DNA from: an uncultured Candidatus Actinomarina sp.
Lineage (GTDB): Bacteria > Actinomycetota > Acidimicrobiia > Actinomarinales > Actinomarinaceae
Assembly (NCBI GenBank): GCA_902615855.1
Contig: CACMQN010000001.1
Coordinates: 81,592 to 145,591 of the forward strand
Reading direction: 5' to 3'
DNA length: 64,000 nt
In this document: positions 1 through 64,000 of the stretch, in pieces
Position numbering within the stretch: position 1 is the stretch's first letter
How the letters are laid out: the number at the start of each line of letters is the position of its first letter
Translations under genes and position numbers: made by a program
Notes under the pieces: generated by a model
Database searches by the model: none
The model's input: the letters and a program-made list of their open reading frames with translations, nothing else
Told to the model about the DNA's origin: nothing

Positions 1-2
1 CA

Positions 3-2144
3 AATGAATCAGTTAGAGAAGGAATTGATTTCTTTCCTTTGACTGTCGATGTCGAAGAGAGAATGTATGCCGCTGGTAAAATTCCTGGTGGATTTTTTAG
101 AAGAGAAGGAAGGCAAACAGAGAAAGCAATTTTAGCTTGTCGATTAATTGATAGACCACTAAGGCCTTCTTTCAAGGATGGCTTTAGATGTGAAACACAA
201 ATTATTGCAACAGTTTTGAGTGTTGATAATGAAAACGAATATGACGTTTTATCTTTAAATGCTGCTTCACTTGGTTTACAACTTGCTGGTATTCCATTGG
301 AATCACCAGTTGGTGCAGTAAGGATGTCTCTAATTAATGATGAATGGGTTGTACAAGCTACAAATACAGAACAAGAAGATTCAATTTTTGACATGGTCAT
401 AGCTGGAAAACTCAATGAAAATAATGAAATTGATATTGTGATGGTTGAAGCTGGTGCTAAGGAAAATACATTTGAAAAAATAGACGAAGGAAGCCTTGCT
501 CCATCTGAAGAAATAGTTGCAGACGGTATAGACATGTCTAAAGAGTATATTTTATCATTAATAAATTCTCAAAAAGAGCTAGTTGCAATGAATGATATCC
601 CAACTGTTGATTGGCCACTAATTGAAGATTACACCGATGAACTAAAGTCAAAAATTGAAACAAGTTGCAAAGACGAACTTAATGAAATTGCCTCAATAAT
701 TGATAGGTCTGAGAGAAGCTCACGTCAAAATGAATTACAAGAAAAAGTTGTTGAAGAATTTTTAGATGAAGAAGAGGATAACTCTAAAGCTATCAAATTA
801 GCCTTTAAATCTATATTTAAAGAATTAGTTAGGGATAGAGTTGTTAGTGGAGGTCCGAGACTTGATGGAAGATCTCCTACAGATATTAGAAATATTTCTT
901 CTGAAATCAATTTATTACCTATGGTTCATGGATCATCATTGTTTCTTAGAGGTGAAACTCAGGTATTGAATGTAACAACATTGGGCATGTCAAGGCTTGA
1001 GCAAATGTTAGACACAATAGATACAGTTACCTCAAAGAGGTATATGCATCATTACAATTTTCCACCATATTCAACAGGTGAGGCCTATATGATGAGGGGA
1101 CCAAAAAGAAGGGAGATAGGTCATGGTGCTTTGGCAGAAAAAGCGATACTACCTGTTATTCCTCCAAAGGCTGACTTTCCCTACACCATAAGAGTTGTGA
1201 GTGAAGCTATTTCATCAAATGGCTCTACTTCTCAAGCTTCTGTATGTGCATCAAGTCTTTCTTTGATGGCAGCCGGTGTGCCAATTAGAGAACACGTTTC
1301 AGGAATAGCAATGGGTTTAATATCTAAAAATAATGAATTTGTAACTTTAACCGATATTTTAGGTGCAGAGGATGCATTAGGTGATATGGACTTTAAAGTT
1401 GCAGGAACCAGAGGAGTGATAACTGCTCTTCAATTAGATATGAAAATTGAAGGTCTACCGTCCGATATTTTAAGAAAAGCTCTTGAGCAAGCAAAAGATG
1501 CTCGACATCATATCTTGGATATCATGGAAGATACTATTTCAGAACCGGCTGATTCTTTATCTGGTAATGCCCCAAGACTGGAATCAATTGAACTACCTAA
1601 AGATAAAATTGGTGAGGTTATTGGGCCAAAAGGAAAAAACATCAAGAAGATTGAAGAGGAAACTGGTGCAAGTGTTGAGATTGATGATGATGGAATACTC
1701 ACACTTGGTTCAACAGAACAAGAATCTCTTGATACAGCGAAAGAGATGGTAATGGCAATTATTGATCCTGAGGAACCAGAATTAAATCAAGAGTATGAAG
1801 GAGAGGTTGTTAGTCTTGCTAAATACGGTGCGTTTATTAACATTCTCCCTGGGAGAGATGGATTAATGCATATATCAAAATTTAACTCTGAAATTAGAGT
1901 CGGCGACCCCGAAAAGGTACTTACTGTAGGAGATAAAATTCAGGTAGTAGTTGACTCCATTGAAAATGGAAAAGTTGGTTTAACACCTGTAAACGATATA
2001 GAAATACCAGAAGATGCTATTGAGAAGAGACAATCTGGTAAGAGAGAAAGAAAACCAAGATCTTCGAAGCCTCGTGAAAACAATGATGGTAATAAGAAAA
2101 GAAAGAGAGTTTCTTTCGAAGACGAATTTGAGAAGGGTATTTAA
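3..2144 (+). CDS. pnp: polyribonucleotide nucleotidyltransferase (PNPase), N-terminus cut by window edge
   Basis: Frame 3 is open from base 3 (..DFFPLTVDVEERMYAAGKIPGGFFRREGR..). Two RNase PH-like cores, then KH (IGEVIGPKGKNIKKIEE) and S1 (GEVVSLAKYGAFINI) modules. The TTG at 39 in the ORF track is internal. Confidence 0.95.
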   Translation, partial: NESVREGIDFFPLTVDVEERMYAAGKIPGGFFRREGRQTEKAILACRLIDRPLRPSFKDGFRCETQIIATVLSVDNENEYDVLSLNAASLGLQLAGIPLESPVGAVRMSLINDEWVVQATNTEQEDSIFDMVIAGKLNENNEIDIVMVEAGAKENTFEKIDEGSLAPSEEIVADGIDMSKEYILSLINSQKELVAMNDIPTVDWPLIEDYTDELKSKIETSCKDELNEIASIIDRSERSSRQNELQEKVVEEFLDEEEDNSKAIKLAFKSIFKELVRDRVVSGGPRLDGRSPTDIRNISSEINLLPMVHGSSLFLRGETQVLNVTTLGMSRLEQMLDTIDTVTSKRYMHHYNFPPYSTGEAYMMRGPKRREIGHGALAEKAILPVIPPKADFPYTIRVVSEAISSNGSTSQASVCASSLSLMAAGVPIREHVSGIAMGLISKNNEFVTLTDILGAEDALGDMDFKVAGTRGVITALQLDMKIEGLPSDILRKALEQAKDARHHILDIMEDTISEPADSLSGNAPRLESIELPKDKIGEVIGPKGKNIKKIEEETGASVEIDDDGILTLGSTEQESLDTAKEMVMAIIDPEEPELNQEYEGEVVSLAKYGAFINILPGRDGLMHISKFNSEIRVGDPEKVLTVGDKIQVVVDSIENGKVGLTPVNDIEIPEDAIEKRQSGKRERKPRSSKPRENNDGNKKRKRVSFEDEFEKGI

Positions 2145-2660
2145 TTACTTACGATTTGAAGTAAGTTTTGTTGGATTTGTTGATTCCGTTGTGATGTAAG
2201 CGTCTGGACTAATAGTTGAGACAATTTTTAGAACTTCTTTAACTTTTTTTCTTGGTGTGACACACCACGAAATAGTTACTTCTCCCTCCATACCTTCTCC
2301 ATTTATTACAGTTACACCATATCCATTACTTCGTAGTTCCTTCGCTAATTTTTTACTATCACTATCTTTTGGAGAAAATATACGGACAACAACATCACCA
2401 ATTGCAATAGATGATTCAATGTACGATCCAACTATAGTCCCTGCAGCAAATCCCAAAGCATAACCCACTGCCAAATAAGGATCGTTCAAATCTTTTATAA
2501 CTTGAGATATAGCAATAATCCAAATACCTGATTCAATAAATCCAAGAATTGCACCAAAAAATGGCTTTCCTTTATTTACATATAGTGTTCTTAAAGTTCC
2601 TAAACTTTGGTCGATAAGACGAAGTATAAAAATATAACCAGCTGCTATAAGTAATTCCAT
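2145..2660 (-). CDS. UPF0316/DUF2179-like small membrane protein
   Basis: 171 aa with an N-terminal multi-pass membrane half and a C-terminal soluble domain. Resembles the UPF0316 family from memory. Its stop codon abuts the pnp stop (2144/2145). Confidence 0.45.
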   Translation of the reverse strand: MELLIAAGYIFILRLIDQSLGTLRTLYVNKGKPFFGAILGFIESGIWIIAISQVIKDLNDPYLAVGYALGFAAGTIVGSYIESSIAIGDVVVRIFSPKDSDSKKLAKELRSNGYGVTVINGEGMEGEVTISWCVTPRKKVKEVLKIVSTISPDAYITTESTNPTKLTSNRK

Positions 2661-2662
2661 AT

Positions 2663-3397
2663 TTAGCTTTTAAGTTTTATAGTCATATCGTCGTAGACAC
2701 TTTTCATCTTTTTATGAGTTTCTTTTACAAGATCTTCTATATTTTCTTTTGTATATTTAGACATGTCTATAGGTTCTAATGTCTTAATGAATGCTTTTCC
2801 ACTAGTCATGAATTTTCGACCTTTAGGCCAAATATCACCAGTACCAGCTATAACTACTGGTAAGATTCTTACATTGTTTTGTTGTGCTATGTGAAATGCA
2901 CCACTTTTAAATTCTTTAAATTCACTTTTATCCACTCTTGTTCCTTGAGGGTAAACCATTAAAGACCAGCCATTCTTAAAAAGATTTCTAGCCTGCTCAT
3001 TAATTGATTCTCTATCATTTGGATTGTCTCTATCAACTTTTATAAAGTTAAATGCTCTAGCTGCTGTTCTGAAGACAGGTAATTTATAAACTTCTTTTTT
3101 AGCCATGAATGCCCATTTAATTTTAAGAAGTTTGAATAATATTAACGAATCAATATTTGATAAGTGGTTCGATATGACAACATAAGATTCATTGTTCTTA
3201 TATTCAACAGCTTTTGTAAATGTAGTTTTTGCTCTTGCTGCCCATAACCAAGGATTTACCCATGATTGTGCAATGTGATATTTTAGAGAACCGTACTTAC
3301 TAAATAGGCCTACTAACCAAATACTATAAGTTACTGGAATTGTATAAAGTACCATAATAAATAAATTGATCCAGCTTAATAATTTATTCTTGAGCAT
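2663..3397 (-). CDS. plsC: 1-acyl-sn-glycerol-3-phosphate acyltransferase family
   Basis: HX4D acyltransferase motif NHLSNID, downstream YPQGTR block, N-terminal TM helix. Confidence 0.8.
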   Translation of the reverse strand: MLKNKLLSWINLFIMVLYTIPVTYSIWLVGLFSKYGSLKYHIAQSWVNPWLWAARAKTTFTKAVEYKNNESYVVISNHLSNIDSLILFKLLKIKWAFMAKKEVYKLPVFRTAARAFNFIKVDRDNPNDRESINEQARNLFKNGWSLMVYPQGTRVDKSEFKEFKSGAFHIAQQNNVRILPVVIAGTGDIWPKGRKFMTSGKAFIKTLEPIDMSKYTKENIEDLVKETHKKMKSVYDDMTIKLKS

Positions 3398-3435
3398 GGG
3401 CTTATATTACAGTGATATCATATTCATAAGTAAAA

Positions 3436-3945
3436 ATGTACGAAAAAAAAATTTTTAGAAGTAACTTAAAAAAAGTTGATTACAAAGAATTTAATCTATC
3501 GAATAAAAATCAAAAATTTATATCAAAATTAATAGAAAGAAAAAAAATATGTACATATATTCCATTGGACTCTGAACTAAATATCAATTTATTCTTAAAT
3601 ACATTTTTAGAAATTCAAACAACTTTTCTTGATGATAATGAGTTGAATGTTTGTCTTTTGAAAGAACCTTTTGTAATCAACAAACTTAAAATTATGGAAC
3701 CACAAAATATAGAGATAGCTAACAGTACTGAAATATTTTTTGTACCAGGATTGGCATTTTCAAAATCTGGAGTACGACTCGGTAGGGGAAAGGGACTATA
3801 TGACAGACTTTTAGCAAGATATCCAAATTCAATAAAGGTAGGAATATGTTCAAGTTTAAATCTTTATGATAAGTTACCCCAAGAATCACACGATATACTA
3901 ATGGATTATGTTCTCACAGAGAACGAAAATTTTAAAATACATTAA
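3436..3945 (+). CDS. 5-formyltetrahydrofolate cyclo-ligase family protein
   Basis: C-terminal VPGLAFSKSGVRLGRGKGLYDRLL matches the family signature (G-x-G-x-G-x-YD-R). Confidence 0.7.
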   Translation: MYEKKIFRSNLKKVDYKEFNLSNKNQKFISKLIERKKICTYIPLDSELNINLFLNTFLEIQTTFLDDNELNVCLLKEPFVINKLKIMEPQNIEIANSTEIFFVPGLAFSKSGVRLGRGKGLYDRLLARYPNSIKVGICSSLNLYDKLPQESHDILMDYVLTENENFKIH

Positions 3946-3956
3946 AATTACAAACT

Positions 3957-4997
3957 ATGGATATAAGCATCAATGTTGGTTATTTTGGACCTCATATTTC
4001 AGAAGAGAAAGATTTAATAAAAAAATTAGACGATATAGGAGTAACTTGTGTCTGGACGGCTGAAGCTTATGGTTTCGATGCAGTAACACCTCTTGCATAT
4101 TTTTCCGCTTTGACTGAGAAGATGAATATTGGTTCAGGGATTATGCAAATTCCTGCAAGAACACCAGCAATGACAGCAATGACAGCTGTAACACTTGATC
4201 AAATGTCTAAAGGAAGATTTAGATTAGGTTTAGGTGTTTCAGGTCCACAGGTTGTGGAAGGTTGGCACGGTGTACCATATGGAAAGCCACTTAAAAAAAC
4301 TAGAGAATATGTAGAACTAGTTCGAAAAATTATTAGCAGGGATGGAAAAGTTGAACATCATGGCGATTATTATGATTTACCTTTAGAAGGTGATGGGACA
4401 ACAGGTTTAGGTAAGCCACTTAAGCTAATTGAGCAACCGTTCAGAAGTGAAATTCCAATATATTTAGCTGCAGTTGGATTGAAAAACGTAGAACTAACAG
4501 CCGAAATTGCGGAAGGATGGTTACCGTTTATGTACTCACCAATTAAGGGTGAGGATATCTATAAAGAATCTCTAAATAATGGATTCAAAAAATCTGGTGA
4601 CTCTGATAAAAAAAATAAATTTGAAATTGTTACAACTGTTTTTGGTCGTGTTTGCGAAGAGGATGAAATTGATCAATATCTATATCCCGCACGAAATATT
4701 TATACGCTATATGTTGGAGGTATGGGCGCAAAATCAAAAAACTTCTATTACAACTTATTTTGTGAATATGGGTATGAAGATATTGCAGATGAACTTCAAA
4801 ATCTTTATTTGAGCGGTAATAAAAAAGAATCTGAAGAACTTTTTCCAAAAGAGTTGTTAAATGAACTAACACTTGTAGGTACCAAAAAAGACATAGAAAA
4901 GAAATTGGAAACCTGGAAAGAAAGTAACATAACTGAGATATCTCTCTCGCTTCCAATTGATTTTGAAACGGTTAAATTTATAAAAGAATTATTGTGA
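3957..4997 (+). CDS. LLM-class (luciferase-like) flavin/F420-dependent oxidoreductase
   Basis: 346 aa with a luciferase-like TIM-barrel pattern (VWTAEAYGFDAVT, RFRLGLGVSGPQVVEGWHG). The cofactor (F420 or FMN) cannot be decided by eye. Its TGA stop overlaps the GTG start of the next gene (GTGA at 4994..4997). Confidence 0.7.
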   Translation: MDISINVGYFGPHISEEKDLIKKLDDIGVTCVWTAEAYGFDAVTPLAYFSALTEKMNIGSGIMQIPARTPAMTAMTAVTLDQMSKGRFRLGLGVSGPQVVEGWHGVPYGKPLKKTREYVELVRKIISRDGKVEHHGDYYDLPLEGDGTTGLGKPLKLIEQPFRSEIPIYLAAVGLKNVELTAEIAEGWLPFMYSPIKGEDIYKESLNNGFKKSGDSDKKNKFEIVTTVFGRVCEEDEIDQYLYPARNIYTLYVGGMGAKSKNFYYNLFCEYGYEDIADELQNLYLSGNKKESEELFPKELLNELTLVGTKKDIEKKLETWKESNITEISLSLPIDFETVKFIKELL

Positions 4998-6337
4998 AAA
5001 TTCTTTTAACATCTTTTTATGATTTAGGTAAACAACCAAAAATTATCGCTGAAATTGTTGATAAGTATAAATCTGAAAATATTGAATTCGATATTGTTGA
5101 CTTTTCAATTGATAATCCTGAAATAAATATAGATCATTATGATGTACTTGGTATATATGCACCAATGCATACTGCAACTGTTTTATCTATTGAATTTTTA
5201 AAGAACAAAACATTGCCAAATAAAGTATTTACATTTGGTCTTTATGGTTCTGTACTTGAAGATTTTAACTCATCAATCAAACACATTAGCAATATTGAAA
5301 ATGGAGAGTTAGATTCATTTTTAGAGGTAAATAAAAATAAATTATTCTCACTAAAAAACAATATACCAAATAGAGACATTCTTCCCGATATATCAAATTA
5401 TGCCCATCTAGTAAACGGATCTTCAAACTTGATAGCTGGATCAGTTGAAACAACCTATGGCTGTAAACACTCTTGCACACATTGTCCAATACCAATCTCA
5501 TTTAACGGTAATTTTAAGACATACAGTTTAGAAAAAATATTACTTGATGTTGAAAACCAAGTTAACTCTGGTGCAATGCACATATCATTTAATGATCCGG
5601 ATTTTTTTAATGGTCCAATCCATGCTTTAAAAATACTTGAAAACCTTAAATCAAAATTTCCTAAAGTGACTTATGATTCAACAATTAAAGTAGAGCACAT
5701 AATTAAGTATGAAAAGTACTTTAAAGAGCTTTCTTCTTTAAATATGATATTTGTTATATCTGCATTTGAAACTACAAACAATGAAGTTTTAAGCATTTTA
5801 GAAAAAAATCATTCAAGTACTGATTTGTCCAACGCGATAGAAATATCACAAACAAATAATATTGATATCCGTCCAACTTGGATGCCTTTTTCTCCATGGA
5901 CAAATCAAAATGATTTAATTGACATAATTAATTTAATCGAAAATTATAAACTTAGAGAAACTGTTGACCCTATTCAATTAACTATCAAATTATTGATTCC
6001 CAAGCATTCACTCATTCTCCAAAGATCAGAAATCAAAAGATATTTAAAGGATTATGATAAAAATTCATTGAGTTACATGTGGGATTATAAAAATGAAGAA
6101 GTAAATAAATTACAAGTATCTCTTTTTAAATATTTACTAGATACTCCTGACTTGGATGAGCACAGTCAATATCTAGGTATGGTGAAAATTATTGAAAATA
6201 TGACACAATCTAATTTGAAATTAGATTCAAATTACAGTTATAAAAATGTACCAAAATTATCAGAAACTTGGTTTTGTTGTGCAGAGCCAAGTCAGATACA
6301 ACTTGATAGAATTAAAACAAATACAGCTTTGATATGA
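4994..6337 (+). CDS. radical SAM protein with C-terminal CCAEP tail
   Basis: CxxxCxxC cluster motif in YGCKHSCTHCPIP. Rossmann-like N-terminal domain. C-terminal SETWFCCAEPSQ (Cys-Cys codons TGT TGT at 6275..6280). Matches my recollection of the curated CUAEP/CCAEP-tail radical SAM (seleno)protein family. Confidence 0.75.
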   Translation: MKILLTSFYDLGKQPKIIAEIVDKYKSENIEFDIVDFSIDNPEINIDHYDVLGIYAPMHTATVLSIEFLKNKTLPNKVFTFGLYGSVLEDFNSSIKHISNIENGELDSFLEVNKNKLFSLKNNIPNRDILPDISNYAHLVNGSSNLIAGSVETTYGCKHSCTHCPIPISFNGNFKTYSLEKILLDVENQVNSGAMHISFNDPDFFNGPIHALKILENLKSKFPKVTYDSTIKVEHIIKYEKYFKELSSLNMIFVISAFETTNNEVLSILEKNHSSTDLSNAIEISQTNNIDIRPTWMPFSPWTNQNDLIDIINLIENYKLRETVDPIQLTIKLLIPKHSLILQRSEIKRYLKDYDKNSLSYMWDYKNEEVNKLQVSLFKYLLDTPDLDEHSQYLGMVKIIENMTQSNLKLDSNYSYKNVPKLSETWFCCAEPSQIQLDRIKTNTALI

Positions 6338-6840
6338 CAGAAGTAACTAATGAAGATATAAACGTATCTACTTGGAAAATTCCAAGCCCACTTGGCATCA
6401 TTGGAAGTCATGCAGAAGGTGAGTTCAATGGTATGACTGCTAGCTGGATTACTCAAGTAAGTATGGAGCCAGCTCTTATTGGAGTTGGCATTGACAATAA
6501 AAGTGTCACTTTTGACTTAATGAATAGGAGTGAATATTTTACATTAAATATGTTTTCACCAGAATATACAAAAGTCTTCGTAAAATTTTCAAAACCTGCT
6601 GAGTACTCAGAAGGCTTTTTAAATAAAGAGCCAATAACTTTAACGAAAAACTCAGTTCCAATATTTGATAATGCAACAGTATGGTTTGAGCTCAAAACTG
6701 ATCAAAAAATTAATTTAGGAACTCACACTTTTTTTATTGGTGAGATAATTGATTGTAAAACACTTAACCCAGATGAAAGGGTTGCTTACATGGGGGACAC
6801 TAGGATGAAATATGGCGGTGTTCCTCGAGGTGGGCATTAG
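6334..6840 (+). CDS. flavin reductase-like FMN-binding (split-barrel) protein
   Basis: GMTASWITQVSMEPALIGVGI pattern typical of the flavin reductase domain. ATGA start/stop overlap with the radical SAM gene. Confidence 0.7.
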   Translation: MTEVTNEDINVSTWKIPSPLGIIGSHAEGEFNGMTASWITQVSMEPALIGVGIDNKSVTFDLMNRSEYFTLNMFSPEYTKVFVKFSKPAEYSEGFLNKEPITLTKNSVPIFDNATVWFELKTDQKINLGTHTFFIGEIIDCKTLNPDERVAYMGDTRMKYGGVPRGGH

Positions 6841-6913
6841 TTCAAATTAATTTAATATCTTAGAATCTATCATTACTAATCCTTGATTTATAATTAAACA
6901 TGAAAGGAATTAT

Positions 6914-7450
6914 TTGAAATTAAAAAAAGGAGATTCAATTAATGAATTAACTCTACCTTCTGTAGATGGTTCGACATTTAATCTTGAAACAATAAAAGGA
7001 AAGAAAGCTATGATATCTTTCTATAGATATTCTTCATGTCCATTTTGTCATTTACGAATAAATGAAATTATTTCTAAAAAAAGTGAATTCGGAGAGAATT
7101 TTGTTCCAATTGCAATATTTGATTGTGACTTTGATGATTTAGTAAAAAATTCAAAAAAACATGATGGTGAAATAACAATTCTCTGTGATGATGATCGTAT
7201 ATATTTTGATAAGTTTGAGGTTCAAAACAGTTTCCTCAGATTTTTAGTTGGTATAACAATTAGAGTAGATCGCTTTTTAAAAGCCATTTTAAAAGGATAT
7301 AACCCAGCTTCTAATATGAGTGGTGCATTTCTAGGATTACCAGCAGATATACTTATTGATGAAAATGGGATTGTTGAAAAGGCATTTTACGGATCTCATA
7401 CAGCTAGTCATATACCTTTGAACGAAGTTGTTCTGTTCTCAAAAAGCTAA
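6914..7450 (+). CDS. thioredoxin-fold AhpC/TSA (redoxin)-like protein
   Basis: FYRYSSCPFC redox motif in a peroxiredoxin-like context. TTG start; the ATG at 6900 runs into a stop after 5 codons. Confidence 0.55.
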   Translation: MKLKKGDSINELTLPSVDGSTFNLETIKGKKAMISFYRYSSCPFCHLRINEIISKKSEFGENFVPIAIFDCDFDDLVKNSKKHDGEITILCDDDRIYFDKFEVQNSFLRFLVGITIRVDRFLKAILKGYNPASNMSGAFLGLPADILIDENGIVEKAFYGSHTASHIPLNEVVLFSKS

Positions 7451-7478
7451 AATATTAATTATTGAACAGTAAAGACGA

Positions 7479-8327
7479 TTAACTTCTACTTTTATATATT
7501 GCGTAAAAACCCACAAGTATAGAACTTATCAAGAAGTAGCTCAAAGCAACAATCGTAATGATATTTAACCCTAGTAATGATGCTACAGCAGCTGCTATTG
7601 GGAAATTTTGTAATGTACCCTCAGCAATGATTCCTTTTCTGTCTTCATCACTAATTTTTGCTATTTTTGATACAAGATTAATTACTACGAATATTGTGAT
7701 CAGATTTAAAACTACAAAAATAAATGATGATTTGAAAATATCCACAAGAACATCATTTAATTCTATTGGTACACCTATAGCAAGAATTAATGTAATAACA
7801 GTAAATAGTTTTTTAATATTTGGTTGGGAGTTAGTTGCTTTCTCCGGGAAATAATATTTTATAATCATCCCAATAATTACTGGAATTAAAACAAGATATA
7901 GTAACTCTATTAATAATTCTGTTGAGTCAATTTCTACTTGTACGCCAACTTTATCATTAAATATAGACGCAACATTTAACCAAAAAGGTATAGTTGCAAA
8001 GGCAATAAGTTGAGTCACGATTGTGAGTGATGTGGTAAGAGCAACATTGCCTTTCATTAATGATGAATACATTGAAGATATATGACCACCCGGTGCACAC
8101 ATTATTACAATTATTCCAATTGCTACTGATTGACTATCAATGAACAAACTTGTAACTATTCCAACAATCGGTAAAAGTGTAACTTGAATTAAAAGCCCTA
8201 CAATTGAGCTTTTAGAATTTGTTATTAAGCTTTTAAAACTTTCAATATCTAAGTCAGTACCAACCCCTATCATAAGGAGTGGAATTAGGTAAGGTACTAA
8301 ATCTAAAAAAAATGAATTAATTTCCAT
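7479..8327 (-). CDS. bile acid:sodium symporter (BASS/SBF) family transporter
   Basis: About 9 TM segments. CAPGGHISSMYSSLMKGNVALTTSLT resembles the BASS signature block. Confidence 0.6.
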   Translation of the reverse strand: MEINSFFLDLVPYLIPLLMIGVGTDLDIESFKSLITNSKSSIVGLLIQVTLLPIVGIVTSLFIDSQSVAIGIIVIMCAPGGHISSMYSSLMKGNVALTTSLTIVTQLIAFATIPFWLNVASIFNDKVGVQVEIDSTELLIELLYLVLIPVIIGMIIKYYFPEKATNSQPNIKKLFTVITLILAIGVPIELNDVLVDIFKSSFIFVVLNLITIFVVINLVSKIAKISDEDRKGIIAEGTLQNFPIAAAVASLLGLNIITIVALSYFLISSILVGFYAIYKSRS

Positions 8328-8351
8328 TTAATTAATATTATTAGAAAAATA

Positions 8352-8462
8352 ATGAAATGTATTAAATGTAAACATAAATGGAAAAGAACAAAACTAACTG
8401 AGTATGTCTCATTTTTATCGCAATGTCCAAAATGTAAAAGTAGAATAATTCTAAGGTATTAA
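8352..8462 (+). CDS. 36-aa double-CxxC zinc-ribbon microprotein (not in ORF track)
   Basis: ATG at 8352. Translation MKCIKCKHKWKRTKLTEYVSFLSQCPKCKSRIILRY has CxxC ... CxxC spaced like a zinc ribbon. The TAA stop (8460..8462) shares one base with the ATG of the methyltransferase (8462). Confidence 0.45.
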   Translation: MKCIKCKHKWKRTKLTEYVSFLSQCPKCKSRIILRY

Positions 8463-9154
8463 TGAAAAAAGCAATTTATTACATTCAATCATCATTTGTT
8501 TTATTTATATTTGCACCGATAGCTCGATTGATTAGTAAATCTTGGTATGAAAAAAAGATTCTTCCAAACACAATTAATAGGGGATGTTCGTCTAAGCCAA
8601 CAATGTATCAAAGAAAAAAAGTTATACCTGGAGCATCTGGTGAAGTTCTTGAAATAGGAATTGGACCAGGTATAAATATACAATTTTATGATCCTACTAA
8701 AGTAACTAAAATTATTGGAGTAGATCCTTCTGCAGAGTTAAATAAGATTGCACAAAAAAATGCCGACAAAGTAAATATTCCAATCGATTTTCTAATCACA
8801 ACAGCTGAGGAAATTCCACTTCCTGATAATTCTATTGATACTGTAATTTCAACATATACTCTCTGTTCTATTCCAAACCCATCACTTTCACTTAAAGAGA
8901 TCTATAGAGTTCTAAAACCTGAAGGTAAATTCTTATTCTGTGAGCACGGTATTGCTCCATCAAAAGGTGTCGCAATGTTCCAAAACGGTATTGATTTTTT
9001 CTGGCCTGCTATTGCTGGAGGATGTCATTTAAATAGAGATATGCCTTCGTTATTGAAGAGTAATGATTTTAATTTACAAGAATTAGATGCAATGTACTTA
9101 CCAGGCACACAACGCTTTTTAGGATATAACTATTGGGGTGTAGCTACAACTTAG
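8462..9154 (+). CDS. class I SAM-dependent methyltransferase (type 11) with N-terminal TM helix
   Basis: Motif I VLEIGIGPGIN, post-I acidic GVDPS, and the downstream YRVLKPEGKFLFCEH block. Confidence 0.75.
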   Translation: MKKAIYYIQSSFVLFIFAPIARLISKSWYEKKILPNTINRGCSSKPTMYQRKKVIPGASGEVLEIGIGPGINIQFYDPTKVTKIIGVDPSAELNKIAQKNADKVNIPIDFLITTAEEIPLPDNSIDTVISTYTLCSIPNPSLSLKEIYRVLKPEGKFLFCEHGIAPSKGVAMFQNGIDFFWPAIAGGCHLNRDMPSLLKSNDFNLQELDAMYLPGTQRFLGYNYWGVATT

Positions 9155-10050
9155 AAATCTTTTATTGAAAGAATCGCTTCAACGCAAGCATTTGGTTGAT
9201 CTTCTTGTAAAAAATGTCCGGCATTTTGAATTGTTACATGAGGCATGTCTTTGCACCCAGGAATTAACTTATAAAATGAATTTTCAACACCAGAAAATAT
9301 TGGGTCCTTATCACTAAATGCGCATAAAAATGGTTTTTTCCATTCTCTTAATATTTTCCAGGCTTCTTTATTTGGTTCCGCACTTGGAGTTCTAGGTGTC
9401 CCTGGAACTAAGTTTGGAAATTGTCTAACTCCTTGTTTGTGATCATCATCTGGAAACGGAGCATTGTATGCAGCAAGGGCATTTTCATCTATTCCTTTTG
9501 TCGTCCCATTTCTTACCTGTCCGCCAACATGAAGGTCTGGTTTTATCTGTAAAAATTCACGAAACACGGCAAACCCTTCGCTTAAAGGAGCTTTGCCAGT
9601 TGGCAGTCCTGTATTTGCAGCAACAATTTTTTCAAATCTATCGCCATACTTTGCCGCTAGTCTTAAACCTATCAAGCCACCCCAGTCTTGACAAAAAAGT
9701 GTAATATTTTTTAAATCAGTATTCTCAATAAATTGTGACATCCAATCTACAAATCCTTCATAGGAATAGTTATATCTCACTGAAAATTTATCAGATTTTC
9801 CAAATCCAGGTAAATCAGGAACAACTACTCGGTATCCATTCTCTTTCAATGGATCGATCATGTTTCTGTATAAATATCCCCAAGTAGGATTCCCATGTAA
9901 AAGAAGAACACATTCATCACTAGTTGAATTTTCATCAACAAAATGAATATCCAATTCTCCAAATTCTGATGTTACAGTTGTGAAATTTTCTTTATATTCC
10001 CAATCACTTAGATTTTCAAATAAAGTTAAATCTGTTTTTAAAACTGACAT
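9151..10050 (-). CDS. haloalkane dehalogenase-like alpha/beta hydrolase
   Basis: LLLHGNPTWGYLYRNMI, nucleophile elbow FCQDWGG, C-terminal NAGHFLQED. Strongly resembles DhlA-type (HLD-I) enzymes as recalled. Substrate is not provable from sequence. Confidence 0.65.
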   Translation of the reverse strand: MSVLKTDLTLFENLSDWEYKENFTTVTSEFGELDIHFVDENSTSDECVLLLHGNPTWGYLYRNMIDPLKENGYRVVVPDLPGFGKSDKFSVRYNYSYEGFVDWMSQFIENTDLKNITLFCQDWGGLIGLRLAAKYGDRFEKIVAANTGLPTGKAPLSEGFAVFREFLQIKPDLHVGGQVRNGTTKGIDENALAAYNAPFPDDDHKQGVRQFPNLVPGTPRTPSAEPNKEAWKILREWKKPFLCAFSDKDPIFSGVENSFYKLIPGCKDMPHVTIQNAGHFLQEDQPNACVEAILSIKDF

Positions 10051-10135
10051 GATTATATTTTAGTGACCATGATTAAAATTTTCTTATTTACTTCAAAGTA
10101 ACTATCAAGCCTAAAAAACTTAAATTAATATAAAT

Positions 10136-10765
10136 ATGATGAGAAAAACTATCAATAAGTCTCTTCCATATATTGTTGGAATAATTATCGGCATCGTAAG
10201 TTTTTTACCATTTACAAGACCAACATCTACAGCCGCATTCCTAACTGGTTTTGGGAAAGATGCTATTAAACAGTGGAATTATTATCTTGATTACGGATTA
10301 GAGTCTCAAAATATTTGGCAAAGGGCTTATGTTTCATTATTAGGATTACTACCTAGCGCTAGTCCCGAAGTTATTTATCTGCAGACAAGTTTTGATGACG
10401 GGGGAGAGTCACTGTCTGGTAATTGCAGCTACACACTATCAGGAGAAGTTCCTGATGCACGTTACTGGAGTTATGCAATTTATGGAAATGATAATTATTA
10501 TCTACAAGATCCTAATAGCTTATTTGATGAACCAACTTTTGATGATTTGTTTGCTCAAGTTACAAATGGAAGCGAGCTTACATCGATAAGTGCTGAAAAT
10601 TACATGATAAAAATAGATAATAATCTAATTAATCAAAATGGAACATTAAGTCATTTTGGAAATGATTTCACCTTAATTTATAGAATTTACGGACCTAACT
10701 TAAATTATTATGAAAATCCAATATCGATTCCTGTCGCAAGCATTATCAATGAAGGTTGTAAATGA
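10136..10765 (+). CDS. DUF1214-like membrane-anchored protein
   Basis: N-terminal TM helix. ARYWSYAIYG and LIYRIYGPN resemble DUF1214 blocks. Confidence 0.4.
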   Translation: MMRKTINKSLPYIVGIIIGIVSFLPFTRPTSTAAFLTGFGKDAIKQWNYYLDYGLESQNIWQRAYVSLLGLLPSASPEVIYLQTSFDDGGESLSGNCSYTLSGEVPDARYWSYAIYGNDNYYLQDPNSLFDEPTFDDLFAQVTNGSELTSISAENYMIKIDNNLINQNGTLSHFGNDFTLIYRIYGPNLNYYENPISIPVASIINEGCK

Positions 10766-11301
10766 AAAGTTGGACTATAAAAATTTCAATAGTTGCTATG
10801 ATCACCCACGTTTTTTTAATTTTTATGGGTCCATATATAGTTATGAATCAATTGGATAGGAATATTGCTGATGCTATCGAAAATCCCTTCGACGGCTGTG
10901 AGGATACTTATGACGGTATAATCGGATATTTAGATCAGGTTTGTATCTCTAAAAGATCCTCAACAAGAATGCCAAATTATGATTTTATGTACACCATGTG
11001 CAGATATGACTTAGCTAATGGGGATTTATTTGTATCTATGCCCGTACCAGAAGATGAACGTTACTGGGTTGTACATGTGCACAATAACAATACAACTGTT
11101 GAGTTTAAAATTAATAATTTACAAATAGAAAATGAAAGGTATGAATTTTTGGTAACAAGCTCAAATAACCAAAATGAAGAAATAAAAACTATAAAAACAA
11201 CAAATAAAGGAACAGTTTTTTGGAGACTATTAGTTAATACAGCAGATGAGATCTCTAAATTAGATGAGTTTAGAAGGACTACAGTTTGTGAATACAGATA
11301 A
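10762..11301 (+). CDS. DUF1254-like membrane-anchored protein
   Basis: N-terminal TM helix. DLFVSMPVPEDERYWVVHVHNNNT resembles the DUF1254 core. ATGA overlap with the upstream gene. Confidence 0.35.
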   Translation: MKSWTIKISIVAMITHVFLIFMGPYIVMNQLDRNIADAIENPFDGCEDTYDGIIGYLDQVCISKRSSTRMPNYDFMYTMCRYDLANGDLFVSMPVPEDERYWVVHVHNNNTTVEFKINNLQIENERYEFLVTSSNNQNEEIKTIKTTNKGTVFWRLLVNTADEISKLDEFRRTTVCEYR

Positions 11302-12526
11302 TAACTACAATCCTATTGATTTATCAAAAAGTTTTTTAACAAAAAAAACATTGCCTAATCAGGTAAGTATTCAAGAGGGTTTCAATGTTGAGTTGTTTGA
11401 AGTTAATAAAAATTTAGCTTTCATAAAAAATTTTGGAAATGTAGCTGCTTTTAAAGATGATACATCTGCATTGTTAATAGATACAGGTATGGGAGTTTCA
11501 TCTGTTCAAGTTGTAAGTAAATTAAAGGAATGGGGAATTGAAAATGTGGAATTTATTATTTATACCCATGGACATGTAGATCACGTTACTGGTACTGATT
11601 ACATCATTAATGCATTTGAGAATAGCAACACAGAAGTTATTGGTCATAAAAATATTGTTAATAGGTTTGATCGCTATAAAAAAACTATTGGATATAACGG
11701 TATTATTAACCAAAGACAGTTTGGATTACCTTCTCCGGTTTTTCCTAATGAATTTACTTATCCTGATACAACATACGATGATAGTTATGAACTTGAATTT
11801 AACAATTCCGTACTGAAGTTGTTTCACGGGAAAGGTGAAACTGATGACGCAACCTATATTTATTCAGAAAAAGACAATGCTCTATTCACAGGTGATTTTT
11901 TTATATGGTCCTTACCGAATGCTGGAAATCCATCCAAATCTCAAAGATATGTGGGTTCGTGGGGAGAAGTGCTTAAAGAAATGTCTAAATTAAATTCGGA
12001 ATATCTTTTTCCTGGTCATGGTCCATTGATCAAAGGAAAAAAAGAAATTACTAAAGTACTTCTTGATACAAGTAATTGTATGTTGTGGATTGAGGACAAT
12101 GTTTTATCATTGATGAATAGTGGACATTCTCTTCGAGAAATTCATTCAAAATTATCACTTCCTCCTGAATTTCAACAGCCATATTTAGTTTCTGTATATG
12201 ATGACTTCAAATTTCTAATTAATTCTGTATGGAGACAATATGGAGGTTGGTACTCAGGAACTCCATCGGAATTAAAACCTCCTGCTCTTGATGAAATAGG
12301 AAAAACCTATCTTGACATGGCTGGAGGAGAAGATAATTTACTTGAATTCTTAAACTCATTAGTTTCTTCAGAAAAATATAAAGAAGCGTCTGTTATTGTT
12401 GACGCCGTATATACAGTAAACAAAGAGTTATTTAGTGAGATTAAAAAAGAGATTTATTTTAATTTATCTGAACAAGAAACTTCATTAATGGCAAAAGGTA
12501 TTTATAAATTTGATCTTGATTCATGA
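11264..12526 (+). CDS. MBL-fold metallohydrolase, alkyl/aryl-sulfatase-like
   Basis: HxHxDH motif (YTHGHVDHVTG) with later His/Asp ligands (FPGHGP). Start is uncertain: ATG 11264 overlaps the upstream gene by 38 nt, and the in-frame GTG at 11288 is an alternative. Confidence 0.65.
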   Translation: MSLEGLQFVNTDNNYNPIDLSKSFLTKKTLPNQVSIQEGFNVELFEVNKNLAFIKNFGNVAAFKDDTSALLIDTGMGVSSVQVVSKLKEWGIENVEFIIYTHGHVDHVTGTDYIINAFENSNTEVIGHKNIVNRFDRYKKTIGYNGIINQRQFGLPSPVFPNEFTYPDTTYDDSYELEFNNSVLKLFHGKGETDDATYIYSEKDNALFTGDFFIWSLPNAGNPSKSQRYVGSWGEVLKEMSKLNSEYLFPGHGPLIKGKKEITKVLLDTSNCMLWIEDNVLSLMNSGHSLREIHSKLSLPPEFQQPYLVSVYDDFKFLINSVWRQYGGWYSGTPSELKPPALDEIGKTYLDMAGGEDNLLEFLNSLVSSEKYKEASVIVDAVYTVNKELFSEIKKEIYFNLSEQETSLMAKGIYKFDLDS

Positions 12527-13042
12527 TTAAAGGTCATGAATTACACTAGTAACAACACCCCAGATTTGTGCTTCACTTTTTCCATTCAACTCTATAGGCT
12601 CATAGTCTTCATTCTCAGGTTGCAAGACAACTGATGATCTTTTTTTAATATATCTTTTTACTGTTAGCTCACCATCAATTATTGCTATTACCACATTTCC
12701 ATTTTCGGCTTTGATGCTTTTATCGACTACCAAAATATCATTTGGGAATATTCCAGCGTTTATCATTGAATTTCCTGATGCCCTTACCAAAAATGTTGAT
12801 GCAGGATGTTTTACTAGATATTGGTTGAGGTCAATCTTGTCTTCTAAGTAGTCATCTGCAGGGGATGGGAAGCCTGCTGCAACTCGGTCTCCGTATAGAG
12901 GAATTTCGTAAAGGCCTTTACTTACTATTTCTGAAATGTATTTAACTTTACTTTCGGGTACGCGAATCGCTTTAGTTGCCTCGCCATACTTGCCTTGACC
13001 TCTAGGCCTTCCTGCTCCTTTTCTTGCTCCACCTTTTGGCAT
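12527..13042 (-). CDS. umuD: UmuD-like S24 self-cleaving peptidase with extended basic N-terminus
   Basis: Aligns by eye to E. coli UmuD (PLYGDRVAAGFPSPADDYLEDKIDLNQYL, ASGNSM Ser, TVKR Lys). It carries about 35 extra N-terminal residues, MPKGGARKGAGRPRGQGK... Confidence 0.8.
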   Translation of the reverse strand: MPKGGARKGAGRPRGQGKYGEATKAIRVPESKVKYISEIVSKGLYEIPLYGDRVAAGFPSPADDYLEDKIDLNQYLVKHPASTFLVRASGNSMINAGIFPNDILVVDKSIKAENGNVVIAIIDGELTVKRYIKKRSSVVLQPENEDYEPIELNGKSEAQIWGVVTSVIHDL

Positions 13043-13065
13043 AAAAATGTCTTTCTTTTATCTTA

Positions 13066-13083
13066 GAATAGTGTACAGTATTC
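13066..13083. promoter_or_regulatory. 18-nt imperfect palindrome GAATAGTGTACAGTATTC in the umuD-like/umuC divergent promoter region
   Basis: 16 of 18 positions are self-complementary. It overlaps a TAGAAT -10-like hexamer (13064..13069). It has no GAAC-N4-GTTC core. Confidence 0.4.
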
Positions 13084-13100
13084 AAAGAAATAAATAAAGA

Positions 13101-14366
13101 ATGAAAAATAAAATTTTTGCTTTAGTCGATTGTAATAACTTTTACGCATCTTGTGAGAGGGTGTTTAATCCAAAACTGGAAGGAAAACCTATCGTTGTTC
13201 TCTCAAACAACGATGGATGTATTGTTGCAAGATCAAATGAGGCAAAAGCGTTAGGCATTCCAATGGGTGCTCCACTATTTAAATATGAACAATTGATAAA
13301 GAGAAACAATGTCCATGTATTTTCATCGAACTATACATTTTATGGAGACATGTCAGCAAGAGTAATGACATCTTTACGATCAATAGTTGGAGACATCGAA
13401 ATCTATTCAATTGATGAAGCTTTTTTAGATATTAGCAAGTTTTATTATTGCGACTTAACGGAGACAGCGAATGAAATACGGAGACTAATAAAGCAGTGGA
13501 CAGGGATACCAATCTCGATTGGCATTGGACCCTCAAAAACCCTGGCAAAAGCTGCAAACAGACAAGCAAAAAAATATGAGGAATCAAATGTCTTTGATAT
13601 ACGTGAAGAGTCAGAGAGAGTACGAGTTCTAAAAGACCTCGAACTAGAAGATATATGGGGTATCTCAACAAGATGGGGTAGAAGACTAAGAAAAATTGGT
13701 ATCAATTCAGCATATGAACTCTCAACAGGAGATCCAAGACAGATACGAAAGACTCTGAGCATTGTAGGAGAGAGAATCTATCATGAGCTAAATGGCATAT
13801 CATGTATGCAAATTGAAGAAGTTAAAAATAAGAAAAACATAATTTCTTCAAAGTCGTTTGGGAAAAAAGTAACAAAAGTATATGAACTTGAAGAAGCTGT
13901 TTCAACATACGTTGCAAGAGCTTGTGAAAAGTTACGAGCTCAGAATTCAAGAGCTGGAGGTATTCACGTATTTTTAAGAACAAGTCCATTTATAGAAGAT
14001 GAAAGAAAATATAGCAATGGAATGAGCTCTTTCTTTACAATTCCAACTAGTAATACTTCAAAAATAATCAAAGAAGCGAAAAGATTAACAAATAAACTTT
14101 TTTTGCCAAATTATGAGTATCAGAAAATAGGCGTAATACTCTTGGATATATCTGATGCCAAATATGAACAGTTTAGCTTCTATGAGCATGAGAATTATGA
14201 GAGATCCGATATTCTCATGGATTCACTAGACCAGTTAAATGATAGATTTGGAAATGGAACTCTATTTATGGGAGCACAGGGAATTCAAAAAAACTGGAAA
14301 ATGCGAGCTGATAGAAAATCAGCTGCTTACACAACCAAATTGATAGACATTCCTAAAGTTGATTAA
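13101..14366 (+). CDS. umuC: Y-family DNA polymerase, UmuC-like (Pol V catalytic subunit)
   Basis: [51 protein letters not shown] and YSIDEAF are near-identical in pattern to the E. coli UmuC N-terminus. Confidence 0.9.
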
Positions 14367-15592
14367 CTTTCGATTGTTTTCCAGAAAGATCTTGTTCTAA
14401 TAAACCAAAAAAGTCCAACGCAAAATCCTAAAGTTGGAAATATCTTAAATAAAGTTAAGACGTCATACTGAGAAGCCAAGTATCCAATAATAAGATTTGA
14501 GTTTGTAAACATTAAAAAATAAAAAGAGTAATCCAAACCTGCAATTCGTCCTCGAATATTATCAGGGGTCAAAATTTGTATACCGTAAGATGAAAAAGCC
14601 CATTGTGCACCTCCACCACAGTGACCTAGGACAAGAAGAAATGTTGTTATATATAAGCTAGGTGAGAAGGTTATTAGAAAGTAGAAAATACCCCAGATCA
14701 TTATGCAGGGACCAATAGTTGAAAGAAGTTTCTGATCTGTTTTACCAAAAAAGTACCTAAACATTACTGGCCCTATAAATGCACCAACGCCGCGAGCACT
14801 CCACATTAAACCTGCTCCAAAATCACCAGTGTTGTATATGTCTAATGAAAGTATTGTAAACAATGAAAGTAAGCCAGCAGCTGAGATACCAAACATTCCC
14901 TTTGTTACAGTTAAATAGAATATTTTTTTATCTGATAAAACAAAATTCAGTCCATCTCGAAATTTAACTCTATTGCTATTGTCAACATTTCCTGAATTTT
15001 CATTTAAGTTTGTATTAATTAGAAATACAAGGAATGCTGAAAACATAAAAGACAGAAAGTTTATGGTGAACAATTGATTTCTTGATAAAAATTCAGATAA
15101 AAATCCTCCAAGTCCAGCTCCAAGTCCAGCAGCAATTCCCCAAGTTGAGAAATTTAGTACATTTGCTTCAGGTAAATTTTCTCTTGATACTACATTTGGC
15201 AAGGCAGCGTCTGAAGCAGGCATATAAGCACAATTTACAACGCCTAAAAAGGAAAAAGAAATAAGGATAAATAATACATTGTCCGTAGATACAGAATACA
15301 TAATCAATAAGACAGCACATCCGGATAGAAATTCCGAAACAGCAATTACAACTTTTCTGTCGAATTTGTCAGCTAGATATCCTCCAAAACTACCAAGTAT
15401 GACATAGGGAGCACTTTGTACTACAAGAACAATTGAAGTTATCAGCGGACTATTGGTTAGTTCATAAATAATGCTTAAAAGTGGAACTGTTAAAAACCAG
15501 TCACCCATATAAGTTATAAACTTCGCATAGAAAAGTTTTTGAAAATCTTTATTTTTAGTTAATAAAAAAGTGTATTTCTCAAAGTTATCCAT
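14363..15592 (-). CDS. MFS transporter
   Basis: About 12 TM segments and a [11 protein letters not shown] loop motif between TM2 and TM3. Confidence 0.75.
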
Positions 15593-15622
15593 GACTCATT
15601 TACTGTAACTGCTCACTGATTT

Positions 15623-16375
15623 ATGAGTGTTATAATAAATTTTATGAAAACTGTACTTATCACAGGTGGGACCAGGGGTATTGGTTTGGCAATCGCTGAA
15701 AAATATTTAAGTGATGGAGAGTCTAATGTTGTTGTTACAGGAAGAAAACCTGACACCTTAGAAGAGCTTCAAAATTCTGTAAATAACGATAACTTTCATA
15801 CAGTTATGGCAAAAGCTGATGATGAAGAAGCAGCTGATCACACTTGCAAAGAAATAAATGAAAAATTTGGATCTCTTGATATTTTGATCAACAATGCAGG
15901 AACAAATCCTGCTGGTGGAAACTTAATGGATGTTGATATGGGAGCTCTTGAAAAAACATGGGCAGTAAATCAAAAAGGTCCATTACTTTGGGCAAGAGCA
16001 GCATACAAAAATGAATTAAGTACAGCTATTATGAACATCTGTTCTGTAGCAGGATATTTTCCGTCTGATCTAATGGGGGCATATAATATTTCTAAAGCTG
16101 CTTTAATTTATATGACAAAGCAGCTTGCTTATGAATTAGCACCTGATATTAGAGTAAATGGTGTTGCTCCAGCAATTGTTAGAACAAGGCTCTCACAACT
16201 TTTATGGGAAAATGAAGAATATTCAAAAAATCTACATTTGCTTCAAAAACTTGGAGAACCAGAAGATATTGCAGAAGCGGTATACTTCCTATGCTCAGAA
16301 GAAGCTGGCTGGATAACTGGGGAAATACTAACTGTTGATGGTGGGTTTAGTATTAACGGAAATTCTTTATCTTAG
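15623..16375 (+). CDS. SDR family oxidoreductase
   Basis: TGGTRGIGLAIA cofactor motif, NNAG, YNISKAAL catalytic motif. The start may be the second ATG at 15644 (MKTVLITGG). Confidence 0.85.
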   Translation: MSVIINFMKTVLITGGTRGIGLAIAEKYLSDGESNVVVTGRKPDTLEELQNSVNNDNFHTVMAKADDEEAADHTCKEINEKFGSLDILINNAGTNPAGGNLMDVDMGALEKTWAVNQKGPLLWARAAYKNELSTAIMNICSVAGYFPSDLMGAYNISKAALIYMTKQLAYELAPDIRVNGVAPAIVRTRLSQLLWENEEYSKNLHLLQKLGEPEDIAEAVYFLCSEEAGWITGEILTVDGGFSINGNSLS

Positions 16376-16815
16376 TCATTCCAAACATTCAAACATAATT
16401 CTTCGTCAAAGTATCTATTTATATAATTTTTTCCTATAAATGTAGGTTGCTTTATGATGGCTTCTATCAGCCAAATTTTTGTACCATTAACTAAATGTCC
16501 TCCAAATGCCTTCCCATCTTTATCAGATACAGATATATGAATATGAACCAATGGTTTATTTTCAAATAATGTGATGTTTCCAAGACCGCTCAGTACCTCA
16601 AAACCACCATCAAAAAAGTGCTCTTCGTATTCTTTAGTTTCTTGGTTAAAGTAAACAACATTTAAATTTTGAACAGCACCTATAAATGAAATTTCAGCAG
16701 TCTTTATTTTATTGTTGATTGCATATTCAGTTAATGATTCGAGTAAATAGGTATCCTTATCAAATTTTACATAGTGAACTTTTTGTCTATTTACTTTATA
16801 TTTACGGGTGTACAT
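16372..16815 (-). CDS. PPC (DUF296) domain protein
   Basis: LVHIHISVSDKDGKAFGGHL resembles the PPC/DUF296 core. Lies 14 nt downstream of the SbtA-like gene on the same strand. Confidence 0.5.
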   Translation of the reverse strand: MYTRKYKVNRQKVHYVKFDKDTYLLESLTEYAINNKIKTAEISFIGAVQNLNVVYFNQETKEYEEHFFDGGFEVLSGLGNITLFENKPLVHIHISVSDKDGKAFGGHLVNGTKIWLIEAIIKQPTFIGKNYINRYFDEELCLNVWND

Positions 16816-16829
16816 TTATTACAGCTTAA

Positions 16830-17768
16830 CTAACCTATAAAATATTTTGCAAGCTCGTGATAGACGGGTATGCCAATGATTATGTTAAAAGGAAAAGTCA
16901 CACCTAAGCTCAAACCTAGATAAATTGCTGGATTTGCATCTGGAATTGCATCTTTAACTACTGCTGGAACAGCAATATAGCTTGCACTGGCCGTCAAAAC
17001 CATAAGTAATGTTGCATTTCCAATTGAAAGTGCAAAATAGTTTGATGCAAATAATGCTAAAAGAGATCCTATAAGGGGAGTGATTAATGCAAAAAGTATT
17101 AAAGTTTTACCTTTACCCTTTAACTCTTTAAGTCTTTTGGCTACACGAGTTCCCATCACAAACAAAAATAAATATAAAACATATTCAAACAAAGTATCAG
17201 TGAAGAATTCAACATTATCTGAAATTGTGCCTTGGATACTAAATCCAATTATCAGTGAGGATATTAACAATACATTTGGCACTTCTAAAAATGCTGTTTT
17301 TATTATTTCAAAATTATTTTGTCCAACGTTACGCTTTCTTGTAATTAGAAAAAGTGCCATAAAAATTGCAGGGAATTCCATTACAACGAGAACAGCAGAC
17401 ATATAGTCATCAAATGATTGAGAGTTACTTGATAAATAGGATATTGCAGTAACAAAAGTAATTGCACTTACAGAACCGTATGTGCCAGAAAGAGCAGCTG
17501 CATCATCAATATTTAAATTATTTCTTAAATATAAATAAGAAAGTATTGGAATAAGCAATGCAAAAAATATTCCAAGGGATATAGCGTTAACAACTTCGCT
17601 AGTGAATCCGTTTTGTTGCAAACTGATACCACCTTTTAGACCCAATGAAAGAAGCAAGTAATATCCTAAATATTTTGATAAAGCTGTTGGCAATGTATCG
17701 TTAAATATTCGTCCAATGATGATGCCAGAAATAAATAAAATAATTGCTGGATTAAGTATGGCTTCCAT
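16830..17768 (-). CDS. SbtA-like sodium-dependent bicarbonate transporter family permease
   Basis: Blocks AAALSGTYGSVSAITFVTA and ASASYIAVPAVVKDAIPDANPAIYLGLSLGVTFPFNI parallel the cyanobacterial SbtA blocks recalled from memory. Confidence 0.6.
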   Translation of the reverse strand: MEAILNPAIILFISGIIIGRIFNDTLPTALSKYLGYYLLLSLGLKGGISLQQNGFTSEVVNAISLGIFFALLIPILSYLYLRNNLNIDDAAALSGTYGSVSAITFVTAISYLSSNSQSFDDYMSAVLVVMEFPAIFMALFLITRKRNVGQNNFEIIKTAFLEVPNVLLISSLIIGFSIQGTISDNVEFFTDTLFEYVLYLFLFVMGTRVAKRLKELKGKGKTLILFALITPLIGSLLALFASNYFALSIGNATLLMVLTASASYIAVPAVVKDAIPDANPAIYLGLSLGVTFPFNIIIGIPVYHELAKYFIG

Positions 17769-17820
17769 TCAAATAGAAATGATAGTAAGCAAATCAATAT
17801 TTAAGAGTTTTATTAAAAAT

Positions 17821-18585
17821 TTATTTTAATTGATCAATAACTTCTTTTGCCGTATCAATATCAACTGGATTTTCAACATTTCCATCTTTTTTCAAACTTG
17901 TTCCAATAATCAAAATATCTGCAATGTTTTCATATTGATTAATGTTTGTATGATCAACTCCTGAACCAATAGCTAATTTTCCAGCAGGAACTATCCCTCT
18001 AACCTTTGTAAGGTCATCCATATTTATTTGATGACCAGTTCCATCACCCGTTACAATAACAACATCTGCACCAGCTCTGTTTATTAATTCTTCTGCATGA
18101 TTTTCTATTTTCGAACCTTCTGGTGGTACTGCGTGTTTAACAAACACATCAGCATATATTTCAATATCATTATTTAGATTCTTTTTAAAATTAGCGATTT
18201 CATGTGCTTCACCTTCAATTATTCCTTGGTCGGTAAACATCATTACATTATTTAAAACATTAATCCTTACAAAATCTGAACTCGTAGCTTCTGCAATTGA
18301 TAGAGCTGCTATTCCATCATTTCTTAAAACATTTATACCAACTTTTAAATCTGAATTTATTTCTAAATTTTGTACAACAGAAGTAAAACTTGCAAGAGTT
18401 CTTTTTGAAATATCATTTTTTTCAAATGGTACATCACCAAAATTTTCAATAATAATTCCATCAACTCCAGCAGAATATAAATTTTCTACATCTCTTTGTG
18501 CAAGCTTGGTGATCTCATCTAATCCTAAGGAATTTGACGGTGAACCCGGCAAAGCTTTTAAATGAACTACGCCATAGATGATCAT
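17821..18585 (-). CDS. BtpA/SgcQ family TIM-barrel protein
   Basis: N-terminal GVVHLKALPGSPS and IIENFGDVPF are typical BtpA family blocks. Confidence 0.65.
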   Translation of the reverse strand: MIIYGVVHLKALPGSPSNSLGLDEITKLAQRDVENLYSAGVDGIIIENFGDVPFEKNDISKRTLASFTSVVQNLEINSDLKVGINVLRNDGIAALSIAEATSSDFVRINVLNNVMMFTDQGIIEGEAHEIANFKKNLNNDIEIYADVFVKHAVPPEGSKIENHAEELINRAGADVVIVTGDGTGHQINMDDLTKVRGIVPAGKLAIGSGVDHTNINQYENIADILIIGTSLKKDGNVENPVDIDTAKEVIDQLK

Positions 18586-18588
18586 AAA

Positions 18589-19326
18589 TTAAATTTTTGC
18601 GTGCTGTAGTTTTAGATATTTTTTTGCGAAATCGCCCTCAACTGAAAGAGTTGGTTTGAATCCCTTATTTGTTCTACCAGTGACAATCCTACACCAGTCA
18701 CTTGCATTTCCTTTAATACTATTTTCAGACTTCTCATTACCAAATTGCCATGCTCTGTACTCAGGTCCAATTAATTCAACTCTCAAATCTTTAAACTTGA
18801 TTTTATTCTGTTTACTTGTATGTTCAGCATTTAGCCATCCAAATAATGCAACATGTTCAATTCTTACTGTATCTTCATAATCTTTTTTCATACTGTCATA
18901 GATATCCAAGCCATGAGCCCAAGTTTCAGCTAATTTTGTAGATGAAAATGTAAGATAATCAATTTCGTTACTCCACCATTTTATTTTTTTTCCAGGAGAT
19001 CCTTTGGCTAAATTTTCTACAACCTTTGCTCTTGAGAGTCTCCACCACTCAATAACATCTTGTGGTCTCATCTCATTACCTTTTTTTATACATTCTTTTT
19101 CAAATTTATCTAATCCTTTTGGTCCTCTGTATTTATTGAAATCAGTACCTTTCTTTTTCATTGCATTAAGCGCTAGATCTTCCAGTCCTGCTAAATAACT
19201 TACATGATTTGTTATGTTCCAATTCTTAAAGGTTGTTTTGGTATCCCAATTTCTTACAGGAATACTTTGTAAGTATTGATCTAGAAGTTGCTGTTCAGCT
19301 ACAAGACTGCTTAATAAATCTTTCAC
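18589..19326 (-). CDS. DinB/maleylpyruvate-isomerase-N-like (TIGR03084-type) protein
   Basis: N-terminal helical bundle pattern (NWNITNHVSYL). Weak call from memory. Confidence 0.35.
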   Translation of the reverse strand: MKDLLSSLVAEQQLLDQYLQSIPVRNWDTKTTFKNWNITNHVSYLAGLEDLALNAMKKKGTDFNKYRGPKGLDKFEKECIKKGNEMRPQDVIEWWRLSRAKVVENLAKGSPGKKIKWWSNEIDYLTFSSTKLAETWAHGLDIYDSMKKDYEDTVRIEHVALFGWLNAEHTSKQNKIKFKDLRVELIGPEYRAWQFGNEKSENSIKGNASDWCRIVTGRTNKGFKPTLSVEGDFAKKYLKLQHAKI

Positions 19327-19417
19327 AATTTAATTTTAATTGTGAAACTCTCTTACTCCAATAGGAACATCAAATAAAATACTTTATTTATGATTTAAAT
19401 CTACGTATTATCTATAT

Positions 19418-19627
19418 ATGAAGAAAATCATAAAATTAGTAATATCAACAATTTTAATAAAAGTATTTTATGACGTTTTTAATGAAAACAAGTTTGTTAA
19501 AGAACAGATTGATAAATTAAAAGAAGAAGTTACAAATTTAGAAATGTCTGATATCGATCAGAAAATTAAAGATTTTCAAAATAAAATCGACGGTTTTAAA
19601 AATAAAAATCAAGACTCTCCGGAGTAA
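19418..19627 (+). CDS. small membrane-anchored coiled-coil protein (YtxH-like?)
   Basis: 69 aa with an N-terminal hydrophobic helix and a Lys/Glu-rich heptad-like tail. Confidence 0.4.
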   Translation: MKKIIKLVISTILIKVFYDVFNENKFVKEQIDKLKEEVTNLEMSDIDQKIKDFQNKIDGFKNKNQDSPE

Positions 19628-19630
19628 AAT

Positions 19631-20080
19631 ATCTGGAAATTACTAGGTAAAACATTCTCATATTGGCCAACTTGGCTCGTCAAGTTAATAACAACTGCCC
19701 ATTCAAATATTATGAAATTCAATCATACATTTATTGGCAGAAAGCTAATAGGGGAGAATATTTTACTTCTAGAAACAGTTGGACGTAAATCAAATAAATT
19801 AAGAAAAACACCTTTGACTTATGTTGTAATTGATGAAGGATATCTTGTTGCAGCCTCATATGGAGGGAGAGACAAAACTCCTGATTGGTTTTTCAACATA
19901 AATACAGACAAAGTAAAAATACTCGTAAATAAGGAATACAAAGATGCAAAGCCTTTAATTGTTGATGAACTTGAAAAGGAAGAGTATTGGAAACTATTAA
20001 CTGATTTCTATCCTACTTTTAATCTTTACAGGTCAAAAACAGAGAGAGATATTCCTTTAGTAAAACTTGTTACAAATTAG
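19631..20080 (+). CDS. deazaflavin (F420H2)-dependent nitroreductase family (Ddn/DUF385-like), probable AUC start
   Basis: LLLETVGRKSNKLRKTPLTYVV..AASYGGRDKTPDWFFN is the family core. The frame is open back to 19628 and encodes a plausible N-terminal helix (WKLLGKTFSYWPTWLVKLITTAHSNI). That stretch has no ATG/GTG/TTG; ATC at 19631 lies 6 nt after GGAG (19621..19624). The ORF-track ATG at 19712 would give a truncated 122-aa protein. Confidence 0.6.
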   Translation: MWKLLGKTFSYWPTWLVKLITTAHSNIMKFNHTFIGRKLIGENILLLETVGRKSNKLRKTPLTYVVIDEGYLVAASYGGRDKTPDWFFNINTDKVKILVNKEYKDAKPLIVDELEKEEYWKLLTDFYPTFNLYRSKTERDIPLVKLVTN

Positions 20081-21059
20081 GTTTTATATTTGGGCCGTTT
20101 CTTACCACGGTATTCCATAGTGTTGAATAATGATCAAGGTCTTCAGGATTTACATGAGGAAGTACCATATTTTTCCATGTTTCATGCAAAGGATCTGAAG
20201 CATTTTTGTACAAATCTAATCCAACGGGAATTCTTTCTACAACTGTTCTAAGACTCATTGGCGTTTCAATATTGATGCTTATGTCATCAGATAAAAATGA
20301 GTTATTAATTTCAATAGCCAATTTGATTATTAGATCTGTGAATTCATTTTGTAATTTTGGATATCGTTTTTTAAATATTGATTCAAGCTGTTCTTTGTTA
20401 GGAAAAGGTTTATCCCAAATAACCCATCGATCAGCGAATGCTTTGTTTAGAGTTTGTGTTCCCGCATAATCTCTTAAGCTCGTTGGATTCATTGTTCCAA
20501 AAATATATGAGTCATTTCTTAATTCAATAACTTCTCCATTAGGAAGCTCTAGTTTTTTGTGTCTATCTAATAGTGAATGTAAAGCAAATAAAACTTCTGG
20601 TCCAGCTGCATTTAATTCTGATAGATTAATAATGGAAGGTCCTCTTAGTGCTCTGGTTAATTCGCCATCCTGCCATTTGGAATCTGTTCCACCAACTCCA
20701 TCTCCATATAATTGAACTGAACCAAGTAAAGTCACGTCTCTAACTTCACCTGATAAAGGAATCCGATAGTATGGATAATTTAATTTTGCAGCTAATTGCT
20801 CTATATCGTGATCCTTACCTGTTCCCATATGTCCTTTAAGTGCAATATGAATCGGGATTTCATTTTTAAACGTATCTTCTTTGCTCTTAATAATTTGAGC
20901 TAATTTATATTGAATTCCAAAGTCTACATAATTTTTATCTAACTCAGGTATGCGTTCGGCTCTTGATTCATAATCAGGAATTGATTTTGATAGCTTACAT
21001 TCATTTAGCTTTATATCACCCTTACCAGTTGGGTTTTTAAATATTTGTTCAGCCATCAA
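20070..21059 (-). CDS. CobS-like (MoxR-clade) AAA+ ATPase with atypical Walker motifs
   Basis: KGHMGTGKDHDIEQLAAKLNYPYYRI parallels the CobS motif GYHGTGKSTHIEQVAARLNWP (recalled). Sensor-1 FGTMNP and ADRW are present. Walker A is GK-D (D83) and Walker B is IINLSE (S147). Confidence 0.7.
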   Translation of the reverse strand: MMAEQIFKNPTGKGDIKLNECKLSKSIPDYESRAERIPELDKNYVDFGIQYKLAQIIKSKEDTFKNEIPIHIALKGHMGTGKDHDIEQLAAKLNYPYYRIPLSGEVRDVTLLGSVQLYGDGVGGTDSKWQDGELTRALRGPSIINLSELNAAGPEVLFALHSLLDRHKKLELPNGEVIELRNDSYIFGTMNPTSLRDYAGTQTLNKAFADRWVIWDKPFPNKEQLESIFKKRYPKLQNEFTDLIIKLAIEINNSFLSDDISINIETPMSLRTVVERIPVGLDLYKNASDPLHETWKNMVLPHVNPEDLDHYSTLWNTVVRNGPNIKPNL

Positions 21060-23008
21060 GCAACTCCTGTAGATTCTTCAATATTCTTTATAAGTATATC
21101 CTTTGTGATGTTTACTATTGAATGAATTAACTCTTCAGGTTCATTTATTTGGGTTTTATTTATATATTCTTTCCAAGTGCCTCTTTCTCCAATACCTATC
21201 CCAATTACATCAATCCCAACTTTGGAAGCATAATTGATAGAACTTTTTAAATCCTCAAGCGATCCTCTTGTCATACCGTCTGACAGTACGGCTAAAAGTT
21301 TTGTTTTAGAACCTTTTTCTAGAAGTCTTTTTGTAGAAAACATTATATTTCTTTCATCAACATTGGTTCCTCTTTCAAACATGCTTGCAGGAGGGTGATC
21401 GAAATTAGATTCTATTTTGTCTAATGACTCCCTTAAGTTTCTTGAAAATTCAATTAAACCTATAAACTTTTCATAATTTTCTTTCCATGAATCATCAAAC
21501 TTTTTAATAAAATAATGATTTGTTGTATTGAAGTAATATTCAGCATTCGATCCATAATTTGTATTTAGCATCGAGGAAACAGCCATCTTTCTTTTTAAAT
21601 ATAATTCTTCATTCTCTAATTCATCTGCCGCAAAGCTCCTATTAAAAATTGCAACTTCAAAATCAATATCTAATTCATGGCAGATTTGTGCAAGATAACT
21701 TGCTCCAATTAATGCTGCTGGGAGAGACCAGGGATAGAAATCACCTTTATCTTTTTCAAGCATTGAACCACTTCCATCAATTAGTAAAGATACTGCATAA
21801 GATTTGTTTGAAAGCCGTTGTTTTTGTTCAAACATTCTTTCATACCTACCTGATGCAAGCATTAGAGGAACATGTGGTGATAAATCGCCCTGATCATAAC
21901 CGCTGATTCTGAGCCTTTTTTTATTATGTATAAAGTAAGGCTTTATTTTGTTTGTAACTTTGAATACGGGCAGATCCCATTCTTCCAACAAGGAGTTATA
22001 AGTATTTAATCCATTTGTATATAAATTTTTAAATGATTTTGGTAAATTAGTACTCAGTAATTTTGATACTTTACCATTTGGAAGATAAACGGTTGAGGAT
22101 GTTCCAACTTTTGAAACATGATCATCCATAAAGTTAAGCTTTTCATCCTCTGAATCTGCACCCTTTTTACCTAAGAATTTTTCTAAGGTATTACCTGATG
22201 TAATATTTGTACTAGAAGGAATTAAGACTTTGTTTAAATCGTCAATTACGGAGTCTTCAAAGTTTTCTATTGATTCTCTACGTTCTCCCAATGTTTGGTT
22301 ATCAACATCTGGTAATAGATTGTATCTTCTACAAATATCTGTAATTTCTATCGTTATATCGATAGTGTCTTCTATTAAGTTTTTATCATATGAAAAATTA
22401 TCTAATACTCTTAAAGTCTCTTTTAATGGTTCTTTAATATTTTTTGGATACTTTTCTATATCTAATTCAACATATCCTGTGATGTTATGAAAAAGCAATG
22501 TTAAAAATTTATTGAAAGGCTTTAAATTTTTTATGTTGATACTAGATTCTTTATAAATATCCTCGAGGATTGACTTAAGACCGTTAAAGTTTTTTACAAA
22601 TTGAAACTCATCATAGGAATGCACAAGTATTTCAAAAATATATTTCCCAAATGGACCCGCGAGAACTTCCAGAACTTCATCAATGTTAGTTAACCCTTCA
22701 GTGTCATCTTTATATTTTGTGAGATCTTCATCAACATTGAAATTATATTCTTCCATAGAATGGATAGCCTCATGGACTACAGTTCCAATTATCAATTCCT
22801 TAAATTCAAGTTCTGAATCTGAAACTGCATTAACCAAAATAGATGGATTTATGTTGATCTCGTTTTTGTTTTTACTTTTGGTTTTACCAAGATTAATAAC
22901 AATATTTGCATTATTGGTTTCGGATTGTATTAGTCGTGTAATTGCTGGACTAATTTTTTGAAATATTTCAATAATTTGAGTTTCTAAAGTTTTTTTCTTA
23001 AATTCCAT
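21056..23008 (-). CDS. CobT-like vWA-domain protein with N-terminal HExxH motif
   Basis: C-terminal vWA domain with an intact MIDAS (LLIDGSGSM ... LSDGM). N-terminal VVHEAIHS (H79-E-x-x-H83). 4-nt overlap with the downstream AAA+ gene. Confidence 0.6.
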   Translation of the reverse strand: MEFKKKTLETQIIEIFQKISPAITRLIQSETNNANIVINLGKTKSKNKNEININPSILVNAVSDSELEFKELIIGTVVHEAIHSMEEYNFNVDEDLTKYKDDTEGLTNIDEVLEVLAGPFGKYIFEILVHSYDEFQFVKNFNGLKSILEDIYKESSINIKNLKPFNKFLTLLFHNITGYVELDIEKYPKNIKEPLKETLRVLDNFSYDKNLIEDTIDITIEITDICRRYNLLPDVDNQTLGERRESIENFEDSVIDDLNKVLIPSSTNITSGNTLEKFLGKKGADSEDEKLNFMDDHVSKVGTSSTVYLPNGKVSKLLSTNLPKSFKNLYTNGLNTYNSLLEEWDLPVFKVTNKIKPYFIHNKKRLRISGYDQGDLSPHVPLMLASGRYERMFEQKQRLSNKSYAVSLLIDGSGSMLEKDKGDFYPWSLPAALIGASYLAQICHELDIDFEVAIFNRSFAADELENEELYLKRKMAVSSMLNTNYGSNAEYYFNTTNHYFIKKFDDSWKENYEKFIGLIEFSRNLRESLDKIESNFDHPPASMFERGTNVDERNIMFSTKRLLEKGSKTKLLAVLSDGMTRGSLEDLKSSINYASKVGIDVIGIGIGERGTWKEYINKTQINEPEELIHSIVNITKDILIKNIEESTGVA

Positions 23009-23049
23009 TTTTTATCATTATCATTAAAGACTGATAATACAAGTATAAG

Positions 23050-23802
23050 GTGAATATTAAGTTGAATGAAATTGCAAACAAGACTGTAATCGTTTCCGGT
23101 GGTAAAGGAAGCATGGGTGTTATGGTCTCAAATTTTATTAATGATCTAGATGATTTTGAAATAATTGGGATAATTGATCCTGGAGAAAATGACTCTACAT
23201 TTAAAAACTATTTAATTTCAGATGACTTTGTATGTGATTATATTTTTGAATTTGCTCCAGCATCTGTTGTTAATGAAAATATTAAGATACTTGCAAATAA
23301 CGATGCCAAATTAATAATTGGATCATCAGGTGTGAATGATGAATCAATTAAACTATTAAAAAATTCTAATAAAGGAGTTGCACTTATTCCTAATTTTTCA
23401 GCGGGCGCAGCTTTCCAAAAAGTTTTTTCTCAGCAGTTATCAAATACATTTAAGAATGTACATATCGTAGAAAAACATCATTCAAATAAGGAAGATGCAC
23501 CATCTGGGACTTCGAAAGATGTTGCTTCAAGTTTAGAAAAGATGAACTCAGAAGATATAGAAGGGGAGTATTTTGCAACAACAGAGGAAAATTCAATCAA
23601 TATCTACTCATTAAGATCGGATGATTATTTAGCTGAACAAGAAGTCGTATTTTCTAATACTTTTGAAGAATTTATTCTTGATCATAAAGTTAATGATAGA
23701 AGAGCATACTTAACAGGAATCGAGATAGTATTACGTGAAATGGAAAATGTAAATTCTTACGTTTATGGACTTGAAACTCTTATGAAAGAAGCAATGGACT
23801 GA
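23050..23802 (+). CDS. dapB: 4-hydroxy-tetrahydrodipicolinate reductase
   Basis: EKHHSNKEDAPSGTS signature and an N-terminal Rossmann motif. GTG start. Confidence 0.9.
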   Translation: MNIKLNEIANKTVIVSGGKGSMGVMVSNFINDLDDFEIIGIIDPGENDSTFKNYLISDDFVCDYIFEFAPASVVNENIKILANNDAKLIIGSSGVNDESIKLLKNSNKGVALIPNFSAGAAFQKVFSQQLSNTFKNVHIVEKHHSNKEDAPSGTSKDVASSLEKMNSEDIEGEYFATTEENSINIYSLRSDDYLAEQEVVFSNTFEEFILDHKVNDRRAYLTGIEIVLREMENVNSYVYGLETLMKEAMD

Positions 23803-23804
23803 TC

Positions 23805-24686
23805 ATGACTGAGTTTGGTAGTTTATTAACAGCTTCAATTACTCCTTTTGATTCACAAGGTGTATTAAATACTGACACTCTTTGGAGACTGTGTAGAAAA
23901 TTGGTGCATGACAAATCAGAAGGAATTGTGCTTACTGGAACAACAGGAGAATCACCAAACCTTTCAATTAAAGATAGAGAGATTATTTACTCTACTGCTA
24001 TTGATTCTGTCAGTGATAAAGCAAAGATTATTGCTGGTACTGGTACATATTCAACTTCTGAATCAATTGAGATTACTAAAATGGCAGATTCTCTTGGTGT
24101 AGACGGAATAATGATTGTTACTCCGTATTATTCAAAACCTTCTCAACATGGAATTTTGCGTCATTTTGAAGAAATATCAAAAATAACAGATCTTCCAATA
24201 ATGGCCTACAACATTCCAGGTCGTACAAGTACATTAATTGAACTTGAAACTCTTCAGACTCTTGTTGATGATATCGGTGTTCACTCTATTAAAGATGCAG
24301 TTGGTGATTTTGAATTTTCTAAAAAGCAACTTGAATTGTTAAAAGATAAAGCAGCTATTTATTCAGGTAATGATAATCAAACTTTCGATTTTATAATTAA
24401 TGGTGGAATAGGTGTAGTTTCCGTTGCTTCACACGTTGTTGGCGATGAAATTTCTGCAATGATAAGCTTTGCTAAAAATAAAGATTTTGCAAAAGCTGAA
24501 AAGATTAACAATCAGCTATCTAATTTTTTTGAAGCAATATTTGAAGAGCCAAGTCCGGGACCAATAAAAAAAATATTATCTGAAAGTTGGGAAGAAGTTG
24601 GCGAGCCTTTACTTCCAATAACTACAATTTCAGATGAATTAGCCCATAAAATTAGGGGTTTTTATAAAAAAATAAAGGAAAATTAG
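23805..24686 (+). CDS. dapA: 4-hydroxy-tetrahydrodipicolinate synthase
   Basis: GTTGESP, YNIPGRT and IKDA (Schiff-base Lys) blocks. Confidence 0.9.
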   Translation: MTEFGSLLTASITPFDSQGVLNTDTLWRLCRKLVHDKSEGIVLTGTTGESPNLSIKDREIIYSTAIDSVSDKAKIIAGTGTYSTSESIEITKMADSLGVDGIMIVTPYYSKPSQHGILRHFEEISKITDLPIMAYNIPGRTSTLIELETLQTLVDDIGVHSIKDAVGDFEFSKKQLELLKDKAAIYSGNDNQTFDFIINGGIGVVSVASHVVGDEISAMISFAKNKDFAKAEKINNQLSNFFEAIFEEPSPGPIKKILSESWEEVGEPLLPITTISDELAHKIRGFYKKIKEN

Positions 24687-24714
24687 GCTTTTTTTACTAT
24701 ATTTTGTGGTATAA

Positions 24715-27090
24715 TTGATCGTGGCTGTTAAGACATCCACTCGCAAAAGGGTTGATGGGCGTAAGCGGGTGTCTAAACCGAAAAATTTAATAAAAGTACC
24801 TAATATTCTAAAGGGTATAAACAAAACTTCTAGTTCAATAATAAGTTCTTTTTTCAAATCTTATCAAGCAGTTTCTCTATTTATGGCTGGATTAGCTATT
24901 CTTGTGGGATTATCTTCATTTGGTAAAGCTGGTCCGATAGGAGAATTTGTAAACAATTTAATTACATGGTCATTTGGCTACGGAGTTTATTTATTTCCTC
25001 TCCTTTTGATTTATGGAGCAGCAATTCTTATAAGGGATAAAGATTACATCAATACACAAAAAGTTTTCATAGGGACAATATGGGTACAAATATTTACATC
25101 TGCATTATTTCATTTCTATATTCACTCTGAACCACTATCTATAAGTGTCGGTAGCGCTGTACTTCAAAAATCAGGTGGATTCATTTCTGCATTTATTGTC
25201 TATCCATTAAATAATCTGTTGGCAGCAGAGATGACACATGTTGTACTTCTATTTGGATTAATAATTTCTGTTTTATATATGACGGATATAGAACTTAAAG
25301 ATCTTATTAGTGGAGTTCAAGCAATATTTGTATACTCATATAGGTTTATTTTTGCATTTTATAAAGCTAGAAGTGAAGCATCCAAAATAAATTTTGATTA
25401 TATTACTACTGAAACTAGCACCACGGCAGAAAATGATGAATCCAATAATGTAATTACATTAAAGAAGGAAAAAGTTAAAAAAGAAGTTAAATCAAAAAAA
25501 TCAATATCAAAAGAACCATCATTACCACAATTGAAAAAGCAAAATAGGAAGTCATCGAGTTACGTACTTCCACCATTGAAATTATTAAAAATGGGTACTG
25601 ATGTTTCTACTTCAAAAAAACTTTTACAACAAACTGCTACAGATTTACAAAATCTCTTAAAAGAGCATGGTGTTGAAGCTGAGTTAACAAAAATTGTACC
25701 TGGTCCAACTGTCACAAGATATGAAATTGAGTTATCACCTGGTGTTAAAGTGTCTAAAGTTACATCACTTTCACACGACATTGCTTATGCTTTAGCTACG
25801 CCAGATGTAAGACTTTTAGCTCCAATTCCTGGTAGAAGTGCGATTGGTATTGAAATTCCAAATAGGCAAAGAAGACTTGTTTCATTGGGAGATGTTCTAA
25901 CTTCACCAGAGGCAAAAAAATTAGATCATCCTTTAAACGTTGGACTGGGATTAGACATTTCAGGTCAAGCCAGACTAATCAACTTATCTGAACTACCTCA
26001 CGTTTTGATAGCAGGTCAAACTGGTGCTGGTAAATCCTCATGTATTAATTCAATTGTTACATCTCTTCTAATGAGGACCAATCCAGATGAAGTAAAAATG
26101 GTAATGGTTGATCCAAAAAGAGTTGAGTTAGGGCAGTACAACAATGTACCTCATTTACTTACAAAAGTAATTACAAACCCAAAGAAAGCTGTTGATGCAT
26201 TAACTTGGGCTGTTTCTGAGATGGATAGAAGATATGATTTATTAGCAGACGGGCAAGTACGTGATATTAATGGTTATCATGAAAAATTTGATGCTGGATT
26301 ATTAGATACAGAAAAATTTGATAGATTTCCATACATAGTTGTGTGTATTGATGAGTTGAATGATTTGATGATGGTTGCTGGACGGGAGGTAGAGTCAGCT
26401 ATTGTAAGACTTGCTCAAATGGCTAGAGCAATTGGTATACACTTAGTTGTTGCAACTCAAAGACCTTCAGTAGATGTAATTACTGGTGTAATGAAAGCAA
26501 ACATTCCTTCAAGACTTGCATTTTCTGTTGCTTCAACAACAGATTCACGAGTCATCCTTGATCAGTCTGGAGCTGAAAAATTAATTGGACTTGGAGACAT
26601 GCTAATTGTTACGGCTTCAAATCCTAGACTAGAAAGAATCCAAGGTGCTTGGGTAACTGAGGGTGAGATTAAGGACGTAGTCTCATGGGTTAAGTCACAA
26701 AAAGAGGCTGAATATAATCCTGCTGTTATTGAAGAACAAAAATCTTCGACTGTTCAAAGTGAAGAAGATTTAGGTGAAGATGAAGAGTTAATAAAAACTG
26801 CAACTGATCTTGTTGTTAGATCACAATTAGGATCTACTTCAATGTTACAAAGAAAACTGAGAGTAGGATTTGCAAGAGCAGGTCGATTAATGGATATTCT
26901 TGAATCTCAAGGGATTGTAGGTCCATCAGAAGGGTCTAAAGCTAGAGAGGTTTTAATTACAGTAGAAGAATATGAAACAAGTAAACTTTCTTCAATTGAC
27001 GATGCTAGTGAAAATTCTGATGATATTGATATGCCTGAAATTGCAAATGATGAAATTGAGACGACTGACGATAATTGGTACGAAGAGTAA
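24715..27090 (+). CDS. ftsK: DNA translocase FtsK
   Basis: N-terminal TM segments, linker, motor domain with Walker A GQTGAGKS and VVCIDELNDL, and a C-terminal gamma winged-helix (LQRKLRVGFARAGRLMDILE). The start is TTG 24715 or GTG 24721. Confidence 0.95.
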   Translation: MIVAVKTSTRKRVDGRKRVSKPKNLIKVPNILKGINKTSSSIISSFFKSYQAVSLFMAGLAILVGLSSFGKAGPIGEFVNNLITWSFGYGVYLFPLLLIYGAAILIRDKDYINTQKVFIGTIWVQIFTSALFHFYIHSEPLSISVGSAVLQKSGGFISAFIVYPLNNLLAAEMTHVVLLFGLIISVLYMTDIELKDLISGVQAIFVYSYRFIFAFYKARSEASKINFDYITTETSTTAENDESNNVITLKKEKVKKEVKSKKSISKEPSLPQLKKQNRKSSSYVLPPLKLLKMGTDVSTSKKLLQQTATDLQNLLKEHGVEAELTKIVPGPTVTRYEIELSPGVKVSKVTSLSHDIAYALATPDVRLLAPIPGRSAIGIEIPNRQRRLVSLGDVLTSPEAKKLDHPLNVGLGLDISGQARLINLSELPHVLIAGQTGAGKSSCINSIVTSLLMRTNPDEVKMVMVDPKRVELGQYNNVPHLLTKVITNPKKAVDALTWAVSEMDRRYDLLADGQVRDINGYHEKFDAGLLDTEKFDRFPYIVVCIDELNDLMMVAGREVESAIVRLAQMARAIGIHLVVATQRPSVDVITGVMKANIPSRLAFSVASTTDSRVILDQSGAEKLIGLGDMLIVTASNPRLERIQGAWVTEGEIKDVVSWVKSQKEAEYNPAVIEEQKSSTVQSEEDLGEDEELIKTATDLVVRSQLGSTSMLQRKLRVGFARAGRLMDILESQGIVGPSEGSKAREVLITVEEYETSKLSSIDDASENSDDIDMPEIANDEIETTDDNWYEE

Positions 27091-27915
27091 TTAACTTTTT
27101 ACAACTTTTCCTTTAATAATTCTATTTCTTATTGCTGCTGAAATTGTATCTGCAGTAAGAACTAAAATAATTGTACATATTAGAACAGTTCCCGCTCTCG
27201 GAAAATCTCTAAACCTTAATTGATTTATAAGCTCTTGACCAACACCACCGGCGCCTACAACACCTAATACTGCAGAAGCTCTGAGGTTTATTTCAAATCT
27301 ATAAAGCCAGTAGGAAGTTATTGTTGGCATTACTTGAGGAATTACACCAAATGAAAGCTCATTTAATTTAGACCCTCCTGATGATTTTATAGCTTCTAAA
27401 GGTCCTTCATCTATTCCCTCAATAACTTCTGAAGATAGTTTTCCCAATGTGCCAATTGAATGTATTCCTACTGCTAATGTTCCAGTGAATGGACCAAGAC
27501 CAGTGATTGGTAAGAAAACAAACGCTAAAATCAATTCAGGAAAAGCCCTTATCGCATTCAATATTTGTTTAGTTGCTCTACTTACAATTCCAACAGCAAC
27601 ATTTTGTGCAGCTAAAAAAGATACTGGAAAACTAAATATTGCACCAATTACTGTTCCAGCCCATGCTATAAATAAGGATTCAAATACTTTAGGAATTATT
27701 CTATCAAATGCTTCTTGACTTAGATCAAGAGGAAACATAGCTCCAACTAATATACCAATTTGCCTTGGAGCATCGAGTATTCTTTCTAGAGTTATTTCAA
27801 GTCCAGCTGCTGACCATAATGACCCAATTATGATTAATGTGGTCAATGAATATTTTAATATTCGTTGACTTATTGGCTGTTGTGGAATCTTCATATAATT
27901 TTTCTTCTTATCCAT
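27091..27915 (-). CDS. phnE: phosphonate ABC transporter permease
   Basis: PhnE-type blocks (EAIKSSGGSKLNELSFGVIPQVMP, VLGVVGAGGVG). Its stop abuts the ftsK stop. Confidence 0.8.
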   Translation of the reverse strand: MDKKKNYMKIPQQPISQRILKYSLTTLIIIGSLWSAAGLEITLERILDAPRQIGILVGAMFPLDLSQEAFDRIIPKVFESLFIAWAGTVIGAIFSFPVSFLAAQNVAVGIVSRATKQILNAIRAFPELILAFVFLPITGLGPFTGTLAVGIHSIGTLGKLSSEVIEGIDEGPLEAIKSSGGSKLNELSFGVIPQVMPTITSYWLYRFEINLRASAVLGVVGAGGVGQELINQLRFRDFPRAGTVLICTIILVLTADTISAAIRNRIIKGKVVKS

Positions 27916-28679
27916 ACGCTGAATTGTTCAATAAGTATGACAACTACAAGAATTATTACAATAATTGGAGATATTCTATCAAACCTTAGAAATATTCTCT
28001 GTGTTTCAATAATTCTACCAACCCCACCTGCACCAACTAAGCCAAGAATTACACTAGCTCTTATGCATAACTCAAAAATGTAAAGAAAATAAGCAGTATA
28101 ATTTGGCAACACTTGTGGTAATGCAGATGTAAAAACTGATTGATTATGTGATGACCCCGTTGCTTTTGCAGCTTCCATAGGTCCAGGATCTATACTGTCA
28201 ATTGTCTCAGACAGAAGTTTACCCATTATTGCAAGTGAAAACATAATTAATGCGAGTACACCAGCAAATGGACCTATCCCCACAGCAACTGTGAATAACA
28301 TAGCCCAAAACAAATCCGGGATTGTTCTTATAAGATTTAAAAATGATTTATATAAAAAATAAGAGTATTTGTTTAAATTTGTAGCTCTTGATGCGTAAAA
28401 AGCTAATGGCAAAGCAACCGCACATCCAACGATACTTGCAAGGATTGCTATCTGTACAGTTTCAAGTAATGCATCTGCCGTGTTTTCCCAAGCCCATTGC
28501 CATTTTGGATTGAATAATGGATCTGTAACAATTGCTCGATTAGCTAGATTTTCTTTAAAGTCTTGAAGGTTGAAACCTATTCTTCTAAAAGAAAAAATCG
28601 TAAATAGCATTGCTGCAGGTATACCAATAGTTACAAGGTACGTTGGTGCCGGTTTTTTTGGTATATTAATCATCACCAA
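27891..28679 (-). CDS. phnE: phosphonate ABC transporter permease (second copy)
   Basis: Paralogous PhnE blocks (EAAKATGSSHNQSVFTSALPQVLP, ILGLVGAGGVG). Confidence 0.8.
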   Translation of the reverse strand: MVMINIPKKPAPTYLVTIGIPAAMLFTIFSFRRIGFNLQDFKENLANRAIVTDPLFNPKWQWAWENTADALLETVQIAILASIVGCAVALPLAFYASRATNLNKYSYFLYKSFLNLIRTIPDLFWAMLFTVAVGIGPFAGVLALIMFSLAIMGKLLSETIDSIDPGPMEAAKATGSSHNQSVFTSALPQVLPNYTAYFLYIFELCIRASVILGLVGAGGVGRIIETQRIFLRFDRISPIIVIILVVVILIEQFSVWIRRKII

Positions 28680-29433
28680 TTAGATCAGAAGATTTAATTG
28701 ATCTTCCATATATATTTTCAAAATCTTCATCGGAAACATCGTTTACATTTCCATCAAATACAAGTTTTCCATCTCTAAGTCCAATAAGTCTATCTCCAAA
28801 TTCCTTTGCTAAATCAAGAAAATGCAAATTAACAATCGTTGTTATTCCAAGCTCAGTATTTATTTTCTTTAAATAACTCATTACAACTCTTGATGTGATT
28901 GGATCTAGGGAAGCAACAGGCTCATCAGCCAACATGACTTTTGGTTTTTGAGATAAAGCTCTGGCAATACCTACTCTTTGTTGTTGACCACCAGATAAGT
29001 TTGAAGCTCTAACATATGCTTTTTCTAATATCTCAACCTGATTTAAAGCTTCAAATGCCATTTGCTTTTGTTCTTTAGGCCAAAGTCCTAGTATTGATCT
29101 AATTGTTGAAATGTTGCTCAATCTGCCAGTAAGAACATTTTTCAAAACGGTTGACCTATTAACAAGATTAAATGTTTGAAAAATCATTCCAATCTGTGAT
29201 CTAATTTGTTTTAATTCTCTTTTTTTTGCACTTGTAACATTTTTATTTTCCAAATAGACAGAACCAGTAGAAGGTTTCACAAGATTATTTACTGTTCTTA
29301 GAAGGGTAGATTTACCTGCACCGGAAAGACCTACAATAATAATAAAATCCCCATCTTTGATTTCTAGGTTTAAATTTTTAAGTGCCTCAACGCCTCCTGG
29401 ATAGGTGACACTTACATTTTCAAATTTAATCAT
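28666..29433 (-). CDS. phnC: phosphonate ABC transporter ATP-binding protein
   Basis: Walker A GLSGAGKST, signature LSGGQQQR, Walker B VMLADEP. Context with phnD and phnE. Confidence 0.85.
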   Translation of the reverse strand: MIKFENVSVTYPGGVEALKNLNLEIKDGDFIIIVGLSGAGKSTLLRTVNNLVKPSTGSVYLENKNVTSAKKRELKQIRSQIGMIFQTFNLVNRSTVLKNVLTGRLSNISTIRSILGLWPKEQKQMAFEALNQVEILEKAYVRASNLSGGQQQRVGIARALSQKPKVMLADEPVASLDPITSRVVMSYLKKINTELGITTIVNLHFLDLAKEFGDRLIGLRDGKLVFDGNVNDVSDEDFENIYGRSIKSSDLIGDD

Positions 29434-29445
29434 AATAAGAATTTT

Positions 29446-29471
29446 AACCGGGCTGAAAAATCAACCCGGTT
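29446..29471 (-). other. intercistronic stem-loop between phnD and phnC
   Basis: AACCGGG-12 nt-CCCGGTT forms a 7-bp GC-rich stem. No U-tract follows on the coding (minus) strand, so it is more likely an mRNA-stability or partial-attenuation element than a full terminator. Confidence 0.4.
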
Positions 29472-29481
29472 AAAAAATCGT

Positions 29482-30615
29482 TTATTCGTCGTAAAGTCCG
29501 AATTCTTCGGCTGCTTGTTTTACAACATCAAATTCTGAGTTATCTGCAGGTACGACATCTGTCCAACCATAAATTTCATCCATAACTGCGGCTCCTTCAT
29601 CAGTAGCCATGTAGTCAGATAATATCTGATATATTTTTGATTTTATATCTTCTGGTAAGTCAGATCTTACAGCAACAACATCATTAGGAATCTCAGCAGA
29701 AATTCCTATAGCAATAACTTTTTCACCAACATCTGGGTTAGTTTTTCTTAAAGTTCTTCTTGCATCATCATAGGTAACGCCAAATTTAGCGTCGCCATTG
29801 TACAATCCGGAAATAACTCCGTCATGAGATCCTGCAAAAACTTGCGTGATATCAGATTTGTAATCAATACCCATATTTTTCAACTGTAATGAAGGATATA
29901 GATATCCTGATGTTGAACCCTCTTCAACAAATAATACCTTTTCACCCCTTAATACATTTAAATCAGCCTCGCATGCATATCCTGGGCTGACTGTTACATC
30001 AACTCCATCAATATTTCTAACCTCTGGAATTTTTCCGTCATCACCAAAGGTCCAACCAACTTGTAATGCTTTAACATCTGGAGATTCTGTTTCAGAACCT
30101 AAAATGAGTGTTGGAACACCGTCAATATTTTCAAATGCTCCTATTACAGGTGGTGAATCACAAACACTTGCATCTGTTGTCCAGAAATTTGCGTGGTATG
30201 AACCAGAACCATATCTTACAACTTTTGCAATTGCCTCAATTCTTGTTGGGAAAACATTTAGTGCATTAACATAGCCCAAAGTATTAAATGCTCCAATGTC
30301 AGCTTGGCCAGATCCCATTGCAACTAATAAACCAGAAAAGTCACTAGTTACAAATCCTTCAACCTCAATACCAAGTCCATCAGTTAAAACTTTCATTAAT
30401 GGTTTGATATTGTCTTGAAGATCAGCTTGTTCTGCACTTGGAATGAAGCCGAATGTAATTTTATCTAAAACTTCAGCTGTAGTTACTGCTGGAGAATCTA
30501 GAGTTTCTACCTCTTCTTCAACAACTGCAGATTCTTCTACTGTCTCCTCTTCAGCACCACCGCAAGCAGCTAGTACAAGTGAGAGACAAAGAAGTATAAG
30601 AAATGTTTTTTTCAC
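29482..30615 (-). CDS. phnD: phosphonate/phosphite ABC transporter substrate-binding lipoprotein
   Basis: Lipobox LVLAACGG, an acidic linker, then the PhnD-type periplasmic binding fold (FGFIPSAE, GSTSGYLYP). GGAGGA RBS upstream. Confidence 0.8.
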   Translation of the reverse strand: MKKTFLILLCLSLVLAACGGAEEETVEESAVVEEEVETLDSPAVTTAEVLDKITFGFIPSAEQADLQDNIKPLMKVLTDGLGIEVEGFVTSDFSGLLVAMGSGQADIGAFNTLGYVNALNVFPTRIEAIAKVVRYGSGSYHANFWTTDASVCDSPPVIGAFENIDGVPTLILGSETESPDVKALQVGWTFGDDGKIPEVRNIDGVDVTVSPGYACEADLNVLRGEKVLFVEEGSTSGYLYPSLQLKNMGIDYKSDITQVFAGSHDGVISGLYNGDAKFGVTYDDARRTLRKTNPDVGEKVIAIGISAEIPNDVVAVRSDLPEDIKSKIYQILSDYMATDEGAAVMDEIYGWTDVVPADNSEFDVVKQAAEEFGLYDE

Positions 30616-30695
30616 ATTTTCCTCCGCTAGATTACACTCTCATCATACAATTTATGTCAGAAACTGCTTGAGTATTAAGTTAAAATTTTGTAAAT

Positions 30696-31157
30696 TTATA
30701 AATCGTTTGGTACGTATCCATATTCTCGCGAAAGAATATTTCCATCTGTATCAATAATTAAAGATATTGGTTGACCAATAATTTTTAAATTATCTCTCAT
30801 ATCAGATGTAGAAAACCCTATTGTGATTTCACCTTTTAAATTTTCTGATACCCAAGTCATAGTGGTGTCTACATCACTATGGGCCAATGCGATTACATCA
30901 TAGTTTTGACTAATTGCTGCTAGATTAGCTTCCAAGAGAGGCAACTCCTCTCTGCAAATTCCTCAATAATCAGCCCAGAAAACAATAAGTGTTTTCTTAT
31001 TAGTAAGATCTTCATTAACTAAATTTCCATTTTCGTCTTCGTATACAAGTTCTTGAATTGATGATGCTGATGCACCTTGAGTTGGTTCATCTGAAGTACT
31101 ATCCGATCCTGATGAACAAAAAGATAGTAGAAGCAAAAGTATAATTGTTTTTTTCAT
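30696..31157 (-). CDS. TlpA/redoxin-like thiol:disulfide oxidoreductase lipoprotein, candidate selenoprotein (UxxC) with in-frame TGA
   Basis: ORFs 30963..31157 and 30696..30944 share a frame and are joined by a single TGA (complement of 30963..30965). The junction reads LIVFWADY-U-GICREELP, the FWAxWCxxC..E.P redoxin motif. N-terminal signal peptide plus Cys (LLLLSFCSSGS). Confidence 0.6.
30935..30953 (-). promoter_or_regulatory. SECIS-like hairpin downstream of the in-frame UGA
   Basis: The mRNA reads UGA GGAAUUUGC AGAGAGG-AGUUG-CCUCUCU. The stem is a perfect 7 bp, the 5-nt apical loop contains GU, and the loop starts 16 nt after the UGA. Confidence 0.5.
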
Positions 31158-31204
31158 ACATTTATCCTAGTTATATTTAAATTAAACATTGCTAACCTAA
31201 AAAT

Positions 31205-32413
31205 ATGAAAATTGGTTTTTTAACAATTGGTACAGAAATATTGCTAGGGGATACAGTCAATACAAACCTAACGAACCTTGGCAAACGTTTATATGAAAAT
31301 GGATTTAAATTAGATAAAAATATTACTATTTCAGATCAAGTAGATGAAATTAATAATGCACTTAATTTTTTACTCAATGATTGTGATGTAGTTATCACTT
31401 CAGGAGGTCTTGGTCCTACCGAAGATGATATAACAAAGGAAACAATTTCTGAATCTTTATCATTGGAACTTGTTCTCGATGATGAACATTTAGAGTGGAT
31501 GAAAGAACGCTGGAAAGCTCGAGGGTTAATTATGCCTGAAACAAATATAAAGCAAGCTTATATTCCAGATGGTAGTGAAAAGCTAAACAACACTCAAGGA
31601 ACCGCACCTGGTATAAAAATTAATCATGACAATAAATTTATATTTATCTTTCCAGGTCCGCCAAGAGAGTTTATACCTCTTGTTGAGGATGAGTTGATCC
31701 CTTTTCTAAGTAAAAATTATGAAAAAGAAAATACGGATTATCAATTTGTTATGTTTTTTAATCAGGCAGAATCATCATTAGCTGCTGAAATAAATAAATT
31801 TAAACCAGAAGGTTTAGATATTGCTTATCTTGCAAGTAAAGGGATCATTAAATTACGATTTGATAAAAACTCTGTAACAAATGATCAATCTGATATGTTT
31901 CTGCAAAAAATAGGTGAAACATTTGAAGATGATATTTTGTCTTACAAAAATATAACAGTTGAAAAAGTACTTGGAAATTTAATTAGTGACTCAAACCTTC
32001 AAATCTCTTTTGTTGAAAGTATCACTGGGGGTTTGATTTCCTCATTGCTTGTTAAAAATCCAGGGATTAGTAAATACTTTATTGGTTCCGATATTGTTTA
32101 TACAAATGAATCAAAACATTTATTATTGAACGATGAAAATATTAATTTTGATGATTGGGAAGAATTAACATACAATCTTACAGAATCATCTTTAAATAAA
32201 TACAAATCTAGTGTAGCCCTTACAATTTTAGGGGAGGCAGGACCTATTTCATCTAGTCAATACCCTGTGGGAACAATCTTTATTTGTATTTCAAACGGAG
32301 AGAAAACAGTTATTTCGGACCATAAAATGAATGGAAATAGAGCCGAAATCTTAGAAAGAGCAGCAAATAAAGCTCAATGGGAATTGATTAAATTCATAAA
32401 AAACTTGTATTAG
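31205..32413 (+). CDS. cinA: CinA family protein (MoCF-binding domain plus nicotinamide-nucleotide amidohydrolase PncC domain)
   Basis: N-terminal IGTEILLGDTVNTN..TSGGLGPTEDDITKE and a C-terminal ESITGG block. Confidence 0.85.
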   Translation: MKIGFLTIGTEILLGDTVNTNLTNLGKRLYENGFKLDKNITISDQVDEINNALNFLLNDCDVVITSGGLGPTEDDITKETISESLSLELVLDDEHLEWMKERWKARGLIMPETNIKQAYIPDGSEKLNNTQGTAPGIKINHDNKFIFIFPGPPREFIPLVEDELIPFLSKNYEKENTDYQFVMFFNQAESSLAAEINKFKPEGLDIAYLASKGIIKLRFDKNSVTNDQSDMFLQKIGETFEDDILSYKNITVEKVLGNLISDSNLQISFVESITGGLISSLLVKNPGISKYFIGSDIVYTNESKHLLLNDENINFDDWEELTYNLTESSLNKYKSSVALTILGEAGPISSSQYPVGTIFICISNGEKTVISDHKMNGNRAEILERAANKAQWELIKFIKNLY

Positions 32414-32426
32414 AACAAATGTTCTA
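32411..32426. promoter_or_regulatory. LexA (Cheo-type) SOS box upstream of recA
   Basis: TAGAAC-AAAT-GTTCTA has perfect 6-nt inverted arms with the GAAC-N4-GTTC core. It overlaps the cinA stop codon and lies 62 nt upstream of the recA ATG. Confidence 0.75.
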
Positions 32427-32487
32427 GTAAAATTGTCTTATTAAGATGTTTTAATATAAATTAATTATTGTTAATTAAGGAGAAAAA

Positions 32488-33558
32488 ATGGATAAAGACA
32501 GGGCAAAAAAACTAGATACAGTTTTTGATCAAATAGAAAAACAATTCGGTGAAGGATCATTAATGAAACTTGGTGCCGATAACATCAAAAAAATACCAGC
32601 TATTTCTACAGGAGCACTTTCAATTGATTTAGCTTTAGGTATTGGTGGAGTTCCAAAAGGTAGAGTCATAGAAATTTATGGACCAGAAGCTTCAGGTAAA
32701 ACTACATTATCCCTTCATGTTGCAGCTGAAGCACAAAAAGCTGGGGGTGTAGCAGCATTTATTGATGCTGAACATGCTCTTGATCCCGTATATGCCAGAG
32801 CATTAGGCGTTGATGTTGATGAACTTCTTGTTTCTCAACCAGATACCGGCGAACAAGCGCTTGAAATTGCAGACATGTTAATTCAATCTGGAGGTGTAGA
32901 TCTAGTAGTTATTGACTCTGTTGCAGCATTAGTTCCAAAAGCTGAGATTGAAGGAGAAATGGGTGATACTCATGTTGGTCTTCAGGCACGATTGATGTCA
33001 CAAGCCTTGCGTAAATTAACTGGTTCAATCAATAAATCAGGTACAACTGTGATCTTTATTAACCAAATCCGTGAAAAAATTGGCGTTATGTGGGGATCTC
33101 CTGAAACAACCAGTGGTGGTAGAGCTCTTAAATTCTATTCATCTGTAAGGATTGATGTTAGAAGAATTGAAACATTAAAGGTTGGACCAGAACAAATAGG
33201 AAACCGTGTAAGAGCCAAGATCGTAAAAAATAAAGTTGCTCCACCTTTTAAGGAAGCAGAGTTTGATATTATGTTTGGTCAAGGTATATCCAGAGAAGGA
33301 AGCCTTTTAGATGTTGCAGTAGAGCACGGTATTGCTAGAAAAGCAGGAGCTTGGTTTACATATGATGAAGTTCAACTTGGTCAAGGTAAAGAGAATTCTA
33401 AGCGTTTTCTAAGAGAGAATCCCGACCTTGCTTTACAGCTAGAGACAGATGTTTATAAAGCTGTTGGTCTTATTGAATCAGATGAAATTGAAGTTGTTGA
33501 AGATGAATCAACTGAAAATGAAGATGAATCTGCAGAAGAGACTAAAAACAAAAAATAA
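32488..33558 (+). CDS. recA: recombinase RecA
   Basis: [10 protein letters not shown] Walker [11 protein letters not shown], the L1/L2 regions and an acidic C-tail. AAGGAG RBS upstream. Confidence 0.98.
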
Positions 33559-33594
33559 CTTAATTTTCTTAATAATTTTTTTATAATTTGTTAT

Positions 33595-34968
33595 GTGAAA
33601 ACTTCTATACATATAGAAAATAAAATTAGACCAAAAGCATCTAGAAATGGTCTTAAATATCATATAAAAACTTTTGGTTGTCAGATGAATGAGCATGACT
33701 CAGAAAAAATAGCAGGAATATTTAACAATGATGGTATGACAAAATCTGATGATATAGATAATGCGGATGTACTTTTTGTTAATACTTGCACTATCAGAGA
33801 AAATGCAGATGATAAATTATATGGAACATTAGGACATTTAAAAAAATGGAAATCACTTTCACCAAATAGACGATTACTAGTTGGCGGTTGCGCAGCTCAA
33901 AAAGATAAAGAATTAGTTCGAGAGAGAGCACCTTGGGTAGACGTTGTTATTGGAACCCACAATACAACTGAAATAATTAATTTACTTAACCAGGCAGAAG
34001 ACTGGGGTCCGATTACAGAGATTATTGAAGAAACAACAGATATTGAAACTGAAATCGCCGCTGTACGTGAGTCAAGTGTAAGTGCCTTTGTTACAATTCA
34101 AATTGGCTGTAACAATAGTTGTACATTTTGTATCGTACCTTCTGTAAGAGGTATAGAGATAAGTCGAAGACCCTCAGATATTATCAATGAAATTAAAAGT
34201 CTTGCTTTTGATGGAGTTAAAGAAATAACGTTACTTGGTCAAAATGTAAATTCTTACGGTAGAGATTTAATGATCAATAATAGGAGAAAACCATATTTCA
34301 CTGAACTTCTTTACAAAATTCACGATATTGATGGTATTGAACGAATTAGATTTACATCACCTCATCCCAAAGATTTTAAAATAGAAACATTAAAAGCCGT
34401 TGCTGACTTACCAAAAGTAGCGAATCAGATTCATATTCCACTCCAAAGTGGGAGTAATAAAATATTATCTTCAATGCATAGAGGTTATAACCAAAAGAGA
34501 TTCCTTGAAAAGGTAGATTTAATTAAATCATTAATCCCTAACGTATCGATATCGTCTGATATTATTGTTGGCTTTCCTGGTGAAAACGAGGACGACTTTC
34601 TTAAAACAATGGATGTAGTTAATTATGCTGAATTTGACCTGATCTATATGTTTAAATTTTCACCTAGACCTGGAACAGTTGCGTCCGATTATGTGGACCA
34701 ATTTGTTAAAAAAGACGTTATAGATGATAGATTTATGAGATTAAAAGTTAGACAAACTGAAATCAGCGAAAAAAGGTATAAGAGATTCGTAAATACGGAT
34801 CAAACGATTCTTGTAGAGAAAGTCTCAAAAAAAGATAATAATATTCTGACAGGACGTATAGAAGGAGGTCACATAGTTCATCTTGAATCTAGCAGTGAAA
34901 ATATTGGCAAACTTTTAAATGTGAAAATATATGATTCAACACCTTTTTTCTTGAAAGCCACTTTGTAA
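33595..34968 (+). CDS. miaB: tRNA (N6-isopentenyl-A37) methylthiotransferase
   Basis: UPF0004 domain FGCQMNEHDSE, radical SAM motif GCNNSCTFCIVP, and a C-terminal TRAM domain. GTG start. Confidence 0.9.
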   Translation: MKTSIHIENKIRPKASRNGLKYHIKTFGCQMNEHDSEKIAGIFNNDGMTKSDDIDNADVLFVNTCTIRENADDKLYGTLGHLKKWKSLSPNRRLLVGGCAAQKDKELVRERAPWVDVVIGTHNTTEIINLLNQAEDWGPITEIIEETTDIETEIAAVRESSVSAFVTIQIGCNNSCTFCIVPSVRGIEISRRPSDIINEIKSLAFDGVKEITLLGQNVNSYGRDLMINNRRKPYFTELLYKIHDIDGIERIRFTSPHPKDFKIETLKAVADLPKVANQIHIPLQSGSNKILSSMHRGYNQKRFLEKVDLIKSLIPNVSISSDIIVGFPGENEDDFLKTMDVVNYAEFDLIYMFKFSPRPGTVASDYVDQFVKKDVIDDRFMRLKVRQTEISEKRYKRFVNTDQTILVEKVSKKDNNILTGRIEGGHIVHLESSSENIGKLLNVKIYDSTPFFLKATL

Positions 34969-34970
34969 TC

Positions 34971-35798
34971 TTGCTTTATTTTCTTACGGGTATTACTGCA
35001 TCAGGAAAATCAAGACTTGCTCACGAAATTGCTATTGAAAGAAGCTTTGATATAATTTCCCTTGATTCAATGGCAGTTTATAAGGGTTTGGATATTCTTA
35101 CTGCTAAACCAAGTGATGTGATGAGATCACAGGTTTTATATTACGGTCTTGATATAGCTGAACCTGATCAAAATTTTTCTGTAGTAGATTATCTCAACTA
35201 CTTAATCGAGATGGAAATTCCAGAAAAATCCTTTGAAAAAGATTATCTTGTTGTTGGTGGTACCGGTTTATATTTTCGTTCACTAATTAATAGTTTTGAG
35301 TTTAGACCCACTGATCCAGCTATACGATCCGAATTAGAACAATTAAATGTTGATCAATTGCTAAAGTTTCATGAAATGTATGAAATTAAAACACCTGATG
35401 TTGAAATTAATAAAAGAAGACTTATACGCAATATTGAGGATTCAATTTTAGAAGATGTAAAGTATGTATTCCCACCAATAAATATTCCAGAAAATATTGT
35501 TGGTATATTTTGGAATCATCCAAATTATAAAAACAGAATTAGTAAACGAACTGATGAAATGATACAACAGGGTGTCATAGATGAGATGAATGCTATTTCT
35601 AATCCTTCAAAGACTGTTCTTCAAGCTATAGGGATGAATTTAAGTAGTGACCTTGCTGAAAATATTAATTTAAAAACGAACAGGTTAGCTAAAAAACAAC
35701 TTACATGGTTTAAACAAGAAGATAGAATAAAAATTGTTGACACCGACGATGAAAAAATTATTCGTAAAGAAATGGAAATGATTATAGATGGTGAATGA
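34971..35798 (+). CDS. miaA: tRNA dimethylallyltransferase
   Basis: P-loop TGITASGKS, SLDSMAVYKGLDILTAKP, GGTGLYFRSL. TTG start. Confidence 0.85.
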   Translation: MLYFLTGITASGKSRLAHEIAIERSFDIISLDSMAVYKGLDILTAKPSDVMRSQVLYYGLDIAEPDQNFSVVDYLNYLIEMEIPEKSFEKDYLVVGGTGLYFRSLINSFEFRPTDPAIRSELEQLNVDQLLKFHEMYEIKTPDVEINKRRLIRNIEDSILEDVKYVFPPINIPENIVGIFWNHPNYKNRISKRTDEMIQQGVIDEMNAISNPSKTVLQAIGMNLSSDLAENINLKTNRLAKKQLTWFKQEDRIKIVDTDDEKIIRKEMEMIIDGE

Positions 35799-36519
35799 AT
35801 CTTATATGTCAGGAACAGGCAATGATTTTATATGTACTGAATATGATCGAGACTTGTCAGATATAGAAATTATTTCAATTGTTAGTGACTCACTTTTTCC
35901 TATCGATGGAGTGATATTGGTAGAGGGTATAGATGATTCAACTGTGAAAATGCATTATTTTAATAATGACGGAACTCCTGCTGAACTATGTGTAAATGGT
36001 GTACGTTGTACAGCAAAGTTTGCAGTAGACAATAACTTAGTAAATACTAAAAATTTAATTGTCAGAGCTCCAGTTGGTGATATAAAAGCATTTGTTGAAA
36101 ATAATTATGTAAAAATTGAAGCACCTTTTCCTACGACTGGTGGAAGTATCGAAATTGATAGTTACATATGTACGACTAGTGAAGTTGGAAATCCTCATCT
36201 TATGGTTGAAGTCGATGATGTAGAGAGATTTGATCTCGATAAATTTTCAGTAAATGCCAGAAAACTAGATGTATTTTCTAATGGTATAAATATTGAAATC
36301 TTTTCGGTTGTTGAACGCAAATTTATTTACGCAAGAGTAAACGAAAGGGGGGTTGGAGAGACAGACGCATGTGGTTCTGGAGCTTTAGCTTTGTTTACTT
36401 ATTTAAGAGAAATTAATAAAGTTGATGATAATGCAGTTGTTTTATATCCTGGTGGAGAGCTTGAACTATCTTATGAAAATGAAAAGTTGTATTTAAAAGG
36501 TGAAGTTACATATCTCTAA
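35788..36519 (+). CDS. dapF: diaminopimelate epimerase
   Basis: MSGTGNDFI, catalytic Cys contexts NGVRC and ETDACGSGA, GNPH. Confidence 0.85.
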   Translation: MVNESYMSGTGNDFICTEYDRDLSDIEIISIVSDSLFPIDGVILVEGIDDSTVKMHYFNNDGTPAELCVNGVRCTAKFAVDNNLVNTKNLIVRAPVGDIKAFVENNYVKIEAPFPTTGGSIEIDSYICTTSEVGNPHLMVEVDDVERFDLDKFSVNARKLDVFSNGINIEIFSVVERKFIYARVNERGVGETDACGSGALALFTYLREINKVDDNAVVLYPGGELELSYENEKLYLKGEVTYL

Positions 36520-37093
36520 TTAACGAAACAACTTTTCCTATAGGTTGTATATTTTCATTCACGAGAATTTTTTCATAGTTTTTATTTGCAGGTACTAGAT
36601 ATTGTTTACCCTGAATATTTTTGAGAAATTTAATAGTACCTTCTGAATTATTTATAAGAAATGCACCTATATCTCCATTTTTAATTGGTTCATTTTTATT
36701 AATAATAACTAAATCCTTTTCATGAATTCCCTCATCGATCATCGAATCTCCCGATACTGATAATGCAAATAGATTAGATTTTTCATTAGTATCTGGATAA
36801 TTCACAGTTCCTATAACGTTTTCTTCAGCCATAAGTAAAGATCCTGCAGCAATTTCTCCTAGTATCGGAATTTTCTTATTCGAAAGTTGGTTGTTTACAG
36901 TTAAAGCACGAGATTTTTTATAGTTTTTTTGGAGTAATCCTGATTGAATTAGTTTTTCAAGGTGATATTGAACTGTGCTTGTTGATTTAAGACTCACACC
37001 TTCGCAAATTTCTCTTACTGAAGGTGCAAATCCATTTTTTTCGATAAATATATTTATATAATTTAAAATATTTTTTTGTTTTTCAGACACCAC
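36506..37093 (-). CDS. lexA: SOS repressor LexA
   Basis: N-terminal winged-helix (GFAPSVREI..STSTVQYHLEKL), Ala-Gly cleavage site (GEIAAGS), VSGDSM Ser and IKFLK Lys. GTG start. Confidence 0.9.
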   Translation of the reverse strand: MVSEKQKNILNYINIFIEKNGFAPSVREICEGVSLKSTSTVQYHLEKLIQSGLLQKNYKKSRALTVNNQLSNKKIPILGEIAAGSLLMAEENVIGTVNYPDTNEKSNLFALSVSGDSMIDEGIHEKDLVIINKNEPIKNGDIGAFLINNSEGTIKFLKNIQGKQYLVPANKNYEKILVNENIQPIGKVVSLIRDM

Positions 37094-37103
37094 TACGCCA
37101 TAT

Positions 37104-37119
37104 TAGCACATATGTTCGA
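37104..37119. promoter_or_regulatory. LexA box (one-mismatch Cheo box) upstream of lexA
   Basis: TAGCAC-ATAT-GTTCGA compared with consensus TCGAAC-N4-GTTCGA. It lies 10 nt upstream of the lexA GTG, in the lexA/LysM divergent region. Confidence 0.6.
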
Positions 37120-37157
37120 ATAAAAAAAGTGTCATACGTTGTTTTTAATATATTCTT

Positions 37158-37415
37158 ATGAAAGAAAAGTTTATATTATTTACATTTTTGACAATATTTT
37201 CATTAATAACTACACCAATCATCAAAAATAAATCACTATTTACCCCAGCAAATAATGGACTTACAACTTATCAGGTACAGAAAGGTGACTCCCTTTGGGA
37301 TATAGCTTTAAAGTATGATTCAAATGATATCGAAAATTTCTTATTTGAGGCCAAAAAATTAAACAATCTTGAGAATTCCGCTATTTTTGAAGATCAAATA
37401 TTAATAATTCCGTAA
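37158..37415 (+). CDS. small secreted/membrane LysM-domain protein
   Basis: TM or signal segment, then LysM (YQVQKGDSLWDIALKY). The position between lexA and nrdR is conserved in actinobacteria (recalled). Confidence 0.7.
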   Translation: MKEKFILFTFLTIFSLITTPIIKNKSLFTPANNGLTTYQVQKGDSLWDIALKYDSNDIENFLFEAKKLNNLENSAIFEDQILIIP

Positions 37416-37458
37416 ATTATTTGTTAGAAATTCATAAGATTTCTATAATACACAATAT

Positions 37459-37899
37459 ATGGTATGTCCTTTTTGCAATACAGAAGATACTGCGGTTGTA
37501 GATTCTAGAAAAAATGTCGAGGGTGACTCAATTAGAAGACGTAGAGAGTGTTCTGCATGCAATACAAGGTTTACAACATACGAAAAATCTGAAATCGAGC
37601 TTATAGTTAAAAAAAGAAATGGTAATTTAGAAGAATTTCAATACGAAAAATTATTTAGTGGTGTAGAAAATGCTTTTGGGGGCCAAGAATTAAGTGAAAA
37701 AAAATTAAAGAACCTTGTTGAGTCAATTTATCTTGAATTAAAAAAACATGGTAAGAGTATTGAAAGTAAAATTATTGGTGAAACTGTTCTTTCACATTTA
37801 AAAAATATTAATGAAGTCGCTTATCTTCGATTTGCCTCTGTTTATAAAGAATTTTCTGCTGTCTCGGACTTTGAAAAAGAAGCAGCAGAACTAAATTGA
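37459..37899 (+). CDS. nrdR: transcriptional repressor NrdR
   Basis: N-terminal zinc ribbon CPFC...CSAC and an ATP-cone domain. Confidence 0.9.
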   Translation: MVCPFCNTEDTAVVDSRKNVEGDSIRRRRECSACNTRFTTYEKSEIELIVKKRNGNLEEFQYEKLFSGVENAFGGQELSEKKLKNLVESIYLELKKHGKSIESKIIGETVLSHLKNINEVAYLRFASVYKEFSAVSDFEKEAAELN

Positions 37900-37902
37900 T
37901 TA

Positions 37903-38967
37903 TCAAGGTAATTTTCCTACATTTTCAACAATTTCTAAATAATTAGAACGTAATCTTAATAACGAGTTGTTAAAAAATACTGTCTCTGTTTCTTTGTTTA
38001 ATTTAATTGCACTAATAAGAGTCTCTGCAACGGAAATTTCATTGTTTCTTAATGAAGCAACTAATCTTCCATGCAATTCTTGAGCCGTAATTAAGGCTGA
38101 CTCCAATATTTTTTTATGTTCATTCAATTCATCTATTTCTGGCAAACTTTCTGCGTTGAGTGTACTTTTTGCTCCTATCTGTGATAACACGCTAGTTAAA
38201 TCGTCTACGTCTATAGATTGATTAATAGTTAATGTATCTTCATAAATTAATATATCAGAATGCATAATACGGTAAGTAAATAGTAGATCTAGATTTTGAA
38301 TAACTTGATAAAGAGAATTTAAAGAAATTTCAATCTCATTTGTACCCTCTATATCTCTTCCAGACAAATATGATTCATATTCTATAAGTGATGATTCTAT
38401 TGTTTGTAAATTAGCACTTGCATTAGAGATATCATATCTTGAATAGAATGGATCTGTAGCAATAATTATCAAATCAGGAATTTGATCAATAAAACTATTT
38501 GCATCTTTAGTAACATTTATTATGATATTTTCATTTTGAATTGATGCATTTCTATTGTTAATAAAAAATACAGTAACAAAACTAATAATAAAAAAAGTTG
38601 CAATTACAAATATTAATGGGCTCAACCATTGTCTTCTTTTTTCAATATCTGTCCAAATTTTTTTAATTTGAGAAGTGACTTTTAAAGGAGTAAATATTTC
38701 TGTATTTGCCTCAGGCTTGAATTCTTCTATCTTCTCATCTGTTACATTGTTTGTTATTTCATAAGTTAATTGTTGACTAAATCTTTCCGAATCATTTTCT
38801 TCGTTAATATCCTCTATCGCACTTGAAGCTTGAAGATTATCCATTTCTTTGATTATGTCTGGAGTCTGAATGATTGTTGTGTCAGTTTCAAAACCTAATA
38901 CATCAAGAATTTTTATTTTATTTGATGTTTTTGCTTTCTTTATAAAAAGATAATCTCTAATATTCAT
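37903..38967 (-). CDS. hypothetical single-pass membrane protein
   Basis: One TM helix (WLSPLIFVIATFFIISFVTVFFI) and no recognised motifs. I prefer the internal ATG at 38967 because the longer ORF (to 39096) overlaps dut by 113 nt. Confidence 0.35.
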   Translation of the reverse strand: MNIRDYLFIKKAKTSNKIKILDVLGFETDTTIIQTPDIIKEMDNLQASSAIEDINEENDSERFSQQLTYEITNNVTDEKIEEFKPEANTEIFTPLKVTSQIKKIWTDIEKRRQWLSPLIFVIATFFIISFVTVFFINNRNASIQNENIIINVTKDANSFIDQIPDLIIIATDPFYSRYDISNASANLQTIESSLIEYESYLSGRDIEGTNEIEISLNSLYQVIQNLDLLFTYRIMHSDILIYEDTLTINQSIDVDDLTSVLSQIGAKSTLNAESLPEIDELNEHKKILESALITAQELHGRLVASLRNNEISVAETLISAIKLNKETETVFFNNSLLRLRSNYLEIVENVGKLP

Positions 38968-38983
38968 CAATGAAAGGTTACCA

Positions 38984-39421
38984 TTGAAAAAAAATATTGA
39001 GATAGAAATACAACTTATAAGCTCAAATGCAAAAGTCCCTTCAAAAAAGCATGTATCAGACATTGGATACGATCTAAGTGCGTCTAACAATGTCACACTT
39101 GAATCTAATGAAGTTACTCTTGTTAGTACCGGTATCGCAATAAATCTTCCAGATCAATGTGCGGGATTTGTTTTACCAAGATCAGGCCTCTCAACTAAAC
39201 ATAAAATTACATTAATTAATAGTCCTGGATTAATTGACCCAGGATACACTGGTGAATTACTAGTACCTCTAATAAATCATGATGACAAAAATTATGATAT
39301 AAAATCTGGTGATAGAATTGCTCAACTTGTACTAATAAATACAAATAGTGCTGATTTTAAAATTGTAGATTATCTTCCGGAGACCAATAGATCATCTGGT
39401 GGTTTTGGTTCCACTGATTAA
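38984..39421 (+). CDS. dut: dUTP diphosphatase
   Basis: SDIGYDL, PRSGLS, GLIDPGYTGE and C-terminal SSGGFGSTD motifs. TTG start. Confidence 0.85.
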   Translation: MKKNIEIEIQLISSNAKVPSKKHVSDIGYDLSASNNVTLESNEVTLVSTGIAINLPDQCAGFVLPRSGLSTKHKITLINSPGLIDPGYTGELLVPLINHDDKNYDIKSGDRIAQLVLINTNSADFKIVDYLPETNRSSGGFGSTD

Positions 39422-39464
39422 TTTCTTTTTAAATAACTCAAATATAAACTATCATTAATTTATT

Positions 39465-39537
39465 GCGGAAGTAGCTCAGCTGGTAGAGCGTAACCTTGCC
39501 AAGGTTAAGGCCGCGGGTTCGAACCCCGTCTTCCGCT
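39465..39537 (+). tRNA. tRNA-Gly (GCC)
   Basis: Hand-folded cloverleaf: acceptor GCGGAAG/CTTCCGC, anticodon arm TAACC-TTGCCAA-GGTTA, T-loop TTCGAAC. No encoded CCA. Confidence 0.9.
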
Positions 39538-39541
39538 CACT

Positions 39542-39612
39542 GGCGACGTGGCGGAGTGGCTACGCAGAGGTCTGCAAAACCTTGTACACCGGTTCGATTC
39601 CGGTCGTCGCCT
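39542..39612 (+). tRNA. tRNA-Cys (GCA)
   Basis: Acceptor GGCGACG/CGTCGCC, anticodon arm GAGGT-CTGCAAA-ACCTT, T-arm ACCGG-TTCGATT-CCGGT. Lies 4 nt after tRNA-Gly. Confidence 0.9.
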
Positions 39613-39621
39613 CTAATAATT

Positions 39622-40299
39622 ATGATTGCTATTACTGGTGCTGGAGAATATTTAGACACTATTCGTCCCTACGATAAAGTGTTATTAGATAAGTTAGAGA
39701 AAGAACCATATGTTTTGTCATTTCCCACTGCAGCAGGGCTCGAAAGTGAAGAGAGAATTCAATATTGGCTTGATCTAGCAGATAAACATTTTGATAAACT
39801 AGGTGTCAAACATAAGTCAATCAAGGCTCTTAATGTAAATGATTACAACAAACCTGAAACAATAACAGAGATTGAGAATGCAAATTTTATTTATTTTTCA
39901 GGTGGAAACCCAAACCATCTTTATCAAACATTGAGTAATTCAATAGCATGGGAAAAGATATTAGCTGTCCACAGTAATGGAGGTATACTTGCTGGCTGTA
40001 GTGCAGGAGCAATGATTATGGGTGAAAAGATGAATAAGGGTAAAGGTTTTGGTTTTTTTAAGAATTCTATGGTTTTACCCCATTGGAATGAGGTTTTGTA
40101 TAAAGCAATACTCACTTCTTCTAAACAGATTCATAAATCAAAATATAAAATACTTGGTTTAGAAATGAACACATATCTCGTATTGAATAATGATAAATTA
40201 GAGATTATAGGTGACCAACAAGTTCATATTATGCATAAGAAAGAAGAACAAACATTTGATAATGGTGACATAATAGAATTATCAGTATTGGATTTATAA
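39622..40299 (+). CDS. peptidase S51 (dipeptidase E/cyanophycinase-like) family protein
   Basis: FSGGNPNHLYQTL and the nucleophile context AGCSAGAMIMG. True start is ATG 39622; the upstream part of ORF 39496 is just translated tRNA sequence. Confidence 0.6.
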   Translation: MIAITGAGEYLDTIRPYDKVLLDKLEKEPYVLSFPTAAGLESEERIQYWLDLADKHFDKLGVKHKSIKALNVNDYNKPETITEIENANFIYFSGGNPNHLYQTLSNSIAWEKILAVHSNGGILAGCSAGAMIMGEKMNKGKGFGFFKNSMVLPHWNEVLYKAILTSSKQIHKSKYKILGLEMNTYLVLNNDKLEIIGDQQVHIMHKKEEQTFDNGDIIELSVLDL

Positions 40300-40944
40300 A
40301 TGTGTGGAAGGTATTACTTATCACTTGATCTTGGTGATTTATCTTTTGTAGATAATCTCAGTGGATATGATTTTAAAGACAACTTTAATATTTCACCACA
40401 GGCAAATGTTCCAGTTGTAATTGATAATAATTTAGTTAATTGTACTTGGGGTTATTATCCACAGTGGCTTAAAGATCAAAGTAATTCAAAGCCACTTTTT
40501 AATACAAGATTTGAGTCGTTACTTGAGAAAAAAACATTTATATCGGCATTTAATAAGAGTAGATGCATAGTACCAATATCTGGATGGTATGAATGGAAAG
40601 TAATTGATGATGCAAAACAGCCTTTTTTCTTTAAGCATAATGATAACCAAAATATGTTTGCCGCTGGTCTGTACTGGAAGAGATCAGATGGAACTACAGA
40701 GTTTACGATCATAACAACTTCTGCGCCGATAGAAATTAATGAAGTTCATGACCGTTCACCCTTAATCCTTGATGATATATCTATGGGTATTTGGTTATCA
40801 GATGAAAATTCAGAATATATTCATGAGAATATTTCACATGATTTTGGTGAAATCATTGAACATTATCAAGTGACAAAGTCAGTAAATAATCCAAAGAACA
40901 ATAATGCATTGCTTATTGAAGAATTTAATGAGGTACCATTTTAA
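40300..40944 (+). CDS. SOS response-associated peptidase (SRAP/YedK-HMCES family, abasic-site crosslinking)
   Basis: Invariant N-terminal MCGRY (Cys2), plus NISPQ, PISGWYEW and HDRSPLIL blocks. Confidence 0.85.
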   Translation: MCGRYYLSLDLGDLSFVDNLSGYDFKDNFNISPQANVPVVIDNNLVNCTWGYYPQWLKDQSNSKPLFNTRFESLLEKKTFISAFNKSRCIVPISGWYEWKVIDDAKQPFFFKHNDNQNMFAAGLYWKRSDGTTEFTIITTSAPIEINEVHDRSPLILDDISMGIWLSDENSEYIHENISHDFGEIIEHYQVTKSVNNPKNNNALLIEEFNEVPF

Positions 40945-41147
40945 TGAATAGTCAGTCTCCAATTTATTCAATCAAGTTTACGATTTCTTGGATAATTGTT
41001 TATGGTGCTATTGTTTTTATTCTTTTTCAAATTATTAATTTTTTTATTGCTCTCTATATTGGCCTTTGGATTTTAAATTTAATTATTGAGTTAACAGAGA
41101 GATTGTTTCTTCGATTTGGAAAAAGAATCGTTACTGTAGAGAAATAA
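40944..41147 (+). CDS. small two-TM hypothetical protein
   Basis: 67 aa, hydrophobic. TAATG coupling to the upstream gene. Confidence 0.3.
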   Translation: MNSQSPIYSIKFTISWIIVYGAIVFILFQIINFFIALYIGLWILNLIIELTERLFLRFGKRIVTVEK

Positions 41148-41188
41148 TCATTCTACAAATATGATTTATACTGCTATATTTTTTATAC

Positions 41189-41262
41189 GGGAGATTAGCT
41201 CAGTTCGGCAGAGCACTTGCTCGACACGCAAGGGGTCACAAGTTCAAATCTTGTATCTCCCA
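41189..41262 (+). tRNA. tRNA-Val (GAC) with unusual C at position 33
   Basis: Acceptor GGGAGAT/ATCTCCC, D-arm GCTC-AGTTCGGCA-GAGC, anticodon arm CTTGC-TCGACAC-GCAAG, T-arm ACAAG-TTCAAAT-CTTGT. Confidence 0.8.
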
Positions 41263-41267
41263 CAAAT

Positions 41268-42389
41268 ATGAAAACATCTTTATTGATATTATTTTCTTTG
41301 TTTATTTCATTTTGTTCTGTAGGTTCAGATGAAAGCACAACAACAAACCCAAATGATTCAACATCAGAACCTTCTGAAATTAGTAACAACCAGACAGTTA
41401 ATAATATTGATGGAGATATCAATTATTTTATCGCTTCTACTGTTTCTAATGAACATGAGGAAATGTTAAAAGAATGGGTCAAAATAGCTGAACAACTATA
41501 TTTTTCAAGATCTAGTGCAATTGTTGACAATCTTTATCCAATTTACATTGTTCAATTAGATCGAGATAATGCTCAATCAGCTTTCGAGTTAGAGGAATTT
41601 TATTGTCAATTTCTAGAAGATGAACATAAAAAACCATTTAGATGGGATGGCTATGACGCTAGTAGATGTGCTGATAATGAATGGTCCCAAGAGGAATATG
41701 AAAGAGATGGATTTTTTGTACAACCAAATGGTGATGTTGCTGGTTCAGCCATAATGAGTATTAGACAACGAGATGGATATTCTTTATTTTTAAGCCGAAC
41801 ACATGACTTACCAGAGCATGCCTCATCTATGGGCTTTGTTACTCTACACGAAATGTTTCACATATTTCAAAATTCACACATAACTTCTACAGATGATTAC
41901 GACGAACAAAGAATTATTAATGGAAGAAAATCAGGTGATAATCCAGATCATGACGTACCTTGGTGGCATGAAGGTGTTACGGTGTATTTCAGTTACATAG
42001 ATTATGCTCGCGAAACAAACGATCTATCGTGGTTTAAAGATGAAATGGAATGTACGTTGTTTTGTGAGAAAGATAGGTATGGGAATAAAAGTAGGTTAAC
42101 AATTTATAAGGAATCCGGAATAAAATTAAATAATATAAGATATGATGAAAATCCTGAACCAATAGATTCACAAATTGGTTATGAAGTAGGTGCATGGTTC
42201 GTTGCATATCTTGTTGAACAACATGGTGAAGAAAAAGTTCTCAACATTTATTCTCTGCTTGATGAGTACGGATTTGAAGAAGCATTCATAATGCAATTTG
42301 GAAATGACTACAGATCATACCTTGAGGAATTTGATAAATTTTTAGATTTACCTAAAGAAAATATTTTAAATATTTTGCAGAACAGTTAA
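41268..42389 (+). CDS. secreted lipoprotein with HExxH zinc-metallopeptidase-like motif
   Basis: Signal peptide plus Cys (LFISFCSVGSD), a Thr/Asn-rich linker, and VTLHEMFHIF. True start is ATG 41268, immediately after the tRNA. Confidence 0.5.
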   Translation: MKTSLLILFSLFISFCSVGSDESTTTNPNDSTSEPSEISNNQTVNNIDGDINYFIASTVSNEHEEMLKEWVKIAEQLYFSRSSAIVDNLYPIYIVQLDRDNAQSAFELEEFYCQFLEDEHKKPFRWDGYDASRCADNEWSQEEYERDGFFVQPNGDVAGSAIMSIRQRDGYSLFLSRTHDLPEHASSMGFVTLHEMFHIFQNSHITSTDDYDEQRIINGRKSGDNPDHDVPWWHEGVTVYFSYIDYARETNDLSWFKDEMECTLFCEKDRYGNKSRLTIYKESGIKLNNIRYDENPEPIDSQIGYEVGAWFVAYLVEQHGEEKVLNIYSLLDEYGFEEAFIMQFGNDYRSYLEEFDKFLDLPKENILNILQNS

Positions 42390-42742
42390 TCAGCGTATTT
42401 ATCTGCACCCATAAAATGAATTGAGACATAATCCTCGTCTCCAACAACCCAGCTATCGTGTGGGGTATTTGACACATAAAATATATCTCCAGGACCAATT
42501 ATTTTTGGCTCTTCATTTTCAAATGCTACTGTAGCATTTCCACTAATAACCATTCCTAAATGTTCTGTCTCGCAAAACTCTGTTCCAGAAAGAGGGGAGA
42601 CATCATCTGACCATTTCCACCCTTTATGATAAGTTGCCTTACCAATTGTCATATGTGGAAGATTTACTACTTCATATTTTCCTTTATCAAACTCTCTGAT
42701 CTCATCAGGGTTTTCAAATCTTTTTATAATGTAATCATCCAT
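42386..42742 (-). CDS. cupin domain protein
   Basis: The small beta-barrel pattern (GDIFYVSNTPHDSWVVG) is typical of cupin_2. The start is taken as the internal ATG at 42742 to avoid overlapping the divergent gene. Confidence 0.55.
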   Translation of the reverse strand: MDDYIIKRFENPDEIREFDKGKYEVVNLPHMTIGKATYHKGWKWSDDVSPLSGTEFCETEHLGMVISGNATVAFENEEPKIIGPGDIFYVSNTPHDSWVVGDEDYVSIHFMGADKYAD

Positions 42743-42761
42743 CTGCTTATAATAATTCAAT

Positions 42762-43634
42762 ATGAATAAACAGACACGAAATATCATAAACGTTTCATTA
42801 ACTCTGGTCGCAATATATCTTTACAGTTTTACTGCAAGCAATATCGAAACAGAAATTCTTGGATTTAATGCTTTTAAATTTCTGATAAGCATTGCAGTGT
42901 TAATTCAGTTTTTAATCTTTTTACCTTCATTTATATTTAAAACAGAAAAATTTTATGATCTTACAGGTAGTCTTACGTACATATCAGTGTCGAGTATTGC
43001 TTACTTTTCACTCGATAACCCCACGACAACTGATACGATTCTTTTTCTTTATGTTGTTATTTGGGCTGGAAGACTTGGATTATTCCTTTTTAGAAGAATT
43101 AATAAAGTTGGTAAAGATGTACGATTTGATAAAGCTAAAAAGAAATTCTTTTGGTTCTTGCAGTACTGGATGGGACAAGCTGCATGGGTTGTATTCACTG
43201 CAGGTGCATCTGTCTTGGCCATTCTTTCACCAGTAGAAACAGAGTTAGACATTATTGCATATATTGGAATATTTCTATGGTGGTCAGGGTTCTTAATTGA
43301 AGTTATTGCTGATTATCAAAAAAGAAAATTTAGAGAAACATCAGATCCAAAAACCGAGTTCATATCAAGTGGCCTTTGGGCAAAATCTCGCCATCCAAAC
43401 TATTTTGGTGAAATAACGCTTTGGATTGGTATGGCTGTATTATCGCTTAGTTCGTTATCTGGAATTGAATATGTTACAGCAATAGTTTCTCCAGTCTTTG
43501 TTTACTTACTCTTAAGAAAAGCAGAGGGAGTTCCTATGCTAGAGCGAATAGCTGATGAACGTTATGGTCATTTACCTGAATATCAAGAATACAAAGAGAA
43601 CACTCCTGTTCTTATGATGAAATTATTTAAATAA
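42762..43634 (+). CDS. DUF1295 / steroid 5-alpha-reductase-like membrane protein
   Basis: SSGLWAKSRHPNYFGEITLWIG is the family hallmark. Confidence 0.7.
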   Translation: MNKQTRNIINVSLTLVAIYLYSFTASNIETEILGFNAFKFLISIAVLIQFLIFLPSFIFKTEKFYDLTGSLTYISVSSIAYFSLDNPTTTDTILFLYVVIWAGRLGLFLFRRINKVGKDVRFDKAKKKFFWFLQYWMGQAAWVVFTAGASVLAILSPVETELDIIAYIGIFLWWSGFLIEVIADYQKRKFRETSDPKTEFISSGLWAKSRHPNYFGEITLWIGMAVLSLSSLSGIEYVTAIVSPVFVYLLLRKAEGVPMLERIADERYGHLPEYQEYKENTPVLMMKLFK

Positions 43635-43690
43635 CTTGAGTAAATTTTTTAATTTTCAAGTAAGGAAAATAATATAAATACATAAAAGAT

Positions 43691-44896
43691 ATGAATTTAA
43701 ATATTGTTGAGACTGAATATCAATCTTCTGTTCCCATTAAAGGAGTCTGTCATGAAGATTTCCAAAATGTAGCTGAAAAATTTGCTATAAATTTTGATAA
43801 ATATTCTGAAATAGGTTCATCATTATGTGTAATAGCTGATGGGGAAGTTACTGTAGATTTATTTGCAGGTCATACAACACTTCAGAAGAGTAAAGAGTGG
43901 AAGGAAAACACATTAGCTGTTGCGTTTTCATGCACAAAAGCTGCTGTTGCTTTATGTGCTCATATTTTAATTGATAAAGGACTTCTTAATGCCCAAGAAA
44001 AAGTTACAAAGTATTGGCCTGAATATGGCAAGAATGGAAAAGAAAACACAACAGTAGAGATGATCCTAAATCATTCAGCAGGATTACCAGCACTAAAAAC
44101 GAGGGTAAAAGATGATGGCTTTTTAGATTGGGACTACGTAGTTAATTTATTGGAAAATGAAAAACCATTCTGGACACCAGGAGAGCAAACAGGCTATCAC
44201 ATGATGACAACAGGATGGTTAATAGGTGAGATAATTAGAAGAATTTCTGGTAAATCTCTCGGAAAATATTTCAAAGATGAAATCAGCGATCCACTTAATC
44301 TTGAGTATTGGATTGGTTTACCTGACAGTGAGGACCATAGAGTTGCTAAAGTCACTCCATTTACATCCAGTTCGTCAGATAAACCAAGTGCATTTGCTGA
44401 TGCATTTAGAAATGATTTATCTTCTATGCAGAGATTATCACTTACAAATACCGGTGGCTACGATTACAACTCTCCAGACACTTATAGATCCGAATTAGGG
44501 GGAGTTGGTGGTATAACTAATGCACGTTCGTTAGCTAAAATGATGACACCACTAGCACAAAACAATGAAAAAATTATTTCTAAAGAAGGGGTTAAGCGTT
44601 TAAGTCAATCAAATATTAGATCAGATATAGATAGCATGCTTTTACTTCCAACAAACTTTTCTGAAGGATTCATGTTAAATATGGACAATAGAGGGAAATT
44701 TGAAGGTGAGGGTGGATCTTTTTTGATTGGTAACAATGCGTTTGGTCATGTTGGCTTTGGTGGAAGCAGTGCAACATTTGCTGATCCTGATTGTAAATTA
44801 GCTTTTGGTTACGTTGTAAACAAATTAGGTGGAGAATATTTAATTAATGATAGGGGACAAAGCCTAATTGATGAAGCATATAAATCATTAATCTAA
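43691..44896 (+). CDS. serine hydrolase, beta-lactamase (class C/esterase) family
   Basis: SxxK motif (FSCTKA), a YHMMT Tyr region and a C-terminal HVGFGGS (KTG-like) block. Confidence 0.75.
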   Translation: MNLNIVETEYQSSVPIKGVCHEDFQNVAEKFAINFDKYSEIGSSLCVIADGEVTVDLFAGHTTLQKSKEWKENTLAVAFSCTKAAVALCAHILIDKGLLNAQEKVTKYWPEYGKNGKENTTVEMILNHSAGLPALKTRVKDDGFLDWDYVVNLLENEKPFWTPGEQTGYHMMTTGWLIGEIIRRISGKSLGKYFKDEISDPLNLEYWIGLPDSEDHRVAKVTPFTSSSSDKPSAFADAFRNDLSSMQRLSLTNTGGYDYNSPDTYRSELGGVGGITNARSLAKMMTPLAQNNEKIISKEGVKRLSQSNIRSDIDSMLLLPTNFSEGFMLNMDNRGKFEGEGGSFLIGNNAFGHVGFGGSSATFADPDCKLAFGYVVNKLGGEYLINDRGQSLIDEAYKSLI

Positions 44897-44929
44897 TTTT
44901 TATTTATCTACATCACTAGATTTGAAGCT

Positions 44930-46078
44930 TTAAATGAATCTATATGTTAATTTTCTCCATATCCACTCTAAGGGTCCATAGTTAAACCTATCTAAAATTG
45001 GCTTTGACCAAGCAATCTGGATTATCCAAACTATAAAAACAAATATCATTAGTTGAGATCTTGAAAAAGTATCTAATCCAAATGAACCTAGGATAAAAAC
45101 TCCAAAGATAGTTTGAACTATGTAATTTGTAAATGCCATCCTGCCGCATGCTTGCAATCTATTAGTTATAGAATCTCTTAGTTTCAAATTTAATATTGTT
45201 AAAACTCCTGTATACCCAAGAACCATAGGTATTACTGACAATGTATTAAAAATAATGCTTATAAAAGCAACAGATGGGTCATAGTTCGTACTAATAAGTA
45301 AATAGACACTATAGATTGATAAGGGTAAACCGATTGACAAACCATAAACAGAAATTTTTTTATAAAATGAAATATTTTTGTTACCTTGAATAATATTTAA
45401 TTTATAAAGTAAAATACCAAACAGCATTAAGGTTATTGCTCTGAAAAACGCGCCTATAAACCACCACATACCAATAAGATTGCCTGGAGCATTTGAATCT
45501 GGAAACCAAATACTTCCAAATGATAATTCACCACCTTCGCTGGCTAAAAGAACCCATTCTTCCTGAGATATCAAGTTTCCATTCGTATCGTATAACGATG
45601 AGAAATAGTTAGTTATAAGAAGAAATGCAATCATCAAGAATACAATTGGTAATAGTATCAATATAGGTTTTTTAAGATCAGGAAACAAAATTATCAAGAA
45701 AGCACAAATCGCATATGGTGCCAATACGTCACCTATCCAAAGTGACAAGTGAAGTAAACCAAAACAAAATAATAGAAAGTTTCTCCAGATAGCAAGAGTT
45801 TTTGGTTTAGAGGTTTTCTTCTTTGCGTTCTCTAAAAAAATCATTATGCCTACTCCAAAAAGCATCGAAAATAATCCCATCATTTTATATTCAAAAAAGA
45901 CTGATGAAATTATCAAAACTGCCCAATCAAGACTGTTGTCAATTCCAAATGTTGATGGATTTGTTGTAGCAGTAAGGGGAAGTCCAAATGCTATTACGTT
46001 TATTATGAGTATTCCCAGTAAAGCAAAACCTCTAATAAAGTCTAAATTTGTAATTCTCGATTTAATCAACTTATTCAC
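44930..46078 (-). CDS. DUF418 (YeiB-like) membrane protein
   Basis: N-terminal RITNLDFIRGFALLGILIIN and C-terminal GPLEWIWRKLTY blocks. Confidence 0.6.
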   Translation of the reverse strand: MNKLIKSRITNLDFIRGFALLGILIINVIAFGLPLTATTNPSTFGIDNSLDWAVLIISSVFFEYKMMGLFSMLFGVGIMIFLENAKKKTSKPKTLAIWRNFLLFCFGLLHLSLWIGDVLAPYAICAFLIILFPDLKKPILILLPIVFLMIAFLLITNYFSSLYDTNGNLISQEEWVLLASEGGELSFGSIWFPDSNAPGNLIGMWWFIGAFFRAITLMLFGILLYKLNIIQGNKNISFYKKISVYGLSIGLPLSIYSVYLLISTNYDPSVAFISIIFNTLSVIPMVLGYTGVLTILNLKLRDSITNRLQACGRMAFTNYIVQTIFGVFILGSFGLDTFSRSQLMIFVFIVWIIQIAWSKPILDRFNYGPLEWIWRKLTYRFI

Positions 46079-46169
46079 TTTGTATTAATTATTTAAATTA
46101 TACAAATCATTAGATTGGAATTTATTTTAAATTGTGTATTATTTAATTAGGTAATAAGCCTGTTACCTC

Positions 46170-46201
46170 AAAAAAGAGTTCAGGAAACTGGACTCTTTTT
46201 T
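46170..46201 (-). terminator. bidirectional rho-independent terminator
   Basis: AAAAAA-GAGTTCAG-GAAA-CTGGACTC-TTTTTT: an 8-bp stem with one G-U pair and a GNRA-like loop. It lies 20 nt downstream of the stop of the minus-strand gene 46221..46595. Confidence 0.7.
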
Positions 46202-46220
46202 ATATAAGGTAACTATTTAT

Positions 46221-46595
46221 TTAGCTAAGTCCGCCTTTGTATCTCTTGGATATTGGATTCATGGGTGCAAGACTTTCCATCAACTCTTCTGATACATCAC
46301 CAAGAACTGTCATTTTATCAATATTTGCTATCTCTCGAAATTTTAAATTAACCGGTGTTCCCATTACTTTTCCAGCTAACCCTTGAAAATTATCTGATTT
46401 TTCAAAAACCTCAACTAAAGTTCCTGTGTTTGAATCTTCATCAAGAAACCATTCAAACTTAATCAATCCTTCAGGATTTACACTATCAATAAACTGGCAT
46501 TGTTCATTTAATATGAAATCCATAAACATATCTCTGTCATCAAATGACACATCAATAATTACTGTTATATTTCCACTGTTATTATGTAATTGCAT
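46221..46595 (-). CDS. hypothetical protein (possibly ABM/ferredoxin-like fold)
   Basis: 124 aa with no diagnostic motif. The coding call rests on ORF length and the terminator. Confidence 0.3.
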   Translation of the reverse strand: MQLHNNSGNITVIIDVSFDDRDMFMDFILNEQCQFIDSVNPEGLIKFEWFLDEDSNTGTLVEVFEKSDNFQGLAGKVMGTPVNLKFREIANIDKMTVLGDVSEELMESLAPMNPISKRYKGGLS

Positions 46596-46611
46596 TTTTC
46601 TCCTTTTTTAT

Positions 46612-48141
46612 CTATTCAATTATAGAACTTGCTGTATCAACTCTAATGTCGTGTAAAGCTTTCCAACTTTCTTTAGTATTAACAATTGCTGATATAGGGC
46701 CATAGCTATTTTGTAATTTTGTAAGTTGATTCACTTTATGGCCTTTGTTAATCAATACATTAATAATTTTTTTATCTAGCCCAGGTTCAATATTTATTTC
46801 AGATACTGATTCTTTTCCGAATTCATCAATATTCCATCTAGGTGAAATCATTGCATTTTCTAAATTTTCATTTTTAAGTATTTTTAAAATAAAATGACTT
46901 AATAGTTGTGGTTGATACCTACCGCCTCTTGTGCCTATGACCATATCGAGATTTCCATCTACACTCCACATAGTTGGAGATAATGTATGAAGTGGTTTTC
47001 TTCCTGGCTTTAATGAGTTTGGATGATTTTGAATCAGATTAAAACCTGCCCCTCTATTGTGTAAAAAAAATCCTAAATCATTAACCCCAATAGTGCTTCC
47101 TATCCCATGAAAATTAGATTGAATTAGTGACACTGCATTCCCGTCATTGTCTTTAGTGCACATGTACGCCGTTCCACCACCTAGTTCTTCAGGTTGAGCA
47201 AATATAGAAGTCATATCTTTATTTACGAGTTTTGACAGTGCTCTTAGATATTCAAGATTAAGTCCATTAAATTGGTCTATAGTTTCACCATAATCAAACG
47301 TCAGATCATCTCTTTCAGATGCAATTGCTCTATATGACTCAATAAGTGTATGAAGGTCAATATTATCTGATCCATCATCTAGAAGCTCATAAATTTTTAA
47401 TGTTCCAAGTGTTAGATAACTTTGAGTATGAGGGGGTGTAACCCAGCCTGTTTTGCCGTACACATCTATTGATAAAGGTTTAATCCACTTTGATTCAAAA
47501 GATCTCAAATCGTCTTCTGTAATTACATGATTAAGCGTTTCTGAAATTTTCTTTGCAACTGATCCTGTATAAAAATATTCGGGACCATCGATACTTAAAC
47601 GTTTTAAAGTTTCACCAAGTAAGTTTCTTTTAATAATTTCTCCTATTTCTGGTGTTTTACCGTTAGGAAATAACTCCGTGCCTGACTCTTGTTTAATTAA
47701 TTTATCTTTATGTAATGAAAGAGAATGATGTAGTTCTGATGAAACTTCAAAACCTTTATTACATATCTCAATCGCATATTTAAAAATGTTATCAATACTT
47801 AATTTTCCAAATTGCTTATGCATGTCAAACCAGCCTTTAACAGCTCCTGGAACAGTTACCGACATTGGATGATCTAAAGGAATACTTTCTTGAGAATACA
47901 ATTGTGACATATCTACATTCGATCCTGCATATCCTGATGAATCTAAACAATAAGGAGTGTTATCACCACTAATCCAAATTAGTGAAAATAAATCACCACC
48001 TATTCCACAAGTTTCAGGTGCTACAACACCTTGGACAATATTGGTACCTATTGCTGCATCAACTGCGTTCCCACCTTTATTGAGAATATCTATTCCTGCA
48101 TTTGTTGAAAGATAATGTGGTGAAACTACAATATTAGCCAT
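46612..48141 (-). CDS. ggt: gamma-glutamyltransferase family protein
   Basis: GGNAVDAAI, GIGGDLF, and an autoprocessing Thr context (GGGTAYMC). No obvious signal peptide. Confidence 0.85.
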   Translation of the reverse strand: MANIVVSPHYLSTNAGIDILNKGGNAVDAAIGTNIVQGVVAPETCGIGGDLFSLIWISGDNTPYCLDSSGYAGSNVDMSQLYSQESIPLDHPMSVTVPGAVKGWFDMHKQFGKLSIDNIFKYAIEICNKGFEVSSELHHSLSLHKDKLIKQESGTELFPNGKTPEIGEIIKRNLLGETLKRLSIDGPEYFYTGSVAKKISETLNHVITEDDLRSFESKWIKPLSIDVYGKTGWVTPPHTQSYLTLGTLKIYELLDDGSDNIDLHTLIESYRAIASERDDLTFDYGETIDQFNGLNLEYLRALSKLVNKDMTSIFAQPEELGGGTAYMCTKDNDGNAVSLIQSNFHGIGSTIGVNDLGFFLHNRGAGFNLIQNHPNSLKPGRKPLHTLSPTMWSVDGNLDMVIGTRGGRYQPQLLSHFILKILKNENLENAMISPRWNIDEFGKESVSEINIEPGLDKKIINVLINKGHKVNQLTKLQNSYGPISAIVNTKESWKALHDIRVDTASSIIE

Positions 48142-48274
48142 TAGTTAAAGTATCTATAAAATGCTAAAACAATGAATGAACTCCAAATTATTTTCTCAAA
48201 ACGTTTTGTAATCCAAATTTTGCCGTATGATCTGTGAAATCCAACAAATAAAAAAAATTTTCTAATAATTGTGT

Positions 48275-49105
48275 TTATTCCTTTTTTAACTCATTAATTA
48301 ACTTATCTAATTCACCATCATTCATAGATATAGTGTGTTTAGGATTTGGATAGTTATTATTTTGAACATCAGTTTTAAAGCCATTGATTGCTTTACTTCT
48401 TTCTTTGTTTAGTTTATTTAAAATTTTATTACCATCACCCCATGATTTTGCATGTCTAGGCATTTTTATATTTTTTGTTTCACCTACAATGTCTTCAAAG
48501 AATAAAAATATAACATCACCACCAGCACCTGCTCCAAGAGAATTCAATACAAGATCGGTATGTTTACTAATTTCAATCAAAGCATCTTCTGCTACACATT
48601 CAACTTCAGCCCCAAATGCACCTGCATTCTCAAGATCCCTTAAATCTTTAAGTATTTCTAGTGCTTCATTTACTGTTTTACCAACAGTTCTTATTCCTCC
48701 AAATTTTGTAGCATTGGAAGGAACCATTCCTACATGTCCTTGTACATGCATGCCTTCATTAGCTAACATCTCAACTATTTCTGGACTACGTGGAGTTAAC
48801 ACTGAATCAGCACCTTTCATTGCTACTTCAATAGCACCTCTTAAAATATCATCTTTTGTTATGAATCTACCTGCAAATAAAGCTGCAGTAATAAATGTAT
48901 TTGGCGCACCTCTTCTTACATCTTCATATGAATCACTTCCAGTGATTATCATATCAATATTCTGATCAGATAAGATTTCTGCTTCATCTCTATTTTGTGC
49001 AGTTACTTGTGTCATTTTTACACCATTTCCTTTATTTTCAATGATGTCTCCAACAGTTATATTTCTCTGAACTTGCTCATGACCGTAGGTGTAAATTCTT
49101 TTCAT
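48275..49105 (-). CDS. divergent PanB-like (3-methyl-2-oxobutanoate hydroxymethyltransferase family) protein
   Basis: RRGAPNTFI, GHVGMVPSNATKFGG and AGAFGAEVECV parallel the PanB blocks RRGAPN, GHLGLTPQS..GG and AGA..LVLECV (recalled). The N-terminal GDS region looks shortened. Confidence 0.5.
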   Translation of the reverse strand: MKRIYTYGHEQVQRNITVGDIIENKGNGVKMTQVTAQNRDEAEILSDQNIDMIITGSDSYEDVRRGAPNTFITAALFAGRFITKDDILRGAIEVAMKGADSVLTPRSPEIVEMLANEGMHVQGHVGMVPSNATKFGGIRTVGKTVNEALEILKDLRDLENAGAFGAEVECVAEDALIEISKHTDLVLNSLGAGAGGDVIFLFFEDIVGETKNIKMPRHAKSWGDGNKILNKLNKERSKAINGFKTDVQNNNYPNPKHTISMNDGELDKLINELKKE

Positions 49106-49224
49106 AGGTTCATTGTAGATTCATGGTATCTTGTGGTTCAAATTTTAAACTCAATTCATAGTAAACACATGTTTATGAAGACATTCTTTGAATCACGTAG
49201 AGGTTATAAGAAGAATATGTTAAA

Positions 49225-49971
49225 TTAGCTAGTTAAAATTCTTATAGATAACATAATTGAGACAACAACAAGAATTGGTCTAATTAATTTATCACCAACC
49301 TTTATTGCAGACTTTGAACCTAGATATGCACCACATATTCCTCCTACTGCCATAATCAATCCGAGTTCCCACATTACGAAGCCTTGAACTGCAAATATAA
49401 TAAATGCCGCAAAGTTAGAGGCAAAGTTTAATAATTTTGATGTTGCTGTTGATTCAAGAAGAGATTGATTTTTGAACACGAGAAATAACATTACAAAAAA
49501 TGAACCTGTCCCTGGTCCAAAAAAACCATCATAAAAACCAATTAAAAAAATTAGTGGTGTTAATAAAACTATATAATTGCTTAAGTCTGTCTTAACTTGT
49601 CTATTGATGATAAAAAATAAGGCAACTGTTATTAATAGGATTGGGATCAAAGTTCTTAATATTTCATCCGAAAGTCTACTAACCATTAAAGTTCCAACTG
49701 ATGATCCAATAAAAGACAATATAAAATATTTATTTCTATGTATATCTGTCAAATACCCGTTAGCGTAGTAATTTCTTGATGATGTAAATGTACTAAATGA
49801 GGATTGAAATTTATTTGTACCCAACACTGTTAAAGGATTTATGCCTACTAACAACATCGATGGAGTAGTTAAAAGACCACCTCCACCAGCAATAGAGTCA
49901 ATAAATGAAGCTAGTATAGAAATTCCAAAAAGAAATAAATATACTGTTTCAATGTTACTTGTAATGTCCAT
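49225..49971 (-). CDS. TauE/SafE (DUF81) family anion exporter
   Basis: About 7-8 TM segments and an N-terminal AGGGGLLTTP block. Confidence 0.7.
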   Translation of the reverse strand: MDITSNIETVYLFLFGISILASFIDSIAGGGGLLTTPSMLLVGINPLTVLGTNKFQSSFSTFTSSRNYYANGYLTDIHRNKYFILSFIGSSVGTLMVSRLSDEILRTLIPILLITVALFFIINRQVKTDLSNYIVLLTPLIFLIGFYDGFFGPGTGSFFVMLFLVFKNQSLLESTATSKLLNFASNFAAFIIFAVQGFVMWELGLIMAVGGICGAYLGSKSAIKVGDKLIRPILVVVSIMLSIRILTS

Positions 49972-50027
49972 AAAAAAATTTAGAAATTTTTACTTGTTTA
50001 TTTGATAATAGAACTAGATTTCTAATA

Positions 50028-50288
50028 ATGTTCGAATTAGTTGCAACAAGATTATTTCAAGGTTTTCTATCTGGTATAGGGCTTGCTACATTATTTTATT
50101 TATATCCAATAATGAAACATATTCTAAATGATAAATATAGAAAGACATTTGAAATTTCTGAATATGGAAAAGAGCTTTTTAAGATTGAAACAATTAAATA
50201 TTTAAGAAAAGGTCTTATCTATGGTTTTATATACGGTGCACTTGTGGGAACTATAATTGGGCCTTTTGGTGCTGTTCTTGGCGTTTAG
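50028..50288 (+). CDS. small hypothetical membrane protein
   Basis: 86 aa with two hydrophobic segments. Its TAG stop shares one base with the next GTG start. Confidence 0.3.
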   Translation: MFELVATRLFQGFLSGIGLATLFYLYPIMKHILNDKYRKTFEISEYGKELFKIETIKYLRKGLIYGFIYGALVGTIIGPFGAVLGV

Positions 50289-50806
50289 TGGCTTATAAGA
50301 AACCAAAAAATACAAATCTTTTTATTTTTCTAATCGCAATCTTATTAATTGTTATCAACATACCTGATGGCTCAAGATCTACTGATTTAGGTAATTATAA
50401 TTTAAACGATTCTGGTTCAACAAAATTGAACTTAAATATTTATGATGTACAAAAAATAGAGATTCACATTATTGATATTTATGAATCTGGTGATAAATTT
50501 TGTAAGTTTGATGAGATATATATTTATGGCTCATTAAAAAGTTCCGGAAAATTTGTAAGAATTCGTGTAAGTGAAGTAACTGTAACAAAAGGTCTTAAAA
50601 TATTAAACAAAGCAGAAAGTGAACATTATTCGAAACAATTTTACCAAGAACCTATAGAAATTATATCAACAACTTTTCGTTGTAATAATGAAAGTATTTT
50701 TATTCAATTTGAGGAAAATTTAAATATTGATTATTTTCAATTTGTTCAGAATCAAGATAATTCTTACAAAGCATTTAGAACCCTCAATATCAAAGCATCA
50801 TCTTGA
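50288..50806 (+). CDS. hypothetical membrane-anchored protein
   Basis: 172 aa with an N-terminal TM helix and no recognised motif. Confidence 0.3.
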   Translation: MAYKKPKNTNLFIFLIAILLIVINIPDGSRSTDLGNYNLNDSGSTKLNLNIYDVQKIEIHIIDIYESGDKFCKFDEIYIYGSLKSSGKFVRIRVSEVTVTKGLKILNKAESEHYSKQFYQEPIEIISTTFRCNNESIFIQFEENLNIDYFQFVQNQDNSYKAFRTLNIKASS

Positions 50807-50828
50807 TAAAAATAGTTATTATTTAGTT

Positions 50829-52292
50829 ATGAAATATTTTTTATCAATAGACCAAGGTACGACAAGTACAAGGTCAATTTTGTTTAATAGTAATGGTACC
50901 GTTGCCAACTCACATCAAATAGATATTACTCAGTATTTTCCAGATAATAATTCAGTAGAACACGATCCTAAAGAAATAATAGATTCAGTAACTAGTTGTA
51001 CTAAAAATGTTGTTAAAGATATTAATAATAATGAAATTGTGAGTATCGGAATTACAAACCAAAGAGAAACAACTCTTGCATGGAGCAAATCTACAGGTAA
51101 GCCATTTTACAACGCCATAGTATGGCAAGATACCAGAACACAAAATATTTGTGATGAATTGAACGCAGATAAAGACCTATCAGATCTATTTATGAAAACA
51201 GGATTACCAGTTTCAACATATTTTTCTTTATCTAAGATTTTATGGCTCATACGCAATGTTCCTGATATTAAAAAGTCTTTAGAAGAGGATGTTTGTTTTG
51301 GAACGATTGATAGTTGGCTGATTTATAATTTAACCGGAAATTTCTATACAGATGTAACGAACGCATCCAGAACTCTTTTATATGACTTATATGATATGGA
51401 ATGGTGCAGTGATCTACTAGAAAAATTAGATATACCTATCAACTCTTTACCACAGGTAAAACCATCTTTCTCAAACTTTGGAGAGATGAAGGAGATAATA
51501 CCTGGTGTTCCTGTTACTGCCATTTTAGGAGATCAACAAGCTGCATTATTTGGACAAAACTGTATTAACAAAGGTGATGTTAAAAATACATATGGTACCG
51601 GTTGTTTTGCACTAACAAACACAGGCAAAGAAACTGTTAAATCAAACAATGGATTATTAACAACTATTGCTTACCAAAAAGAAGGAGAAGATCCAATGTT
51701 TGCATTGGAAGGGTCAGTTCCAATTGCTGGTGCCGCAGTCCAATGGTTAAGAGATAATCTAAATATTATCGATAAAAGTGAAGATATTGAATCATTAGCG
51801 ATGCTTGAGAAAGATAATGGTGATGTATATTTTGTACCAGCTTTCTCTGGATTATTTTCTCCTCATTGGGACGAAACAGCAAGAGGTTCTTTATTTGGGT
51901 TAACAAGATTTTCAAATAAGTCACACATGGCAAGAGCTGTTATTGAATCTGTTGCTTTCCAAACATACGAGTTGCTTGAATGTATGGAAAAAGATCTTGA
52001 TACTGATTTTGAAAGTCTCAAAGTAGATGGGGGAATGGTTGCAAACAATCTATTAATGCAATTTCAATCAGACATATTGGATAAATCTATTCATTCACAG
52101 GAAATTAATGAAATAACTGCTCTTGGAGTTGGCGTGGCTAGTTATCTTTATGTCATGGATTTGCCACTTTCATCAATGGGAAATTATATTACGTCATCAA
52201 AGACTTGGAATCCGAATATGAGTAATGAGACAAGAAATAACTCTCTTAAATCTTGGTATAAAGCAATTGAAAAAGCTAAAAATTGGTTATAA
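50829..52292 (+). CDS. glpK: glycerol kinase
   Basis: N-terminal SIDQGTTSTRS, GITNQRETT, WQDTRT and GDQQAALFGQ. The start is ATG 50829; the extension back to 50727 in the ORF track overlaps the upstream gene and is not GlpK-like. Confidence 0.95.
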   Translation: MKYFLSIDQGTTSTRSILFNSNGTVANSHQIDITQYFPDNNSVEHDPKEIIDSVTSCTKNVVKDINNNEIVSIGITNQRETTLAWSKSTGKPFYNAIVWQDTRTQNICDELNADKDLSDLFMKTGLPVSTYFSLSKILWLIRNVPDIKKSLEEDVCFGTIDSWLIYNLTGNFYTDVTNASRTLLYDLYDMEWCSDLLEKLDIPINSLPQVKPSFSNFGEMKEIIPGVPVTAILGDQQAALFGQNCINKGDVKNTYGTGCFALTNTGKETVKSNNGLLTTIAYQKEGEDPMFALEGSVPIAGAAVQWLRDNLNIIDKSEDIESLAMLEKDNGDVYFVPAFSGLFSPHWDETARGSLFGLTRFSNKSHMARAVIESVAFQTYELLECMEKDLDTDFESLKVDGGMVANNLLMQFQSDILDKSIHSQEINEITALGVGVASYLYVMDLPLSSMGNYITSSKTWNPNMSNETRNNSLKSWYKAIEKAKNWL

Positions 52293-52648
52293 AGTTTATC
52301 ACGCTTGGTTATGTCGGGTTTTTCGTAGTTGCTGGAATAAACCATTTTATAAATCCAATTTTTTACGACAAAATTGTACCTGATTTTATTCCATTCCCAC
52401 GTTTTGTTCATTTAGCAACAGGTGTAATCGAAATAATTCTTCCATTGTTCTTTTTTACAAGATTCAGAAAAGAGGCAGCTATTTTGATGATAGTTTTTCT
52501 TGTTGTTATTTATATCGGTAATTTAAATGTATGGATAAATGATCTACCTTATGGAAATCGCTATTTTTCAAATTATCAACATTTCTTAAGAATGCTTTTG
52601 CAGCTTTTCTATATTGGAATAGCCTATATTATCTATTTATATGAATGA
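52283..52648 (+). CDS. DoxX-like small membrane protein
   Basis: 121 aa with 4 TM segments. Weak family call. Confidence 0.35.
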   Translation: MVIKFITLGYVGFFVVAGINHFINPIFYDKIVPDFIPFPRFVHLATGVIEIILPLFFFTRFRKEAAILMIVFLVVIYIGNLNVWINDLPYGNRYFSNYQHFLRMLLQLFYIGIAYIIYLYE

Positions 52649-53912
52649 ACTAAAATTTCCAGACAAATTTCTCTTTGGTACAGCTGTGGCATCATATCAG
52701 GTCGAAGGGGGAATTTACAATAATGATTGGACTATTTGGGAAAATAAATCTAACACTGTTTGTGTAGAACCATGTAATGAAGCATGTAAACATTATGAAA
52801 TGATAAACCAAGATATCGAGCTTCTTAAAGAACTTGGTATAAAAGCTTTTAGATTCTCAATAGAATGGAGCAGGATCGAGCCTACAGAAGGAAATTATGA
52901 TATTGACGCAATTAATCATTATGTAGATAAAGCAAAAAAATTAATTGCAAACAACATTACTCCTATAATTACTTTTCATCATTTCACCACTCCTGAATGG
53001 CTATACAAGAAGGATTCTTGGCTCAACCCAAATGCTGATAATTATTTTGATAATTATGTTGAGAAATTAATGGAGTACTTACCAAATGAAATTGAATATT
53101 TTAATACAATAAATGAGCCAGGAATATTTGCCTTCTTTGGATATTTTTCAACTAATAAATTCCCTCCAGGTATAGCTAATGAAACAAAATTCATAAAAGC
53201 ATCAGAAAATATTATGTCTGCTCACAAAAAGGCATTAAAGACAATAAAAAAATATAATCAAAATGCAAAAGTTGGGATGACTCATGCTTTACAAGAATGG
53301 GAAGATGATGATAATAATAAGTTAAAGAAATATTTGAAGCATCATCTTGAAGATAAATTTTTAGATGCTTCAATAGATGACGACTTTATAGGATTACAAA
53401 CATATACAATCGTAAGATATCCAAAAAATATTTTTTTAAAGATTTTTAATTCTTTACTTTTAAATATTGGATTTATAAGAAAATTTATATTACCTCGTAT
53501 TATTCAAATTTTTGCAGGAAGAAAGGGTGCAATAACGAGTGAAACCCGTACAACAAAGATGGGGTATGAATATAGACCAGAAGCAGTGCTATATAACTTA
53601 AAAAGATTAAATAATATTTTTCCTGATAAAGAAATTTTTATTACTGAAAATGGCATAGCAACAGACAATGACGATGAGAGAATCGAGTTTGTAACTACTG
53701 TATTACAGGATGTCCACCGATTTCAATCTGAACATAATAATGTAATTGGTTATCTGTATTGGTCATTGTTAGATAATTTCGAATGGGACCTTGGTTATCA
53801 AATGAACTTTGGTTTAGTAGAGGTTGATAAGGAAACATATGAACGAATACCTCATAAATCAGCATCTTGGTTTGGCAATATTTCATCTTCAAACGTTTTA
53901 TCTATTAATTAA
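52641..53912 (+). CDS. glycoside hydrolase family 1 (beta-glucosidase-like)
   Basis: FLFGTAVASYQVEGG, acid/base TINEPG, nucleophile ITENG, and WSLLDNFEW. Confidence 0.9.
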   Translation: MNELKFPDKFLFGTAVASYQVEGGIYNNDWTIWENKSNTVCVEPCNEACKHYEMINQDIELLKELGIKAFRFSIEWSRIEPTEGNYDIDAINHYVDKAKKLIANNITPIITFHHFTTPEWLYKKDSWLNPNADNYFDNYVEKLMEYLPNEIEYFNTINEPGIFAFFGYFSTNKFPPGIANETKFIKASENIMSAHKKALKTIKKYNQNAKVGMTHALQEWEDDDNNKLKKYLKHHLEDKFLDASIDDDFIGLQTYTIVRYPKNIFLKIFNSLLLNIGFIRKFILPRIIQIFAGRKGAITSETRTTKMGYEYRPEAVLYNLKRLNNIFPDKEIFITENGIATDNDDERIEFVTTVLQDVHRFQSEHNNVIGYLYWSLLDNFEWDLGYQMNFGLVEVDKETYERIPHKSASWFGNISSSNVLSIN

Positions 53913-53933
53913 TTATCTTTTAAACTATAAATC

Positions 53934-54647
53934 ATGGTCTATATCATTGCAGGAGCTACAGGAGTCGTAGGTAGTGCTATTTCAAAAGAATTAGCCAAAG
54001 AGAACGAAGTACATTTAATTGGAAGAGATGAAGAAAAACTTTCTTCATTAAGTAAAGAAATCGGTGCTCAGTATTCACTTATTGACTTAACTAACACCAT
54101 AGAACAGCGTGAATTTTCTAAAATAATTCCTGACGATAAAGAAATCAAAGGTCTTGTAAATTGCATAGGTTCAATTTTGATAAAACCTTTACACGGAACT
54201 AAGACTGAAGAGTTTGAAGAAGTTCTTAGAGTAAACCTTTTTTCAAGTTACTATCTCTTAAGCTCTTTTGCTAGGCGTATGAAGAATGGATCTGCTATTT
54301 TTTTCTCATCTGTTGCAGGCACTAAAGGACTTTCTAATCACGAAGCTATTGCAGCGGCTAAAGCTGGATTAGAAGGTATGGCAAGATCAGCTGCGGCTTC
54401 CTATGCAAAAGATAATCTTCGAGTAAATGTAATTGCACCAGGACTTATGGATACCAATATGAGTCAACGATTACTAGCAACAGAACAAGCTAGAGAATTA
54501 TCAAAATCAATGTATCCAATACAAAAAATTGGAGATTTTAATGATATACTTCCTGTTGTAAAATGGTTGTTATCAGAAGACTCAAAATGGGTCACTGGTC
54601 AAACTATACATGTTGATGGGGGTCTATCAACGGTTAAACCGAGATAG
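53934..54647 (+). CDS. SDR family oxidoreductase
   Basis: GATGVVGSAI and a catalytic-region block ending in AAKAGLEGMARSAA. Confidence 0.75.
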   Translation: MVYIIAGATGVVGSAISKELAKENEVHLIGRDEEKLSSLSKEIGAQYSLIDLTNTIEQREFSKIIPDDKEIKGLVNCIGSILIKPLHGTKTEEFEEVLRVNLFSSYYLLSSFARRMKNGSAIFFSSVAGTKGLSNHEAIAAAKAGLEGMARSAAASYAKDNLRVNVIAPGLMDTNMSQRLLATEQARELSKSMYPIQKIGDFNDILPVVKWLLSEDSKWVTGQTIHVDGGLSTVKPR

Positions 54648-54653
54648 GAGAAT

Positions 54654-55016
54654 ATGTCAGATATAAAATATTTAGAAACTCATGAGTGGTATCTCATGAA
54701 AGATGATGAAATTACAGTTGGTATATCCGATTTTGCTCAAAACGAGTTAGGGGATATTGTTTATGTAACATTGCCTGAAGTTGGTCAAGAGTTTGAAAAA
54801 GGTGCAGCAGTAGTTGAAGTTGAAGCAACTAAAACTGTTGCAGATGCATATGCACCGATGGATTGTACAATTACAGCTGTAAACTCACAACTCGAAACAG
54901 AGCCTGAAACCATCAATAATGATCCATGCGGTGATGGGTGGATGTTTAAAGCAAAAGTAAGTACTGTTGATGATTCAGGAATGTCTTATCAAGAGTATGA
55001 AACTTTTGTATCTTAA
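54654..55016 (+). CDS. gcvH: glycine cleavage system H protein
   Basis: Lipoyl-Lys motif VEATKTVADAYAP. AGGAG RBS upstream. Confidence 0.9.
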   Translation: MSDIKYLETHEWYLMKDDEITVGISDFAQNELGDIVYVTLPEVGQEFEKGAAVVEVEATKTVADAYAPMDCTITAVNSQLETEPETINNDPCGDGWMFKAKVSTVDDSGMSYQEYETFVS

Positions 55017-56035
55017 TGGATAAAAAAACTACTCAATTACATAAATACCATCTATCTCAAGAGGCTAAATTTATTGATTTTGGTGATTGGTCAATGCCTT
55101 TTTCTTATGAAGGTACCTTAAAAGAACATGATATTGTTAGAACATCATCAGGTTTTTTTGACGTATCTCACATGGGTCGTTTAGAGATCCAATATTCTGA
55201 AATTAAAAAAATATCAAAATTAATTTGTTCTGAAATTATCGATATTCCGTCCAATAAGGCACTTTATTCTATCTTTACAAACGCAGATGGTAATGCTCTT
55301 GATGATGTTATTTTTTGGAAATTTGATGATAAGATCATACTGATTCCAAACGCATCTAATTTAGAAAAGATTAAATCTCACTTAGTTGCACATAATGTTG
55401 AATTTATTGATAGATCACCAGACACTGTTCTTATAGCGGTACAAGGACCAGATACTATTGAATTAATACAAGATAGATTTGAGATTCCAGATAAGTTTTC
55501 AACAAATTTTACAGAAAGCTTTCTTTATGCTCGAACAGGTTATACGGGAGAAGATGGAGTCGAAATTATGGCAAATAATGAGGACGCAGAATCATTATTA
55601 ACTTTTTTAACAGAAAAAGGTGTAAAACCTTGTGGATTAGGATCTAGAGATACACTCAGGCTAGAGGCTTCACTTCCATTATATGGTTTTGAATTGACAG
55701 AAGATATAACACCTGTTGAAGCATCTCTAAATTGGACAATTACTAATAAAAATGAGTATTTAGGTTCAAATAGAATAAATGATCAATTGTCGGGTGAAAG
55801 CCATAAAGTTTTAAAGAAATTTACAATAAACTCAAGAAAGATAGCAAGAACAGAAACTGTTGGTATTGCTGGAGATACTAAGGGTTTAGTTACTTCTGGT
55901 AACTTTTCCCCAGTATTAAATAAGAGTATTGGCTTTATATTATTTGAAAATATGCCCTCTCACGATTTAATAGAGTTTGATATTCGTGGTAATTTAGTAG
56001 AAGGCAATATAGTTAATAAAAGGTTTTTAAGTTAA
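55016..56035 (+). CDS. gcvT: glycine cleavage system aminomethyltransferase T
   Basis: FDVSHMG, ARTGYTGEDGVEI and GLGSRDTLRLEA blocks. Confidence 0.9.
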   Translation: MDKKTTQLHKYHLSQEAKFIDFGDWSMPFSYEGTLKEHDIVRTSSGFFDVSHMGRLEIQYSEIKKISKLICSEIIDIPSNKALYSIFTNADGNALDDVIFWKFDDKIILIPNASNLEKIKSHLVAHNVEFIDRSPDTVLIAVQGPDTIELIQDRFEIPDKFSTNFTESFLYARTGYTGEDGVEIMANNEDAESLLTFLTEKGVKPCGLGSRDTLRLEASLPLYGFELTEDITPVEASLNWTITNKNEYLGSNRINDQLSGESHKVLKKFTINSRKIARTETVGIAGDTKGLVTSGNFSPVLNKSIGFILFENMPSHDLIEFDIRGNLVEGNIVNKRFLS

Positions 56036-57342
56036 TGTATGTACCACATTCTGAATTAGATTTAAAAAAGATGTTCGATGAATTAAAAATAAATTCATTA
56101 GATGACTTATTTACTCATATACCTGACGCATTACTGCTAGAAAATGGTCTTGATTTGCCTGAATCATTATCAGAACTTGAATCCATTGATTATTTTGATG
56201 ACATTGCTGCTCGTAATAAATCAGATTTAGTTTGCTTTGCTGGTGGAGGTCATTACGACGTCTATCTTCCTCAAACTGTCAAATCTCTAACTATGAGACC
56301 TGAATTTATGACATCATATACTCCATATCAAGCAGAAATATCTCAAGGGATTCTTCAAGTTTTATTTGAATTTCAATCTTTAGTATGTGATTTAACAGAT
56401 ATGGAATTAGCTAATGCTTCTTTGTATGATGGTGCAACTTCTATAGCTGAAGCGATCTCAGTTGCAATTAACAAAACAAAACGTGATGGAGTTGTTATAT
56501 CATCGGGTATAAATCCAAACAGTAAAGAAGTTATCAATACATTAATTGATAGAAATAAATTCAATTTAGATTATGTAGATCTAGATAACTTTTTATTTCC
56601 AACAAATTTTGAATTTGATGAATCTCAGGCTGCATTTGTAGTTTCATACCCACATTACGAAGGTTCATGTCAGGATTTAACTGAACTTGTTGAGCGTGCA
56701 AAAGAAAAAGGTCTTGTAACTATTTGTTATGTTGACCCATCAATGTTGGGAGTACTTACTACACCCGGACAAATGGGTTTTGACATTATTGTAGCGGAGG
56801 GACAATCACTAGGATCCCCGTTATCTTTTGGTGGTCCAACAGTTGGTTGGTTTGCTACTAAGAAAGAGTTTGCTCGATTAGTTCCAGGAAGATTAATAGG
56901 TGAATCTAGAGATAAAGATGGAAATAAATCTTATGTTATGACTTTAAGAGCTAGGGAACAAGACATCCGAAGAGAAAAAGCTTCATCTAATATATGTACC
57001 AATCAAACTCTTAATGCAATTGGCTCAGCAATTCATCTTTCGTGGCTTGGGCCAGAGGGTATCTTTGAAATGGGATACCATGCTATTCAAAAAGCTAACT
57101 ATATGAGAAAACAGCTCATAAAAAATGGTTATGTAATTCCTAACGATGATTCAAGTTTGAGAGAGTTCCTGCTTGAAGTAAAGTCTGACGCAGCAGAAGT
57201 ACTTCAAAAAATGGGTGATAAGGGTTTCCTTGCAGGAATTTTATATGATGAAAAGCACATACTTGTTGCTGTAACAGAAAAACGCAAAAAAATCGAGATC
57301 GATAATTATATAGAATCACTGATGGAGGTTGATAATGGTTAG
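56035..57342 (+). CDS. gcvPA: glycine dehydrogenase (decarboxylating) subunit 1
   Basis: TSYTPYQAEISQG, ASLYDGATS and SNICTNQ blocks. Confidence 0.9.
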   Translation: MYVPHSELDLKKMFDELKINSLDDLFTHIPDALLLENGLDLPESLSELESIDYFDDIAARNKSDLVCFAGGGHYDVYLPQTVKSLTMRPEFMTSYTPYQAEISQGILQVLFEFQSLVCDLTDMELANASLYDGATSIAEAISVAINKTKRDGVVISSGINPNSKEVINTLIDRNKFNLDYVDLDNFLFPTNFEFDESQAAFVVSYPHYEGSCQDLTELVERAKEKGLVTICYVDPSMLGVLTTPGQMGFDIIVAEGQSLGSPLSFGGPTVGWFATKKEFARLVPGRLIGESRDKDGNKSYVMTLRAREQDIRREKASSNICTNQTLNAIGSAIHLSWLGPEGIFEMGYHAIQKANYMRKQLIKNGYVIPNDDSSLREFLLEVKSDAAEVLQKMGDKGFLAGILYDEKHILVAVTEKRKKIEIDNYIESLMEVDNG

Positions 57343-58840
57343 TGGAGGAAACGCAAGTTCATTACCGTTAGTTGGTGGTAAGCCTGAACCTACTATAAAG
57401 GAATTATCAAGTCCTGGACGCCGTGCATCAAAATTTCCAAAGTTAGATGTACCTGAAGTAAAAATCAACCATGAGTCTCTTAAAAAAGAAAAAGCTAGAC
57501 TTCCTGAAGTATCTGAGCATGATTTGGTTATGCATTATTCAAGGCTAGCTCATAGAAACTTTGCTGTAGATCTCGGTTTCTATCCACTTGGATCTTGCAC
57601 AATGAAATATAATCCAAGGTTTGCAGATTCTATTGCCTCTGATTCGAGATTTGCAAATATGCATCCCTCAATGCCTGAAGAATTTACCCAGGGCTGTTTA
57701 AAGGTTTATTACGAAATTGGAAACTATCTGTGTGAAATTACTGGTATGGATGATGCTAGTTTTCAACCACCTGCTGGTGCTTCTGGTGAACTAACAGGGT
57801 TATTAATAATCAAAAAATATTTAGAAGTAAACAATATGAATCATAAATCAGAAATTATTGTTCCCGATTCTGCACATGGGACTAATCCAGCATCAGCAAG
57901 AATGGCTGGATTTACAGTAGTAGAAGTTGAAACGGATTCACGTGGAATGGTAAATATTGATAAATTAAAAGAGATTGTTAATGATAACACTGCCGGTTTA
58001 ATGCTTACAAACCCTAATACTGGTGGACTATTTGAAGAAGAAATCCTTACAATTTCTCAAATAATTCATAATGCTGGAGGACTTTTATATTATGATGGTG
58101 CGAACCTTAATGCAATAGTTGGGTCTTCGAGACCCGGGGACATGGGCTTTGATATAGTTCACTCAAATTTACATAAGACATTTGCCACACCTCACGGAGG
58201 TGGTGGACCTGGTTCAGGACCCGTAGCAGTAAAAAGTTTTTTAAGAGAATATTTACCAGGACCAATAGCAGAGAATAAAGATCGTAAATATAACTGGTAT
58301 CACCCAGAAAATAGTATCGGTAGAATGCACGGATATCATGGAAACTTTTTAGTTACTTTGAGAGCATTAGTCTATATGAAATTACTTGGTAAAGAAGGTT
58401 TAGATAAACTTGGTGCTTATGCGGTTTTAAATGCTCGATACTTAAGTTCAAAGGTTTCAAAAATTATTCCACTTGCATATGATGAACCATGTATGCATGA
58501 GTTTGTAGCTTCTGTAAGAGATCTAAAAAAATCACATAAGATTAAAGCTTATGATGTTGGAAAAGCTCTACTTGATAAAGGCTTTCATTCACCAACAATT
58601 TATTTTCCTTTGATAGTTGAAGAAGCTTTGATGTTCGAGCCAACAGAAACTCAATCAAAAGAAACATTAGACGATCTAGCAGAGAATCTAAAATTAATAG
58701 TTGATGATTTACAAAAAGAAGATGTTGTACTTGAAGATTTTCCTAAAAACCTCCCAGTGGGAAGACCAAATGAGCTTATTCCTGCAAAGTATCTGACTGT
58801 AAATTGGGGAGATTTTGAACTTCTTGAAATAACTGAATAG
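57329..58840 (+). CDS. gcvPB: glycine dehydrogenase (decarboxylating) subunit 2
   Basis: GSCTMKYNP, PDSAHGTNPAS and the PLP-Lys context SNLHKTF. Confidence 0.9.
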   Translation: MIMVSGGNASSLPLVGGKPEPTIKELSSPGRRASKFPKLDVPEVKINHESLKKEKARLPEVSEHDLVMHYSRLAHRNFAVDLGFYPLGSCTMKYNPRFADSIASDSRFANMHPSMPEEFTQGCLKVYYEIGNYLCEITGMDDASFQPPAGASGELTGLLIIKKYLEVNNMNHKSEIIVPDSAHGTNPASARMAGFTVVEVETDSRGMVNIDKLKEIVNDNTAGLMLTNPNTGGLFEEEILTISQIIHNAGGLLYYDGANLNAIVGSSRPGDMGFDIVHSNLHKTFATPHGGGGPGSGPVAVKSFLREYLPGPIAENKDRKYNWYHPENSIGRMHGYHGNFLVTLRALVYMKLLGKEGLDKLGAYAVLNARYLSSKVSKIIPLAYDEPCMHEFVASVRDLKKSHKIKAYDVGKALLDKGFHSPTIYFPLIVEEALMFEPTETQSKETLDDLAENLKLIVDDLQKEDVVLEDFPKNLPVGRPNELIPAKYLTVNWGDFELLEITE

Positions 58841-58849
58841 TATGTAGAC

Positions 58850-60496
58850 ATGTCTACAACAAAACTGGAAATAGATAGAAATATATCAACCTTAAGGACT
58901 AATTCAAAAGAATTTTATAATCTATCTAATATTCAATTAACTTCAATGCTTGAAGAGCTTATTTCTAATATCAATGAAGTAGCATATTATTGGGCGACAA
59001 TATGTTCTGATAACAAAGGTACTACTAAAACTCCTGCAGAAGGCGAAGAATGGATGGCAGGACCTTTTGCATCGGTCTTAGCAACTCAATATTATATAGA
59101 TACTCTTTTAAACAATGATGATCTACTTTTTAAAAATTACAATGAAAAAGAAAATAGTTATAAAGTATTTCCAAATAATCTAATTGAGAGGTTCATTTTT
59201 CCTTTTGTAGATGCAAAAGTGTATTTCAATAAGTCAATGAATTTTAATGACATAAATGAATATCGAGGCTTTTCAAGCAGGTATGGAGGTAAGCCCTCAA
59301 TTACTTTAGTTTTGGGAGCAGGAAATTATTCTTCAATTCCATTTTTAGATACTATTTATCAACTTATTACAAAAAGATCAGTTGTTTTATTGAAATTAAA
59401 TCCTGTAAATGAATACCTTAAACCAGTATTTGATAAAGTATTTCAAAATTTTATTTCTCGAGGATTCCTTATTATAACAACAGGTAATACAGAAGAATCG
59501 AAATATATGGTAAATCATCCGGGAGTTGGTCACATACACTTGACTGGATCTGATGAAACTTACGAGGATATTGTTTATGGAAGAAAATTAAGTGATAGTG
59601 AAAAAAAATTGAAATCACTACCTAAAGTAAACAATAAACCCATTACCTCTGAACTAGGTAATGTTACACCTTTTATTATTCATCCAGGAAAATGGTCTAC
59701 TTCAGATATTAAATATCAAGCTAGAAAAATTGTTACTGCAAAACTGAATAACAACGGATTTAATTGCATATCAGCCCAAGTTATAGTTTTACCAGATGGA
59801 TGGGGACAAACAGAAACTTTAATTAAGTACATAAAATTCTATATGAAAAAAACGAAGAATAGAGATGCTTATTATCCCGAAAGTTATGAAAGATTAAATA
59901 AACTCGAAAAAGATAAAAATTATGAACGCGTAAATGATGAACATTGCGCAACACCACATTTAACTAGAGAAATTAAAGCATATAATAAGTATGAGTTAGA
60001 TGAAGTCTGGTCTTCTGCAATTTATTTTAAAAAATTAGAATATACTTCACCAGAAAATTATGCCCAAAAATCAATTAATTATTGTAATAATGAACTTTGG
60101 GGAAACTTAGGCATTTCTATCATTATGAAAAATAGTAATAAAAAGTTCAACAAGCATATTTTAGAAAAATACATATCTGATTTAAATTATGGAACAATAG
60201 CTATTAATGAATGGGCTGCTATGGGCTACATAATTCCTCAATTACCTTGGGGTGGTTTTCCAGGAAATAAAGACAATGATATTCAAAGTGGACAGTCTAT
60301 TGTCCATAATTCTTTACTATTTGAGTCACCATTAAAAGGGGTGGTAAATACGAAGTTTAGAATATCTAAACTTATTGATCCTCCATGGTTTATTACAAAT
60401 AAAAAAACTAGAAGGTTATTTAAAAATCTTACCTATTATCAAATCAATAATTCAAATACAAATTTATTAAAATTAATTTTTGCTGCACTAATATAA
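58850..60496 (+). CDS. aldehyde dehydrogenase superfamily protein (divergent)
   Basis: SELGNVTP (equivalent to the ELGG Glu motif) and NNGFNCISAQ (catalytic Cys context). Confidence 0.55.
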   Translation: MSTTKLEIDRNISTLRTNSKEFYNLSNIQLTSMLEELISNINEVAYYWATICSDNKGTTKTPAEGEEWMAGPFASVLATQYYIDTLLNNDDLLFKNYNEKENSYKVFPNNLIERFIFPFVDAKVYFNKSMNFNDINEYRGFSSRYGGKPSITLVLGAGNYSSIPFLDTIYQLITKRSVVLLKLNPVNEYLKPVFDKVFQNFISRGFLIITTGNTEESKYMVNHPGVGHIHLTGSDETYEDIVYGRKLSDSEKKLKSLPKVNNKPITSELGNVTPFIIHPGKWSTSDIKYQARKIVTAKLNNNGFNCISAQVIVLPDGWGQTETLIKYIKFYMKKTKNRDAYYPESYERLNKLEKDKNYERVNDEHCATPHLTREIKAYNKYELDEVWSSAIYFKKLEYTSPENYAQKSINYCNNELWGNLGISIIMKNSNKKFNKHILEKYISDLNYGTIAINEWAAMGYIIPQLPWGGFPGNKDNDIQSGQSIVHNSLLFESPLKGVVNTKFRISKLIDPPWFITNKKTRRLFKNLTYYQINNSNTNLLKLIFAALI

Positions 60497-60500
60497 TTAT

Positions 60501-61625
60501 ATGAAAAAGTTCAGTTATGCCATTCTTGCTATAACTATACTTTTTTGCAGTAACGATCCAGAAACCTCAGTAAATACGATTGAAAATGATATAACAACAA
60601 CAACTCAAGAAACTGCAATCAATGACTCTTCGAAACAAATTTCACCAGATGAAACATCTGTTGATGAAGATATTATTGAAAAATATGTATATGACTCAGA
60701 AAAAATGTCACCATTTACTGGTCTTGAAATTTCCTCTGAACTTTGGCTTAAGCGACCTCGTCGTGTTCTAGCTTTTAAAATTGATAATAACTTAAATGCA
60801 AGACCTCAATCAGGTTTACAAGAAGCTGATACTGTCATGGAAATACTTGTTGAAGGAGGGATGACACGATTTTTAGCATTTTTTATGGATAACCAAAGTT
60901 CATATGTTGGACCAATTCGTTCAGCACGACCAACTGATCCAACGTTAGTAAGACCATATGGTGGAATACTTGTCGTATCTGGAGCAACTGCTGGCCTTAT
61001 ACCTGAAATTAGAGAACTAGGTGTACCGGTACTTGAAGAAAGACCATCTCCAACTATGTTTAGGATAGAAGATCGCAATAAACCGCATAATCTTTATGCA
61101 GATACTGAACTTGTAAGAGAGTATGTTGACGAAAAAGGTTTTTATTTCAATCAGTCAGTTCAGCCACTATATGAATTCGGCAATGATCAAACAGCTTGGC
61201 TCACCGGTGCAAACAGAATTACTATTAAGTACAGTGATTTTACTACTGTGATATGGAAAAAAGATCAAGATAAGTATTCAAGATTTATAGTTGATGGTTA
61301 TGATTCTTCCAATGAAGCTGTTGCTCATAATTTTTTAACTAGAGATGGTTATTCTGAAATTTTACAAGTTCCTACAGTAGTTTTAATCCAAGGCGCTTTA
61401 TATAACGACGAATCAACAACACTCCCAAGTGTTTTGACTGTTGGAATCGGTCCATTAACTATTTTTCATGATGGTAAATTTGTAGAGGGAACATGGAGAC
61501 GTAATGATATTGCTGACCCTTTTGTTTTTTTTGATAAAGATCAAAACAAAATTGAAGTTCCACCTAGTAAACAATGGATACATATATTACCTTCAACTGC
61601 AGAAATTACGTGGAGTGATAAATAG
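60501..61625 (+). CDS. DUF3048 (YerB-like) lipoprotein
   Basis: Signal peptide plus Cys (ITILFCSNDP). ARPQSGLQEADTVMEILVEGGMTRFLAFF and GPIRSARPTD are the DUF3048 hallmark blocks. Confidence 0.65.
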   Translation: MKKFSYAILAITILFCSNDPETSVNTIENDITTTTQETAINDSSKQISPDETSVDEDIIEKYVYDSEKMSPFTGLEISSELWLKRPRRVLAFKIDNNLNARPQSGLQEADTVMEILVEGGMTRFLAFFMDNQSSYVGPIRSARPTDPTLVRPYGGILVVSGATAGLIPEIRELGVPVLEERPSPTMFRIEDRNKPHNLYADTELVREYVDEKGFYFNQSVQPLYEFGNDQTAWLTGANRITIKYSDFTTVIWKKDQDKYSRFIVDGYDSSNEAVAHNFLTRDGYSEILQVPTVVLIQGALYNDESTTLPSVLTVGIGPLTIFHDGKFVEGTWRRNDIADPFVFFDKDQNKIEVPPSKQWIHILPSTAEITWSDK

Positions 61626-63466
61626 TAATTAAAAAACTTGTATTTTTATTCATTTTTATTGTATCTTGCAGTTCAGGACAAGATATTGAAAGTGTTGATA
61701 TATTAAGTGTTGAAACTACTTTATCTGATAATTCAACAACAACTTCAACAATTAAGTCAACTACTACAACTACATTAATAACAGATAATACATCAACTAC
61801 AACGACTACAATCCCAATTTCAATCGACACTATTGAAGATGCTCAAAATGCCCTTAAAAATCTTAATTTATATCTTGGAGAAATTGATGGAATTATTGGT
61901 TCAATGACCAAAAAAGCAATAAGAGAATTTCAAAAACTTTCTGGATTAACAATTGATGGTTTACTTGGTCCACAAACAAAAGCTGCATTAGCTTTAGGAG
62001 AGGAATCATACATCGATATAGGCGAAGGTGATGTTAGTGATGTTAATGAAATTGTTTATTCTAAAGAAGTTGAAGATGCGCAAATTAAGTTAAAAGATTT
62101 GAATTTATATACAGGATTAATTGATGGTTTATATGGAGTTGGAACCAAAAATGCTGTAAAAGAATTTCAGAGATTAGCTAATTTATCAATAGATGGTGTC
62201 TTAGGACCGATGACATTATCAGCTTTGGAAAAAGGTGAAGACGCTTATGTTACAAATAAAAAAGATCAAGATATTGAATCTACAAATAATCAAACGCCAG
62301 CCTCAAATAGTAATTCTAATTTAGCAGTAGATCTTCGAAACTATAATCCAAATGCTACATGCATAGCTGGGTATGTAAATGATAATCAAATTTGGGTACC
62401 AGATCCTTGTTTCTACCCTGTATTTGTATTTAGGTATGGGCAGACTGTACAAGTTAATTCACAAGCAGAATTAGACGCATATTTAAACCAAAATTGGTCA
62501 TTAGAACAAGAAAAAGTTTATGAAAATCTTGGTAGAGTGCCTACTCAGAATTATGTAGATGGTGTAAATTCTCCAGTTAACGGTTTGATTATGTCTGGAA
62601 GCGTAAATAATAGAATTGTAATTGGAGTTAAAAACGATAACAATGTAAGAGCGAGGCCTCAATCTGGTCCACAAAATGCTGATGCTGTTGTTGAAGTATT
62701 GGTTGAAGGTGGAATGACTAGATTTATAAATATATTTTATCAAAGCGATACATCTTATCATGGTCCTATTAGATCAGCTCGACCAACTGATCCAACAGTA
62801 TTGAGACCATTAGATGGTGTTCTTGTCGCAAGTGGTGCTACTGGAGGTTTAATACCAGAAATTGAGAATATGGGTGTACCTGTTATAACTGATAGACGAC
62901 CTGACTATTTTCGAATCGCTTCAAGAAAGGCACCTCACAATTTATATGCTGATACTTCATTACTGAAAGCAACAGCCATCAATAGAGGATATCAAAAGTC
63001 AATTAATCCTCAGCCACTGTTTCCATGGGGTGATCCAAATTTTTCTAATTGGATCAATAATAGTTATCTAACGCTTTCATTTTCAGGATATACTTCAACA
63101 ACATGGACGTGGAACGGTAGTAATTATACGAGAACTTATTTTGATGCATATAAAAATCAAAATCGTGATAATCCACATAATTGGATTGATTCTAATGGAA
63201 ACACAGGTCAAATTACCACCGATACCGTTATAGCACTTTTCTGTGAACCATATATTCATCCATTACAATTACCGTCAGTAAAAACTGTTGGTGATGGAAG
63301 AGCTTTGATTCTACATGAAGGAAAGCTATTAGATGCATGGTGGAAAAGAGGTTCTAATCAAGATCCATTTCATATTGTAGATAGCAACAACAATATATTG
63401 TATGTACCAAAGGGTAAAGTTTGGATTTCTTTAGTTCCAAATACAAAATCACCTTCTTTTGGTTAA
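61622..63466 (+). CDS. DUF3048 lipoprotein paralog with Thr-rich linker and three PG_binding_1-like repeats; probable AUA/AUU start
   Basis: The frame is open from 61622 and encodes (I)VIKKLVFLFIFIVSCSSGQ (signal peptide plus lipobox), a TTT-rich linker, then three repeats of the type LxxLxLYxGxIDGxxGxxTxxAxxEFQ. The first ATG (61904) falls inside repeat 1. The C-terminal half carries the DUF3048 blocks (ARPQSGPQNADAVVEVLVEGGMTRF, GPIRSARPTD). Confidence 0.6.
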   Translation: MVIKKLVFLFIFIVSCSSGQDIESVDILSVETTLSDNSTTTSTIKSTTTTTLITDNTSTTTTTIPISIDTIEDAQNALKNLNLYLGEIDGIIGSMTKKAIREFQKLSGLTIDGLLGPQTKAALALGEESYIDIGEGDVSDVNEIVYSKEVEDAQIKLKDLNLYTGLIDGLYGVGTKNAVKEFQRLANLSIDGVLGPMTLSALEKGEDAYVTNKKDQDIESTNNQTPASNSNSNLAVDLRNYNPNATCIAGYVNDNQIWVPDPCFYPVFVFRYGQTVQVNSQAELDAYLNQNWSLEQEKVYENLGRVPTQNYVDGVNSPVNGLIMSGSVNNRIVIGVKNDNNVRARPQSGPQNADAVVEVLVEGGMTRFINIFYQSDTSYHGPIRSARPTDPTVLRPLDGVLVASGATGGLIPEIENMGVPVITDRRPDYFRIASRKAPHNLYADTSLLKATAINRGYQKSINPQPLFPWGDPNFSNWINNSYLTLSFSGYTSTTWTWNGSNYTRTYFDAYKNQNRDNPHNWIDSNGNTGQITTDTVIALFCEPYIHPLQLPSVKTVGDGRALILHEGKLLDAWWKRGSNQDPFHIVDSNNNILYVPKGKVWISLVPNTKSPSFG

Positions 63467-63541
63467 ATAACTTTACTTTTCATATTTTTTCATGGTAATC
63501 TAAGAGTGCGTTTCAATTAAGTGTGATACGCAGCCCTGTTG

Positions 63542-63573
63542 GGAAGCCTCCTTTTTTGGGGGCTTCCGTTTTT
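63542..63573 (+). terminator. strong GC-rich rho-independent terminator
   Basis: GGAAGCCTCC-TTTTTT-GGGGGCTTCC (10-bp stem with one G-U pair) followed by GTTTTT. It ends one base before the stop of the convergent gene. Confidence 0.8.
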
Positions 63574-64000
63574 CTACAGCTTTTCTGCCAATATATCTAA
63601 AGTATCACCCCAAACAATATCAGGAATATAAGCAATTAAGTATTCACATTCAACTGATGAAAATTCTTCAAGGGTATCGAAAACTTTCTCCTTAAGTCCT
63701 ACTAAAGGTTTGTTAGTATACATTTCTTTTGGTATTCCTGTTACATTTACAATCTTGTTTAACTTAAAATCTAAATCTTTTTGATTTTCAGCAATTAATA
63801 CGTTTGAATGTAGTGTTTTTTTTATTTCTGAATAATTACGTTTTTGTTCTTCACAATGGTTTTTTAATATTTTTGATTTATGTACAAAACCATCTATATC
63901 GACATCCCAATTACCGTAATCTCCATATTTTGCTAATAATTTCAATGTAACTTTTTCACCACCACCACAAACCCAAAGAGGTGGATAAGGTTTTTGTAAT
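63574..64000 (-). CDS. LLM-class flavin/F420-dependent oxidoreductase, N-terminus beyond window
   Basis: The frame stays open to the window edge (..KPYPPLWVCGGGEKVTLKLLAKYGDYGNW..), the typical LLM C-terminal half. The TTG start in the ORF track is internal. Confidence 0.6.
   Translation of the reverse strand, partial: LQKPYPPLWVCGGGEKVTLKLLAKYGDYGNWDVDIDGFVHKSKILKNHCEEQKRNYSEIKKTLHSNVLIAENQKDLDFKLNKIVNVTGIPKEMYTNKPLVGLKEKVFDTLEEFSSVECEYLIAYIPDIVWGDTLDILAEKL

Follow-up and report, generated by a model that had tools for sequence, protein, structure and literature searches.

We find that the minus-strand interval 30696..31157 of a 64-kb stretch of Candidatus Actinomarina DNA (the window, 64,000 nucleotides) is very probably one intact gene for an exported, probably lipid-anchored TlpA/ResA-like protein with a U65-G-I-C68 redox centre, in which a hairpin just past the UGA serves as the SECIS element. 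The assignment of this in-frame UGA to an active-site selenocysteine (Sec) is strongly supported by comparison with related sequences, from which we infer physical insertion of Sec. The protein, referred to here as the redoxin, had been proposed as a selenoprotein in an earlier sequence-only reading, and every named test against that proposal that we ran favoured Sec.

Re-reading the sequence confirmed that two minus-strand open reading frames (30963..31157 and 30696..30944) lie in a common frame separated by a lone TGA (30963..30965), and that readthrough gives a 153-residue product with the junction KKTLIVFWADY-[TGA]-GICREELPLLEANL. The 80-nt gap claimed between the redoxin and phnD was also correct, with the TAA ending at 30696 and phnD beginning at 30615. 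TGA closes 11 of the 57 long open reading frames in the window, among them the frames that end at 4997, 6337 and 12526. This agrees with the earlier view that TGA is an ordinary stop elsewhere, and it excludes a genome-wide reassignment of the codon. Scanning the window for further genes with an in-frame TGA yielded just antisense or spurious candidates beyond the redoxin. A TauE/K07090-like ORF (49225..49971) is not closed by TGA.

Table 1. Features of the predicted selenoprotein gene and its neighbourhood in the window.
Feature	Position	Strand	Details and basis
Complete selenoprotein gene, predicted	30696..31157	minus	153 codons + TAA; TlpA/ResA-like thioredoxin-fold thiol:disulfide oxidoreductase; sequence, Pfam, structures, selection
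Putative signal peptide ending at conserved Cys14 (MKKTIILLLLLSFC)	31116..31157	minus	Sequence reading
In-frame UGA, codon 65, predicted to encode the Sec that opens the U-G-I-C redox centre	30963..30965	minus	Conservation and alignment
Cys68, resolving cysteine of UxxC	30954..30956	minus	Invariant in 26/26; aligns with second Cys of CxxC
bSECIS-like hairpin	30935..30953	minus	5' arm AGAGAGG 30947..30953; loop AGUUG 30942..30946; 3' arm CCUCUCU 30935..30941
Pro130 of GQP motif, cis-proline facing the active site	30768..30770	minus	Invariant; aligns with GMP/GIP of DsbE and TlpA
phnD-phnC-phnE-phnE phosphonate ABC transporter	27091..30615	minus	Downstream of the redoxin; Pfam Phosphonate-bd and ABC_tran at orthologous loci

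Comparison of orthologues shows that the UGA has been kept throughout the order Actinomarinales. Of 26 orthologues, 25 have TGA at codon 65 and one, L009, has TGC; TGA is kept in all 23 GTDB species representatives of the order, at 48-93% amino-acid identity, and is present in 8/8 metagenome contigs. A sequencing error at this position could be ruled out because the TGA recurs in dozens of independent assemblies. The pN/pS ratio 3' of the TGA was 0.146 among close relatives and 0.289 across all 26 orthologues, compared to 0.27 and 0.46 on the 5' side, and by this measure purifying selection beyond the TGA is as strong as upstream. No orthologue among the 26 contained a frameshift or an additional stop. 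Judged from selection, these comparisons show that the sequence past the UGA is translated. The proposal had called for a check of whether relatives conserve both the UGA and the hairpin, and they do, with decay absent.

Alignments likewise show that the UGA pairs with the Cys that homologues have at the catalytic position. The TGA aligned to the first Cys of WCxxC in DsbE (3gl3), TlpA (1jfu) and a thiol-disulfide oxidoreductase (2lja), and we recovered genuine Cys forms, each a single polypeptide: L035 (CPTC), L036-38 (CITC) and L009, which has TGC and shares 99% identity with a Sec form. The expectation of Cys at this position in homologues was thereby borne out.

Profile, structural and modelling comparisons together show a TlpA/ResA-like thioredoxin fold, at the level of sequence and predicted structure. 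The redoxin scored above the cut-offs of the Pfam AhpC-TSA, Redoxin and Thioredoxin models, and the nearest solved structures were DsbE, ResA, TlpA, CcmG and Etrx. An AF2 model of a Cys form (P0014), of moderate confidence only (pLDDT 65, pTM 0.63), placed strands at 35-39, 45-49 and 55-60, the active site at 64-67 (65-68 in the window protein) and a helix at 68-82, in agreement with the TlpA-like pattern of an N-terminal beta-hairpin, a central insert, an active site at the start of helix 1 and a cis-Pro loop; its best 50 fold matches were nearly all ResA, DsbE, CcmG, Etrx, StoA or DsbF, with TM scores of about 0.5. Equivalog scores all fell under their cut-offs (ResA NF002854, 34.6 bits against 170; TlpA NF047696, 33.9 against 230; DsbE TIGR00385, 32.3 against 123). 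Passing the generic Pfam models while missing the equivalog cut-offs marks the redoxin as a distinct lineage-specific subfamily; just 19 proteins among 1.8 billion representatives matched at E<1e-10. At the N-terminus, MKK leads into a hydrophobic run and then Cys14, a column that is invariant in 26/26 orthologues. The residue at -1 is Phe in the Actinomarina forms, which is atypical for a lipobox, and more distant orthologues have a canonical lipobox (IAAC or TTAC). From this pattern Cys14 is probably a lipoprotein anchor.

We confirmed on the sequence the reported 7-bp stem, 5-nt GU-containing loop and 16-nt UGA-to-loop spacing: past the UGA the mRNA reads GGAAUUUGC AGAGAGG AGUUG CCUCUCU, with the hairpin beginning 9 nt past the UGA. 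Six core pairs form in 17/17 distinct sequences. We take these upper 6 bp as the conserved core because the seventh (bottom) A-U pair is retained in just 12 of the 17. A lower helix (UUU/AAG across an internal loop) had also been suggested, and we rejected it, as it is disrupted in 10/17 distinct relatives. The hairpin had been described as conspicuous; it is conserved among relatives, but on a single sequence its folding was unexceptional relative to shuffled controls (z = -0.4 for 61 nt and z = -1.3 for 38 nt), so its significance comes solely from the comparison with relatives.

That comparison shows selection on the stem RNA beyond what the protein requires, as read from codon use and substitutions in the orthologues. 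The stem codons GAG GAG CCT CTC are invariant, and two of these are rare (GAG 22%, CTC 3.7%). Among 55 conserved degenerate codon columns, seven use a single codon, and four of those seven are stem codons (hypergeometric estimate ~1e-4). Changes within the core stem comprised a single double substitution, G-C to C-G, along with seven from A-U to G.U. The double change, compensatory and found in L031, L033 and L034, came at the cost of E->Q (L031) or E->R (L033, L034) together with L->V. Formal covariation was modest, with the observed score reached by 30 of 500 shuffles, because the stem hardly varies. Minimum free energies (MFE) ranged from -8.4 to -12.5 kcal/mol in the five TGA forms folded (the window, L027, L031, L033 and L034). 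Distant Cys forms lack the hairpin (-1.2 and -2.8 kcal/mol), even with the peptide RELPV retained. L009, a very recent Cys variant, still carries the stem and is an exception to the co-occurrence of hairpin and UGA.

The published bSECIS consensus specifies a loop of 3-9 nt, an upper stem of 4-16 bp, a G in loop positions 1-2, a UGA-to-loop distance of 16-37 nt and an MFE of at most -7.5 kcal/mol (PMC13188914, Fig. 2). The redoxin hairpin satisfies all of these constraints, with G at loop position 2 followed by U and a spacing at the lower limit of the consensus range. Rfam SECIS models gave no match, either in the window at the gathering threshold or in 30600..31250 at E values up to 10, as expected given that Rfam covers bacterial SECIS elements poorly; these Rfam scans returned just tRNA-Gly, tRNA-Cys and tRNA-Val along with chance snoRNA matches. 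In selD of the same lineage, the RNA past the UGA looks unlike that of the redoxin and has a C-rich triloop, and a search for a SECIS or SelB-binding motif common to the selD and redoxin hairpins found none evident. Bacterial SECIS elements vary even within one organism (PMC13188914).

We also looked for the Sec machinery. An unreviewed preprint on 84 complete Actinomarina genomes reports selA, selC, selD and a divergent selB-like gene in every one of them; selB falls under the profile threshold, and selD is described as 'MRLT, 342-346 aa' (bioRxiv 10.64898/2026.04.03.716425). The 64-kb window contains no selA, selB, selD or tRNA-Sec, and in 23 relatives there was no tRNA-Sec (by tRNA scan), selA or selB within 10 kb of the redoxin. 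We recovered Sec-type selD genes (MRLT..G-TGA-ACK, 342 or 345 aa), which fit the preprint description, on marine contigs with a GC content of 32-35%, and also on CABXFZ01 and CACIVO01, two contigs from NCBI genome assemblies; one copy is labelled Acidimicrobiaceae by NCBI. Neither selA nor selB adjoined selD at the recovered loci, and a tRNA-Sec search of 18 selD loci found none. No assembly carrying both selD and the redoxin was found: look-ups of selD gave CABXFZ01, CACIVO01, JAOFMJ01, LUML01 and LULZ01, and blastn of the selD loci against the window and the redoxin loci gave no overlap. The link to the machinery therefore comes from one unreviewed preprint and circumstantial matches.

In the mechanism we propose, the hairpin of 6-7 bp with its AGUUG loop would act as a bacterial SECIS during translation. 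It would be bound by a SelB-type factor with Sec-tRNA(Sec), which would deliver selenocysteine at the UGA in place of termination. In the exported mature protein of about 14 kDa, the Sec65/Cys68 pair would alternate between selenenylsulfide and selenol/thiol, and the redoxin may reduce or isomerise disulfides outside the cytoplasm, as do the two-cysteine proteins ResA, CcmG, TlpA and Etrx. Its substrate could be apocytochrome c; other candidates are exported proteins, among them PhnD, encoded by the adjacent gene.

We weighed this reading against explanations in which no selenium is used. A pseudogene or sequencing error, with a TGY (Cys) codon mutated or misread as TGA in a dead gene, would need one base change from TGC or TGT; the relative L009 has TGC, and gene callers do split the redoxin. 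Such an account is refuted by the orthologue comparisons and its probability is negligible: TGA is found in 25 of 26 independent orthologues spanning the whole order, selection continues past it without further stops or frameshifts, and a systematic error common to single-cell genomes, MAGs and many metagenomes is implausible. The literal standard-code reading is a true stop that yields a 64-aa secreted peptide, with the 82-aa ORF (from TTG at 30944) separate or unmade and the hairpin, which overlies this TTG, acting in pausing or regulation. We consider this extremely improbable, since a viable thioredoxin fold cannot be made from either half, the downstream part lacks a signal peptide yet supplies the conserved cis-Pro and beta-strands of that one domain, frame and selection run through the TGA in every relative, and the Cys forms are single polypeptides. 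The UGA could instead specify an ordinary amino acid, either Trp by a code-4-like reassignment or a residue from leaky near-cognate read-through, giving a selenium-free W-G-I-C protein. Public gene calls do give 'W' in nearly all listed homologues, and the DNA is AT-rich (32% GC in the window). However, on the eight contigs with the W-called protein P0026 the codon behind this 'W' is TGA, translated by table 4, and not TGG, and TGA terminates other long ORFs of the window. The codon also falls where a CxxC fold has its catalytic nucleophile, and Trp at that site would leave the protein without redox activity. Nor would there be a reason for a conserved hairpin to accompany the TGA, and the genus carries tRNA-Sec according to the preprint; we regard an ordinary amino acid at this position as very improbable.

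A further alternative accepts Sec insertion but denies that SelB binds the conserved hairpin as its SECIS: the element would lie elsewhere, or a divergent SelB would work otherwise. The differing selD RNA, whose C-rich loop lacks G, is consistent with this, as are the divergence of selB in the preprint and the absence of a match to Rfam SECIS models. We give it a small chance, given the agreement of the hairpin with the bSECIS consensus, the synonymous-site and compensatory selection acting on it, its loss in distant Cys forms and the diversity of bacterial SECIS elements within single organisms (PMC13188914). The selenoprotein reading, with the hairpin as its SECIS, is the one we carry forward.

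The redoxin joins an already known kind of protein. UxxC TlpA-like (cd02966) thiol-disulfide isomerase-like selenoproteins were described in the Sargasso Sea metagenome from four sequences (Zhang, Fomenko & Gladyshev 2005, PMC1088965) and are also listed in PMC13188914, so the sequence-only reading had overstated the novelty of the gene. Compared by description, the Sargasso protein shares a marine TlpA-like fold, Sec as the first residue of UxxC and widespread Cys homologues, but the 2005 work came without an organism, lipoprotein signal, synteny or order-wide conservation. A ResA-like WAxxUGC selenoprotein family (NF041054) has a similar ResA/TlpA-like fold with Sec after WAxx, as in the W-A-D-Y-U of the redoxin; membership was ruled out by a score of 26 bits where the model demands 300 and by the motif, U-G-I-C rather than U-G-C, and the redoxin has 153 residues against 354 model positions. 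With ResA, CcmG (DsbE), TlpA and Etrx the redoxin shares fold, topology, the FWAxW/Y-[C/U]-xx-C-..E.P context and the cis-Pro, as well as membrane or lipid anchoring outside the cytoplasm, which is probable for the redoxin from its N-terminus; Etrx1 and Etrx2 are surface lipoproteins. It differs from them in having Sec for the nucleophilic Cys and Tyr for the usual preceding Trp, in its scores (about 34 bits against curated cut-offs of 123-230 for ResA, CcmG and TlpA) and in its neighbours, with phnD adjoining instead of ccdA or resBC. A deep-Sep-predicted selenoproteome of the same genus counts about five selenoproteins per genome, many missed by gene callers, and 69 'families', of which the text names just a 78-aa family, SelD and a K07090 family (Nielsen & Lui 2026, bioRxiv 10.64898/2026.04.03.716425). 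The words 'thioredoxin' and 'redoxin' are absent from that text, and the study found no SECIS element.

Our result is a sound annotation fix and no new kind of biology. Mis-annotation of the redoxin is widespread: public protein sets list it either in two pieces, of 63-64 and 82-102 aa, or with a Trp wrongly assigned under table 4. As had been anticipated, annotators split the gene, and fragments of 63 and 102 aa are present in protein libraries. Position 65 is 'W' in 119 of 120 listed database homologues and 'C' in one; eight sampled contigs, all with the W-called protein P0026, have TGA at codon 65, so the 'W' of P0026, at least, stems from table-4 translation. selD of the same lineage fares likewise, being cut to 317-318 aa or given a false Trp (341 aa, as judged from length). 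An order-wide predicted Sec surface reductase offers a concrete target for the newly reported Sec machinery, and its junction peptide, TLIVFWADY[U]GICR or the variant TLVVFWADY[U]GICR, is a defined search target in marine metaproteomes. The gene is also a clean worked example in which bacterial SECIS constraint is visible as frozen rare codons and a compensatory stem change is paid for with two amino-acid substitutions.

Few bacteria of the surface ocean are as abundant as Candidatus Actinomarina, whose streamlined genome measures about 1.1 Mb. A broader interpretation, which we consider unlikely, is that the redoxin is the one selenoprotein kept order-wide (23 of 23 species representatives), whereas even selD alternates between Sec and Cys, and that it is a core client sustaining the Sec pathway, with a tie between selenium and phosphorus scavenging or envelope redox defence. 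If true, this single client would keep a whole Sec pathway in a streamlined genome, and a lipid-anchored surface selenoenzyme beside phnD could link selenium use to either of these functions.

The gene order cinA(-)/redoxin/phnD is kept across the order, and the window is collinear with named Ca. Actinomarina single-cell genomes at 84-94% nucleotide identity. The redoxin gene is also present on JBJKUL010000001 and CALSSQ010000001, two contigs of 1 Mb. There is no terminator-like site between the redoxin and phnD, and co-transcription of the two is possible from their arrangement. The PhnD neighbour carries two extra cysteines.

The redoxin gene comprises two ORFs that share one frame on the minus strand and are parted by a single TGA at codon 65. 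Read through, they yield a 153-aa product, MKKTIILLLLLSFCSSGS...KKTLIVFWADY-[TGA]-GICREELPLLEANL...GQPISLIIDTDGNILSREYGYVPNDL, whose stop lies 80 nt upstream of the start of phnD; on re-reading the sequence, we found the earlier description of these features accurate. We consider it highly probable that the redoxin is a selenoprotein, and apart from a proposed lower helix the sequence-only reading was right in this interpretation.

Features of the redoxin gene (window coordinates)
Feature	Coordinates	Strand	Note
Upstream ORF, 64 aa	30963..31157	-	sequence
Downstream ORF, 82 aa	30696..30944	-	sequence
In-frame TGA	30963..30965	-	
Hairpin, 7-bp stem, 5-nt loop	30935..30953	-	16 nt from UGA to loop

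Searching proteins, we obtained over 280 full-length homologues; in the 120 listed, the TGA position reads W 119 times and C once. We traced one W-called protein (P0026) to eight contigs, all of which carry TGA at this codon and none of which yields the protein under translation table 11; its W is therefore an artefact of gene calling with table 4. Protein libraries also list the two halves of the gene as individual "proteins" (63 and 102 aa), the division that had been foreseen for annotators. A scan with one genome per GTDB species yielded 23 that carry the gene, almost all labelled Candidatus Actinomarina or Actinomarinales, or more broadly Acidimicrobiaceae or Actinomycetota. All 23 representatives (48-93% amino-acid identity) have TGA at the same codon, as do two further distant metagenome forms, and the codon column of the 26-sequence alignment holds 25 TGA and one TGC. 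This distribution argues that the TGA is conserved and no lesion. The window is collinear with the species-representative loci over ~20 kb, with nucleotide identity reaching 94% (single-cell genome AH-321-L10), which assigns it to a Ca. Actinomarina genome. A collinear Actinomarinales redoxin locus with 72% nucleotide identity to the window also occurs in a MAG titled "Methanobacteriota archaeon MED870" (PAEE01000009.1), which is probably mis-binned or mislabelled. A tRNA-Gly(GCC)-tRNA-Cys(GCA) pair (window 39465..39613, plus strand) lies ~8.4 kb from the redoxin in almost every Actinomarinales locus.

We weighed whether the gene is a pseudogene or whether translation terminates at the UGA. 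TGA ends 11 of the 57 long ORFs in the window and is therefore an ordinary stop here, as had been noted from the sequence. After the redoxin TGA, pN/pS was 0.146 in the close Actinomarina set and 0.289 across all 26 sequences, compared with 0.27 and 0.46 before it and 0.17 and 0.29 in the last 30 codons before it. The independent frameshifts or stops that would mark gene decay were absent from all 26 aligned orthologues. Low pN/pS and an intact frame past the TGA thus exclude both a pseudogene and termination at the UGA, and argue that the downstream region is translated.

Pfam places the redoxin in AhpC-TSA, Redoxin and Thioredoxin, and its best matches among PDB sequences were the putative DsbE 3gl3 (E = 1e-7), the thiol-disulfide oxidoreductase 2lja, TlpA 1jfu and ResA. 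In this alignment FWADY[TGA]GICREELP lies opposite FWASWCGPCRQSFP and GQP opposite the cis-proline; the TGA therefore occupies the position of the first Cys of CxxC, where the sequence-only reading had put it. Distant homologues have Cys at this position (FWADYCPTC in L035, FWADYCITC in L036-38), as does L009, a TGC form sharing 99% identity with a Sec form, and from these sequences the TGA/Cys alternation reads as a classical Sec/Cys pair. The TGC variant (L009:287-745, LUMQ01006488.1, GCA_001628845.1) still has the full stem, with an AGUUA loop also seen in several TGA forms (L018, L022, L030, L032); it reflects a very recent exchange of Sec for Cys in the population or else a mistake in the assembly or consensus. 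For the natural Cys variant, AlphaFold gave a model of moderate confidence (pLDDT 65, pTM 0.63) that predicts a TlpA/ResA topology, its active site lying where helix 68-82 begins. Almost every structure matched by this fold is an extracytoplasmic reductase (ResA, DsbE, CcmG, StoA, pneumococcal Etrx1/Etrx2 and M. tuberculosis DsbF/DsbE).

Past the TGA the RNA reads GGAAUUUGC AGAGAGG AGUUG CCUCUCU. Among 17 distinct sequences the upper six stem pairs form in all and the bottom A-U pair in 12; relatives thus keep both hairpin and UGA, the point that the sequence-only reading had proposed to check. One A-U pair becomes G.U in seven sequences, and in L031 a G-C pair is exchanged for C-G on both sides, a swap shared by the distant TGA forms L033 and L034. 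This exchange costs both encoded residues, Glu to Gln (L031) or Arg (L033, L034) plus Leu to Val. Wherever the amino acid is kept, the stem codons GAG, GAG, CCT and CTC are invariant; given window codon usage (GAG 22% of Glu, CTC 3.7% of Leu), the joint chance of this is 6e-4. Only seven of 55 conserved degenerate columns use a single codon and four of these are the stem codons (hypergeometric estimate from these counts ~1e-4), while synonymous sites flanking the stem vary freely. Distant Cys forms lack the hairpin even with the peptide RELPV kept (CCA for CCT, GTG for CTC), with minimum free energies (MFE) of -1.2 and -2.8 kcal/mol against -8.4 to -12.5 in the five TGA forms folded. Formal covariation was modest, 30 of 500 shuffles scoring as high, because the stem barely varies. 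Taken singly, the window hairpin did not exceed dinucleotide-preserving shuffles in stability (z = -0.4 over 61 nt, -1.3 over 38 nt; window GC 32%). The pair changes, the fixed stem codons and the absence of the hairpin from distant Cys forms argue that it is selected as RNA. The stem, loop and spacing initially described were upheld; the accompanying lower helix (UUU/AAG) is broken in 10 of the 17 sequences and unsupported.

The bacterial SECIS consensus comprises a loop of 3-9 nt on an upper stem of 4-16 bp, a G at either of the first two loop positions with G or U as the usual next base, 16-37 nt from UGA to loop and MFE <= -7.5 kcal/mol (PMC13188914). With its A-G-U-U-G loop, 6-7 bp stem, spacing at the lower limit of 16 nt and MFE of -11.3 kcal/mol for the 38-nt window element, the redoxin hairpin agrees with all four constraints. 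Rfam SECIS models gave no match in the window and were likewise without result in Actinomarina (bioRxiv 10.64898/2026.04.03.716425).

We found no tRNA-Sec, selA, selB or selD within the window and no tRNA-Sec in the 10-kb redoxin flanks of 23 relatives. An April 2026 preprint (Nielsen & Lui, bioRxiv 10.64898/2026.04.03.716425) reports selC, selA and selD in 84 of 84 complete Actinomarina genomes, with a selB that falls short of the profile threshold; ybbB was not found. It predicts ~5 selenoproteins per genome by deep-Sep and names a 78-aa family, SelD ("MRLT", 342-346 aa) and a K07090 family; "thioredoxin" and "redoxin" are absent from its text. Our independent scan of metagenome contigs with the back-translated pattern MRLT..G-U-[GA]-x-K recovered 22 contigs (32-35% GC) encoding MRLTE[YF]S[HR]G[SA]G-TGA-ACKLS.., with selD of 342 or 345 aa where complete. 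Two copies with TGA intact come from the NCBI genome-assembly contigs CABXFZ01 and CACIVO01, whose accession series resembles that of the redoxin-bearing single-cell genomes; searching via the recovered selD contigs, we did not find selD and redoxin on a single assembly, and the link is indirect.

The selD of this lineage is itself a selenoprotein gene (MRLTEYSHGSG-TGA-ACKLS.. in L042-L066, e.g. L053:7690-8718, and in L067, L077 and L098). Shortened calls are common in public data (317-318 aa; one is named "SelD, partial [Acidimicrobiaceae bacterium]" by NCBI), and 341-aa calls are, from their length, probably table-4 W readings. Past the UGA, the RNA of these selD loci folds into a lower stem in which the UGA takes part (UGAGCA..UGCUCA) and a small hairpin whose triloop is rich in C and lacks G. 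The redoxin hairpin has another shape, and the lineage therefore shows no evident SelB-binding motif shared by the two. The window also encodes a 248-aa TauE/SafE-like membrane protein (49225..49971, minus strand) of the K07090 kind, a family among the predicted Actinomarina selenoproteins (bioRxiv 10.64898/2026.04.03.716425); no in-frame TGA was seen in this ORF.

UxxC TlpA-like selenoproteins are established: four Sargasso Sea sequences were described in 2005 as "thiol-disulfide isomerase-like protein" (PMC1088965), bearing out the earlier remark that such redoxins are known from marine metagenomes, and further kinds are "Redoxin family protein (UxxC)" and "UGC-containing TlpA family protein". 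The redoxin reached ~34 bits against cut-offs of 123-230 for the curated ResA, TlpA and DsbE models and failed the WAxxUGC selenoprotein model (26 bits against 300), and searching 1.8 billion representatives exhaustively gave only 19 proteins at E<1e-10. These results point to a narrow subfamily, specific to the lineage, of a selenoprotein kind already known; it may be the very family reported from the Sargasso Sea in 2005. The finding, unsurprising to a selenoprotein specialist, corrects a widespread mis-annotation and supplies a well-supported client, conserved throughout the order, for the Sec pathway recently reported in Actinomarina.

We propose that when the ribosome arrives at UGA65, the hairpin 9 nt past it would recruit a SelB-type factor with Sec-tRNA(Sec), and Sec would be inserted. 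The signal peptide would then direct the redoxin out through the membrane as a probable lipoprotein: Cys14 is invariant (26 of 26), with a canonical lipobox (IAAC/TTAC) in distant orthologues and an atypical Phe at -1 in Actinomarina forms. Once outside, U65 and C68 would cycle via a selenenylsulfide and may reduce or shuffle disulfides of exported proteins, a role likened to that of ResA, CcmG, TlpA and Etrx. By analogy to ResA, apocytochrome c would be the default guess at a substrate in this aerobic actinobacterium.

The conserved position of the redoxin directly upstream of phnD-phnC-phnE-phnE among relatives' loci, together with the lack of any terminator-like site in the redoxin-phnD gap, suggests possible co-expression with the phosphonate transporter. 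Other window genes include PNPase, an F420-type LLM oxidoreductase, dapB/dapA, ftsK, cinA-recA, miaB and the glycine cleavage system. By eye, from translation only, we also identified a LexA/UmuD-like peptidase ORF (12527..13042, minus strand) adjoining a Y-family polymerase-like ORF (13101..14366, plus strand), and a second LexA-like repressor (36506..37093).
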